From Narcine bancroftii (taxonomy: Eukaryota), in NCBI RefSeq assembly GCF_036971445.1, contig NC_091480.1, forward strand, positions 85,684,001 to 85,748,000: a stretch of 64,000 nt of DNA, in the 5' to 3' direction. The notes under the pieces were generated by a model. The model was not told the DNA's origin. It did not search any database and saw nothing but the letters and a program-made list of their open reading frames with translations. How positions within the stretch are numbered: position 1 is the stretch's first letter; every line of letters begins with the position of its first letter. Positions 1 to 64,000 of this stretch are shown here, piece after piece. A program made the translations under genes and the position numbers.

Positions 1-469
1 CATGAATTTTGAGCAGACAAATAGCAGAGATTTTGATAGCATCTGCAATGCAGGTTTAGGTCATGCGAGATTCAGATGAAGCCTGTGATGTTGAAGTATG
101 TGAACAATTGACAATATGAAAGGCATCTTATTGCTAGTCTTCAATACACAGACTTTCCAGACATAGAAATAATTACAACATCTTGCAAATACATATCAGT
201 TAAATATGGCAAGGACCAAGCAGTTTTCCAATTTTCTTCAACAGTTCTGCAATGTGTCCTGTCTACCTTTCCAACTTCATTTTACAATTCTCTCTGCTGG
301 AAACAAAGCTTTCTCAAAAATTGACAAAGTAACATATTGAGGCATTGTTGGATTTTCTCTATAGAAGGAGCTTTATCATAAGGGATTAGCTTCTCCAGCA
401 AATTTGTTAATATCACATTTTATAAAGCATCAAAATGGGAGCTGATGAGAAGTAATATGAAATAAGAAT

Positions 470-664
470 ACAGTAAAAAAAAACCCAGTAGCCGCCACCT
501 ATGGAGGCTAAGTGTATTTGCTGGTGGCTTGAGATTGCGTGATGCATAATTGGTGAACTAACCACAAGGGGGCGCCAATTTTAAACTTTCATTTTTTTAA
601 CCTATTTATTTTCTGCAATTTCTTTGCCGGTTGCTTGAATTCCAGATAATGGGGATTTTACCGT
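470..664. mobile_element. Tc1/mariner (Tigger/pogo-like) MITE
   Basis: TA|CAGTAAAA...TTTTACCG|TA; related copies near 34696-34905 and 56925-57109. Confidence 0.55.
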
Positions 665-2012
665 ATAACAAGATCTGGTTTGGATACATTTGTTCATAGC
701 TGGTGTAGCAGTTAGTGCCACGTCTTTATAGCACCAGCGCTCAGGACAGGGTTCAAATCCTGCACTATCTTTAAGGAGTTGGTCTGTTCTCCCTGTGTCT
801 ATGAGGGTTTTGGTTTCCTCCCACTGTTCGAAACGTAACCAGGTTTGTAGGTTGATTGGGTGTAAACTGGGCGGCACAGATCTGTAGGCCAAAATGGCCT
901 GTTACTGTGCTGTATGTCTAAATTTAAAACATTTAAATCACTCTAGTGGTATTGGGCTCAATTATTTCAGCTCAAGGACACCAAACCCACTAGCAAGATG
1001 TGAACAAGAGAATTAACTGCCTGTACTTTAATGATTACATGAATGCTTTTATTACAATGCACATGTACCTAGGTACATGTAAGAATGCATCACTTAAAGA
1101 GCATAGAAAGAAAACATCCAAAAGAGTTGGTCAAAATATTAATGAGAGTTTTTACTTTCTTAGAATTGAAGACAAGTGTAGTTTAAACAGAAAATGCTGG
1201 AAATGTTAAGCAGATTGGGCAGATTCTTTGGAAAAAATAAACATACATCTGAGACCCTTCAGATTTTTAAAATTTGCAATGATAGGCAAATGTATTTACT
1301 ATATCTCTTGATTCCATGTAAAAGTGTATGAAGAACCAAATTTCTATCCATGGTTAAAAAAAAATCCAAATTAGAGTGGCTGGGAAACCCTTATCGTCTG
1401 ATGCAGAATCAATGGAGAGCTTGATACTTTGTGGCACAATGTGCTGACCTGTCAATAACTCTGAACACTGCAGCCTTTAGGTGAGGTGAAAGACAGAGAG
1501 AGAGAGCTCCATTTAAAAAGCACCCTTCACATCCTTTGCAGGGTGCTTTATGGCCAATGAAGCACTCCCAAAGAGTAGCCACTTTGTAACATGGGGAAGT
1601 TCGTCGACATCTAATACTCAGATGGTAACTGCATCAAGCCCAAGTAAATGAGCTAACAGCAAATCTTAAGCATTAAAATGCTCTTAAAGGGTATTTCTAA
1701 CTGATTCACCTCATTAGCTGCAACCTGTTGCAATAACTGAGCAAAATAAACCAAGAAGTCTTCCTACATTACAATCCAAAGTTCCAATTGCATCAAGAGA
1801 GCTATGAAGTTTGGAGAAATGTTATAGATCAGGTTGGGCCTGCTGATGTCTTTCTCTTTTTCTAAATTCCTATGAACAAAGTCAATCCCACTGAAGAAAT
1901 TATTGAAAAAAGTAAACTCCGTCCAAGCCCTAAATTCAACACAGAACATTTGCTACATTGAAACTTTGGGCATCTATTAATCCCAATCAGGCACTGGCTA
2001 CTTCCAAAATGG

Positions 2013-2264
<252 letters not shown>

Positions 2265-2314
2265 TCAACAAAATAATCAGCTTCCAGTCAGCAGCTAAAA
2301 TTGTAACCGCTCAT

Positions 2315-2554
2315 TGTGATAGTACAGATCTATCACCAATGTATATAGTATATATAGTTACAGTAACTAGACTGTGCTTACAGCGATTGGCTGAGAGCTA
2401 AGCCACGCCTACTGTCTGGGCCTTAAAGGGTTGTGTCCCTAGACAGGTTGGATCATTCCGGACTGGTCGGCCACCTGTGAAGAGCTCCTGTCTTTTGCTA
2501 ATAAAAGCCTTGGTTTGGATCAACAAGTCTTTGATTCTTTCGACGAGCTCTACG
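2315..2554 (+). mobile_element. Solo LTR, family A
   Basis: TGTGATAG...CTACG (terminal CA mutated to CG); 240 bp; TSD CTCAT on both sides; internal ATTGG and AATAAA; homologous to 21688-21927 and 63506-63736. Confidence 0.85.
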
Positions 2555-2827
2555 CTCATCTCCTCCTGCACATTTTTACTTGTTTTTTGATGCCCATCAT
2601 CTTCACTCTTACCCATTTCAATAGACTATGCCCTTCTTATTTTTGCAACGTTAACAAAATGTTAATCAGACGCAGGCCAAAGGTACGTGTGAGAAGCTCC
2701 GCTTGCGTGTCTGGAGAGCTTGGAGGATGTTTATTAGTGTGGGATCCTGCACCATTTTACAACTTACCTTTGAATAAAAGACCTGATTCTGAAATAATTA
2801 AAGAAGATAATGTGGGTTAGTTCAGTG

Positions 2828-3201
2828 CAGCGGTTTACAAACTTTTTTTTTCATTCACATACCTCCTTAAGTAATCCCTTACAAATCACAGAGCACCTGT
2901 GGCATAGGGATTACTTATGGTAGTATGTGAGTGGGAAGGGAAGGTTAAGAACCACTGCTCTAGGCCCAATTGTTACTGAAATATTTTGCTTGAGAAAAAT
3001 TGTCATTGGCCCATTTCCTTTGGAGTTATGAAACCGTGCACATAATGAGTCAATGAGGTACGATTACAACAGTGGTTTACAAACATTTTCTTTCCACTCA
3101 CATACCACCTTAAGCAATCCCTTACTAATCACAGAGCACTTATACCATAGAGATTACTTAAAGTGGTATGTGAGTGAAAAGGAAAAGTTTGAAGACGACC
3201 G
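2828..3201. mobile_element. Composite hAT-like MITE: two ~130-bp palindromic units flanking a ~110-bp core
   Basis: CAG(C/T)GGTT...AACCACTG TIR-like ends on each unit; same architecture recurs at 29347-29716. Confidence 0.75.
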
Positions 3202-6200
3202 GCTTATCAGTTAGCGCAACTCTGTTACAGCGTCAGCGACTGGGGTTTGAATCCAGTGCTGTCTGTAAGGAGTTTGTATGGACTCCCCATATCTGAGGGG
3301 ATTTCCTCCCCCTGCTCCGGTTTCCTCCCACCTTTCAAAAATGTACTGGGGTGCAGGTCAATTGGGTGTCATTGGGCAGCATGGGCTAGTGGGCCAAAAG
3401 GACCTTTTATTATGCTGCATGTCTGTATGTATATCTCCCATTACCAAGCAATAGATGTTATTTTGGTATTTATAGTGTTCAAAGGGTAAACAAAGTAAGC
3501 ACAACATTTATCAATGCAAAAAGAAACAGTGTATTTCTAATTCATTCTCAGGATCTGAATATTGCTGGCAAGATCATGATTTATTTCCCATTCCTAATTG
3601 CCCTTGAGAAAGTAGATATAAGCAGCTTTCTCGAACTGCTGAAGTTCCTGATGTGGTATTCCCACGGTGCTGGTGGCCAGACAGTATCACCATTTGAACA
3701 CATTGAAGACGAAGGACCCGCACTATTTCCAAGCTTTGAAAGGAACCCACAAGATAGCAAAGACTACGGGAGCCTGCTCCCCTTGTCTTTCTTGGAAGTC
3801 ATGGGCCTTGACGTGGCTGTTTAGGCTGAGAAACTGCAGTGCATTTTGAAGACAGTATATTGGATAGCCATTATATGGCAGAAATCGAGAGAATGACTAT
3901 TTAGTGTTAACGTTCTTGAGGGCTGTTAGCACTGCACTCATCCGGGCAAGTGGGAAATACTCCATCACAAGAGCCTTGTGCCTGCCAGATGGCGGAAAGT
4001 CTTATGATGTCAGGAAGCATATCACTCTCCACAAGAAGTCCGGCCTCTGATCACAGCCATTATTTTGCTGGCTCTGTTAATTTTCCAATCGGAACTCGAC
4101 ACTGATAACACTATGGAACTTCAAGGGTCGGCAGTTAGTCATTGATCAATAACTCCCTATTTATTGGTAGATCTGAGCTACCTATTAAATGAATCTAGAC
4201 TGACATTTGGCCCCAGTCTTTTCAATTTCAATCACTTTTTATTTTGCTTAATGTTAAAAAACTCTCACTGCTCCAAAACCACTTAAAAGTTTAAACATCT
4301 GCAACTTGACATGTTTTACATGAACACAAGTGACTTTGGACCAATTACACCCTAATTGAGACCAGAGTCATTAATCTCACCATCAGGAGCACATTTACTT
4401 GTGAGATTACTTCTTCAACAATGACAAAGAAATATCACGGTCAAGACCAATTGATAGTCAAGATACCCGTATTGCATTAGTTTGTTGATCATACTTGAAA
4501 CAATGTAGATTTTGCTGGTAAAAATTTAACAGTCATGAAAACAAGTTGATAATATTTCTCCAGGTCTCAGCATCTGTCGTCTCTTCTATCTCTTCTAAAA
4601 TATTTCTTGTGATCGCTCTCCATTTAATCTGTGGATCTACATGTACTCTCTCTCTCTCGGTCCAACTTGAATTGCCCCACCTTTTCCCTAATTTCCAGGC
4701 TCAGAGTTTGCAAAACGGAATCTATGAAGCACAAGGAGAAACATGGCATTTAAAATGGGGAGCTCTTAATCCATTAGGTTGGAAGTGCCCACGTGCATGG
4801 TGTCTATTTTACCATCTTACTCATCGGTCCAAAATTCACAGCACTGACTTCTGATACATTCAATGAATGAAAAGCATTGAAACAACTGAACCAGCATTCA
4901 ACTTTACAAAATGCAAAACTTATCAAAAAAGCGACAAATAAACTGCAAATGGTGGAAGTCCGAAATTAAAGCAGAAAATTCTGGGCTCAGCTCAGCAAGC
5001 CATGAAGTTTTTGCGGAGATTCTCTCGTTGAGTTAGTGTTTTAGGTCCAAGACCTTTCATTATGATAAGCATCTCCAGCATATTCTGTTTTCACTTGTGC
5101 CCTTATCAGAATCTGGATGGCTACGGATTATTATTCCTTTGGTTCATTATTTCTTAACAAAAATAACTCATGGCTCTAAAACCTGTTTTAAAAAAAACCA
5201 TACTTCATCCTAGAAATTAAAATGATTTCTTGTGTAAAAACGCTTCTTGATAGGTCTCGACATCTCTGATTTCTTAACCAACGTTGAGCAGTGCCTCTCC
5301 CAAATATTATCTGTATTTTAGAAATGGATTTGATCAAAGTCCTCTCATCACAGAAAGAGAGGAAAGATGGTTCCTTGCATTTTCCAGAGGAAATGATCAA
5401 CAGGTCATCAGAAAGTGTAGATCATTACAAGGTCATAGTTCAGAATTAAATAGCTATCATCAATCTCCATTATCATCTAAGGGTATTTCTTATAAATTGC
5501 TGGTGACCTGTACCTTTTTGATTCCTTATTTCCCTTTCTCTATTATCCAATTATTCTTCTTACATCCCCATAAATTACAAACCATTCCATGAGTGGAATT
5601 CAATCAGCTTGGAGCCAATTCTTAACACAGAGGAATATTGCTTCAGTGTCACCATGTTGTTTTAGATTTGGTGTAATTCAGTTCAATGCCTCATTTAATT
5701 TTGCTCCACGTTGCCAAGTATTAATAGGTTACTTGGACAGGAAGTTGAAAGAAACTTGGTACATCTAAGATGGGAGCTTAATTTCCTTCCAATTCAGATC
5801 CAGTTACCATAAATGAAGAACTTTGATTTCATTCAACACCATGACTGCTCTTGAACTGAGTTGTTCACTTGGCTATATAAGAGGTCACCACAGAATTAAC
5901 CAATGCTGGACAGTGATGTAATTTTTCATAGTACAGCACGGTAACAGGCCCTTTTGGCCCATGAGCCTGTGCCGCCCAATTTCCCTACAACTCCAGTACA
6001 TTTTTTGAAACCGGAGCAGCCGGAGGAAACCCACGGGGAGAACATACAAACTCCTTGCAGACAACGCAGGATCCGAATCATGGTCACTGGGGCTGCAACA
6101 GCTTCACTAACCATGCCGCCCTCTACAAAACCTGATGAGTTTTAAATTATACTTTTTTATTACTCCACTATTTATTTAATTAACTGAATTTAATCTCCCC

Positions 6201-6406
6201 TTGCCATCAAGATGAAATTTGAACATTGATAAGGTATTTCGGAGCCAATGCATTGTACCTTTAATTCTCAATCATTTGGTGGATTCTCCAATAATCCCAG
6301 ATAGTATTACCATTGGGTTAAATGCAAGGCTACGGGGCAATGGAGTAAAATCAGATAGTCTGCAGATGCTGTGGTTAAGTTCGATACATAGCATTATCTA
6401 CTGCTA

Positions 6407-6817
<411 letters not shown>

Positions 6818-7946
6818 TCATCGATCTGAACCAGCAGTTATGTTTTCTTCTGCACAGACGCTGCCAGACAGGCAGAGAATTCCTTACGTCTTCTGGTTTT
6901 GTTTTACATGTCTAGCAACTGCACCGCATTACCTTTGAAAGTTAAAATAATTTCCCCAGGTCTGAGTTTGCAACTAAACCCTTGAATCGCGTTTAGATTT
7001 GGCAGAGTTTCAATTAGAAATAAAAAGCAAAATAATGGCAAATATTGGGTAACTAGATGCAAAGTAGACAATTCTGGAAATATTTTTTTAAACTTAAAAA
7101 AAAAAGTTTAGATATACAGCACAGTAACTGGCCCTTTCGGCCCAATTACACCCAATTGACCTCCAACTCCCGCAGGTTTTGAACAGAGGAAAACCAGGAA
7201 ACCCAGCAAGCATACAAACTCTTTACAGACAGCGCTGGACTGGAACCCCAGCCACTGGCACTGTAACAGTGTTGCACTAGCCACTACGGTCACCATGCTA
7301 ACCGTGCTTCCCCATGCTAACCATGCAGCAGTTCAGGCACCATCTGTGGAAAGTAAAATAGAGTAAACCTTCACTCCAACCTTAATAATATTGATCTTTC
7401 ATATCAGAGGGAAGCAGAGACAGAGAGCTTGCAAAACCTGCTCCTGCATTAATATTCTCCACACAGGTGACTTGAATTTTTACTGTCTAATAGCAACGAG
7501 ATTCAAATTTTTCTAACCTAACGATCAAAAGTAGAGGCAATGACGAATAGCAGGCGCAGTGACAATACATGTCAAATTCTAAACAAAAACCCACTCTCTG
7601 AACCAGCAGCAAAGTACACCCAGAAGAGACAGATCACAAAAGCTCTGCTGCTTTCAAATTTTTGACATTTTCATCCAGAATAAGATTTTCACTGTAATGG
7701 ATAAAAAAAAAATTCCTGCTTGTAATTACAATGTTTAAAATAAATTAAAACTGCTACATGGATTGGTAAGATTTCATAGAAGGGTCAAATACAGACAAAT
7801 GGGACTAACTCACGTAGGTAACTTGGCCAGTATGGATAAGATGGGCTGAAGGGCCTGCTTCTTTGCTGTGTTACTCTATCAGATGGAAAAAAAAACATAA
7901 CTACCATAGGAATGTATTTCCACTCTTTCGTAACCGTGGATTCTTT

Positions 7947-8200
7947 GGACGGCACAATTAGCGTGGAGGTTAGCGCAATGCTGTTATAGCACCAGTGACC
8001 AGAGTTCAAATCCGGTGCTATTTGTAAGGAGTTTGCATGTTCTCCACGTGCCGGCATGGGTTTCTTTTGGGTGCTCTGGTTTCCAACCACCATTCAAAAC
8101 ACCCCGGGGGTTGTGGATCAATTGGGTGTAATTGGGCGGCACGGGCTCATGGGCCGAAAGGGCCTGTTACCGTGCTGTATGTCTAAATTTATTAAATTTA
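7947..8200 (+). mobile_element. tRNA-derived SINE (HE1-like); other copies near 701-930, 3205-3430, 5925-6122, 7105-7300, 21525-21975, 30405-30608, 35965-36290, 50050-50275, 57808-58040, 58730-58915
   Basis: A-box-like GGTTAGCGC and B-box GTTCAAATCC head; conserved body GGAGTTTG...GGTTTCCTCCCAC; tail GGGCCTGTTACCGTGCTGTATGTCTAAATT. Confidence 0.8.
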
Positions 8201-9410
8201 AAGGACCTGAGTCTTTCTGGCCCATCCCTAATTGGCCTTGAAAAGGTGGTGGTGAATCATTAAAGTCCTTCACAGTATTTCTGTAAGGTTCTAAACCGAG
8301 TAATGACAAGGGAATGTCACTAATTCCTGGTCCACACAGTGTACAATTTAAGGGAAACCTCATCTTCCTGAACCCTTGAGGTTGGGGGGGTTGCGGGAGT
8401 ACTTTTGGACCTGCTGTTAATGTAGCCTGGGTGAATCACTGCAATGGGTCCTGTACACTGGCACCCACTGCAGCCACTGTGCTTGAGTGGTGGAGGAAAT
8501 GAATAGTTATGGTGGTAAAGTGGGCTGCTGGGTCCTGGAAACCTATGAGCTTTTTCAGTGGTGTCATCACTGAACTCAACCAGACAAGTGGAAGTCATTC
8601 CTGATGCACGTAGATGGTGGAAAAACACATAGGGGTCAGGAAGTCAGGATACAAAACCCACATGCTCTTTAGCCACAGTACTTGTGTATCTGATCCAGTA
8701 GAGCTATAGATTAATGGTGACCTCTAAAATGTTTATAGTGGGATTTCAACCACAGTAATGCCTCTATTGTTGTGTGTCATCCCTTAACTGTGTGGTCTCT
8801 GTAAGACACTGCAACACAGCAATGCAGTTACTGGAGCTGCAGCCACACAGCTCCTGCTACCAGGATTCAGTCCTGTCACTGGGACATTAGCTGCCATGAA
8901 GGCCAAGGATATCAGGCCCTCAATCTCTCCATCCAAAAGGGACGAAGAACACAGCATGGTTGGAGTAGTGGTTAGCACTACGCTGTTAGAGTGCTACAGA
9001 TCGGGTCTGGGGTTCCAATCCAGGACTGTCTGTAAGGGAAAACACAATTAGATGGGCAAACAGTGTACTTTACATGGCAAAGATAAAGATACATAAGCAA
9101 CATTTTGGGCTTGAGCCCTTCATCAAGGTTACCATCAGGGGTCATCCTGGTGACCTTGTCCATAAAGCAGTCCAGAGCTACAGCCTAGCCTTCCAGGTCT
9201 GTCTTGCAGAGAGACATATTAGCTTATTAAAGCTGTCTTATACTCGCACTACTGGTGTGGTTGTATAGAATGTCATAGTTAAATGTAGACACCATCAACC
9301 CAAAACAGTTGTGTATGTATCTTTATCTTTGCTAAATAAAGGACACTGTTTGACCTGCTGAGTTTCTCCAGCGTTGTGTTTTTACTTCAACCATGGTGTC
9401 TGCAGACTTT

Positions 9411-9763
9411 AGCCGCTTTCAGGTGCTTGGGCGCAGATAATGCGCCGGCAGACGCTGCTGGGGGAGTGTACCTGGGACATTCAGGTGGCCGCAGAGAAGA
9501 CGCCTTTCTGTCACCTGAACGTGCCGGCTGAGGGAGAGCCGCGTCCGAGCGAACGCCGACTCCTGTGGACTGTGGCTGTAATCCCACTGCTGCTTTCAGG
9601 TGCAATGGGAGATTCTCCGAGCTGGAGAATATACCTACAGGAGGAGGGTGAGGTAAATGCTCCTCCTGGCTGGGTTCTCCACTTTCAGGTGGCCACCCGA
9701 CAGCCGCATTGGGGTAGAATAGGTAGCTTTACAGTTGGGTTTTCTGGCCACCTGAAAGCAGCT
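9411..9763. mobile_element. PIF/Harbinger-like MITE
   Basis: TIR AGCCGCTTTCAGGTG / CACCTGAAAGCAGCT; 3-bp TTT flanks; internal repeated TTCAGGTG motifs. Confidence 0.6.
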
Positions 9764-9955
9764 TTTCATGCTTTACTGAGGTCTGTAAAGATTTTGTACA
9801 TGCTCTCTCTCCGTGTCTGCCTGGGTTCCCTCCACTTACTCCGGTTTCCTCCCACCGGTCAAATCATATTGGGGTTGTAGGCCAATTGGGTGTCATTCGG
9901 GCTCTTGGCCAGAAAGGGCTTGTTACCATGCAGTGTGTATAAAGAAGAACAAAGC

Positions 9956-10246
9956 TGTGGTGCACTGTTAGCCAGAATCGAACACACTCAGAGATAAAGA
10001 ATGTACATCAGGCTTTAATCCACAAAGACTTCCACAGAGCCAGGCTGACTGTGGCTGCAGCAACTGAGTGAGGCCTCGGGAGGCCAGAACAGGCTTATAT
10101 CCCGGAGGGTGATTGACAACCGACCAGGTAGGGCTTGATCCCTTCAGGCCGACTGATTGACAGCTGGCCAGGTGTTGTCCTGTCCCCTTACACTCCTGCA
10201 AGTACAGAGGTTGCCCCCTGCAGTAGGCCGGTGGTGGACCACCACA
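9956..10246 (-). mobile_element. Solo LTR, family B
   Basis: TGTGGT...ACCACA inverted termini; TSD AAAGC/AAAGG; ATTAAA on the minus strand. Confidence 0.7.
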
Positions 10247-12569
10247 AAAGGGAAGCAATGCGAGCTCTGGGGATTAAAAGTGTTAATCAACAGCCACTGT
10301 AAGATACTGCAACACAGCAATGCAGTTACTAGAGCTGCAGCCACACAGCTCCTGCTACCAGGATTCAGTCCTGTCACTGGGAGCTGTCTGTGTGGAATTT
10401 GCCTGTTCTCCCTGTGACTCTGCAAGGTCCCACTGTGTGCTTCAGTTACCTCCCACATCCTGGATATTTGCGGATTAGCAGGTTAAAAAGACACTGTAAA
10501 TTTCCCTGTGTCAGTAGAATTATTGTATGCTATGAACACTGTGAGCGGGGGGTGGGGGGAAGAGGTGAGATTGCTCTGTGAACTGGCATAATTCAGTGGG
10601 CCAAAAGGCCTCCTTCTATGTTGCGAGGAAAATACGAAATATGGTCAGTGACTGAGTGGCCAGTTTTACCTTGTCATTTTGGCTTATTGTATGACAGGCA
10701 GCATTCCACTGTTACCAGGGGATCTCGGTCTTATTTCCAAAAGCAGTACAACTAACTTACTTACTTGGGGTGGGGAGGAAAGGAAATTGAAAAATCCTTG
10801 CAAAAAATTTACCCAAAAAAAGGCAATGGATTCCGAAATGGCAGCTGGTTCCTGGAATGTGCGTAATGGCCACATGCCTCTGGTTTTCCTCAGGATATTT
10901 TGCAATGTTCCATGCTGAGTAGCTAGCAATAAGATTTAATTCTTTTATTTTCTTTTAGATGTTTGTTTACCCCCCCCCCAAAGGTTTTTTCTCTTTGCAC
11001 GTTGCCAAAAACTGTCCAAGACTGCAGGAGTCGTGAAAAGTCGGGTGTGTTTAATAGTCTCTCCAGAGACTGCTCAGCAAGTGGACTGCACTCACAGTTG
11101 GCACAGCAAACCTGCAGCTGTCTGCCACTGCAAGCTGACGCGATTTCTATAATTAGTTGTGTGTGTTCCTGGCAGATGTAACATTTTAACTAGGACCATA
11201 TTACTAATATTAAATAATAAATGAATCCTACCGTACTTCAAAGACATACCAATATTGGTCCTAATGCATTTTTAAAATTCACTGCAACTTTCAGCTACAA
11301 TAAATCTCGACAGCAGTAAATAGAATCCTCGTACAAACGTAAATTCATGCTGAAATGATTGTAATCAAGGGAAGAATAAACTATCGGACCTTGAAATAAA
11401 TATTTCAACTTGTGCAAATACTCCCATCTTGGTCCAAAAAAATAGAATGTCAGAAATCCTCAAGAATAATCTTCCTGTTCAAGAGTTTAAAAGTGACTTG
11501 ATAGAGTGACATAGAACAGGCCCTTTGGCCCTCGATGCTGTGCTATCCCATACCATACGTTCCTTTTTAAAAAAAACATATTAAACCCACCCTAGCAGCA
11601 ACTGCAAGGGAAGAACGTTGCCCAAGGATTGATCCTCTTTGCCTCTCTGGCCCAGCCTCTATCTCAACATGCCATAAGAGAATGATTTCTAACCACATAA
11701 AAATATGGGATTAGTGTGAATGGATGGTCAGCACGCACACAATGGACTGAAGGGCCTGTTTCCACACTGCATCCCTCTATCATTCTGCACCTCGATGCCA
11801 GTTTTTGTTGATTTTATCCATGAATGGTTTGGAATAATTTTTTTGTTCCTTACTTCCACTTTAAACGTACATGATGAGAAGGAGGCATTTTGAATATCCA
11901 AGTTGATGGAAGATGCAATGGTGGGGCATGCTTATAAACTAAAGATCCCTTCGGAGAAGAAGCTGTCAGGTGAAGGATTAATGCCTACAACCCCATCATC
12001 CAGCATGTCCCTTCATGCCAATGAAAACCAGTTTCCCACAAGGTGTGAGAAACAAAAGGAAAGTGGATCAGCAATCAACTGAGACCGTTCCAGTAGTGCA
12101 CCGATTAACATCTGCCCCCAGCCCTCACTTTTATTCTCTGATGCTCTGTGTGATATTTAGGGACCCAGAAAAAAAAAAGCAAAAATGGATTTGTATTTAT
12201 GTCTCAAAAAGGTCATTGTATTTGTGATCAAGTAAACATCAAGCTGATGAACGATTCCCTCTTCTTCTAACAAGCAGTCAGTAATTCCTTCCAAACCCAC
12301 ACGTTAAAGGCAGATAGGTTTTCAAGGTTTTCCTATTGCAATGAGAATTGGGTGCCCCAACTACACCTTCTGAACTTAAGCCACAAGTAATTAGCTCAAA
12401 CCAACATATGAACATAGGAGAACATAGGAGAAGCTGACAATTATATTTATGAGGCAAACTAACTCGTTAGTACTTTGTCAGAGGCAAGAACATTCTTAAA
12501 TAAACCTGGTTACTTTGATTTAATTTTCTCCTTAATTAATGATGTAGCAAAATGCAAGGAACATGGTTG

Positions 12570-12984
12570 CCGTATATACTCGTGGAATTGTCAGATATTT
12601 TGGACCACGTTTTCAGGCCAAATAACGGAGGATCGGTTTTTACAAGGGTCAAACGTTTGACCTCGTGAAGTACCTTCCTTGTTCAAGGCATCGGGAGCTT
12701 GGATGGCCAGGACCAGGCGGCAGGTCGGGAGTTCAGATGGGTGGGTGGCATGGCCGGGGTGAGAATCTGCGGGTCGGGAGCCTAGATGGGCAGACAATCA
12801 GGGCAAGGGTCTGCTGCTGGAACGTTGGGAGCTCGGATGGGCGGGCTGTCGGGGCCAAAAATGGGGGAGGGGGGGGTTCGACATTTACACGGGTCGTACA
12901 AAAACACCTGATTTTTGGGCCAAAAAAGGGGGAGGGTGGGGATCGACTATTATACGGTATTGACAATTACACGAGCATATATGG
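12570..12984. mobile_element. Tigger/pogo-like non-autonomous DNA transposon
   Basis: TIR CCGTATATACTCGTG...CACGAGCATATATGG|TA; GC-rich interior. Confidence 0.6.
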
Positions 12985-13769
12985 TAAGTAAAATGAGGGG
13001 ACTAATATGCCGTAAAATTAATGTTTCCAATGAAGAATGAGGACGGCACAATGGTCACTGACCTAAATGTCAGCTTTTCTCCAATGTCACAGATGGTGTG
13101 AAGATACCTATACATAATTTGCAAACACCAGTGTGTTTGGACCTATTTTTAATCTATGAAAGATGACCCAGTGCAATAATTCAGCTGTGAATGCTTACAG
13201 CTAAAATAAATTGCAATCTGCCTTCATGTACTGTACTCTCTCATATGTCCTCTTAGTGTCCTCTGCTGCATGCAAAACTAAACAAGAGATAAACAAGAAG
13301 TCCCTCCTTACAAACGTAAATGACACATGATTTTCCTTCTACTGCTTAAATGAATTATCAAATTATATTATTCAATGGATTATCGACTACAACCAATATT
13401 TGTGGCTAGATTTTCTGCCACTTACAATATTATAGAGCAATCTTAAAAGTAGAGGATGTACTTGTTATGGTTTTGTTTCAAGCAGCTGCTCTGAACCCCA
13501 AGTCAGCACTTTTGAATCATAGATCCGAGTTGAGAGTGAACTGAGAGATAATACTAAAGGAACAATTGAGGAATACAAGAAGACAACGTCTCCATTTGCA
13601 CTCTATAGTCTGTAATCAGATCATAGATGTTTCTTTGCTGTCTAATCATTGATACACACATTGTAAAAATCTAACAATTTCAGCCTCACAGATTTCAACT
13701 GACCCTCCATCTTCAGCATATTTTGGAGAGGAATCAAAATTCTGTTTCTCAGTTGAGATGCTCTAATAA

Positions 13770-14560
13770 CACTGGACAACATTTTTTTTCCCCAAAAGGT
13801 TTGCTTCCTGAACAGAAATTGGGGAATATGATAGACAGCTTCAAGCTGAACACAAAGGTCCTTTCAGATTTGTTGTATCACGTAGGGAGTTGGAAAAACA
13901 TTAGATTAAGTTTTATTGAATTTAACATGTTTAATCATATAATGTATCTCTGAGCCAAGCTCTCAGGTTGACCGCACATGTTGCACAACAAATGTGAGGA
14001 GCTCAGGGTTGTCTTGGTCACCAATTTTATAACTGAAGTAGAGGTTATAGGCTTTCTTAATAACTACAGTCATGCTGCATCTTTGAGCCTTTAAGCGACA
14101 AATGTAACAGAATGTCTCGGAGCTATTGCGACATTGCCAGACATTTCTACTGTATCGAATCTTCCCGAAGACAATAAATGCTGCTGAGTACACTCACCGT
14201 CCTATTGCCCAAAGAACATGTGCATCAACATGCGTTCAATCTATAATCAATGTAATGCACAGCATCTGTATATGTGAGCTGCTTTTATAGCCTGTCTACA
14301 TCTATCCTGACAAAGTAGGCCCAGGCCTAAGACCACATTTGCATAGCATCTGCACTGAGTGCAGGCCCAGGCCTGCTTGGTCTGACTATAACAGTTTGCT
14401 TTGTGGGCAATATACTGATAGACTTAAAATATGACAGAAAAATCACAAAAATAGGTTATATCTAAAAGAAAAGTATGTGATAGAAAACTTTTAAAGTGAT
14501 TTTTGTGATTAGCGGCCAAAATCCATAAAATACAGGAAGCAAATTCTTTGTTGTCCAGAG
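13770..14560 (-). mobile_element. Chapaev3-type DNA transposon deletion derivative with transposase N-terminus
   Basis: TIR CACTGGACAA...TTGTCCAGAG; TSD TAA; minus strand encodes CRNSSETFCYIC...KKAYNLYFSYKIGDQD..APHICCATC (frameshifted), a Chapaev-type N-terminal zinc-finger pattern. Confidence 0.75.
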
Positions 14561-15169
14561 TAATAGGGTCCCTTTGTTTCTTCACTCTCCAACCAGAAGA
14601 AATAGTTGATTCTATATTCATCCTATCAAAGCCTCTGATTTCAAAGAGTTTACTTTTTCAATCTTCAGAAATAGATTTTATCATTTAAACCCTTTAAAAC
14701 CCTAAAGCATAGTATTTCAAACAGAAATTCTCCATGATTGTAACTGGAACCTTAAATGTATGACCATCATCAAAATTCCTAGCGCCCTCTGGTAAGAAAA
14801 GCTATTTTGAATTAATGCATTAGCAATGGTGAAAACTTCATACTACCTCAGAAGTAGAAACTATCTACCTTACAAAAGAATACCGTTCTCTTGGAAAACA
14901 GGTTTTTTTTTAAAACACCATGTCTGTGTGCATTAACTATAATCTGACATAATTACATGGAAACTCTGTTTACTTAATCAATCCTGCCTTCAACTTATTT
15001 GAGAGACTACAAGTGCTTAAATTATCAAGAGTCATGTTATTGATTTTGTATTTTGAAATTACTTTAAGCAATTATTCCAAAGAGAGGTCCAGAATTTACA
15101 ATGCACTGCATGATGCAAATTCTGTCCTAATCCTATGGTTTTTGAATGAACTATTTTATTTAACAAATA

Positions 15170-15458
15170 CAAGTAGTCCCCCGACTTACAACCAACGCAA
15201 CTTATGGCCATCTGTACATAGGACTTGAATTTGAAAAAAATGAAAGAAAAAATATAAATATAAAAATTACACTTTTGGGGTGAAAAATAACGTCTATGGC
15301 AATGGTGGCCAACCTCTCGCGAGAGCTGACCTTGGTGTCCGCCATGTTTTATTTGGCGAATGATAAAATGGATACAGTGAATTTTCGACTTGCACCCATT
15401 TCGAGATATGACCGGTCACTCAGGACGGAACAAGGTGATAAGTTGAGAACTACCTGTA
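15170..15458. mobile_element. Tigger-like MITE
   Basis: TA|CAAGTAGTCCCCCGACTTAC...ATAAGTTGAGAACTACCTG|TA. Confidence 0.6.
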
Positions 15459-16289
15459 GAGGGCATTCTATGTCCAGGCCTTCAAAGGTCTCTCATTCAT
15501 TGTGCAAAATGTCCTAACTGATACTCAACACAGGGCAAGTATGATAGACTGCACCTCACAGAATCATACAGAACCGAAATCTGAAATCAGCTAACCTCAG
15601 GGCTCAACCCCAAAACACTGGTTATGCAATAAAAAGAACATTGCTTGACCTGCTACTTTTACCGCATTGTGTTTTCACTTCAGTCACAGTGTCTACAGAT
15701 TTTCATGTTTTACTTCTGCCAATCCTATTTGCCTGCATTAGCCGCCCTGCTCTTCTCTGCCTTTCCTATTGAAATACCTGCCCAAATGGCTTTAAAATAT
15801 TGTTACTGTATCTGCAGCTGTGATATTGTGCCTGTGAAGCTGTAGTTAAGAGCCAATCTCTCAGCTAAAACTTCACTTATAGTCCGTTTGCCAGAATTGT
15901 ATTGAGTTATAGACACAGAGTAAAATTCACTGTTCAGTTAAAGTTTTGCCCTTTCTTTCCCAACAGAATAGCATGTCTTACGTGAGAGCATAAATACCAA
16001 GTGACTGTCATGGCTACGTTTGATCACTGCTTATTTGCAACCCACATTTGTACATTTTCTCATAGGATCATAGGGTAGTAATTAATAGTCAGGTCTCACC
16101 AGGCACACCAACCCTAAGATCAACCATCACGATAGCCCTTCCCCTAACCATCAGAGAACTGTACCGGATAGATCCTTCCACCCAGATATCTGCACCCAAC
16201 GGGATGTCCAACTCAAACTAAAACTCTGCTGCTTGCACTTGCCATACATCCCTCCGTCTCCTTCAAATTCATATCCTAAATAGCTCTCT

Positions 16290-16955
16290 TACAACTCCCT
16301 AGTAGAGGGAATGGAGAACACCAAGTTCCTTGGAGTTCACTTAACTAGTAGCCTATCATGGACACTCAACATCTCCTCACTTGCCAGGAAGGCCCAACAG
16401 CGAATGCGCTTCCTGCGAAGACTGAAGCGGGCAAGGCAACTGGCCACCATTATGTCTATAGGAGCTCTATGGAGATCATCCTGGCTGGCTGGATCACAGT
16501 GTGTTAGGGTTACTGCAGAAAAATGGGTTGGAGGTCAATCCACAGGACCATAAGAGGGTCAGAGAGGATCACTTGTGTCTCTCTCTGCACCCCCCCCCAA
16601 TTGATGTGATCTCCCAGGATCGTTGTCTGACGAAGGCATGGAGGACCCCTCCCACCCTCCACACAGCATCTTTCAGCTGCTCCCATCTGGAAAGATGCAT
16701 GAATATCAGAGCTGGCACCACCAGGCTGAGGATCAGTTTCTTAGTGAGAATGCTAAACAACCAAAGGAACCGCTCACACTAACTAACCATCCGAAACTCT
16801 CATATTCATGAACAACATCTATTTATTTGTATAGATGAATACTTGTCCTGCAAATGTATTGTTTGTCTGCATTATGCCTGGTCGTACGTCTGTGTGTTTT
16901 GCTCTGAGGACCGGAGAACGCGGTTTGGTTGGGTGGTCCTTGTACAATCAGACTA
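16290..16955 (+). mobile_element. Rex1/Babar-like LINE 3' fragment
   Basis: KFLGVHLTSSLSWTLNISSLARKAQQRMRFLRRLKR...HPPHSIFQLLPSG. Confidence 0.85.
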
Positions 16956-17911
16956 AATGCTACTTTTTTTTGTATCTGCTTCCACCAACAACACTCCTTT
17001 TCCAGAAATCCATGCAAAAACGTTGCCCTCCCACAGATCCCTTAAACGACCTCCCCCTCGCCTTAATATTCTTGTCTTCCAGTGTGGAAGACAACATTCT
17101 CTCATGGCATTTTATCCAAATTTATCAGGACATCAAGGGCTATACCCGGTTTGGGTGGGCGGGGGGAAAGATCCTGACTGTCCTCTCCATTAACTTCTTT
17201 GGGAGGAGGGGGGGAAGAAAAACATAGAGCACCCTGATGAGGCCCGAGGAACTGAACATGGAATTTCCTTTAAAGTAAGATCCTCATCAAAAGCTTCTTC
17301 TATTGCACATGGCATCTTGAAGGTGGCAAATGGGCATGAAGCAGATGCTTAATTTATGCAACAAACAAAAAATCCATTGTTGCAACCTCCATCCTCTGCT
17401 CGGTAGCGACAATGCAAGCTGAAACCGACTGGGCAATTTCGCCTCTCTGATCCTGACACCCATTTCACAGACATAAGTAGAATCTTAAATTATCTGCCGG
17501 GAAAAGGTGACGTGCACTTTTTGTTTCAACATCATGTTCGAAAACAATGGCAACAATTGATCTCCAATGTATATTTTATCCATACTTGTCCTGCAAATGT
17601 ATTGCTTGTCTGCATTATGCCTGGTGTCCTTTGCACTGAGGGTATTTGGAATATCTAAGCTGATGGAAGATGCTTGTCTATTGAGGACATATTTAGACTG
17701 TGTGTATATTGGTGTTTTGTCCACGGCGATTGGCATTCGATTTGTTGGAAATCTCTCTCCTATCCAGAAGGGGAGAAACTAGAGCAGAGAAGCAGCCTCA
17801 TTGTTAGATCAATTATACTTACGATCGACCTGCTGATGAGGGGGGGGGGGGGGGTGTTGCGAGAGAGACTGTGGTGTCTAAGGGTGCAGCCAGCGATTAA
17901 TAAAACACTTA

Positions 17912-18184
<273 letters not shown>

Positions 18185-18186
18185 TT

Positions 18187-18414
18187 NNNNNNNNNNNNNN
18201 NNNNNNNNNNNNNNNNNNNNNNNNNNNNNNNNNNNNNNNNNNNNNNNNNNNNNNNNNNNNNNNNNNNNNNNNNNNNNNNNNNNNNNNNNNNNNNNNNNNN
18301 NNNNNNNNNNNNNNNNNNNNNNNNNNNNNNNNNNNNNNNNNNNNNNNNNNNNNNNNNNNNNNNNNNNNNNNNNNNNNNNNNNNNNNNNNNNNNNNNNNNN
18401 NNNNNNNNNNNNNN
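18187..18414. other. Assembly gap (228 N) at the DUSP3 5' end
   Basis: Run of N next to long poly-G and poly-C tracts. Confidence 0.99.
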
Positions 18415-21400
18415 AGAGTCCTTTCCGTGCGAAAGGGTTCGGAACCGAAACCGATGACCGTTCTACTCATCCCCAGCAATTCTTTGTTGGCTGGAGATCT
18501 TTATGGTTGCATTTCACGCTGCCTTCCTTGGCTGGTGATTTTGTTTTTCAGGATCCATCCCCAAAACACTGCAGACCCTTCAGAAACTGTGTGTGTGTGT
18601 GTGTGCTCGCCTCCAACCCCCAATACCTTCACTGGTGGAAATCCTCACCTTCCAGAACTAACTGAATGCCCTGCTTCCTAAATCCAAAGACCTTTCCATT
18701 CACCCCTGTTCTCCCTGTCCCTTTGCTGGAAATAACTCCGATTTAAAAATGATTATGCTTGGTTTTAAATCTTCCATCTGCCCTCTCCCCCACCTCCATC
18801 ACCCCACCCTTCTCACCCTCCATACAAGAACCCCCACTACCAAGATTCTGGTTTCCAAATAGGTTACCTATTTATAACAGAGTAGGAAGACATTCTTCTG
18901 TTACAGGATTGTGAGCCTTTGAATTTCTGTATCCTAATAAGTTGTGGAAATCGAGTTACTGGATGTATTCAAGGCTGACTATCAGGACATCAAGGGCTAA
19001 GAGGTTCCATGAGGAAAATAGCCCTGATCAGATCACCCTCTTCAAAGTCAAAGTTCAGATTTATTGTCAGAGATGAGTGGCCATTCCAAAAGGAGGACAT
19101 GGTCAGAGATTACCCATGTCCTCCTCTTACATGACATCACATACAACCATAAGATTCTTTTTCCTACAGGCCAGGCTGAATTTCTACTGAAGGTACTCAA
19201 GAAAAGGTATGTATACAAAAGAGAGAAATGTAAATAAATAAAGAAACTTAAAAAAAAAACTGACTGCAATGCAGAAAAATCATAAATGCTGTAATAAATA
19301 CTGCACAAACTAAGAGTCATTAAATGAGTCTCTGATTGAGTTGTTGAGGATTCTGATGGTGAGGAGGTACCAACTGTTCCTGAACCTGTTGGTGAGAGTC
19401 TTATGGCACCTATAACTTTTTGTTGATGGTAGCAGCGAGAACAGTGCGTGTGCTAGATGGTGTAGATCAGTGGTTCTCAACCACTCATAGACCACTTTAA
19501 GTCATCCCTCTGCTATAGGTGCCAGGGGTGGTGGTGGAGGCTGGATCAAGGAGGACATTTAAAAGACAGGCACATGAATGAAAGAAAAATTTGAGGGTTA
19601 TGAGATAGGGAGGGTTAGGTTTTTTTTAAGTAGGCTTATATGGGTTATCATTATGGTCAGAAGGCATTGTACTGTGCTGTGGTGTTTTATGTTCAATGAC
19701 TGATGGGTTTTACAAAGTAGCAGAAAGCCATTGTTACGCCGTGCCAGTGTTGTCTTTCGTTGCAACCATCCATTCTCCTCCCAGGTTCTCTCTCCATAAT
19801 ATTGCACATTCTGCTGATCCAAATATTAATTTATTTCTTTTTCCTTCAGCTATTTCACAATTATTGCTTTAAATATCCTCACCATTCTCTTTAGAACCTA
19901 TCAAAACCATTCAGTACAAAGGTATGTCTTTTTATACATTCATATGTTATGAATGTCATTGGCAAGGCCATCCCTTAATCTGCCAACTTTAGTGTTCCAG
20001 AAATGAGTGGCTTCCTAAAGCATTTTAGAAGGCAGTTATATCTCTGCCATCACGTATAGGTCTGGTTGAAGTAAGGGTGCAGATTTCCTTTGTAAACGCA
20101 TTAGTTATTTGGTTGACTTTATATGGTAACCTTTTAATTTCTCGTCACCAGGTTTTAGTTTTTTTTTTAAATTAAAAAGACATTACTGGAGAAACTCAGC
20201 AGGTCAAACATTATTTTATGTAGCAAAGATAAAGATGCAGAACCAACATTTCAGGTTTCAGCCCATCATCAAGTATGAGCAAAATGTAAACAGGTGGCCG
20301 AATAAAATGGTGGTGCGGGGGGGAGGGAATGGGTGAGGGGAGAGATTCCCCAGCATTGACTTCTTATTTCAATCACTTTTTGCAGACTTTTGGGTTTCAC
20401 TCCTCTCTTATTTTAGTTTTTTTTTAATTCTAGGATTTAAACTCTGCAGGTAGGATAGTGGGATTTGAACTCGTATTTCCCATTCATTTGTCCAGATGTC
20501 TGGATGATTAAAATCATAGAACAATCTCAAAGAACATTTTCAGCGCAGCCCAACTTTTGCACCATCTTGTCCACGTCTATTAAAAAAATGAGCTATCCAG
20601 ACTAATCCTCCCTTCCAGCTTCACACATCTTCATGCACACATTAAATTACATTTTAAATGTGGGGAATGTTTCTAGCTTTACCTTCCTCTCCAGACAAAT
20701 CAGTCCAACAGCTTAACAGCCTATCGATAATCATGACGAGGTTGTTCCTAAGATTGCACCTTGAATTGTCTCTTTTTTCACTCTCATCATCTTTTCACCA
20801 ATCAAGTCTATGAAAAAGTGATTTTTTTATCAGTCGAGACAGACATTCAAATGGAATCAAAATCAAAACTATTTAAATGGTGTCCTGAATTGAATTTCCA
20901 ATTATTCTATTAGATTAACTATCACAAATCAGGAATAAATCAGGGTTGGGCAGATGTAAAAACAAGTTGATTATTGTACTGGGTGACTATAATTTCCTCA
21001 ATCGGGACTGGAACTTCCTGAGTACAAGAGGCGTAGATGGGGCAGAATTTGTTAGGTGGTTCTTGATCAAACCTGGAGATAGTCAGCCCAGGAAGTGATG
21101 GGTGATAGGCTAGGTGATTGGGATTTCAATAGGAGAGCACTTTGATATAGTGTTCACAATTTGTAAGGTTTCAAGAGAATTACGGATAATAATAGACAAA
21201 AGCTGCTAAATTTTGAGCAGGCGGAATGGCTGGAGGAACTCAGACTGTATCCTGGGAGCTCAGGGAAAAGTGCTAAATTGGGGAAAATGGAATTATTAGG
21301 CATGAGGTGGGGAGGGTAGGTCAGGAGCGGCTGCTATTGGGAGAGTCCACATCTGACACATGGGACCAAAAAAAAAAGCCAAAAATCATCGCTTCCAGTT

Positions 21401-21687
21401 GGAACCCTTCATAGATGATGGAGTTATTCAGTGTTACAGTCGATGTTATTTTCAAGACTGGAATGATAATTCCTCCAGTTAAAATGTGCATGAATTCTCA
21501 TTGTAAATATTTTCAAATAATAAACAGTGCAGCAGATAGCACAACATCATTACAGCACCAGCGACCTTGGTTCAAATCCCACACTCTAAGGAGTTGTACA
21601 TTCTCCCTGTGGGTTTCCTCTGGGTGCCTTCCACCCTTTAAAATGTAGGCGGGTTGGGGAGGCAGAGTTGTAGGTTCATTGGGGCAT

Positions 21688-21927
21688 TGTAGAACGTTGA
21701 AAGAACCAAAGACTTGTTGATCCAAACCAAGGCTTTTATTAGCAAAAGACAGGAGCTCTTCACAGGTGACCGACCAGTCCAGAATGATCCGACCTGGCTA
21801 GGGACACAACCCTTTATGGCCCAGACAGTAGGCGTGGCTAAGGTCTCAGCCAATCGCTGTAAGCACAGTCATTACATACTCTGGATACTGTAACTATATA
21901 CATTGGTGATAGGTCTGTACTATCACA
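21688..21927 (-). mobile_element. Solo LTR, family A, inserted in a SINE
   Basis: TG...CA termini; 240 bp; perfect TSD GGCAT. Confidence 0.88.
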
Positions 21928-22519
21928 GGCATTTCAGTGGATTAGGCTCATGGGGTCAGAAAGTCTAAATATAAAAAAAATAAAAGATATATATACCTGT
22001 AGATATACACATGGGTGATAGAATCTGTGAAAGCAAATGAGAAAGCAGAATAGGAAATCTTCGTATTGACAAAACCTTGGAGAATTTGAAGGAGGCTGTA
22101 TTTCCAACTGACTCCCAGACGAGCTAATATAAAATAAAATTTAAAAGGAATGCGATCTGAGAAATAATTCAAAGTAATTCTCATATATGTTTGATTAAGG
22201 GTGTCTGATTGCTGTTACAAACGCAAACGTCAAGAGAAATAACGAGTGAAAACATTGCAATATCGTTCCAAGGTTTGAGAACGAAGAAGACCACCTCCTT
22301 TTGTTTCAGATTCGATCATTGGGTGTTTTTCTCATCCAAATGGAAATAACATTGACTTTGGAAAGTGGGAAACCTTTAAGCGCCAGAAAGGCATTAATGA
22401 CCCCAGCTGCTAAAATAGAGCAATGCAGATTTTTATTTTCATGTATAATTGTTAAGCGCATATTATTTGTTTTTTTTTAAATCCAGTCCGCAGGTTAATT
22501 TGTTCCATTTTTATTTAAA

Positions 22520-22650
22520 CCGCACCCATCACAAGGGCGAAAGACGCGGGAGTCGAAGTTGCAATTTCGGGTGACGTCATCGCCATGGTCCGATACGCGG
22601 AAGCGGCGCGTTTGAGTAGGCGCTGAAATTCTGCTACATTGTTGCAGACA
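22520..22650 (+). promoter_or_regulatory. RAB18-like CpG-rich promoter/5'UTR with full CRE (TGACGTCA 22572-22579), YY1-like CGCCAT and ETS-like CGGAAG
   Basis: Motifs read directly in a CpG-dense island just upstream of the ATG; typical housekeeping promoter composition. Confidence 0.6.
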
Positions 22651-22718
22651 ATGGAGGAGGAGATTCTCGCCACCCTGAAGCTTCTCGTCATCGGGGAGAG
22701 TGGAGTGGGCAAGTCGAG
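22651..22718 (+). CDS. RAB18: RAB18-family small GTPase (RAB18B-like) exon 1
   Basis: MEEEILATLKLLVIGESGVGKS(S) with P-loop; GTGAG donor; CpG-rich surroundings. Confidence 0.96.
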
Positions 22719-23439
22719 GTGAGAGGTCGTAAATAACGTGTCAGTTTCAGCTTCTGCGACGTTGACCGCCCCCCACCCCCCGGGAGCTACAATCCTTGGA
22801 TTATTCCTGCAGGATCGGGTCTTAGACCCCGTATCCCTGTGATCAAATCCGAGCGGGCGTGGTGCTTGGATCCGTTTTGCACTCGGACTGAGTTGCCCTT
22901 TTGCGAAAGGGTTGACCTCGTATGTCGTGTAGATTCAGAGCAAGCGGAAAGCCCAAGGCCTGGAATTGCCCAACCTCCAAATCGGGCTTCCGATACCCCC
23001 CCCATCCCCCATTCTTGTCCACAGCAACTAATCAGGAGTAACATGTTGGGAGTTAAAGGTGGTTCGAAACCAGGAAGAGGGGGCAATTACAGGGGGCTTA
23101 TACTCCCTTCATTCATCACTGATCCTGTGGCTAAAGGTGGAAACTACCCCAAGGGTGTAAAGACCATGGTGGAGAAACTTAGCAGGTCAAACGGTATAGT
23201 TTTTATAGTTGAGCCCTTCATCGAGGTATTTATTTGGACATCGAGCACGTTAACAGGCCATTTAGGCCCACGAGTCCATGCCGCTCAATTAACCCACACC
23301 CCTGTCCGTTTATGAATGAGCAAGATGCAGGCAGGTGGCCAAACAAGGGTGTATAGATAGCCTTCACTGTCAAGGCACAAGAGCAACAAAGTTGAGTCTT
23401 GATGGTGCCCACACCCATCAAGCAAATAAAATATAAAAA

Positions 23440-24830
23440 CGACAGCTCAATAAAATTTTCAATGTTTGGTGGTATTCAGTTCATGTATGGCTCTGAGGTT
23501 AAAATCTGTTTTTAAGTCTGTTTGTCTGTGATTTGATGGACCTGAAATGTCGACCAGAGGGCAGCGGGTCAAACTGACGACTAACCAGGATGGTAAGTGG
23601 TCTTCAGGATTTTGGCTGCTCTACTGATACAGTGAGAATAAATCCTCCAAAGAGGGCGGTGTGCAGCCGAGGATCTCTGGGCTGTACTGATGACCCTTTG
23701 AAGGTCCCTCTTGTCTGCTGCCAAGCAGCTGGTGAACCATGTCAGAATGCAGCGATAGAAAGATGCCAGCAATTTGATTTCCCTCAGAATCCTCAGGGCA
23801 TGGAGTCATTGCTGTGCCTTTTTAGTTCCTGCGATGGTACTGGTAGTCCAAGAGAGATCTTCAGCAAAGTGCGTACCCAGAAACCTGAAGGCAGAGACTC
23901 TTTGCACACAGTCCCCATTGATGTAAAATGGGTCTGGAACTATAATGTTCCTCCTGAAGTCGATGTTCTTTTGTTTTTGTGGAGGACAAGATTAGATTCT
24001 TTTCTGAACACCACATTCTCTGTCTTTGGACTTTATCCCTGTAGGTTGTCTTGTCTTCTCTTGAAACCAGTCCAACCACACTTGTGCTGTCAGCAAACTT
24101 GACGATGGTGTTGGTAGAATATGTGGAGTCACAATCATGGGTATAAAGGGAATAGAGGATGGGACTCAATACACACCCTTGTGGGGAGCTGGTACTGAGT
24201 AAAAGGGGAGAGGTTAGTGCCAATTTTAACAGTCTGGGAGCGGTTTGTTTGAAAGCCCTTAATCCAGAGACAAATAGATTGGGAATATCCTAATTTAGCA
24301 AGTTTTGTAACCATTCTGTTTAGGATGACAGAGTTAAAGGCAGAGCTGAAGTCTGTATATAAAAAAAGTATCCTCATATAGCTCCCCTGGTGTTCAAGGT
24401 GGGTTAGTTCAGTGTGAAGAGCAATGGCAATGGCATCTGCTGAAGACCTGTAGGCAAATTGATATGGATCAACGGTGGGTGGGAGACTGACTTTTATATG
24501 TTGCAAGACCAGCCTCTCGAAGCACCTCATTGTGACTGCCGTAGGTGCTACCAAACGGTAGTCATCAAGGCCGCTGATGACAGTCTTCTGCAGTGGGATG
24601 ATCGTGGCAGATTTCAGCCAAGGTGGGATGATGGATTTAAACAGGAACAGGTTGAAGATCCTTGTAAAGACCTCGGAGAGCTGGCAACCACATTCCTTCA
24701 GCACCCTTCCTGTATCCACAAAGCAAAATGTTTCAGGTGGGGGAGTCACTTTGGCTTACTTGACCAGAGTTCTGAATCGAATTTCCCCCTCAATCCAAAC
24801 ACCCACTTCGGTGACTAGTTTAGTTTTATC
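23440..24830 (-). mobile_element. Rex1/Babar-like LINE RT fragment, degenerate
   Basis: RVLKECGCQLSEVFTRIFNL...DYRLVAPTAVTMRCFERLV...DFSSAFN...PQGCVLSPILYSLYTHDC...KFADS. Confidence 0.85.
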
Positions 24831-25169
24831 TTCCCCTTCTATCATTGTTGTCAGGCTGTTAACACTCAAAAGGCTTCTATTTTGCCTCAATTAGTTGTTT
24901 TTTCTAAGAATGGGCAAATTTCTACTTGTGATAATGGTTTTTGACCATTTTCATCCTCGAACCACCTTAAATATTCCTTAACTTACTGCAGACCTCCTAT
25001 AACAAACCCAAGGGCAAGTAATGGGGAAGAGGACTGGCACACTCATCCCCCTTCCCAGATTGCCATTTGTAAATGTTTGTCTTAGTTGGATTTTTTTTTT
25101 TTAGCTTTTTCACTATTTTTTATCATCAAATTTAGAATCTGCTTGTTGTTTTGTGCCAGCGTTTATATA

Positions 25170-26835
25170 AATCATAGAAAACTACAGCACAGCCTGTGCT
25201 GAAACTTCATTCCGCTAGTCCAACTGACCTGCACTCATTCCATAACCCTCCAGACCTCCCATCCATGCATCTATCCAATTTATACTTAAAACTTAAGAGT
25301 GACCCCGCATTACCACATTAGATGGCAGCTCATTCCACACTTCCACCCTCTGAGTGAAGAAATTCCCCTTTATGTTCCCCCCAAACCTTTCACGCTAAAG
25401 CCATGTCCTCTCTTATTTATCTCTAGTAATCTAAGTGGAAAGAGCCTACTTGCATTTACTCTGTAGCTCTCATAATTTTGTAAACCTCTATCAAATCTCT
25501 CATCATTCTTCTACACTCCAAGGAATAAAGTCACAAACTATTTAATCTCTCCTTGTAACTCAACTCCTGAAGATCCAGCAACATCTTAGTAAATGTTCTC
25601 TTTCAATCTTAACGATATCCTTTCTGTAGCTAGGCGACCAGAACTGCACACAATACTCCAAATTGGCTTCACGAATGATTTGAACAACCTCACCATAACA
25701 TCCCAACTCATAATCAATATTTTTGATTTATGAAGTCCAAGATGCCAACATCTTTCTTTACAACCTTATCTACTTGTGATCCCACTTTCAGGGAATTGTG
25801 TATCCGTATTCCCGGATCCCTTTGTTCCTCTGCACTTCTCAGTGACCTACCATTTACTATGTTTTCCCAACCTTGGTTCGTCCTTCCAAAATGCAACACC
25901 TCACCCTTGTCTGCATTAAATTCCATCTGCCATTTTCTGTTCCATTTGGTCCGGATCCCTCTGCAAGCTTTGAAATCCTTCTTCACTGTCCACATCACCT
26001 CCAATCTTGGTGTCATCTGTAAACTTGCTGATCCAATTTCCTACATTATCATCCAGATCATTGATATAGACAACAAACAACAATGGTCCCAGCACTGATC
26101 ACTGAAGCACACCACTAATCACAGGCCTCCAGTCTGAGAAGTAATCATCCACTACCACTCTGTCTTCTCTCATTCAACCAATTTTGAATCCATTTTACAA
26201 CTTCTCCATATATACCTAGTGTCTGAACTTTCTGAACTAACCTCCCATGTGGGGACCTTCTCAAAGTCTTTACTAAACTCCATATAGACAACATCCACAG
26301 CCTTTCCTTCATCTACTTTCTTGGTAACCTTATCGAAAAACTCGATTAAGTTTCGTTAGACGTGACTTGTCACAAAGCCATGCTGACTGACCTTAATCAA
26401 CCCTTGGCTGTCCAAATACTCATGTATCCAATATATCAGAGCACCCTCCAATAAATTACCTACTACTGACATCCAGCTCACCGGCCTGTAATTTCCTGGT
26501 TTACTTTTGGAATTTTTTTTAAATAAGGTGAGCTACTCTCCAATCCTCTGGCACCACCCCCACGGCTAAGGGCATTTTAAATATTTCTGCCAGGACCCCT
26601 GCAATTTCTACACTAGTCTCCCTCATGGTTCGAGGGAATATCATGTCAGGCCCGGGGGATTGATCTACCTTTATTTGCTGTAAGGCAGAAAACATCTCCT
26701 CCTCTTTAATCTCTATATGTTCCCTGCCACTACTGCTTGTTTCCCTTCCTTCCTTATACACTATGCCAGCTTCCTGAGTAAATACTGATTGGGAAAAAAA
26801 CTGTTTAAGATCATTAGGCTCCACGCATAAACACC
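25170..26835 (-). mobile_element. CR1-clade LINE 3' portion, degenerate
   Basis: SPGPDMIFPR..PEDWRVA; WQMEFNADKGEVLHFGRTN..QRDPGIRIHNSLKV. Confidence 0.85.
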
Positions 26836-29346
26836 TTACAAAATAAATAAACATAATGCAAGAAAAAGTCAAAGTACTGCAGTGTGTGTGGTTCATTCTC
26901 CATTCAGGAATCTGATGGCAAAGGGGAAGAAGCTGTCCTCATGCTGCTGAGTGCTCGACTTCAGGCTCCTGTTTTCCCGATGGTAGCAGGGTGAGAAGGG
27001 TATGGCCTGGGTGATGGGGTTCCTTGAGGATAGAAGCTGTTTACTTAAGACACTGCCTCTTGTAGATGTTCTCAATGGAGTGAAATCAGATGCCTGTGAT
27101 GTCACAGGTTGAGTTAACAACCTTCTGAAGTTTTTTTTCCTGATCTGAATGTTGGTGCCTCTGTACTAGACAGGGATACAACCAGCCAGAATGCGCTCCA
27201 CGGTTCATCAGTAGAAGGTTTTGAGAGTCTTTGGTGACATAGAGAAACTCCTCAAAAAGTGTAGCTGCTACTGGGCATTGTTCATGATTGTAGTAGCAAT
27301 CTTGTTTTGCATATTACCTGTTTATTACATCAGTAATATTTGTCTTTACCACGTTGCTGTGGCCTCCAACAACAAACCTACTGCAGTTTGAGAAATGCTG
27401 TTCACTTTTTGATGTCCTTGTATGGGTGTTGTGTGTTCTTCTCAGACAGTCCCTCAGGTGATGGCTCCACTCTACCTTCAAGGGTGCTGGGATGGCTGAT
27501 GAGGACAAAGTGGGAACTGCAGACTGCCACATATGGGACAAGGGATGGCTCTCTGATAAGATGGCCAGTTAGTGAAGAGGTTGGCCTCAAATTGCCTCTC
27601 TGATGAGGTGGGTAGTTAGTGAAAGGGTTGGCCTCAAATTTCTCAATTCCATGTTGATTGTTCGTTCTCTACTTTTAAAGGTTATGGATAATAAGTTCCC
27701 AGAATGTTGCATTTCTCCAAAAAGACTTTGACTCACATCCTTGAATATTTTGTCCATTGAGTAATCTCCTCCAGTGACATGTTGCCGATGCCTGGTGTTG
27801 TGCAGGCAGGCAATGTAATTTTCCTAATATGGTGACTGAGTGTAACTAGGCTCTCAGTGCTGGAGATGTAGGCTTAAGGGGGAAAGAACGCTGATGTTGC
27901 CAAGCACATCTTGGGCATCATCTGTAAGGAAGGACATTCAGAGATTGGAAGAAATACAGCTCAGATTGTCCAGAATTTCTGAGTTCCAAAGGCAGGATTA
28001 TGAACAATTACCTAGGTTTCATCTTGTGGGAGAGACGTATACAAAGGATCTTTACTGTATTTTCTTGTATAGAAGACCATTTAGTCCTTCCTATCAATGT
28101 TGTTGGAGTACCTCCATCAATCCCACTTATTTCCGTGCAACATATTCCTGACCCTCCCACTAGCCACCTGGGTGATAGATAATTTACTGTAGCCAGTTAT
28201 ACAAATTACCTTTGATGGAAGGCAGGAATGACCATCTCTGAGGCAGAAGCAAAGCGAGTTGTGTCAAAGTTGGAGAATTCAATACTGAATCTTTTAATTA
28301 AAAATAAAATCATAACACCTCAGGCCACGAAGTATTCAGCAGGTTGACCAGCATCTGTGGAGGCAGGTCCATGTCCAAGATGGAGGCCCTGCATCAGGAC
28401 TGAGAGCTTTCCGTCTACACTTGCAGGGTCTCCACCTCATAGGTGGTCCATCCCTTTGCTTCCACAGAAGGGTGCTCCTCCTCGTGTTCCTCCAGGTTTG
28501 AATCAGAATTTATTGTCATGAACATGTCATGAAATTTGTTGGTTGTGGAAGCATCACAATGCAAACATTGCTATAAATTACATTTCAAAAATAAATGAAG
28601 AAAATAGGCAAAAGTGCGGTAGTGTCCGTGGTTCATTGTCCATTTGGAAATTTGGAGGGGAAGAAGCTGTCCTTGTGCCACTGGGTGGTCGTTTTGTCCT
28701 TGTGCCACTGGGTGGTCGTTTTCAGGCTCCTGTACCTTTTCCTCAGCAGTGTGAAGAGGGCATGGCCTGGGTAGTGGGGATCCTCGATGATAGAGGCTGC
28801 TTTCTTAAGGCACCGCCTCTCTTGTCGATATCCTTGATGGAGTGAAGATTGATGGCCATGATTTCACAGGCTGAGTTAACAACTCTCTGTAGCCTGTTCC
28901 TGACTTTACATTGGCACCTCCATATCAGTCAGTAATGCAACAAAATAGAATGTTCTCCACAGAAATATTTTGTAGTCTTGGTTACGTTCAGAATCTCCTC
29001 AAACTCCTCACAAAGTATAGCTGGTGGTGAGCATTCTTCGTGATTGTATCGACATGGAGGCCCCAGGACAGATCCTCAGAGATGTTGACATCCAGGAATT
29101 GACCCTCTCCAGTGCTGGCTCCTTGATGAGGACTGATTCATGTTCTCCTGATTCCCTCTTGAAGTTGACAATCTGCTCCTTAGTTTTGCTAACATTGAGA
29201 GGAAGGTCGTTGTGACACCACTCAACGAGCTGATCTATCATCCTCCTGTACGCTTCCTCATTGCCATCTGTGATTCTGCCAACAACCGTGGTGTCATTGA
29301 CAAATTTGTAGACAGCATTTGAATTGTATCTAGTTACAGTGTGGAA

Positions 29347-29716
29347 CAGTGGTTTTTAAACTGTCCCCTAAACTCACATACCGCTTTAATAATCCCTATG
29401 CCGAAGTGCTGTGTGTTTAGCAAGGGATTGCTTAAGGTGATATGTGAGTGGGAAAGGAAGGTTGTGAATCACTGCTGTAGACCCAATTGTGACTGAAATA
29501 TTTTGCTTGAGAAAAATTGTCATTAGCCCATTTCCTTTGGAGCTATGAAACCGTGCACATAACAAGTCAATTAGGTACGATAAAAACAGTGGTTTTTATA
29601 CTTTTTCTTTCCACTTGTCTACCACCTTAAGCAATCTCTTACTAAACACAGAGCAGCAATGGCATAGGGATTGCTTAAGGTGGAATGTGAGTTTAAGGGT
29701 GCACCAAAATCTGCTG
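29347..29716. mobile_element. Composite hAT-like MITE, second copy, inside a Rex1-like LINE
   Basis: Shared core CCCAATTG..ACTGAAATATTTTGCTTGAGAAAAATTGTCATT...GAAACCGTGCACATAA with both flanking hairpin units. Confidence 0.75.
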
Positions 29717-29917
29717 GTCTAGAGTGAGTAGAGCAGTGGGCTAAGCACGCATCCTTGCAGTGCACCTGTGTAAATCATCAGTGAGGAGGCTTCTTACTGA
29801 ATGTGGTCTTCCAATGAGGAAGTCAAGGATCCAGTTGCAGAGGGTTGGGGGTGCCCAAGTTCAGGAGATTGTTGGCTAGCACTGAGGGAATGATGGTGTT
29901 GAAGGCCGAGTTGTGGT

Positions 29918-30040
29918 CAGGGGCGCAGTGCTGCAGGAGCTCACCGGAGTGCTACTCCGGCACCTCGTGGGGCTGTTCCGGCACCTCCTTGATGCTGTTT
30001 TTGGTGAGCTCCAGCACTAAGAAAAACTAGTGCACCACTG
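29918..30040. mobile_element. Short hAT-like MITE
   Basis: CAGGGGCGCA...TGCACCACTG TIRs; 8-bp TSD GTTGTGGT/GTTGTTGT. Confidence 0.65.
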
Positions 30041-31425
30041 GTTGTTGTCAGTTAAGAGCAGCGGATGTATGTTTTGCTATTTCTAAGTGATCCAGAGCTG
30101 AGTGGAGAGCCAGTGATTATGGTGTCTCCTATGGAGTGATTGTGATGGTAGGAGAATTGCAGTAGGTCCAGATCTTTCTCTTTTGCTCCAGATTATAGTT
30201 TCAGCGGTGTCTCCATTCTGAATCTCCCTTTGCAGGTCTATCCATGTCCCAAAGGCAAATTTTGAGGGGGAAAAAAAATCTCAGATGACAGTCTGGTTGA
30301 AAGCAGTAGTAGAAATTGGGATCAATTTCGCATTGAAATCATCCAAGTGCTTTTTCCAGTGATGGGGGAAAGACTAAAAGCATTTGAAGAGGTTGGTGTT
30401 TTTTTTTTTAAAGACACACACCCTTCCACCCACAAGCCTGTGCTGCCCAATTACACCCAACCCCCCATACGTTTTGATGGGTGGGAGGAAACTGGAGCAC
30501 CCGGAGGAAATCCGCACAGACACGGGAAGTACATACAAACACCTTGTATGACCCAGAATCGAACCTGGGTCGCTGGCATGGTAACAGCGTTGCGCTGACC
30601 GTGCCACCCCACAGAATTGTTGCTTGTATCCCAAGAGTTCCTAATGTGATATTCCTATTTGTATGTTGTTCTGAACATTGTGTATCTAAGCAGACCCAAG
30701 ATGTATTCTCCCAGATTCGGCTCCATTAGAACAGAACTGACAAGCAACTCATTTTAAACTACCGGATCAAGATTCAGTGCACAATCGAACCAAGCAACCA
30801 GTACTAGGTTTTGTGAATTAGTACATTGATGCATGCATGGCTCAAGAGCTTTGAATAACAACTTTGAACATGACCCACTTTAGATAAAAGCAAGTATTGT
30901 ATTATTTATTCAGACTTGTGTGGCTAAACTGATCTTGAGGATGGTCTGCAACAACCTTTCTCATCACATTAATCCTTGTGGTACAGGGAATATAATATGG
31001 CTTGGTGTTCCAGTAAAGCACTGACTGACAAGTTCCATCAACCGATAAGTGCAGTACATTTAACTTTTGTGTGTATATCCTTACAAAGTGGCACCTTTAG
31101 TTCAGTGTGACAACCTCCTGGGGCATGGGTTCGTGTTATAGTCCAGAATCCTGGGTACCTATTTTCAGAGTTTTGTTGAAAGAATCCTCCACTGTATTTT
31201 GAATGATATGTTAAAGATGGTAATGGTAAAGGTTCCATTATTGTCACGTAATATTACATTTACAAGGTAACACACATGGCAAGAGCCCCTCACAGAAACC
31301 TACAGCACCTGGTGTTCCTAGGCAGTCACCAGGAGTTCTCTTTTTAGTGTCTATGTTGCTTGATATCCGCTGAAGTGATTCTGCACAGTTGTTCTTGGGT
31401 ATTATGGCCTTGGAAACTTTGTTCC

Positions 31426-31667
31426 TGTCGTGCACTACCAATAACCACCAAGAGTAGGCTGAGGGAACGAAAGGCTTTAATGTACAGAAGAACCTTGCTG
31501 GCCTGGATCCAGGTATTGGAATGCAGGGAAGAGAGAGGTGGCTCGACCTTTATGGCCCAGAACTACGAGGGAGAAGTCATAGGGTATGAGTCATGAGTGG
31601 GCGGGCCAGGTCCATATATACAGTAGCCAATCATAACTATATACAATGGAGGAAATTTATCACCGCA
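31426..31667 (-). mobile_element. Solo LTR, family C
   Basis: TGTCGTG...CACCGCA; perfect TSD GTTCC; CCAAT-type and ATTAAA motifs. Confidence 0.75.
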
Positions 31668-32871
31668 GTTCCATTCAAAGTTAGATACATTGTACTGGAC
31701 TTGTATGATTGAACTTGCTTTCCCAGCCCACTGAACACCCCTCGCACCCTCCCCCCACCTCTCCTCAGCAGGCCAATCTCACTCTCCACACTTAGGAACT
31801 GCTGGTGGTGTGGCAAGGCCTTGCCAATGTGTAACCTTTGTGTGGTGCTTGGCCTGGGTTCTTTCTGCCTCTTGAAACCCTTTGCTAGGAGGCAAAGCTG
31901 ATTGTAGAGCCTGTTTTCTTTCAAATGCAGAACTGCAATAAGTTTAATTATTTAAAAATATTTCAAAGAAGTTAAAACTAAAAGCCGAACCAGTAATTAA
32001 AACCTCTTTAAGCTCTAAGAAATTACTATTAAACATGTGTGCAGGAATGGGTGATTTGACTTGCTTTTGAAGTTGAATGTCATGGAAGCAAGATTTTCAC
32101 TGCACTCTGTGCTGACTATCTAGCACCCATTTACACTAACTCCATTCTCCCTATCTTTTTGCCAACTCCTCCTATATTCTGCCAGTGGCCTACAATAAAT
32201 CTACCAACCCAGATGTGTGGGATGTGGGAGGAAACCAGAGAACGTGGAGGAAACCCACATAGTCACAGGATGTGTGTACGGAGATCAGGATTGAACCCAG
32301 GTGTTGGAGCTTAGAGGTGGCAGCTCTATCCTCCTGTCCATACTTGGAACCTGCATTTAAATCGATTCTTCCAAGGCAGTTCCTTGAAATTGAGGATATT
32401 TTCCTTCTACACCAGTTGTGCTTTCACACCAAGATCTCAGTAAATTGACATGTCAATATTTAAAGCCAGGTCAGATCGGAGTATTCACATGGAACCAAGA
32501 AAAGCCAATTCAGTGCGACATTTACACTGGAGCCAATGCGAAATGCATCAGCTCTGATACTACCTACCTTGGCAGGTAAATACTGTGATGAAAATGACCC
32601 CCCCCAACCCAATACCATGTTGGTCCTGTTCATACAGGTGTAAAATGGTAAAAAGGTGATTAAAGACCAGCTTTTAGGGGCGTGTGATGAGTTTCTGAAG
32701 TGGACCCAAGTGGGGTCCATAAACATTGCAGATAGGTTTGAAATGTTTGTTCCTTTCAACATGTGCAAACAAGCCACCAGTTCCCGAGGTTGTAGAGACT
32801 CTGGATCTCGAGCCTTCCTAGATGTAAATTGTCTATTATTTTCTATATAAATGATCTTTGGAGAAATTGCA

Positions 32872-33323
32872 TGCATTTAAAAAAAAAAATTAGCCCTATT
32901 CTTCATTTTGTGCAAGGCATTGCTTATTACAATTTAAGGTGGTACATAGAACACACATGCCCAAACTTGGCTCGTTTTTATGGAGATATTGATCCATTAT
33001 GTGAGAAATGTAGAATGTTTGAAGCTTCACTGATGCATATGTTTTGAGAGTGCCCTAATTTAAAGAGATTTTGGGAAGACATTTTTCAAATTTTATTAAT
33101 GACTTTTAAGATTAATATAGAACCTCGTCCGTTAATTGCTTTGTTTGGTTTTTCACGTAAGCCAGATCTACTTCTGTCTGCATCTCAGGAGAAAGTTTTT
33201 GCCTTGAAATTGTCTATCGTTTTTTGTTCTTTTTGTACTTGCATATGAGATGGCTTGTTATGTTTTCCTTAAAATTTTATATGTAAGTTTACATGTTAAA
33301 CAATAAAAATATTTAAAAGAGAA
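32872..33323 (+). mobile_element. L1-like LINE 3' fragment
   Basis: DPLCEKCRMFEASLMHMF*ECP..FW (ORF2 CCHC knuckle); AATAAA plus A-rich tail; possible TSD AAATTGCA. Confidence 0.7.
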
Positions 33324-34962
33324 AAATTGCAGCACTGAATTTGATAGGAGGTGAAGCTCCATGATCAGTTTTGTCATTTCTACTGTCAGTATTTGTGGCC
33401 CGGGTATTTTCACAAGTAGATGAACTCTGGAAAATGTCCCTAATATGATCTCTCCATCATAGCATGGATGTTTCCCATGGTAGAGGACAAGGCATAAATT
33501 CAGGATTAAAGGACGCAATTTAAAACAGAGATGCTGAAATTTTTTTTAGTCTGAGTGTTGAGAGTCCATGGAACTTGTTACCACAGGGGGCTTTGGAAAT
33601 GTGGTTTGTTGGTTCTATTTATAAGGAAGAAATTGACAGATATTTGATTAGTCGGGGCATCAAGGCTGAATGTGGCTGGATCAGCTCATGATTAGAACGG
33701 AGGAGCAAAAGATGGGCCGATGGACCTACTTGTTCTCTGATATCTTGTGATCCTCAATCTCTTCCCTTGACACAACTTGGGGGGAGGGTGTGCTATTGGG
33801 CAATCCAGTCTGTGTATGAGTACCAGTTGAGAGTGGACTGAGCTGCAATGTTGAGGTTGTTCGGTCTGGAGAAGATACTGATTAATTTTAAATTGATTAA
33901 TTTTTGCAGCGGCTGCACTGATAGTACTTTCTAGTTCTTAACCAGTGTCTGCTGTAGGTGGTCAATGAATCTGAGGTGTGGTTGCTTTGGTACAGAGCTG
34001 TTTTTTAGTAACTTGTAATGAAATAAACCTTGCTTGTCCAAATCCTTGTGTGTGGGAGCCATGCTTCCAAGAGTTATTAAGCCAAGCATGTGCACTAAAC
34101 ATACTCTGGGTGAGGTATGTTTTAGTATTTAGACTTTAACATGTTGACTTTAATAGCTTTAATTTGGCAGGATTGTTCATAGCTTTTCTTTGTTCTTGCA
34201 TTTGCTCCTTGGTGTCTCCCAACCCTAGTACATTTGATGTCACTGTGGATTTTACTGCTTTGAAGTTATGAGTCCAACTAAAACAAAAAGTAAACATTTC
34301 TGGAGTTTTACCAATGCACTTTCCAAATGAATTAGTTGGTACTCCTGGCAAGTTCTGCCTCCAATTTCCTCCCCCCACCAAAAAAAATCTGGTTATTTTC
34401 TGTATCCTCTTAGTCATTTAACCCATAGCATTAAATATTTGATCTTGATCTTAAAAGTGAATTTCAACTTCGATGCTAAAAAGAGTTTTGTTTGCCTCAT
34501 TGGTGTTCAATCATTTCTCACCATTACTCCTTGTTAGAGGGGAAGTTTCTACGTAGAACATTTCACAATTTTATCATCTACTGGTATCTTTAAAGACATT
34601 TGCAGAAGGTTCCCTGAGTCTGAACTTCAGTTTTTGGGGTGTTTCTCCTTTAAAGTGAGAGGGAATGTTTCTCATAACTGACATGTTTTATATACAGTAA
34701 AACCTCTGGTTTCTGGCACCAATGGGGATTGGTACAGAGCTGGTTTTTACAAGTGACTTGTAATGAAATAAACTTTGCTTGGCCAAACCCTTGTAAGTGA
34801 ATTTTCTACTTGCTTGAGGCTGCCAATTTTAAAATTTCATATTTTTTCCCCTATTTATTTTCCATGAATATTTTGCAGATTGCTTGAATTCCTATAACAG
34901 TAATATTGTGGGACAATGTTTTTGTATATAAATCTTTATTATATTTATTTATTGTATCTTAG

Positions 34963-35018
34963 CCTTCTACTAAGGTTCACTGATGGCACATTTGACTCTG
35001 AAATTGGCTCAACAATTG
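34963..35018 (+). CDS. RAB18: RAB18-like exon 2
   Basis: tcttAG...GTGAG; 56 bp; LLLRFTDGTFDSEIGSTI(G), switch I. Confidence 0.96.
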
Positions 35019-35108
35019 GTGAGTATTCATCTTTTTTTTAATGTATTCTATCAAACTGTCTATAATGAACATGCTTATTTACTTGTCTTATTCAATACTT
35101 TTTTTAAG

Positions 35109-35170
35109 GGGTTGACTTCAAAGTAAAAGCAATGAAATTTGATGGAAATAATGTAAAGCTTGCAATCTGG
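35109..35170 (+). CDS. RAB18: RAB18-like exon 3
   Basis: tttaAG...GTAAG; 62 bp; VDFKVKAMKFDGNNVKLAIW. Confidence 0.96.
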
Positions 35171-35254
35171 GTAAGTCAATTGAATAATTTATCTCCCCTT
35201 TCTAGATCTCTGCTTTCATCCCTGAAGATAAGCTACTTAGTGACGTTTGCCAAT

Positions 35255-35930
35255 AGAAAACCACTGACTCCCATTTGCACCTCCTCCCACTCTGTCCCCT
35301 GTAAAGATGCCATCCCATTCTCCCAGTTTCTCTGACTGGCATTGGTTCTCAAGATGAGGCCTGCTGATCTGGAACATCTGAAATATTCCCTTTTTTTCCC
35401 CTCTGGGAACGTCGTTTCCCTTATACTGTGGTCAAACGAGCCATCTCCTACAACTTTTTTTTTCTAGTTCCACTCTCACCTTGCATTCCTCGCAAGCAGA
35501 CCATGGATAAGGTTCTTCTTGTCAGCACTTCACCTTTTGTCATTTCCACCAGCAACAACTAGATCCCACCATCAGCCACATCCATCCCCTTCCCTACTCC
35601 TTTTCCCCTTCCCTACTCCTTTTCCCCTTCCCTACTCCTTTTCCCCTTCCCTACTCCTTTTCCCCTTCCCTACTCCTTTTCCCCTTCCCTACTCCTTTTC
35701 ACCTTCCACAAATAATTGCACCCTCTGTGACTTCCTACTTCTCTGTGAACCCTGGTACTTTCTCCGGCAACCATAGCAGATGCAACTCTTGCTCTTGTAC
35801 CCTTTCCACCATCCATAGACTGAAATCGCCCTGCCACACGAGGGCATGAACCTCCTCTAACCTCGTCTACTACATTCTGTGCTCCTGACGTGGCCTTTTC
35901 CTTCGTCGGTGATACCAAACATAGACTTGG
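35255..35930 (+). mobile_element. Penelope-like retroelement fragment
   Basis: SSHSVPCKDAIPFSQFL resembles the Penelope RT C-terminal SSHP..CK.SIPFSQFLR motif. Confidence 0.65.
35586..35699 (+). repeat. 19-bp pyrimidine-rich tandem repeat (CCCCTTCCCTACTCCTTTT)x6
   Basis: Read directly; embedded in a Penelope-like fragment. Confidence 0.9.
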
Positions 35931-36309
35931 ATTTTTTTTCCAGTTCAATTTATTTACATACATGACGTCGTGGTTAGCTTGGTGGTTGGCGCAGCGCTGT
36001 TGCAGCACCAGCGATCAGGGTTTGAATTCAGCGCTCTCTGTAAGGAGTTTGCACGTTTTCCCTGTGTTTGCATTGGTTTCCTCTGGGTGCTCTGGTTTCC
36101 TCCCACCATTCAAAATTATCTGCCTGCTTCCCATAACCCTTAATATTCAAAAATGTGGTGGGGGTGGTATAAAAAAAGAGGCAAGAAACCTACCGGGGTT
36201 GTAGGTCAATTGGGAGTAATTGAGTAGCATGAGCTCATGACTGAAAGGGCCCTGTTATCATGGTATATGTTGAAATTTAATTAATTAAAATTTAAATTGA
36301 AAAAAATTA

Positions 36310-36850
36310 ATGACATCACCTACAACCCTGAACATGGTGGTCCGAGCAGTGAGAACAGAACATGTCCTGGCTGGTGTGGATCCTTGACGATTGCTGCTGC
36401 TCTCGACAGTAGTATTACATATAGATTTTTTCATTGGTGGGAAGAGTTTTGCCTGCTGGGTCCACTATCATTTGCAGGGCTTTCTGCTCAGAGGTATTGG
36501 TGCCCCCATATCAGGTGGCGACGCAGCCAGTCAGCACACTTTCCACTACACGTCTATTGAGGTTTTGCAAGGGTCTTGAAACCATGCCAAACCTCCACAA
36601 ATTCCCGAGGAAGTAGCAGTGCTGACGTGCTTTCTTTGCGGCGACATTCGTATGTAAAGGAAAGGTGACTTCCGGGAATTTTAATTTGCTCACCGTCTTC
36701 ACTTCTGATCCTTTTAATGATCACTGAGTCATGCACTGCTGGTTTTCCCTTCCTAAGATCTAAAATCATCTCCTTAGTTTTAACGACATTGAGTGTGAAT
36801 TTGTTAGTGCACCAGTCAGCTAAGTTTTCAATCTCCCTCCTGTATGTTGA
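36310..36850 (-). mobile_element. Rex1-like LINE fragment
   Basis: YRREIENLADWCTNKFTLNVVKTKEMILDLRK; KKARQHCYFL. Confidence 0.75.
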
Positions 36851-37658
36851 CTCTTTGCTCTTTCTTTTTGATACCACCCCCACCACATTTTTGAATAGAA
36901 GCAGGCAGATAATTAGAGCTGAGTCCACAGCCAGGTCATTATCTAAATGAACAGCCGAGTAGGCTTATCAGGCCGATGACTTGGTCCTGCTCCTCTTGTG
37001 TTCTCATAAAGGCTATAAATGATGTTGCTATTTTTGTCTGGTACTTGTGCAATAGACAGCCTCTCCAGCAATGCATTAGGTCCAGAAATACTTTCCAGGA
37101 ATATACAATCAATCCATATTTTGTGACTGATTATAAGTACAACATTCTTATTAACTTGTTTCAGGAAAGATTAAAGTGGGGGGAAAAATGGATAAATAAG
37201 ACAAATGCTATTATCTATTGTTTTGAGGATGCAAATAAAGCAATTTTCTGGCAGTTTACGCTTCACTCAAGTTTGCAAGGTTCCTTTGTTACGCAGTTTT
37301 CCACGTTTCCATCAGTCCTTCTTCAATACTATTTCCTTTATTGCTTCTGTTTTGTGTTGCCTTGATGTTCAGAAAATGTGAAAGGTCCCATTATTCTTGT
37401 GCTGAATCTCCAGCTAATCTTACAGCTGCGCTTGCCTACGCTGGAACCTGTAGGATTGGGCGTATCGTAGGCCTGCACTCTCTGGACTGACCACAAAGCA
37501 GAGCGAACCGCTCAATGGAACCTGAAGCTCTATCTCTACTACCCTGAAGTCCTTTGACCCGCTTGCCATTTTACAAAAATGTATCTTTCATTATTTTCAC
37601 TGCCTTTGATGTTTGTAAATCATTTCAGTCTTCATTGTAGATTTTTCTGAATTAACAG

Positions 37659-37731
37659 GACACAGCTGGGCAGGAGCGATTTCGGACATTAACACCCAGC
37701 TACTACAGAGGCGCTCAAGGTGTTATTTTGG
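37659..37731 (+). CDS. RAB18: RAB18-like exon 4
   Basis: aacAG...GTAAG; 73 bp; [24 protein letters not shown] (G3 motif and RAB18-type [13 protein letters not shown]). Confidence 0.97.
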
Positions 37732-37768
37732 GTAAGGAAGGGCAAAGCAGTTTTTGGGGAGTTGGGTA

Positions 37769-37976
37769 CAGATACTCCCTGACTTGCATCCGAGTTCCAT
37801 TCTGACCACCCGGCCTCATCTCGAAAAGAATGTCTCGGAGTTATGTTAGAATGTCATCTCCTTTGGCGAGCTTACTGCGCTTGCGTCACTATCGTACACA
37901 TGCAGCCATTAATTTTTTTTCAGTCGTATGTACGACTGATCGCAAGTCACGTAGGTCGTAAGTCGGGGAGTATCTG
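37769..37976. mobile_element. Tigger-like MITE just downstream of RAB18 exon 4
   Basis: TA|CAGATACTCCCTGACTT...AAGTCGGGGAGTATCTG|TA. Confidence 0.7.
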
Positions 37977-38871
37977 TATTGCTTCGTTCATCCTGTCTTG
38001 AGGAAATTTTAGGAAAATTGTATTTCCTGATGTTGATTTTAACGAAGAAAATTTGAACTAAATTCCTTTGAAAAGCAAAAAAAAAATTGCAGGTACTGGA
38101 AGCCTGAAGTAAAAATAGAAAATGTGGGCAATACTTAACAGGTCAGTCAGCCTCTGTGGAAAGAGAAATGGAGTCAATGACCTTTCATTAGAATAAAAAG
38201 TGGAATCCTCTAAATTGGTGAGATTAACCACAGAGAAAACACCGAGGTCTGCAAATGCTGTGATTGTGGTTTTAAAAAAAGAGCACAGTGAATACTGCAG
38301 GAACACAATTGGTCTCGCGGTGTCCATAGGAGGTAAAGATGTATTACTGATGTTTCAGGCTTGAAATATCGGTAATATAGCTTTACCTCCTATAGATGCT
38401 GCGAGACCAGTTGAGTTCCTCCAGTATTTGAGTGATTTTACCAAAATCAAGCACCGGCTGTCTGCAGTGGTCATCAAGCCTTCCCGGTTGCATGCATTTC
38501 TGGATCCCCTTCCCATTTTCATGTTGACCATTCTGCCCTCTGCATTCTCCAATGCTGGCATAAGACCCAATACACAGTAGAAGAGAACCACACTTATGAT
38601 CCAATATATGAGCACTGAATTTTCTAGTTTCAGGTAATCCATACCTGCTGTATTTTCCCTTGGTCACTCCATCTGATCCACTTCCAATTTATTATCTTTC
38701 CCATACTCTCTGCCAACTCATTTATTTTTTGTCTCCATCCCTCCCCTAGTTCCATCCATCCACTACCCATGTGTTTCACCCACTAAGCCTCATTTGAAAA
38801 CTTGTTTAAATTAAGCAGACCATCAGACTTGGCTTTTTCTTTTAGAGGGTTATGTTTTTTTTTAAAAACAG

Positions 38872-38990
38872 TGTATGATGTCACAAGGCGGGATACATTT
38901 TTGAAGCTTGAGAACTGGCTGAATGAATTGGATACGTACAGCACAAAACATGGCATCGTAAAGATGTTGGTTGGGAATAAAATTGACAAG
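38872..38990 (+). CDS. RAB18: RAB18-like exon 5
   Basis: acAG...GTAAG; 119 bp; [39 protein letters not shown] (NKxD motif). Confidence 0.97.
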
Positions 38991-39175
38991 GTAAGGAAAT
39001 TGATGCTTTGTATTTTGATATTTTAGGTTTCTTGTGTAAATGGCCCTGTTTTATCTGTACTGCTAAAAGAGTTGACAATGGGAGTGCAATAAATTAATTT
39101 GTGTGGAGACTGCAGAAAAATGTGATGTTTTGAGAAACTATCAATCAGACTGGTGCAAAGCAAGTCATAATTTTT

Positions 39176-40909
39176 GGATGCGGGCTGCTTGGCGGATGCG
39201 GGCTGCTTGGCGGATGCGGGCTGCTTGGCGGATGCGGGCTGCTTGGCGGATGCGGGCTGCTTGGCGGATGCGGGCTGCTTGGCGGATGCGGGCTGCTTGG
39301 CGGATGCGGGCTGCTTGGCGGATGCGGGCTGCTTGGCGGATGCGGGCTGCTTGGCGGATGCGGGCTGCTTGGCGGATGCGGGCTGCTTGGCGGATGCGGG
39401 CTGCTTGGCGGATGCGGGCTGCTTGGCGGATGCGGGCTGCTTGGCGGATGCGGGCTGCTTGGCGGATGCGGGCTGCTTGGCGGATGCGGGCTGCTTGGCG
39501 GATGCGGGCTGCTTGGCGGATGCGGGCTGCTTGGCGGATGCGGGCTGCTTGGCGGATGCGGGCTGCTTGGCGGATGCGGGCTGCTTGGCGGATGCGGGCT
39601 GCTTGGCGGATGCGGGCTGCTTGGCGGATGCGGGCTGCTTGGCGGATGCGGGCTGCTTGGCGGATGCGGGCTGCTTGGCGGATGCGGGCTGCTTGGCGGA
39701 TGCGGGCTGCTTGGCGGATGCGGGCTGCTTGGCGGATGCGGGCTGCTTGGCGGATGCGGGCTGCTTGGCGGATGCGGGCTGCTTGGCGGATGCGGGCTGC
39801 TTGGCGGATGCGGGCTGCTTGGCGGATGCGGGCTGCTTGGCGGATGCGGGCTGCTTGGCGGATGCGGGCTGCTTGGCGGATGCGGGCTGCTTGGCGGATG
39901 CGGGCTGCTTGGCGGATGCGGGCTGCTTGGCGGATGCGGGCTGCTTGGCGGATGCGGGCTGCTTGGCGGATGCGGGCTGCTTGGCGGATGCGGGCTGCTT
40001 GGCGGATGCGGGCTGCTTGGCGGATGCGGGCTGCTTGGCGGATGCGGGCTGCTTGGCGGATGCGGGCTGCTTGGCGGATGCGGGCTGCTTGGCGGATGCG
40101 GGCTGCTTGGCGGATGCGGGCTGCTTGGCGGATGCGGGCTGCTTGGCGGATGCGGGCTGCTTGGCGGATGCGGGCTGCTTGGCGGATGCGGGCTGCTTGG
40201 CGGATGCGGGCTGCTTGGCGGATGCGGGCTGCTTGGCGGATGCGGGCTGCTTGGCGGATGCGGGCTGCTTGGCGGATGCGGGCTGCTTGGCGGATGCGGG
40301 CTGCTTGGCGGATGCGGGCTGCTTGGCGGATGCGGGCTGCTTGGCGGATGCGGGCTGCTTGGCGGATGCGGGCTGCTTGGCGGATGCGGGCTGCTTGGCG
40401 GATGCGGGCTGCTTGGCGGATGCGGGCTGCTTGGCGGATGCGGGCTGCTTGGCGGATGCGGGCTGCTTGGCGGATGCGGGCTGCTTGGCGGATGCGGGCT
40501 GCTTGGCGGATGCGGGCTGCTTGGCGGATGCGGGCTGCTTGGCGGATGCGGGCTGCTTGGCGGATGCGGGCTGCTTGGCGGATGCGGGCTGCTTGGCGGA
40601 TGCGGGCTGCTTGGCGGATGCGGGCTGCTTGGCGGATGCGGGCTGCTTGGCGGATGCGGGCTGCTTGGCGGATGCGGGCTGCTTGGCGGATGCGGGCTGC
40701 TTGGCGGATGCGGGCTGCTTGGCGGATGCGGGCTGCTTGGCGGATGCGGGCTGCTTGGCGGATGCGGGCTGCTTGGCGGATGCGGGCTGCTTGGCGGATG
40801 CGGGCTGCTTGGCGGATGCGGGCTGCTTGGCGGATGCGGGCTGCTTGGCGGATGCGGGCTGCTTGGCGGATGCGGGCTGCTTGGCGGATGCGGGCTGCTT
40901 GGCGGATGC
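39176..40909 (+). repeat. 18-bp minisatellite (GGATGCGGGCTGCTTGGC)n, ~96 copies, in RAB18 intron 5
   Basis: 1734 bp with no visible variant unit; source of the 581-608 aa repeat ORFs in the track. Confidence 0.99.
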
Positions 40910-41135
40910 AACAAAATAAGTGATGACCTTGGAGTCCCACTCATTCTTTCAATTTGTAAATTAGAACACAACTATTCTAGTTAATTAGGTTTACTACATT
41001 TTCCACTCAGCAATTTTTTTTGTCTTGGCCATTCCCTTAGGGTTGAGGAATGCATACATTCTTAATACAGCCATGTTGCCATCCTGCACCCATAACAAAC
41101 ACTGAAAAATTATTTTAAAATGTGTGTTTCCTTAG

Positions 41136-41202
41136 CAAAATCGTGAAGTTGACCGAAATGAAGGACTAAGATTTGCCAGAAAACATTCAATGCTTTTTAT
41201 AG
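41136..41202 (+). CDS. RAB18: RAB18-like exon 6
   Basis: ccttAG...GTAAG; 67 bp; QNREVDRNEGLRFARKHSMLFI. Confidence 0.97.
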
Positions 41203-42529
41203 GTAAGTGTGACATCTTTGGGCAGTTGCTTTTTTTTAAGTTCTATTTTTTTTTTCAAATATACTCTTGGCCATTAAGCCCAAAGCTGGAAGAACTGGTG
41301 TCATTTCTGACGACAACCATTCAAGTGGATATGATAGTAACAAATGTGCATTATATGTTATTTCTGAAATGTGGTTCCATTGAAGGCAGTGCAATTGAAT
41401 ATTGGAGGTAAGCAATACACAAAAGTGCTGGAAAAACTCAGCTGGACCTGCCCTCAGCCCTTTGATCAGGCGCTTCCTGTGAATTCTGCAGGATCTGCTG
41501 ATTATCATCCGCACTTGGGTGTATTAACTACTAATCACAGCATCTAAAGACTTTCTTGTTTCACTGCATTGAGGTAAGCAACAACTTTCATATGTTACTA
41601 TATTGTGTCTCCATATCAGGTGGAGATTGAATTCCGGTAAAAATGAATGACTATGAGACGAATACCTGCTGTATTAAAGATCAGGGAAGAGTTTTTGGGT
41701 TCACCTTTTATTTGTCACTTGGACAAGAATGTCAAGTTTAGCTGAGGGGAGCCTATCAATATCTACTGCTTTCCCGAATTAACGTTTTGTTTTCTTTTCA
41801 AAGAATAAGTGAACAATTTGCAGGGTTGGCTGGTAACCTGGATGGGTCAGACTTGATAGGCTATATGGTTTGTCTTTGCACGTGTCTGATCATTCCGCCA
41901 TGAGTGAAATGATGGGAAAAAGCCTACAGTCCTGATGTTAATAAAGACACAAGGCTGGACAAACTCAGCAGGTCAAACAGTATCCTTTATATAGCAAAGG
42001 TTAAAAAATACATAACCGACGTTTTTGGCTTGAGCCCTTCTTGGGGGAAAAAATGTCAGCAGGTGTCCAAATAAAATATTGCCTCCTGCTTTTGAGACCA
42101 TTGATCAAGAGATCCCTCCTCCCCTTGCTCGCAACTGTCCCCTCTCTCCCTTGTCCACTTATTTCCTCCTGCCTTTGGTCCTGATATTAATTTCTCAGGA
42201 CATTTTTTTGTTAAATGTGGCCATTGCAGGTTTAGCTAAAATTTCCTGCCCATCCCTAGTTCCTTTTGACAAGATGGCTTACTGGGCTATTTTGAAGAGC
42301 ATTGATTGGTTGAAGTCACACTGGGTAAGAGTGACAACTTCCTTTCATGAGTGTTTGATGACAAATCAGACATCAATATTGACGCTAACCTTCTGTCCTA
42401 ATTTGTTAAATTGGTAGCTTCAATTTCACAGTTGCTGTGGTAAGATTTGAACCAGTATCTTGAGGATATCAGTTGAGGCTTTTGGATTTATGATGTGCCC
42501 TTAACCTTTTGCTCTATTTTTACGCACAG

Positions 42530-42699
42530 AGGCCAGTGCTAAAACCTGTGATGGAGTCACTTGTGCATTTGAGGAAGTGGTGGAAAAAATAATCCAAACC
42601 CCTGGACTCTGGGAAGCTGAGAATCCTAAAGCTGTAAAATTATCTGACTTTGGGTCCAATCAGGATGGAGCATGTGGCGGCTACTGTTCCCTATTATAA
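42530..42699 (+). CDS. RAB18: RAB18-like exon 7, terminal
   Basis: cacAG acceptor; EASAKTCDGVTCAFEEVVEKIIQTPGLWEAENPKAVKLSDFGSNQDGACGGYCSLL then TAA; SAK motif and CAAX prenylation end. Total CDS 615 nt (204 aa). Confidence 0.97.
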
Positions 42700-43778
42700 A
42701 TGAATTGGAAATGACCATGTCTGAATTTGGTTACTGTCAACACCATTGCTTCAGCTCTGCTGGGAGCACAAAAAGCTGCAGTCAGCTTGAACCTTGGACA
42801 CTACGAAGATATGAGAGAAGTACTCTGCCTTAGTGAGTCCATTCTCATTTTTGTTATGGATATAATGCCAGTCTGAGAGACTTTGATATTGTCCCACCTT
42901 AATTTTCTGGCCTTAAATTCTCAATGACATGTTATGTAATTTTTGATGGTTTCGACTATGCATTTTGATCTACAAACAGTACAAAAAATGAAAGGTTATG
43001 TTGTAGTATAATTGTCTCAATTGTGGAAATCAACTGTGTAAACTGATGAAATTTAATACATTTCCATTAGTTTTTTTTTACCCCTAATAATGGGACCAGA
43101 ACAACTGATTTTGTAGTTTCACCTGCGTCTGCTGCCTCATTGAATATGAAGTCAGGCAGCTCTTGGACGTTTGATCTCCTGACGTTTTATTGTTGCCTGA
43201 TGATGCGGGATACATTGCAGTTTTGATCACTGAGGAGTTTTTGGTCTGATAAGAATCTAATCCTGGAGCTTTGACGTATCATTCTGTCCCTCCCCTTTAA
43301 CATTACAAAGTCTTGCCTAAAGTTTTGGTTTTGTGCAATAGCATCTTTTAGTGCCATTGGTATGTTATTTAGTTCATTGTATTCTCACTTGTTACTAAGG
43401 CTAATAATTATTGTAGAATATTTCTTCTAGGGGCTGCATTGAAAGTATGACTTCTTTACAAGTAATGGTGTATGTTGTGATCTTCAGTGTTTGCATGGGG
43501 TAACTGATTTTTGCATTGGTTTGTTTGCAGTATTAATTTTAATTGAAGGGAGTGGGGTGGGGGGAGGGGGGGGGTTGTGAAATGGCACCAGACTAATCTT
43601 CAAACTTCTTACGATGACGTGAGCGATCCATAAATATCTACACATCCAGTACTCTTCAAGACGAGTTTCATTTCTATTTTAAATTGCACAATTTGTAAGC
43701 GAAGAGTAATTATTTATTGTGTTTTTTCCAAATGATCTAACACTTGTTTGTATTTGCAAACTATTTTCTAGAATGGGA

Positions 43779-43784
43779 AATAAA
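43779..43784 (+). terminator. Candidate polyadenylation signal of the RAB18-like 3'UTR
   Basis: AATAAA after ~1.1 kb of AU-rich unique sequence; alternatives ATTAAA near 43876 and AATAAA near 44596. Confidence 0.4.
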
Positions 43785-45949
43785 TTGATGATTGTTCTAC
43801 GAAATCTTCCAATGTAAGTGTGACTTAACCCACCATTTTTTAAATGTTGTTTCTTGTGCCTTTTGTGCTATAATTATTAAACTGCTTTCTCAAAACTAAG
43901 TAACAAAAGGGTTTTGTTCCTCCTATTTTTTCTTTTCCTGTTCCTGAAGGTGTTGGTTCTTCATCAAGTGTTGGAACATATTTACAGGGGACCCTAATTA
44001 GCTACCTAATCTGTCATTCATTCTGTGAACGAAGATATTAAGACTTGGCCTGCACCAAATTGGGCAGGAAAATGGGACATCTGGTTGGTGAGGTCCAAGT
44101 CACCCTGCCATATTTTGTTTTGAAATAACAAAAATTGAAAATGCTGGAAAAAAACAAATCTTAGCAGGTCAGGTAGCATTTGAGTAAAAAGAAACCATCT
44201 ACCTTCCAGATCAGAACATTTGGAACTTCATTACTACTTTTGTAATGCCTCTACCTTAGCTTACATTCAGCTGGCACAAGCTGGAATCGTATACATGATC
44301 TTCTTTTGGTTTTAATGCAACCCAATGTCCCAAACAGGTGAGCTTCATAGTGGAAATCTTTAATAACTAATATACCAAATTAATGGCTCACCATTTTAAC
44401 TCTATTACTTTTTTTTCCATCGTTCTTGGAGGAATTCATTCTTCTGTGTGATATCAGCCTTCTGTCCAAAACTGGACCTGTGACCTACTCCTGAACTGAA
44501 CGAGACATTTTAAATGGATTGCTTCCAGCGTGTCTTGTATTAAAATGGTCAAAACAACAAAGCATTTTTCGGTCTAAAATGAGTATTTGTCATGCAATAA
44601 AGTGATTTTACCAGTTTATAAAGTAGTACATTTTGCCATTTCTTTTTTGTTTCAATACATGATCTTTTGGGAAATTAAGTTTTCGGCGTTTAGAATAGTT
44701 TGTCCTGACCAGGAGAGATGTTCATGAGCTATATTGTGTTATTTCTTTGGAGTTCCTTCACAAGGCAGTCTTTTCCCAAAAATAACTTTGAATTGTATTT
44801 TCACATTTTTGTAATGCTATTGTTTTAAAAAAAAACATTTCTGATGTGATCAATTTTTCAGATCTTGTTTCTGATTATAATCTGTCTATACAAACTGAAA
44901 TCATTTCTATAGTGAGTCCACTTGCTCCCCTGTTTGCTGTGTAACAGACTTTTTCAACATAGGATATCCATTGAATAGATGGAATTTCCAGATAAATTAA
45001 AAGTTTATTGCATGAACATTTTTTTTAAATCAAGAATTAAGATGTTGGCTTCTACCTTGGGTTTTGCAGGGCAAGTCAAATGTTTATATTAATCTACACA
45101 AAGTGAAGGGAGGAAAGTTTAGGGAGACATCAGGAAAGTTTTTCTTAGAGTTGTGGATGCCTGTGGTGGTGAAGGCTGAAACAATGGGGGCATTTAAAAG
45201 ACTCTTAAGACAGGGGTAAATGAAAGGAAAACCAATAAAGGGATACAAGCTAGGGAGGGCTTCATTTTTTTTGTAGTTGTATATATCTTGGCACAACATC
45301 AAGTACTGAAAGGCCTATACTGTGCTGTAGTGTTTTGTGTTAAACTAAAAAGGAGTTTTTTTTTACTTTTACTGGTTTAATAATAGCTCTCGGCTGTTTA
45401 GCTAACTTGATTGAGCTGACACTTGGCAACAGTCAGTGGAAAAGAGGAGATCCAGGTCAGATTTTGTTCGCTGGATTCTTCTCAATAGTTTGAAATATCG
45501 GGCCATGGTTCCTTCCTGCAGCCAGGCAATGTTGTGGCAGATGCCTTTTCTTCCCCCCCCCCCCACCTCCCCCCCCCCCCCCACCCCCCAGGGCTCCAAA
45601 TTATTCACTCCATAGTGGAAGGGAGCATTTTGTTTTGCTTATTTTTTCTTGCGTGTATCAGTTTATTAAAAAAATATGACTAATTTGCTTCAATACAAAC
45701 TCCTTTTATTACAAATATTTATTAATTCTGTATTTGTATAAAATTTTTGATTCAAAATTGCATTTAAGAGTAAAAAAAAATGTGTAATTTTTTTTCATGT
45801 ATTGTAGCTCTTGAACATATAAAGTTTATGGTTTGTGCCTCTTACCTTAAGCAAGTTTGGCCACCCCTGTCTTGGACCATGAAAACAAGGTGAAAATGAC
45901 ATAAAAGGATGATCAATCAATAAAAAGTAGTTTGAGCGAAGTCAAGTTA

Positions 45950-47000
45950 ACCTGAACAACATTCAGACTCTCACTGAAAGATGCTATGACAGTTGTACCA
46001 AATAACTTCTTTCTGATACAAGAGGCAGTCTGTCACCCAGACTGATGGTTCCTCGGCAATGATGTTCTATGGTTATTAAAGGCTAAGAATCTGGTTATGC
46101 AAACATTGAATTATGAAGGACCGACCAAAGAATGGTTGTGCTGTGACAAGCAACGCCATCAGAAGAACCTGGAGACCTTTCGCACCTGATGGCTACGAAG
46201 ACTTTCAACTTTTGTTTCTGCAAATCACAAGAAATTTAGAATTAAGTAATTAGTTGGATTACCACCTGTCCTGGTTTACAAAATTCACTGGAGCATTTCG
46301 CCAAGGATTTTTCAATGGATTCTCTTAACTTGCCATGAGCAGTAAATGCCACTATTTGCAAAAATCTCTTCTCCAAATTCTGCACCAATTGTGACATAAA
46401 TGTATTGCATTCTTTCTTTGTTAATTGGTCAATATCCTGACGTTACGATGGGATCAAGCCAATCACATTGCAATGGTTCAAGACGATGGTGTACCACTCG
46501 TTCTCCAGGAAAGGCTGGTAGACTTTCATGGAAAAATGTGATAATCCTCACTAGTAAAATAATGCTGGTTTGGCTCACTTCCAACTGATCTTTCTCTGCG
46601 TTCAGTACTTGCTGCATTTAATATTGCTGCATGGCATATGGATTGACTAGCTGGCTTGCATACAAAATGAATTCTATCATGTGGGAACAAACTTGGAAAG
46701 TATGCCAAGATTCTGAAGAGCCTAACAGTCCGATTGTTGTTGAGGGGGAAGAGGTATGATTTAAAAATGCAAATGTCTAGATTTTACTGTAGAAGTTGTG
46801 CTACTCCATCATTAAAATTAGTTCAAAATGGGCTTCGGCCTCTCTCTCACCATTGAGAGACTTCAATATCCTGCGTTCGCTGCTGTGAAGGAACTGATCT
46901 TGTCACTGGAAACCAAATCTTGACACTATAACATCACGTCAGTTCATGATGGCTGCCAGGTTTTACCTCTCTGACATTGAAAATAAACTGCTTATAAATC
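45950..47000 (+). pseudogene. Possible heavily decayed Toll-like-receptor-like coding relic
   Basis: Fragmentary motifs across frames in TLR order: FCTNCDI, C...C, hydrophobic stretch, YD, RDF, ENKLLI; many stops and frameshifts. Confidence 0.2.
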
Positions 47001-47428
47001 ATTATGCCTCAATTCTTTGGGATTAAATTAATTTCTATTTAACCATCAAATTCAAACTTTGTTTAATTTTCATCTTTATCCCCAGGAGTCATTTTGCAGT
47101 AAACTCTAATTTGCTCCATCTCAGACCTTTCCCCCAAATCATCTCGCGCTCCTTCAATGTGACAGGTTAAAAGAGCTGTTCTGCTCCATTCTTGCTTTGG
47201 GCAATTTTCTGTGCATATATTAAAAATCCCAAACCACCTTCAAGGTTCAGCTCAACTGCCAGCATTTATACTGTGTTCAGTGCTTGGTTAAAACAAGTTA
47301 TGGGTTCACATTATCTTTCTCTCTATCTTCCAGTGTGATTGCAATTGTTTTCTATTACATGCCAAGTAGGCAATGTTTTTAAAATAACCTCAGTTATCTG
47401 ATTTGTAATCGGATACCTTCTCTTTATA

Positions 47429-47511
47429 TCTTTGGCTTGGCTTCGCGGATGAAGATTTATGCAGGGGTAATGTCCACGTCAGCTGCAGGCTCATTTGTGG
47501 CTGACAAGTCC
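47429..47511 (-). mobile_element. RTE LINE extreme 3' fragment
   Basis: Reverse complement of the RTE 3' end (TCTTTGGCTTGGCTTCGCGGATGAAG...). Confidence 0.8.
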
Positions 47512-48191
47512 ATATACAGCACAGAACAGGCCAGTTTGGCCCTACTAGTCCATGCCGGAACAAATCCCCACCCTCCTAGTCTCACTGACCAGCACCTGGT
47601 CCATGCCCCTCCAATCCTCTCCCCTCCATGTAATTATCCAGTCTTTCCTTAAATGTAAATAACGTCCTTGCTTCAACCACCTCTGCTGGAAGCTTATTCC
47701 ACATCCCAACCACCCTTTGCGTGAAGAAATTTCCCCTCATAATTTTCCCCCTGCAATCTCAAACCATGGCCTCTGGTTTGAATATCCCCCACTCTTAAAT
47801 TAAAAAAGCCTATCCACGTTGACTCTCTCTGTCCCTTCTTTAAATGAATTGACCATTCTAGCCCAGTATATTGTGACCGAGCCCAGAATAATCTGGTGAA
47901 CTTTACAAACTTTTTTTTAAACTGAGGGGTATTATCAAAATATATTTATGCAAACTTCTCTTGCACTCTTGCAGTGTGGCAACATCATAAATCGGCAGGT
48001 AAATATCAAGGGTGTGTCTGCTCCTTTCTCCAATGTCCATATTATTATGCTGTGATAATTAGAATAGAATTGATCATTAAATCTGCCTTAGAGTTTGCAT
48101 CACCTGTAATCTTTGGGAAGAGATGACCTCTCCTATTTCATAATTTGGCTTGGTTGTATTCATTGACCATAGTGTGGAACTGTGATTTCTA

Positions 48192-48947
48192 TTCATCAGA
48201 TGCAAGGATCGACAACGAGATAGACAACAGACTCGGCAAGGCAAATAGCGTCTTTGGAAGACTACACAAAAGAGTCTGGAAAAACAACCAACTGAAAAAC
48301 CTCACAAAAATAAGCGTATACAGAGCCGTTGTCATACCCACACTCCTGTTCAGCTCCGAATCATGGGTCCTCTACCGGCATCACCTACGGCTCGTAGAAC
48401 GCTTCCACCAGCGTTGTCTCCGCTCCATCCTCAACATTCATTGGAGCGACTTCATCCCTAACATCGAAGTACTCGAGATGGCAGAGGCCGACAGCATCGA
48501 ATCCATGCTGCTGAAGATCCAATTGCGCTGGGTAGGTCACGTCTCCAGAATGGAGGACCATCGCCTTCCCAAGATCGTGTTCTATGGCGAGCTCTCCACT
48601 GGCCACCGTGACAGAGGTGCACCAAAGAAGAGGTACAAGGACTGCCTAAAGAAATCTCTTGGTGCCTGCCACATTGACCACCGCCAGTGGGCTGATATCG
48701 CCTCAAACCGTGCATCTTGGCACCTCACAGTTCGGCGGGCAGCAACCTCCTTTGAAGAAGACCGCAGAGCCCACCTCACTGACAAAAGGCAAAGGAGGAA
48801 AAACCCAACACCCAACCCCAACCCACCAATTTTCCCCTGCAACCGCGTCTGCCTGTCCCGCATCGGACTTGTCAGCCACAAACGAGCCTGCAGCTGACGT
48901 GGACATACCCCTCCATAAATCTTCGTCCGCGAAGCCAAGCCAAAGAA
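48192..48947 (+). mobile_element. RTE-clade LINE, 5'-truncated 3' portion
   Basis: Open frame SSDARIDNEIDNRL...LRWVGHVSRMEDHRLPK...SRIGLVSHKRACS; 3' tail GCCAAGCCAAAGAAA shared with the 56.6-kb copy. Confidence 0.92.
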
Positions 48948-50574
48948 ATTAGTTTTCAATTCATTGGCTCTTTTCGATAATTTTATCTAGTTCATTTTGA
49001 TACTGTAAGTTTCGTGACTCTTTACTGTATGCTGGGGAAGGCGATGGCCAAGCCAAAGAAGATATTGTATGCTAATACCTAACTGCACGTCAATGTAGTT
49101 GCTTAGTTAACAAACCTGTTCTCAAAAATCTGCCTGCAGGTATTATGGCTTGTGGTCTAGATAATGTACAATCCAGAACAATTATCTTCCAACCAATCAT
49201 GTCCTCTTTTCTCGTTTCAAATTGCCACTGAAGTTTTAGTTTTACTGCCCATCTTGGCCAGTTCTGTGAGCTATTGAAATGTTATCATTTTGTAGCTATT
49301 AGAGTAGCCTGACCTCCCATTGGAAGATTGCCCCAAAGACCTCTCCTCACTATTCTTTTCACCGGCCACTCTAATTTGTGTAACCTGCCTTTTTGTTACA
49401 TTTTGCCACGTGCTATTAGAAACCCCTAAGAGTAAATGGAATTAGCTCATGCATGTTATTCATTTAGGATCCCGAATGCACATCCTTGAAATAGCAATCA
49501 TAATGTTTCAGAAGTTTCCTGTTGAGGCAGACAGTAGGTATGCAGGAAGAGTGGGGAGGGGGGGGGGGGCATTTCATAGTTTGTTACACTGCATACACTC
49601 ATTCCATTGTATTACACCCTGCAATTCATTTGCCCTAATGTCTAAAAAAAACCTCACTGAGCTACGCTGTCCTCCCACTATTCTGACTCCCCAATCTTTA
49701 AAATATCTTTAGACATGCATACAGGTCCTTCTGGCTCACAGGCCTATACCACCTAATTGACCTAACGTTTTAAAGGGTGGGAGGTAATGGGAGGAAACGC
49801 ATGCAGACACAGGAAGAACGTATGGAATTCCTTACAAACAGCATGGGATTCAAACCCCAGTCGGGGGCACTGTAACTGCATTGCGCTAACTGTGATGCCG
49901 TTGTCTCCTAATTTTCTGGTTATTTTTGTATGAACGAGCAAACCAAACGTAACAATTAAAGTGTGCTGAACTCGACTGCAGTACCAACAAACGGCCTGTG
50001 ACTTAATCTGATTTTTTTTAAACTTAAGCCCATTGCATGTTGTATTTTAAGTTTAGACATGTATGACAGTAACAGGCCATTTGGCCTGTGCCACCCAATT
50101 AACCTACACCTCCAGTACACTTTTGAACAGTGGGAGGAAACTGGAGCCCCCAGGGAAAACCCACGAAGACATGGGGAGAACGTACAAACTCTTTACAGAC
50201 AGCGCTGGATTCAAACCCCAGTCCTGATGGCTGGCGCTGTAAAGTCGTTGCGCCAACTGCTGCACCAACTGTACCGAATGCAGTTTTGTGTTGCCTTGGA
50301 TTGGTGAATCCTGTGTAAGTATTTTGTTGGCATATTCCACAAATTCATTGTTTTTCTCAGACCAAAAATGGTGATTGTTGATTAATTCTGCATTCTTACT
50401 TTTAATGAATCGTGATCATTTGAAGAAGGGTTTCAGCTGACCTCAACATTGATGGTTTTCACATTGAGAAACAAAATTGCTTGTAGTTTGGAGGTAAACC
50501 AGAATGTGCCAGAAATATTGTACACATTTGGCAGCATCCATGGAGAGAGAAATAGTGCATCAAGTCTCAACTCA

Positions 50575-52830
50575 ATCAATTATTGTCATCTGATTGAACA
50601 AGTACTGCCTGACAAACCAGTGTTCTCCGTGCAGACATACAACCAGTCATAACACACATACAGACAAACCATACATATGCAGGACAAGAATTGTATCTAT
50701 ACAAATAAATACATGTTATTTTGTACAAATGAGAGTAACAGATAGTAGTGTGAGCAGTTCCTTTGGTCATTCAACATTCTCATTGCTTGTGGGAAGAAAC
50801 TGTTCCTCAGCCTGGTGGTGCTGGCTCTGATCCTCCTATATCTTTTACACGTCCTCTTCAGGCAATGATCCTGGTAGATCATGTCAATGTTGGGGAGGGG
50901 TGCAGATGGAGACTCCAGTGATCCACTCTTGTGGTCCTGTGGATTGACCTCCAATCCATTTCTCTGCAGCTGGTCTGGTCGCGCTCCATAGAAGGTTGAT
51001 ATAATGGTGGTCAGTTACCTTGCCCGCTTCATTCTTCTCAGGAAGTACAGTCGCTGTTTCGCCTTCCCAACATCTCGATGTTGGGTGTCCATGAGAAGTC
51101 GCTTGTTACGTAAACTCTAAGGAAGTTGGTGTTCTCCATTTTCTCTACTAGAGAGTTATTGATGTGTAGTGGAAGCTGGTTATTCCTGGTCCTCCTAAAG
51201 TCCACAATTATTTTCTTCTTGTCCATGTTGAGACTCAGGTTGTTACTCTTGTACCATTTCATGAGATTTTCCACCTTTCTCTGCATTTTGTTGCATCATC
51301 TGCAAACTTTGACACTGTTGGAGCTGGATCTGCAGATGCAGTCACTGGTCAGTAATGTCAACAGGAGCGGCTGAGCGACAAACCCTGAGGTGCACCAGTG
51401 CTCAGCGTGACGGTGCTCGCTATTTTGCTGCCAACCCAGACAGACTGCAGTCTTTCAGTTAGGAAGTCCAGGATCCAATTGCAAAGATGGGTGTTGTGTC
51501 CCAGTGAGGACAGCTTCTCCACCTGCCTATGGGGAATGGTTGTATTAAACAGTGAACTGAGATCAAGGAACAGCAGTCAAGTGTATGAGGCATCATTCTC
51601 CAGGTGGGCCAGGATGGGGTGAAGCAACAAGGCTATAGCATCACCTGTGGAACAGTTTTTTCTATAGGTGAATTGAAACGGACTCAGTGTTCCGTCACCA
51701 GATGCTCGATGGATTTCATAATAGTGGAGGTCGTTGAGGCCTGTTATGGTCACTCTCTTGGGTACTGGGATGATGATGGCTGTCTTTAACCCTGCAGGAA
51801 GTATTGACTGCTGCAGTGAGGTGTTGAAGATGTCCATGAAGACCTCCATCAACTGCTTCAGTATCCAACGAACTATGTTGTCTGGTCCCGCCGCCTTGTG
51901 TGGGTTCCCCTTGGATAGGTTTTTCCTCAACTCACCCATAGCTATGCAGGGGACCAGTTCATCAGGGGGACATGGAGCTTTCTTTGGCATCATCCTATTC
52001 TCAACATTTATTTATTTGTATAGATGTGCATAGGAGTTCAGAGGGAGGCATCATTAATTTTAATTCGCAAGGTTGACTTTGTGATCCGTACTAGTCTTGT
52101 CTCATGTTGCTTGTGTTGCACAGCTGTCTGTGGATCTTCTGTGCAAACCCATGCTTTGCTTTCTGGATTGCATGGGAGAGTTCAGCCCTGGCTGATCTTT
52201 GTTCCATCCTATACCCTGTCCTGAAGGCAGCATCATGAACTCTGAGAAGGGCCCCGGACCTCTACATCCAATCATGGTTTCTGGTTAACCCTGGTTGTGA
52301 AGCATTCGATATTGGTGGCACTTGCTGATGTAGCCGGTCGCTGAGCTCGTTTACTCCTCTGTTTACATGACCATCGTAGGTTGCCGCCTCCTTGAAACCG
52401 CTCCAACCCGTGGTCTCAAAGCAGTGTTACAGTGCTGCTATTTCAGCCCCACCCACGGCCATGTCCTGATCTCCCTGCGAACTGACCTAGTTTGCTTTGT
52501 CAGCAGTCTGCATGCTGGGGTTAGCAGGTCGGGGTGTGGTGCAGCCTTGTATGCACAAGGGAAGTTGGTGTACACCCATTCCAGGGTGTTCTCTCTTCTG
52601 GTGAAGTTCATGTGTTGTTGAAACTGTGGTAAGACTGCTTTAGAGTTGATGTGATTGAAGTCGCCAGCAACAATGGCACCATCAAGGTGGGAAGTCTGGT
52701 CTTCATAGATGGCACCATAAAGCTCCTTCAAGGTTTTACCTTCATTAGGAGGAATGTAGACTGCAGCAATCAGCATGGCCAAGGGTTCCTTGGGCAGCTA
52801 AGAAAGGTCTGCATTTCACCAGGAGGTATT
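50575..52830 (-). mobile_element. Rex1/Babar-like LINE (endonuclease to 3' end), degenerate
   Basis: AVYIPP...IVAGDFNH (APE endonuclease), KAAGPDNI, IIPVPK motifs; 3' UTR matches the copy at 16290-16955. Confidence 0.85.
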
Positions 52831-54722
52831 CTATCTTTGCTAAGAAGAATGACTTCACAATGGAGACACTGGTGTCCAGTTCTTGTTGATGTAAATGCAT
52901 ACAATGGTGATCTCCATGTCATTTTCTTGTATTAACTTCTAAATTTTCAAACTCAATCATAATGTTTGAATATAATCCCTCTGCCTCTACCATCAAGAAG
53001 AATAAGGTCAAGGGCAGTAGGGACAATTGAATATCACCAACATCCCTGCTAAGTTGCATTCCATCTGCCTGGAAGTGCGTCACTGATCCACCATCGTGAT
53101 TGGGTCTATATCTTGAACTTCTATCTGCCACAGGACAATAGGTGTAGTTTTACCAAGAAGATGATTTACTTGCCAGCTTCTCAAGAACACTTAAGCAACA
53201 ATTGGTACCAATTCTAAAACAAATACATTAAGATGATGGGACCAGGACATATTGAATTACTTTATTTGTACATTTATAAGGAGCTCTGTAATATGCATAT
53301 AAAAATGTAACTAATTGTACCAAGTAAAATTGGTAGATACTCAGCAGGAAATGCAATATCGTGGGAGATATCGACTCTTGAGATCAAGGAGCGCACAAAG
53401 AGAAGCTGGAGGAACTCAGCTCATGGATAGAAGATGAAGTAGATCTGATGAAAGACAGCCCTAAGCCTTTCTCCATAGATGCTGTAGAACATAGAACACT
53501 ACAGCATAGTACTGGCCCTTTGGCTCTCAGGGTTGCGCAGGCCTACATATTGCAACAAAAAAACCCCCTAACTCCTCCCTATCTTATAACCTTCAACTTT
53601 TCTTTCATCCATATGCCTGTCTATCGAACACTACAGCACAGAACAGGCTGTCCTATAAATATACATAATTTGGTCCTTTACCCATTTTATATTATTTTAA
53701 ATTCTCAGCATTTGCATGGCTAATTGAGTTTTCATTTTGTGTTGAATGGGTTAAGTTCAGAGTGAAAACAAGAACCTTTTATTTATAGGTCTTTGATAGT
53801 TTTCTGTTACAATGAATGACTTGGTAATGCCACGAGGATGTGACATCCTGTGTCTTATTTTTTCCATTTTACTTCCCTGTATCCTGTTGCTGACAAGAAA
53901 TTGAGTGATTTGGCAGAGTGCATGAGGAATTATTTTGTGTTTTCCAGTAGGGGAGTAATTGCCATTTTGCATTGCATTTGATGGGCCTTCTGCTTCAATA
54001 CCACATTTATTACACCATTGTTTATATTGCACAGGCATGCTCATCAAACCAAAGGGATTAAAGGCTTCCAGCGTAAATATTAACTTTCCCATCATAAGTT
54101 GATGGTTGATGATACTAATCAAATTGCTGAATGAATATCCTTTGGACTAAATTCAAAGACTTTATCACTTTCTAGGTACCCATGAATTAAATCAAAATTC
54201 TCTCCAGTCCTCCAGCAGCTCCCTAATGGCCAAGGAGGATGGAAAGATCAGCACCAACACCCCAGCAATCTCTTCCCTCCCTTCCCTGGAGTATATCTTG
54301 TCCGGTCCCAATGTTTTCAAGATCCAGTACTTCCTTAATCTCAACATGGTCCAGCACATAAGGTTGTTCTATTCTGACCTCCCCCTTGTGTAAGGTCCTT
54401 TTCTCTGGTGAATACAGAAGCAAAGCATTCATTTACAATCTCCCCGACCTCATCCAAAACAAATTGTCAGCAGTAGGGAAATTGCTGGGGGGGAGAAATC
54501 GGAGGGACAAGATCAATCTACACCTGGGATTAATCAAAAATGGTCAGCAATGCCCTATTTCAGGTGGTCCTTCAATACTGATTTTTATTTTGAAGCGATT
54601 TAATTAGGATGGCAGTGGGTTGATATAATCTTAATGGACCAGTGAGGGGGCCTAATCCAAAAGGCTAGCGATCCAGGATAAGATGGCAAACTGGATCCAT
54701 AATCGGTTTGGTAAATGGAGGC

Positions 54723-56621
54723 TCTTGTGTCTTGGTGTGAGCTTGCAGGCGCCTCAGATTGAAGAGACTGCCATCCGTGCGGTACCGGATGTAAGCAGCG
54801 TCTTCATTGTTGAGGTCTTTCATGGCTTGTTTCAGCATCATGTTGAAGAAGATTGAAAAGAGAGTTGGTGTGAGAACGTAGCCTTGCTTCACGCCATTGT
54901 TAATGGAGAAGGATTCAGAGAGCTCATTGCTGTATCTGACCTGACCTTGTTGGTTTTCGTGCAGTTGGATAACCATGTTGAGGAACTTTGGGGGGCATTC
55001 GAGGTGCTCTAGTATTTGCCAAAGCCCTTTCCTATTCACAGTGTCGAAGGCTTTGGTGAGGTCAACAAAGGTGATGTAGAGTCCTTTGTTTTGTTCTCTG
55101 CACTTTTCTTGGAGATGTCTGAGGGCAAAGACCATGTCAGTAGTTCCTCTGTTTGCGCGAAAGCCGCACTGTGATTCTGGGAGAACATTTTCGGTGACGC
55201 TAGGTATTATTCTATTTAGGAGAATCCTAGCAAAGATTTTGCCTACAATGGAGAGCACCGTGATTCCCCTGTAGTTTGAGCCAGCTGATTTCTCGCCTTT
55301 GTTTTTGTACAGGGTGATGATGATGGCATCACGAAGGTCCGGAGGCAGTTTTCCTTGGTCCCAGCAGAGCTTGAAAAACTCGTGCAGTTTGGCATGCAGA
55401 GTTTTGCCGCCAGCCTTCCAGACCTCTTGGGGGATTCCATCCATACCTGCTGCTTTGCCACTTTTCAGTTGTTCAATTGCCTTGTATGTCTCTTCCCGGG
55501 TGAGGACCTCATCCAGCTCTAGCCTTAAGGGCTGTTGAGGGAGCTGGAGCAGGGCAGATTCTTGGACTGAGCGGTTGGCACTGAAAAGAGATTGGAAGTG
55601 TTCTGACCATCAGTTGAGGATGGAGATCTTGTCGCTGAGGAGGACTTTGCCGTCTGAGCTTTAGTTGCCCATTCAGAGCCAGCTCTTCAGCGCTTGACGT
55701 CCTGTTTTGCGGAAACTGCCAAAATGTTTGGCCTGGAAGTCAGCCTGAAGAAAACTGAGGTCCTCCATCAGCCAGCTCCCCACCATGACTACCAGCCCCC
55801 CCACATCTCCATCGGGCACACAAAACTCAAAACGGTCAACCAGTTTACCTATCTCGGCTGCACCATTTCATCGGATGCAAGGATCGACAACGAGATAGAC
55901 AACAGACTCGCCAAGGCAAATAGTGCCTTTGGAAGACTGCACAAAAGAGCCTGGAAAAACAACCAACTGAAAAACCTCATAAAGATTAGCGAATACAGAG
56001 CCGTTGTCATACCCACACTCCTGTTTGGCTCCGAATCATGTGTCCTCTACCGGCATCACCTACGGCTCCTAGAACGCTTCCACCGGCGTTGTCTCCACTC
56101 CATCCTCAACATTCATTGGAGCGACTTCATCACCAACATCGAAGTACTCGAGATGGCAGAGGCCGACAGCATCGAATCCACTCTGCTGAAGATCCAACTG
56201 TGCTGGGTAGGTCACTTCTCCAGAATGGAGGACCATCGCCTTCCCAAGATCGTGTTATATGGCAAGGTCTCCACTGGCCACCGAGACAGAGGTGCACCAA
56301 AGAAGAGGTACAAGGACTGCCTAAAGAAATCTCTTGGTGCCTGCCACATTGACCACCGCCAGTGGGCTGATCTTGCCTCAAACTGTGCATCTTGGCGCCT
56401 CACAGTTCAGCGGGCAGCAACCTCCTTGGAAGAAGACCGCAGAGCCCACCTCACTGACAAAAGACAAAGGAGGAAAAACTCAACACCCAACCCCAACCAA
56501 CCAATTTTCCCTTGCAACCATGACTGCCTGTCCCGCATCGGACTTGTCAGCCACAAACGAGCCTGCAGCTGACGTGGACATTACCCCTCCATAAATCTTC
56601 ATCTGCGAAGCCAAGCCAAAG
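54723..56621. mobile_element. RTE-clade LINE with 5' inversion (minus-strand RT segment 54723-55660, plus-strand 3' segment 55658-56621)
   Basis: ORFs 54665-55444(-) (NYRGITVLS, QCGFR, FVDLTKAFD, GVKQG) and 55694-56572(+) are consecutive parts of one RT; 10-bp TSD AAATGGAGGC at 54713-54722 and 56622-56631. Confidence 0.92.
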
Positions 56622-59600
56622 AAATGGAGGCAGTGAGTGATAGTGGTGGATTGTTTATGTAATTGGAAGCTTGGGCCTAGTAGAGCACCAGAGATGGTGC
56701 TGGGTGAACAGTTGGTTGGATATGTGAATGACATTGATACAAATACAGGAAGCATGATCCATAAGTTGCACATTATAATTGTTGATGTTCGTGCTGGAAT
56801 TATGCAGTTTATAGTTGTCACAGAGAGGTATAAGACAGAAGCTAGCCCATCAGTCCTCAGTCTGTGATGACCATTAATGACCAAATTGTATGAATTCTAC
56901 ATTAATCCCAATATATAACAACATACAGTAAAACCCTTGGTATCTGTCAGTTATGGGAATGGCAGAAGCCAGATAAATTAGTTTTCCAGTTGCTTGAAGT
57001 TACATAATCGATGAACTGACTGCTAGGGGGGGTGCCAATTTTAAACATTCCGTATTTTTTACCATTTGATTTTCCATAATTTTTTTTGCCAGACAAGTGG
57101 TTTTACTGTAATAATTTAATACAATTAAATTTGAAACTTGAAACTTATTTATTCTTCCAACAGTCTCATCAGATAACCGACAGATCTGCACATCCTTGGG
57201 ACATGGAAGGAAACCCATGTCCACAGGGAGAAGGTGCGAAGTCCATACAGTCAATACCCCATATCAGGATTGAACCAGAGTCTCTAATGCTGCGAGAGTT
57301 GGCTCCACTACCTGCATCAATCTGGCCACCCTGAAATATTTTAATTTGAGTAAGTGGTCATCTGGAAATGGTGTGGCAACGGTCGCTCAACAGGGCAAAA
57401 GGTTGGGTCAATTTCCAAAAAGCACTTTCATTTCTTATTTTGGTGCAAAGAGAGATTTGTGTTTTGTAATATGGGTGTGGCCAGAATAAGTCGCTGGAAC
57501 TCTGGAATGGGTGCTTTGAGTTAATAAGGCCTTTCAATGTAAACTGATTTAATGCTGCTTTTAGGTGCAGAGTGATTTAATGCTGCTTTCCTTGGCCATT
57601 ATACTTCAAGGCTAATGTATACTTCACATCACTTTGATTTAACAATAAGGTAACATGAAATGCTTCATTATATTCATTGCATCGATTGGATAGGAGTGGG
57701 AGTTAAGTGAATAATTTTCCAGTAAAACTCCAATAATTTGACACACTTGGGATTTTGAGGGTGCCAGATTTGCGGCAATTAGATATTATTCTTATTCAAC
57801 AAGGAGTGACACGGTTAGCTCAATGCTGTTACAGCACCAGTATTTGGAACTGGGGTTTAAATCCTGCGCTGTCTGTAAGGGGTTTGTACGTTCCCTCTGT
57901 GTCTGCATGGGTTTCTTCCTGGTACTCTAGTTTCCTCTTTCAAAAAGTACTGGGGTTGTAGGTCAAATGAACAGCACAGGCTCATGGACTGGCAGGGCCT
58001 GTTACCATGCAATATATCTAAATTTAAAAAAAATTAAATTTAAATACACTGTAGCACTGCTAAAGGCAGAGCTTCTGAAATAAATGCTGTCCAAACCAAG
58101 AAAGTAAACCAGTACCTACCATTTATTCAAACACCTCGCGTTTCTTTTTTAGGGGAGGTGACAAGCTCATGGGAGCCATGTCATAATGCTGCTGTGAGGA
58201 TTGACTGTTCCCCTGGCAACACGCTCCTGCAGCCTTGAACTTCTGGGTGGTGGGGAAAAGCCCCTGTGCCCTGCCGTGCTGGCTGTTCGCTACGGTAAAT
58301 TTGGCCCGTCATGTGCAGGGTTGACCCGGTCCACTACATCACTTTAAATTTGTTATTTTCTTAGATGTTACCGGACACGGTGATAACTTTTTCGTAAGCC
58401 CAATTTTTAAATGGTGTTTTGGAAAGGGCTCCAATGAGTTTCAGAAGAGGGCTGGCAACATCAGCTTTGACCCCGATGCCAAACCACTGGGGGTTTCAGT
58501 ATGGCATAATATTGGTGCTTTGTTGCACACTGAATAAATTTATCTCAATTTAGTGATTGGTGAGAGTGTTAGTTATTTTTATCCTACCTGGGAAATGACA
58601 GGATTAATCAGTCAAGAATTCTCCTTCCTGCTGCTAAGTTTCTTCTTAAAAGTATCCATCAGGGGATTTAGTGGGGACTTGATGGTTGATGTTTCTGGAT
58701 TAGAATGGGTTATAGAGAAAGGCCACAATTTGTGTAGCAGTTTGCACAATGCTGCTTGCGCCAGCGACTGGGATTTGAATCTGGCACGGTCTATAAGGAA
58801 TTCTCCCCATGTCTGCGTGAGTTTTCTCCCACTGTTCAAAATGAACTGGGGATTGTAGGTCAATCGGGTGGCACGGGCTCGTGAGCTGGAAAGGCCTGTA
58901 TTTCTAAATTTATTTATATTTTTCATGCCTTCTATATGTTAATTTATCTTGATGTTAATCAGGAAACGGCAGATGTCTTCATAATAAACCTTTTGAAAAC
59001 TGGTTAACCTGGCAGCTCTTCAACCTAAAGAGTTTCCAAGTGTTCATCAACTGAACATGTCACATAGTGCTGCCCTGGAAGATTTAATGTATGTTTTGTT
59101 TCTCTGGTACATTTTTTCCATGTGGCTGTTGCAATTCAAAGCATAAATGTGTAAGTTTATTTCATCATAACAACAAAAAACAAACATTCCAATTATTGGC
59201 TTTATTTTTTTTTCTAGGATGCTCTTTTCAATGAAACTCCTGGCTATTTTTTTCACCACTAATATGTGGAACCTGGAAGGCAAATAAATAATTAATAATC
59301 CTGCGGTTTAAAAAAAACCAGAGAGGGGCAATCTCCTGAAAACATGCATTGTAATGGAGACAAACTTAAATTGTGGGCAGGTAAATGTTTCCCCAAAAAT
59401 CATTGAATTGGAAAGAATTTCCTGTAACCCCTTATACCTTGCATTTTGGCCCTTGTCACAAAACTTGGGTTCTATTATTACAGCTAAAACCACATAAAGG
59501 AAATGTAAAATGTATTGTCTAGTTCAGCACTACCCACAGAGACTGCACTGAAATGGTTGATCTCAGTAATGTGACTGATATTAAAAGCAGTACCTGCCTT

Positions 59601-59849
59601 TCTTAACATTAGTCAGGTTGTCCCAAAGTGTTTTGGAGCCAAAGTGTTTTGGAGCCAAAGTGTTTTGGAACCAAAAGGGCCTTTTCCTGTGAAATTCTAG
59701 TCCATGCCCTATGTTCTAAAGCACCTTTCAAATGCAGTCAGTTTTGTGATGTTGGTAGCTGTATGAAAGAGCACTACAGATTTTTGCTTGAGAACCTGTG
59801 CTTGGAGAGTTGCCAGTTTAAAATTTAGGTGATCGCAATGATGATTCCA

Positions 59850-59995
59850 AAAGTAAAACACGAAAATCTGTAGTCACTGTGGTTCAAGTAAAAACGCACA
59901 ATGCTGGAGAAACTCAGCAGATCAAACCGTGTCCTTTATAGAGCAAAGGTGAAAGAACATAATTGACATTTCAGGCTTGAGCCCTTTATCAAGGT
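59850..59995 (-). mobile_element. Penelope-like terminal repeat with decayed hammerhead core (other copies near 9040-9130, 9295-9410, 15595-15715, 20180-20275, 23170-23230, 41945-42040)
   Basis: Shared GCTGGAGAAACTCAGCAGGTCAAAC block; minus strand reads ACC-TTGATAA-AGGGCTCAAGCCT-GAAA-TGTC. Confidence 0.6.
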
Positions 59996-60692
59996 AATGA
60001 TAATTCCATTCATTAGAATAAGATGAACATTATTGTGTCTTCCATTGGCAGATTACAGTTTTGCCCAAGCATTAATGTAAAATATTTAGCACTTTTAACA
60101 ACACAATTTCCACAATGTATTTGATTTCCTCCTATTCCCACAAAGCTATATTTCAACAAATTATCCAATATATTTTGCGGTAAATTAATGTAGATTTGCA
60201 TTCAGATCTTGATGCCTTAAATTTGTTTAAAAGGCCTTCAAAGGACCCAAATCAGAAATGGGATACATGTCATGGGTTCAATGGATGCAGCTATTAATGA
60301 ATCTGTACACCCCCTCCATAAATCTTCGTCCGCGAAGCCAAGCCAAAGGAACACCCTATATCAGTTAACACCCCTCTCTTGGATGTCTCCATTTAAATCT
60401 TGTGATTAAATGTTTTAAATGGGTTGTGTCTACTGTTTTGGCAGCATTATTATATTTGCTTTTCTTATTGCAGCTGTTTTAATATTTTTAGCTTTGAATT
60501 ATCACATTCAAATTCATCATTAATCATTTGAAGGTGTGCTTCTACAATTCCACTTGTCGGCTAGTTTTGCTTTATCTGAAAATTATTATTTCCCTCCTCT
60601 GCTTGTGACACTCAGGAAGAATGCATGTGTGAAATACATAGTTATATTAAAGTTTTAATTGAAATTCTGTGGAATCTTTCCTTCTCCAACAA

Positions 60693-61279
60693 CTCTAGAC
60701 AACAATTTTTTTTTTGCTTCCTGAAAAAAATTGGGGATTTTGATGGACAACTTCAAGATGAACACAAAAGGTGATTTCAGAGTTGCTGTATCACGTAGTA
60801 AGTTGGAAAAACATTAAATTAACTTTTATTGAATTTAGCCTGTTTAACCACATAACAGTGCTGACACATTGCGTTAGTTGAACTGACTTAAAAACGTTTT
60901 GCCGCTGATTTTCATTTGATGCCTCTCGTGTCAGTTTGAACAAAAGTCAGCCAGTGTTGATGGATTCCAGTTGTCCTGATACTGCTTTTTTTTCCATAGT
61001 CGCAATGTCTTGGTCAAACCTTTCACCACGTTTGGCACCGAGATCAGAAGGGAAGAAGTCCAAGTGCAAATGCAAAAAATGAATTTTCAATGACATGTTT
61101 GCATTTCATGGTTTTGTATGCTTGAAACATGTTAAAAATATGACAGGAAACACAAAAAAAGTTATCTAAACAGCAGTATATGATAGGAAATTTTTAAAAG
61201 TGATTTTTGTGATCAACAATCCAGAATCCATAAAATACACCCAAAAGTGTTCAGGAAGCAAAATCTTAATTGTCCAGTG
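60693..61279 (-). mobile_element. Chapaev3-type DNA transposon deletion derivative with transposase C-terminus
   Basis: Terminal regions shared with 13770-14560; ends ...TTGTCCAGTG|TAA; minus strand encodes MSLKIHFLHLHLDFFPSDLGA..GERFDQDIATMEK..YQDNWNPSTLADFC. Confidence 0.75.
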
Positions 61280-61360
61280 TAATAATAGGGCCTGAAAGAC
61301 ATACATTTGAATTTGGAAGCCTTTAGGAGTACTTGAGGTTTTGGATGGATATTACAAACC

Positions 61361-61566
61361 TTAGCAATGGTCTTTATAGTCATGACAGCAGTCATCATGT
61401 TTGGAGCAGCTTGTAGTACAGCTGCAGGGAAAACTATGTGAATAGGCACCACATCGTCCTGCACAAGAACTCATATCAACCCCCTCGCAACTGCAAGGAC
61501 CACCAGAGATTCCACCACTGATGCCGATGTACCTTTCTGGCTTGTAGTAGGTGTCCGGGAGCTTAG
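61361..61566 (-). CDS. Terminal exon of an unidentified gene encoding a C-terminal somatomedin-B-like cysteine-rich domain
   Basis: Strong acceptor tttctcttcctcttgcAG (AG at 61568-61567); phase-1 frame KLPDTYYKPERYIGISGGISGGPCSCEGVDMSSCAGRCGAYSHSFPCSCTTSCSKHDDCCHDYKDHC then TAA; SMB pattern SCxGRC...CxCxxxC...DCCxDYxxxC with all 8 Cys. Confidence 0.85.
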
Positions 61567-62043
61567 CTGCAAGAGGAAGAGAAATTTAGATGAGAGATGA
61601 GTAATCTTCACTTTGCAAGAATTGTGAAGCAAGCAGTTTGATGGTGGTCTTATTTTGTTTTTTACAAAAATCATGTCTACTTGGCTAGACCCAGGAGCTT
61701 CTTCCAACTTGGTCTCTGGACCAAGAAGATGCCCCTGTGTAATGTGGGTTGTGCAATATGCAGACAACCTGCCACACTTGCACAATGACTTTATGGGTTT
61801 TTTTTTCACATATAGCCACTGCATTCAGGAAATTATTGCCATTTTCCCAGAGAACATGCTGCGTAAAAAGGTCAGAACGGGAATGAAGATGCCATTCCCG
61901 TCCTGATATTTTACCTCCTCGACCCCCAGTAAATTTCCTGGAATGCCTGCAGCCTAAAGTTAACTGCAGCCATTCTGTGAACAATGGGTTAATGAATAGC
62001 ACAAATCGATGATGTGCATTTCAAGTCCCGCCTCTTTAATTAC

Positions 62044-62171
62044 CGCACCTCCGGTACGTTGCCTTAACTCGTTTAAGGAAACCGAGATTTTGAGTTTTGG
62101 AAATTCGTGTGTGTGAACGACCATTACTGAAATGGACATTCTTCAGACCAGTAAAACCACGCAAATTCGAT
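62044..62171 (-). CDS. Candidate penultimate exon of the SMB-domain gene
   Basis: ttttttttaAG acceptor and G|GTAATT donor; only one open frame (SNLRGFTGLKNVHFSNGRSHTRISKTQNLGFLKRVKATYRRC); ends in phase 1, matching the SMB exon (G+CT=Ala). Confidence 0.55.
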
Positions 62172-63505
62172 CTTAAAAAAAACATTTGACAACTACCAAA
62201 GCCCTGACCCAAGCTCAACAGCAGCCAATGTGCCTTTAACATTCGCAGCTACTTAAATAATATTTAAGACTTGTTAATAATTATTTGAATCATTTATAAG
62301 GACCCATGCTCTAAAACAACAAATATTGAAGCTAGCCAAAGTATTTAATAAAAAGGCAATTTAACTCTTCCCTTGCAGCTGATGTCTCCCATACATTTTT
62401 ACTTGTCTGAGGTTTAATCCAATACAGGACTAGTATTCTGCAGTCTGATGAACATACTATACATAAGTCGTGGGAAGGAGGGCCTGGTAAGGGGAAAGTT
62501 ATCAAGTTAAGTAGAAAGGGCAAGGTGATAGATTAGGACATCAAAATGGACATTAATAACCAGAATTTGTTAAGAAGAGGATAGATACTGAGCAATAAGA
62601 AAGGGTTACTTAATAATCTAAGAGACATTTAAAGGGACAGTGATCATATGATAAAATCTTGTAAAGTAAGAAAGCTTTGGAGGAATTAATAAGATCGCTC
62701 TACCTGTAATAGGTAGAGTGCTAAAAAGATTCAGCAAGTTAATTCCAAATTAGTCAGATTGGATTTATAATTCTAAAATTGAGAAGAATCTGATTGACAC
62801 ATGCTCTATTCTACAGGACTGATGCAGGGATTATGTTTCCCCTGGTTAGGCTATGGCTGGGAATAACTTTAGTACTGGACAGGCACCAGAACTTTCAGTA
62901 CCGTTACTCTTTTTTTAGGGGTGGGGGGAGGGGAATGTGTATTCTCCCAATACTACATTCAATTTCAGCGATAAGAGTGGTCAGTTTCCTCATCTTCCCC
63001 ACAGTCTTTGCTCTCATTCAGAGACTTCAAGAATGACATTGCCATTAGACACGTGCAAGAGCCAAGGTTTCTAAAATACTGCTTTCCAAATCTTCATAAA
63101 TGCCTTCCTTATGGTCACTAATGACTTCAGTTATAACCAGTTCTAGCTGATTAACCAACTACTTTATTTTACTTAAAAATTAAACCAAATTGAACAAATG
63201 AATATTTTAAACCAAATGACATCGTTATTCAACAAAGCCCGCATTTATAGAAACAGCAGGTGGCAGAATGCACACCCTTGTATTTGCTGGTCCCACACCT
63301 GAGTCAAAAGACTTCAATTGACTGGTACTATACCAACATGAAACTGGATATTTATGCCAGCTTTTAGCAGTAACCCAACTGCCTCAGAATGGCTTCCTCT
63401 GGCCCTGCAAATTCATCTGGTAGAGGCTGGTACTTACTTTAATGGAGGAGGCTTTGCTGGCCTAAGTCTTTACCCACATCAATGCTGGAAAGTTCAAAGC
63501 CAACC

Positions 63506-63736
63506 TGTAGCGCATCAAATGACTCAAAGACTTGTTGAGTCAAACCAAGGCTTTTATTAACAAAAGACTGGAGCGTATTACATTGAGGTCAACCAGTCCA
63601 GACTGACCCAGGTCTGGTTAGGAGCACCCTTTAATGACCTGCAAGTAGGCGTGCCTATGGTTCTCAGCCAATCACTACTACTCTATGTAAATATATACAA
63701 ATAGATACAATGGTGATCGTATTCTGTACTATCACA
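63506..63736 (-). mobile_element. Solo LTR, family A, diverged copy
   Basis: TGTAG...TATCACA; TSD CAACC/TAACC. Confidence 0.8.
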
Positions 63737-64000
63737 TAACCCATGTATGTCCAATTGCAGAAAAACGAGTATCTGCCGCCAGATTCCAGCTGGGTGAATG
63801 TAATGTTCCTCCAACCTAAGATTCTATACAAGTGCTCCGCAGACTTGCCAGAATTCTACTTCTGGGGTCTGCCAGTTTAGATCTGCTGCACAATCTATGA
63901 GCCCTTTCTCATTAAGGGGGTCTGTGTCTGAGAGAATATAAGAAATAGCAGTCGGCCGCCCGGCCCGTTGAGCCTGCTCTGCCATTCGTGGCTGATCTGA

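What the first reader, a model, noticed from the sequence alone, without database searches (positions are those of the whole stretch)
61361..62171. Hidden third gene: unidentified protein ending in a GISGG-GPCxCEG plus somatomedin-B cysteine module
Seen: a clean terminal exon absent from the ORF track with ten Cys (GPCSCEG, then SCAGRCG..PCSCTTSC..DCCHDYKDHC*), preceded by a phase-compatible basic exon. Established: mammalian SMB proteins (vitronectin, ENPP1-3, PRG4, ENDOU, SUSD2, SBSPON) carry the domain near the N-terminus, so a C-terminal SMB is atypical. From memory, amphibian DNase I has a C-terminal cysteine-rich tail with a similar GISGG..GPCxCEG..SCxGRCG pattern, yet the upstream exon here is not DNase I-like (no SDHYPV). 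Inference: a secreted protein with no obvious mammalian counterpart at this locus, and possibly a phase-1 exon module shuffled onto different extracellular enzymes. The rest of the gene probably lies beyond the window end.
Basis: partly seen in the sequence, partly recalled or inferred. Interest (0 to 1): 0.75.

Follow-up and report, generated by a model that had tools for sequence, protein, structure and literature searches.

The report
Last exon of ray DNase1L5 gene
This is the final exon of an already described DNA-cutting enzyme gene (DNase1L5) of sharks, rays, coelacanth, bichirs and amphibians, whose cysteine-rich tail likely helps the presumably secreted enzyme fold and reach its targets, so it is an ordinary known gene and not a new protein.

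Summary
The cysteine-rich exon is real: 61566-61361, minus strand, 67 codons, ten Cys, Pfam somatomedin B. It is not an unidentified protein. It equals the last 67 residues of a public ray 'deoxyribonuclease-1-like' model (XP_069761067.1). Contigs of two sequencing runs (RNA by guess) leave the genome exactly at 61566 and continue into sequence coding the end of the DNase catalytic domain. The proposed 'basic exon' (62171-62044) is not used: it is out of phase with the real upstream exon and appears in no relative. On the catalytic domain alone, the model groups (100/99) with 7 reference members of DNase1L5, the DNase I paralogue with a C-terminal SMB domain described by Mori et al. 2022 and earlier called amphibian 'DNase I'. 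Small extras: the linker is predicted to be ordered against the enzyme; frogs have two alternative SMB last exons at the same junction; the gene sits by DUSP3 in elasmobranchs but elsewhere in bony vertebrates. Open: signal peptide (the public model starts with retrotransposon sequence) and the tail's ligand. No earlier scan note covers this gene.

The parts
61361..61566 (-). Last coding exon of DNase1L5: 2 bases completing a split codon, 67 codons, stop TAA (61363-61361)
   Evidence: 67 of 67 residues identical to the end of P0001; contigs of runs X3 and X4 leave the genome at 61566
61567..61600 (-). Splice acceptor: pyrimidine tract and AG (61568-61567)
   Evidence: sequence; junction used in X3, X4
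61499..61564 (-). Linker between catalytic domain and Cys head, with conserved G-I-x-G-G (61525-61511)
   Evidence: G 56 of 56, I 54, G 54, G 54 among tail-bearing rows; pLDDT 86-94 in two AlphaFold2 models
61487..61495 (-). Extra C-x-C pair in front of the SMB domain
   Evidence: both Cys in 56 of 56 tail-bearing rows; in 0 of 88 other SMB proteins
61364..61468 (-). Somatomedin B domain, eight Cys
   Evidence: PF01033 E 2.1e-07; seven Cys in 56 of 56 rows, the last in 55 of 56
61251..61360 (-). Start of the 3' untranslated region; runs into a high-copy repeat below about 61283; true 3' end not determined (AATAAA at 60830 is an untested candidate)
   Evidence: spliced contigs of X3 and X4 begin at 61251 and 61254; poly(A) motifs
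61567..64000 (-). 3' part of the last intron; the donor and all other exons lie beyond the window end
   Evidence: tblastn of 7 full-length proteins finds only the last exon in the window
62044..62171 (-).
   Evidence: no joint, out of phase, no homologue, chance-level

Best explanation
The feature is the last coding exon of the ray's DNase1L5 gene, spliced in phase 1 onto the exon that ends the DNase I-type catalytic domain, and it adds a linker, a C-x-C pair and a somatomedin B domain to an enzyme that is likely secreted and likely cuts extracellular DNA. Shown: the exon, the junction, the ten cysteines, family placement. From the public model, not from the window: a complete DNase I active site (equivalents of N7, E39, Y76, E78, R111, H134, D168, N170, D212, D251, H252) and both disulfide pairs. 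Inferred: Mg2+/Ca2+-dependent cleavage at neutral pH to 5'-phosphate ends as for the DNase1 family; secretion through a signal peptide as in orthologues. Predicted: the first 20 or so tail residues lie along the catalytic domain as an ordered strap anchored by G-I-x-G-G, which would explain why the tail was reported as needed to produce active amphibian enzyme (about 0.6); the SMB head is a disulfide-knotted, mobile binding module that would localise the enzyme to a protein or matrix partner (about 0.5, partner unknown).
For: Exon peptide identical to the end of P0001, 'deoxyribonuclease-1-like' XP_069761067.1; all 7 hits of 8 candidates are shark/ray DNase-1-like proteins with PF03372 + PF01033. 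X3 and X4 contigs: 0 mismatches up to 61566, then a loose end (211 and 255+ letters) whose first 30 letters, read by hand on the other strand, code the ten residues of P0001 that precede the junction. Catalytic-domain-only trees: P0001 in a clade with all 7 available reference DNase1L5 proteins, SH-aLRT 100 (47 rows) and 100/99 (33 rows); forcing it with 4 DNase1 proteins is rejected, p-AU 1.7e-12. References are 7 of the 8 accessions classed DNase1L5 in the supplement of PMC9208542. Active-site residues read from the alignment to human DNase I 4awn and counted over 97 rows; the model matches 4awn at rmsd 1.3 A. Isoform pairs of frogs, a stingray and coelacanth diverge at the same codon as this junction. 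DUSP3, the neighbour here, shares a contig length with DNase1L5 in 17 of 17 elasmobranch species that could be compared, including the reference skate. Linker pLDDT 92/86 and 92/87.
Against: The catalytic exons are outside the window and no genome was held, so all but ten upstream residues rest on a public gene model. That model is flawed at its 5' end: residues 32-142 are Ty3/gypsy-type RNase H in place of a signal peptide, and it has a 13-residue insert no relative shares. The four runs come from one study and are RNA only by guess; X1 and X2 hold unspliced contigs across the acceptor. The SMB head is modelled poorly (pLDDT under 50), and high linker pLDDT is only indirect evidence of packing: no contact map was available. 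No shark or ray DNase1-proper sequence was in the trees, and the non-L5 labels come from database names. The tail requirement is known to me only through one sentence of Mori et al. citing Takeshita 2001, which was not held.
Confidence: 0.94

Rival explanations
1. The gene is DNase1L5, but in this ray its 5' end is really disrupted by a Ty3/gypsy element, so the product lacks a signal peptide or carries an RNase H-like piece, as the public model says.
For: P0001 begins with about 145 residues matching RT_RNaseH families and retrotransposon polymerases where relatives have a hydrophobic leader.
Against: The model is a singleton cluster and has a second unshared insert, typical of automatic models; the other shark and ray proteins aligned keep the normal start; the last exon is intact, spliced and 58-76% identical to shark and ray orthologues; merged or mis-started models also occur for this gene in other species (P0012, P0138).
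Confidence: 0.08
2. The 62171-62044 stretch is used as a rare alternative exon after the catalytic exon, giving a short SMB-less isoform (it would stop after 9 codons).
For: It has a plausible acceptor and donor; SMB-less ends at this junction are modelled in a stingray (2 isoforms) and coelacanth (1); the intron part holds two exon-like stretches where the null gives two or more in 45 of 1000 draws.
Against: No contig of 4 runs begins or ends at 62171 or 62044 with a loose end into DNase sequence; contigs drop rare forms, so this is weak.
Confidence: 0.05
3. One reading: an unidentified secreted protein whose basic exon 62171-62044 splices to the SMB exon.
For: The donor at 62044 is phase 1 and would keep the frame into the SMB exon.
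Against: Observed junction goes elsewhere; peptide has no relative; every full-length relative is a DNase.
Confidence: 0.01
4. The gene is DNase1 proper that has gained an SMB tail, as the older amphibian literature named it.
For: It shares the C101-C104 pair with DNase1 (PMC9208542) and database names say 'deoxyribonuclease-1-like'.
Against: Trees and AU test; Met instead of Arg at the R41 position in 55 of 56 tail-bearing rows.
Confidence: 0.02

Closest known systems
DNase1L5 orthogroup (Mori et al. 2022, PMC9208542), e.g. Amblyraja radiata XP_032890678.1 and Scyliorhinus canicula XP_038634983.1
   Same: DNase1 catalytic domain plus C-terminal SMB, both Cys pairs, same clade; window exon 75% identical to the Amblyraja tail over 67 columns; same chromosome as DUSP3 in Amblyraja
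   Different: Nothing of substance in the exon; the public model for this ray has a retrotransposon-derived start instead of a signal peptide, unresolved
Amphibian 'DNase I' (Xenopus, Bufo japonicus Q90WM0; Takeshita 2001, seen only as a cited title)
   Same: Same orthogroup, same ten-Cys tail, same last-exon boundary
   Different: Tail 42-52% identical in bony vertebrates; five frog species have two alternative SMB last exons in database models, the window holds one; different chromosomal neighbourhood
Mammalian DNase I (PDB 4awn, 1dnk)
   Same: Fold (rmsd 1.3 A, TM 0.97 to target) and active-site residues
   Different: Paralogue; no tail; Arg41 is Met here; one extra residue in the Ca2+ loop before the C209 equivalent
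Other SMB proteins (ENDOU/XendoU, hemopexin-domain proteins, CUB and multi-SMB proteins)
   Same: Eight-Cys SMB core
   Different: None of 88 has the G-I-x-G-G linker or the extra C-x-C. A C-terminal SMB is not unique: 18 of the 88 have one at their end, some perhaps fragments

Membership tests
DNase1L5 | C-terminal somatomedin B domain with eight Cys | tested here: met
   PF01033 above cut-off on the window peptide; Cys columns
DNase1L5 | SMB exon joined to a DNase1 catalytic domain | tested here: met
   contigs of X3 and X4 run from 61566 into sequence coding the last ten residues of the catalytic exon (read)
DNase1L5 | Monophyly with reference DNase1L5 proteins, tail left out | tested here: met
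   100/99 clade with 7 of 7 references used; done on the public model P0001
DNase1L5 | C101-C104 and C173-C209 cysteine pairs | tested here: met
   present in P0001 and 56 of 56 tail-bearing rows; from the model, outside the window
DNase1 family | Catalytic and Mg2+-binding residues (N7, E39, H134, D168, N170, D212, D251, H252 equivalents) | tested here: met
   alignment to 4awn and column counts; from the model, outside the window
DNase1L5 | N-terminal signal peptide | tested here: inconclusive
   first exon outside the window; public model has RNase H-like sequence there; orthologues have a hydrophobic leader by eye, no predictor run
DNase1 family | Divalent-cation-dependent DNA endonuclease activity | not testable with these tools
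   needs an assay
DNase1 proper (DNASE1) | Clade with bird and teleost DNase1 | tested here: not met
   p-AU 1.7e-12; no shark DNase1 in the set
SMB-bearing enzymes ENDOU / ENPP | XendoU or phosphodiesterase domain on the same chain | tested here: not met
   Pfam on P0001 gives Exo_endo_phos, SMB and RT_RNaseH only

The most novel reading that the evidence does not exclude
The DNase1L5 last exon is a switchable two-part cassette: a strap that latches onto the nuclease and a ten-cysteine head that addresses it, exchanged by alternative splicing (two different SMB exons in frogs, SMB-less ends in stingray and coelacanth models) to retarget one extracellular DNase; and the gene moved chromosomes between cartilaginous and bony vertebrates (by DUSP3-RAB18 versus near PLXNA3/APEX2 and DNase1L1L).
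Probability: 0.3. Interest if true: 0.35.

Novelty: already known. Interest (0 to 1): 0.13.

Why it matters
Mostly as a correction: the exon belongs to a described, publicly annotated gene family. What is left is modest. DNase1L5 was lost in mammals and its SMB tail has no known ligand, so an intact, spliced ray copy is one more handle on how extracellular DNases are targeted by their tails (as the basic tail of DNase1L3 and the GPI anchor of DNase1L1 are, per PMC9208542). The predicted ordered linker gives a testable reason for the reported need of the tail, and the public model of this gene needs its 5' end fixed.

Tried and rejected
Own-genome search: no genome held, so upstream exons could not be read. 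No listed run is on record as RNA; parts of the stretch without cover are not used as evidence. First lay of 60600-64000 was swamped by repeats; the narrower lay gave the junction. The 'basic exon' as coding exon: rejected. A second SMB exon or second DNase copy in the window: none. Exon module on other enzymes: 0 of 88 (18 of the 88 were scanned with Pfam, chosen mostly for matches reaching furthest into the linker). ESM Atlas: only SMB clusters, recognition 2288, below the 2300 mark, nothing added. A complex prediction of tail with catalytic domain was not available, so packing of the linker has no controlled test. Takeshita 2001 not held. Paper searches: 'DNase1L5' is in one work only; led to the same paper, (SMB, exon shuffling) to nothing on this gene, to none. 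Earlier scan notes: none near this place; one bacterial SMB-like lipoprotein, unrelated.

Full report
Observation. On the minus strand, 61566-61361 is an exon: pyrimidine tract and AG at 61600-61567, two bases that complete a split codon, 67 codons, TAA. It has ten Cys; residues 33-67 match Pfam Somatomedin_B at E 2.1e-07, above the curated cut-off, and no other SMB-like pattern occurs in the six frames of the window. The window's other genes are DUSP3 (three exons, 18034-2016, minus; 97-100% to a public ray model) and a RAB18-like gene (plus, about 22650-42699; identified from motifs partly recalled), so this is the third gene, tail to tail with the RAB18-like gene at 18.7 kb.

Identity. Searched against longer proteins, the peptide gave 7 hits among 8 candidates, all shark or ray 'deoxyribonuclease-1-like' proteins with PF03372 and PF01033; the best, P0001 (Narcine bancroftii, XP_069761067.1), is identical over 67 of 67 residues. 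Only this last exon lies in the window. A search with the skate protein listed 120 of 202 hits; 39 of the 120 carry the tail, the named ones from sharks and rays, amphibians, bichir and coelacanth.

The junction. Four runs of one study, RNA only by guess, hold the stretch. Contigs of X3 and X4 match the genome without a mismatch up to 61566 and then continue in other sequence; the 30 letters shown, read by hand on the opposite strand, code the ten residues YPIELELKDD that precede the junction in P0001, plus one base that completes the split codon. X1 and X2 hold unspliced contigs across the acceptor (pre-mRNA, retained intron or DNA; not resolved). No joint was listed. Its peptide finds nothing in Pfam or in 154 fetched proteins. 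Stretches of this kind number 35 on the two strands of the window; in a Markov null of the intron part at least one appears in 227 of 1000 draws and two or more, as observed, in 45 of 1000. I read it as intronic, with a small chance of rare use.

Family. Mori et al. [quoted passage not shown] Their table lists 8 members; 7 were among my fetched proteins by accession. With the tail left out, P0001 falls in a clade with all 7 (SH-aLRT 100, 47 rows picked from 154; 100/99, 33 rows); holding it with 4 DNase1 proteins is rejected (p-AU 1.7e-12). Limits: labels outside DNase1L5 come from database names or tail type, and no shark DNase1 proper was included. The model keeps the equivalents of N7, E39, Y76, E78, R111, H134, D168, N170, D212, D251, H252 and both Cys pairs (numbering counted by hand on the 4awn alignment); R41 is Met in 55 of 56 tail-bearing rows.

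How it likely works. Shown: splicing of the tail onto the catalytic exon. From family knowledge (PMC9208542): a divalent-cation-dependent, neutral-pH endonuclease, secreted, clearing extracellular DNA. Predicted: two AlphaFold2 models (P0001 mature part with 97 rows; a stingray orthologue with 63 rows) give the DNase I fold (rmsd 1.3 A to 4awn) and place the linker with pLDDT 92/86 and 92/87 although it is coil, with one short strand pairing at the Ile-Ser of G-I-S-G-G; confidence then falls to under 50 in the SMB head. Together with conservation of G-I-x-G-G (56, 54, 54, 54 of 56) and of both extra Cys (56 of 56), this suggests a strap packed on the enzyme and a mobile disulfide knot beyond it. 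This is indirect: no contacts were seen and no controlled complex prediction was available. That SMB domains bind protein partners (vitronectin with PAI-1 and uPAR) is recalled; no partner is known here.

Shuffling and conservation. Database isoform pairs with identical catalytic domains diverge at the same codon as this junction or the next in 5 frog species (two different SMB tails each), a stingray (two SMB-less ends) and coelacanth (one); a bamboo shark model reads through into what looks like a phase-1 donor; of the 14 pairs compared, two were identical in the tail and three were separate paralogues. A full HMMER scan of 1.84 billion representatives gave 89 hits: one DNase1L5 and 88 other SMB proteins, none with the linker or the C-x-C pair, against 38 and 39 of 39 in DNase1L5. 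One ancient gain of an SMB exon is plausible; spread of this exon to other enzymes is not supported.

Locus. Using contig length as a proxy, counted by eye, DUSP3 and DNase1L5 share a contig in 17 of 17 elasmobranch species with both entries (4 further species could not be compared) but in 1 of 13 bony vertebrates. A bichir model fuses the gene to PLXNA3 and a tailed-frog model to APEX2, and in two frogs it shares a contig with a DNase1L1L-type gene. Mori et al. do not mention Dusp3, Rab18 or plexin in the text, nor Dusp3 in the supplements; subscription papers were not searched, so this is not a claim of novelty.

Against or open. The 5' end of P0001 is Ty3/gypsy-type RNase H sequence in place of a signal peptide with a further unshared 13-residue insert, modelled at low confidence. 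This is most likely an annotation error, but a real disruption cannot be excluded from this window.

Verdict. Real exon, wrong upstream partner, known gene: DNase1L5. Already known; interest 0.13.

Noticed in passing
P0001 residues 1-146 (outside the window): The public model of this gene starts with retrotransposon RNase H-like sequence instead of a signal peptide and has a 13-residue insert that no relative shares; probably an annotation error.
   Followed up: partly
P0010/P0129, P0133/P0130, P0316/P0018, P0319/P0019, P0036/P0320: Five frog species have two alternative, diverged SMB last exons on an identical catalytic domain.
   Followed up: partly
P0125, P0126, P0143: SMB-less isoform models in a stingray and the coelacanth end within three residues of the same junction.
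   Followed up: partly
window 2016-61566: DNase1L5 shares a contig with DUSP3 in 17 of 17 elasmobranchs but 1 of 13 bony vertebrates, where merged models tie it to PLXNA3 and APEX2: a likely change of locus.
   Followed up: partly
P0002/P0009, P0030/P0033, P0029/P0035: Duplicated DNase1L5 genes in little skate and two frog species (35-46 differences in 200 residues); the first two pairs share a contig length.
   Followed up: no
window 39176-40909: Perfect tandem array, 18-base unit, 96.3 copies, 100% matches, inside an intron of the RAB18-like gene; open in all six frames. Recent expansion or assembly artefact.
   Followed up: no
window 60702-61283: High-copy repeat with imperfect 34-base inverted ends just behind the stop codon, very deep in all four runs; possibly a MITE-like element in or behind the 3' UTR.
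   Followed up: no
window 61312-62885: Runs X1 and X2 hold unspliced contigs across the last intron; retained intron, pre-mRNA or DNA.
   Followed up: no
window 18187-18414: Assembly gap of 228 N about 150 bases upstream of the DUSP3 start codon.
   Followed up: no
window 48127-48897 and 54665-56572: Two related fragments that look like LINE reverse-transcriptase sequence, by eye.
   Followed up: no
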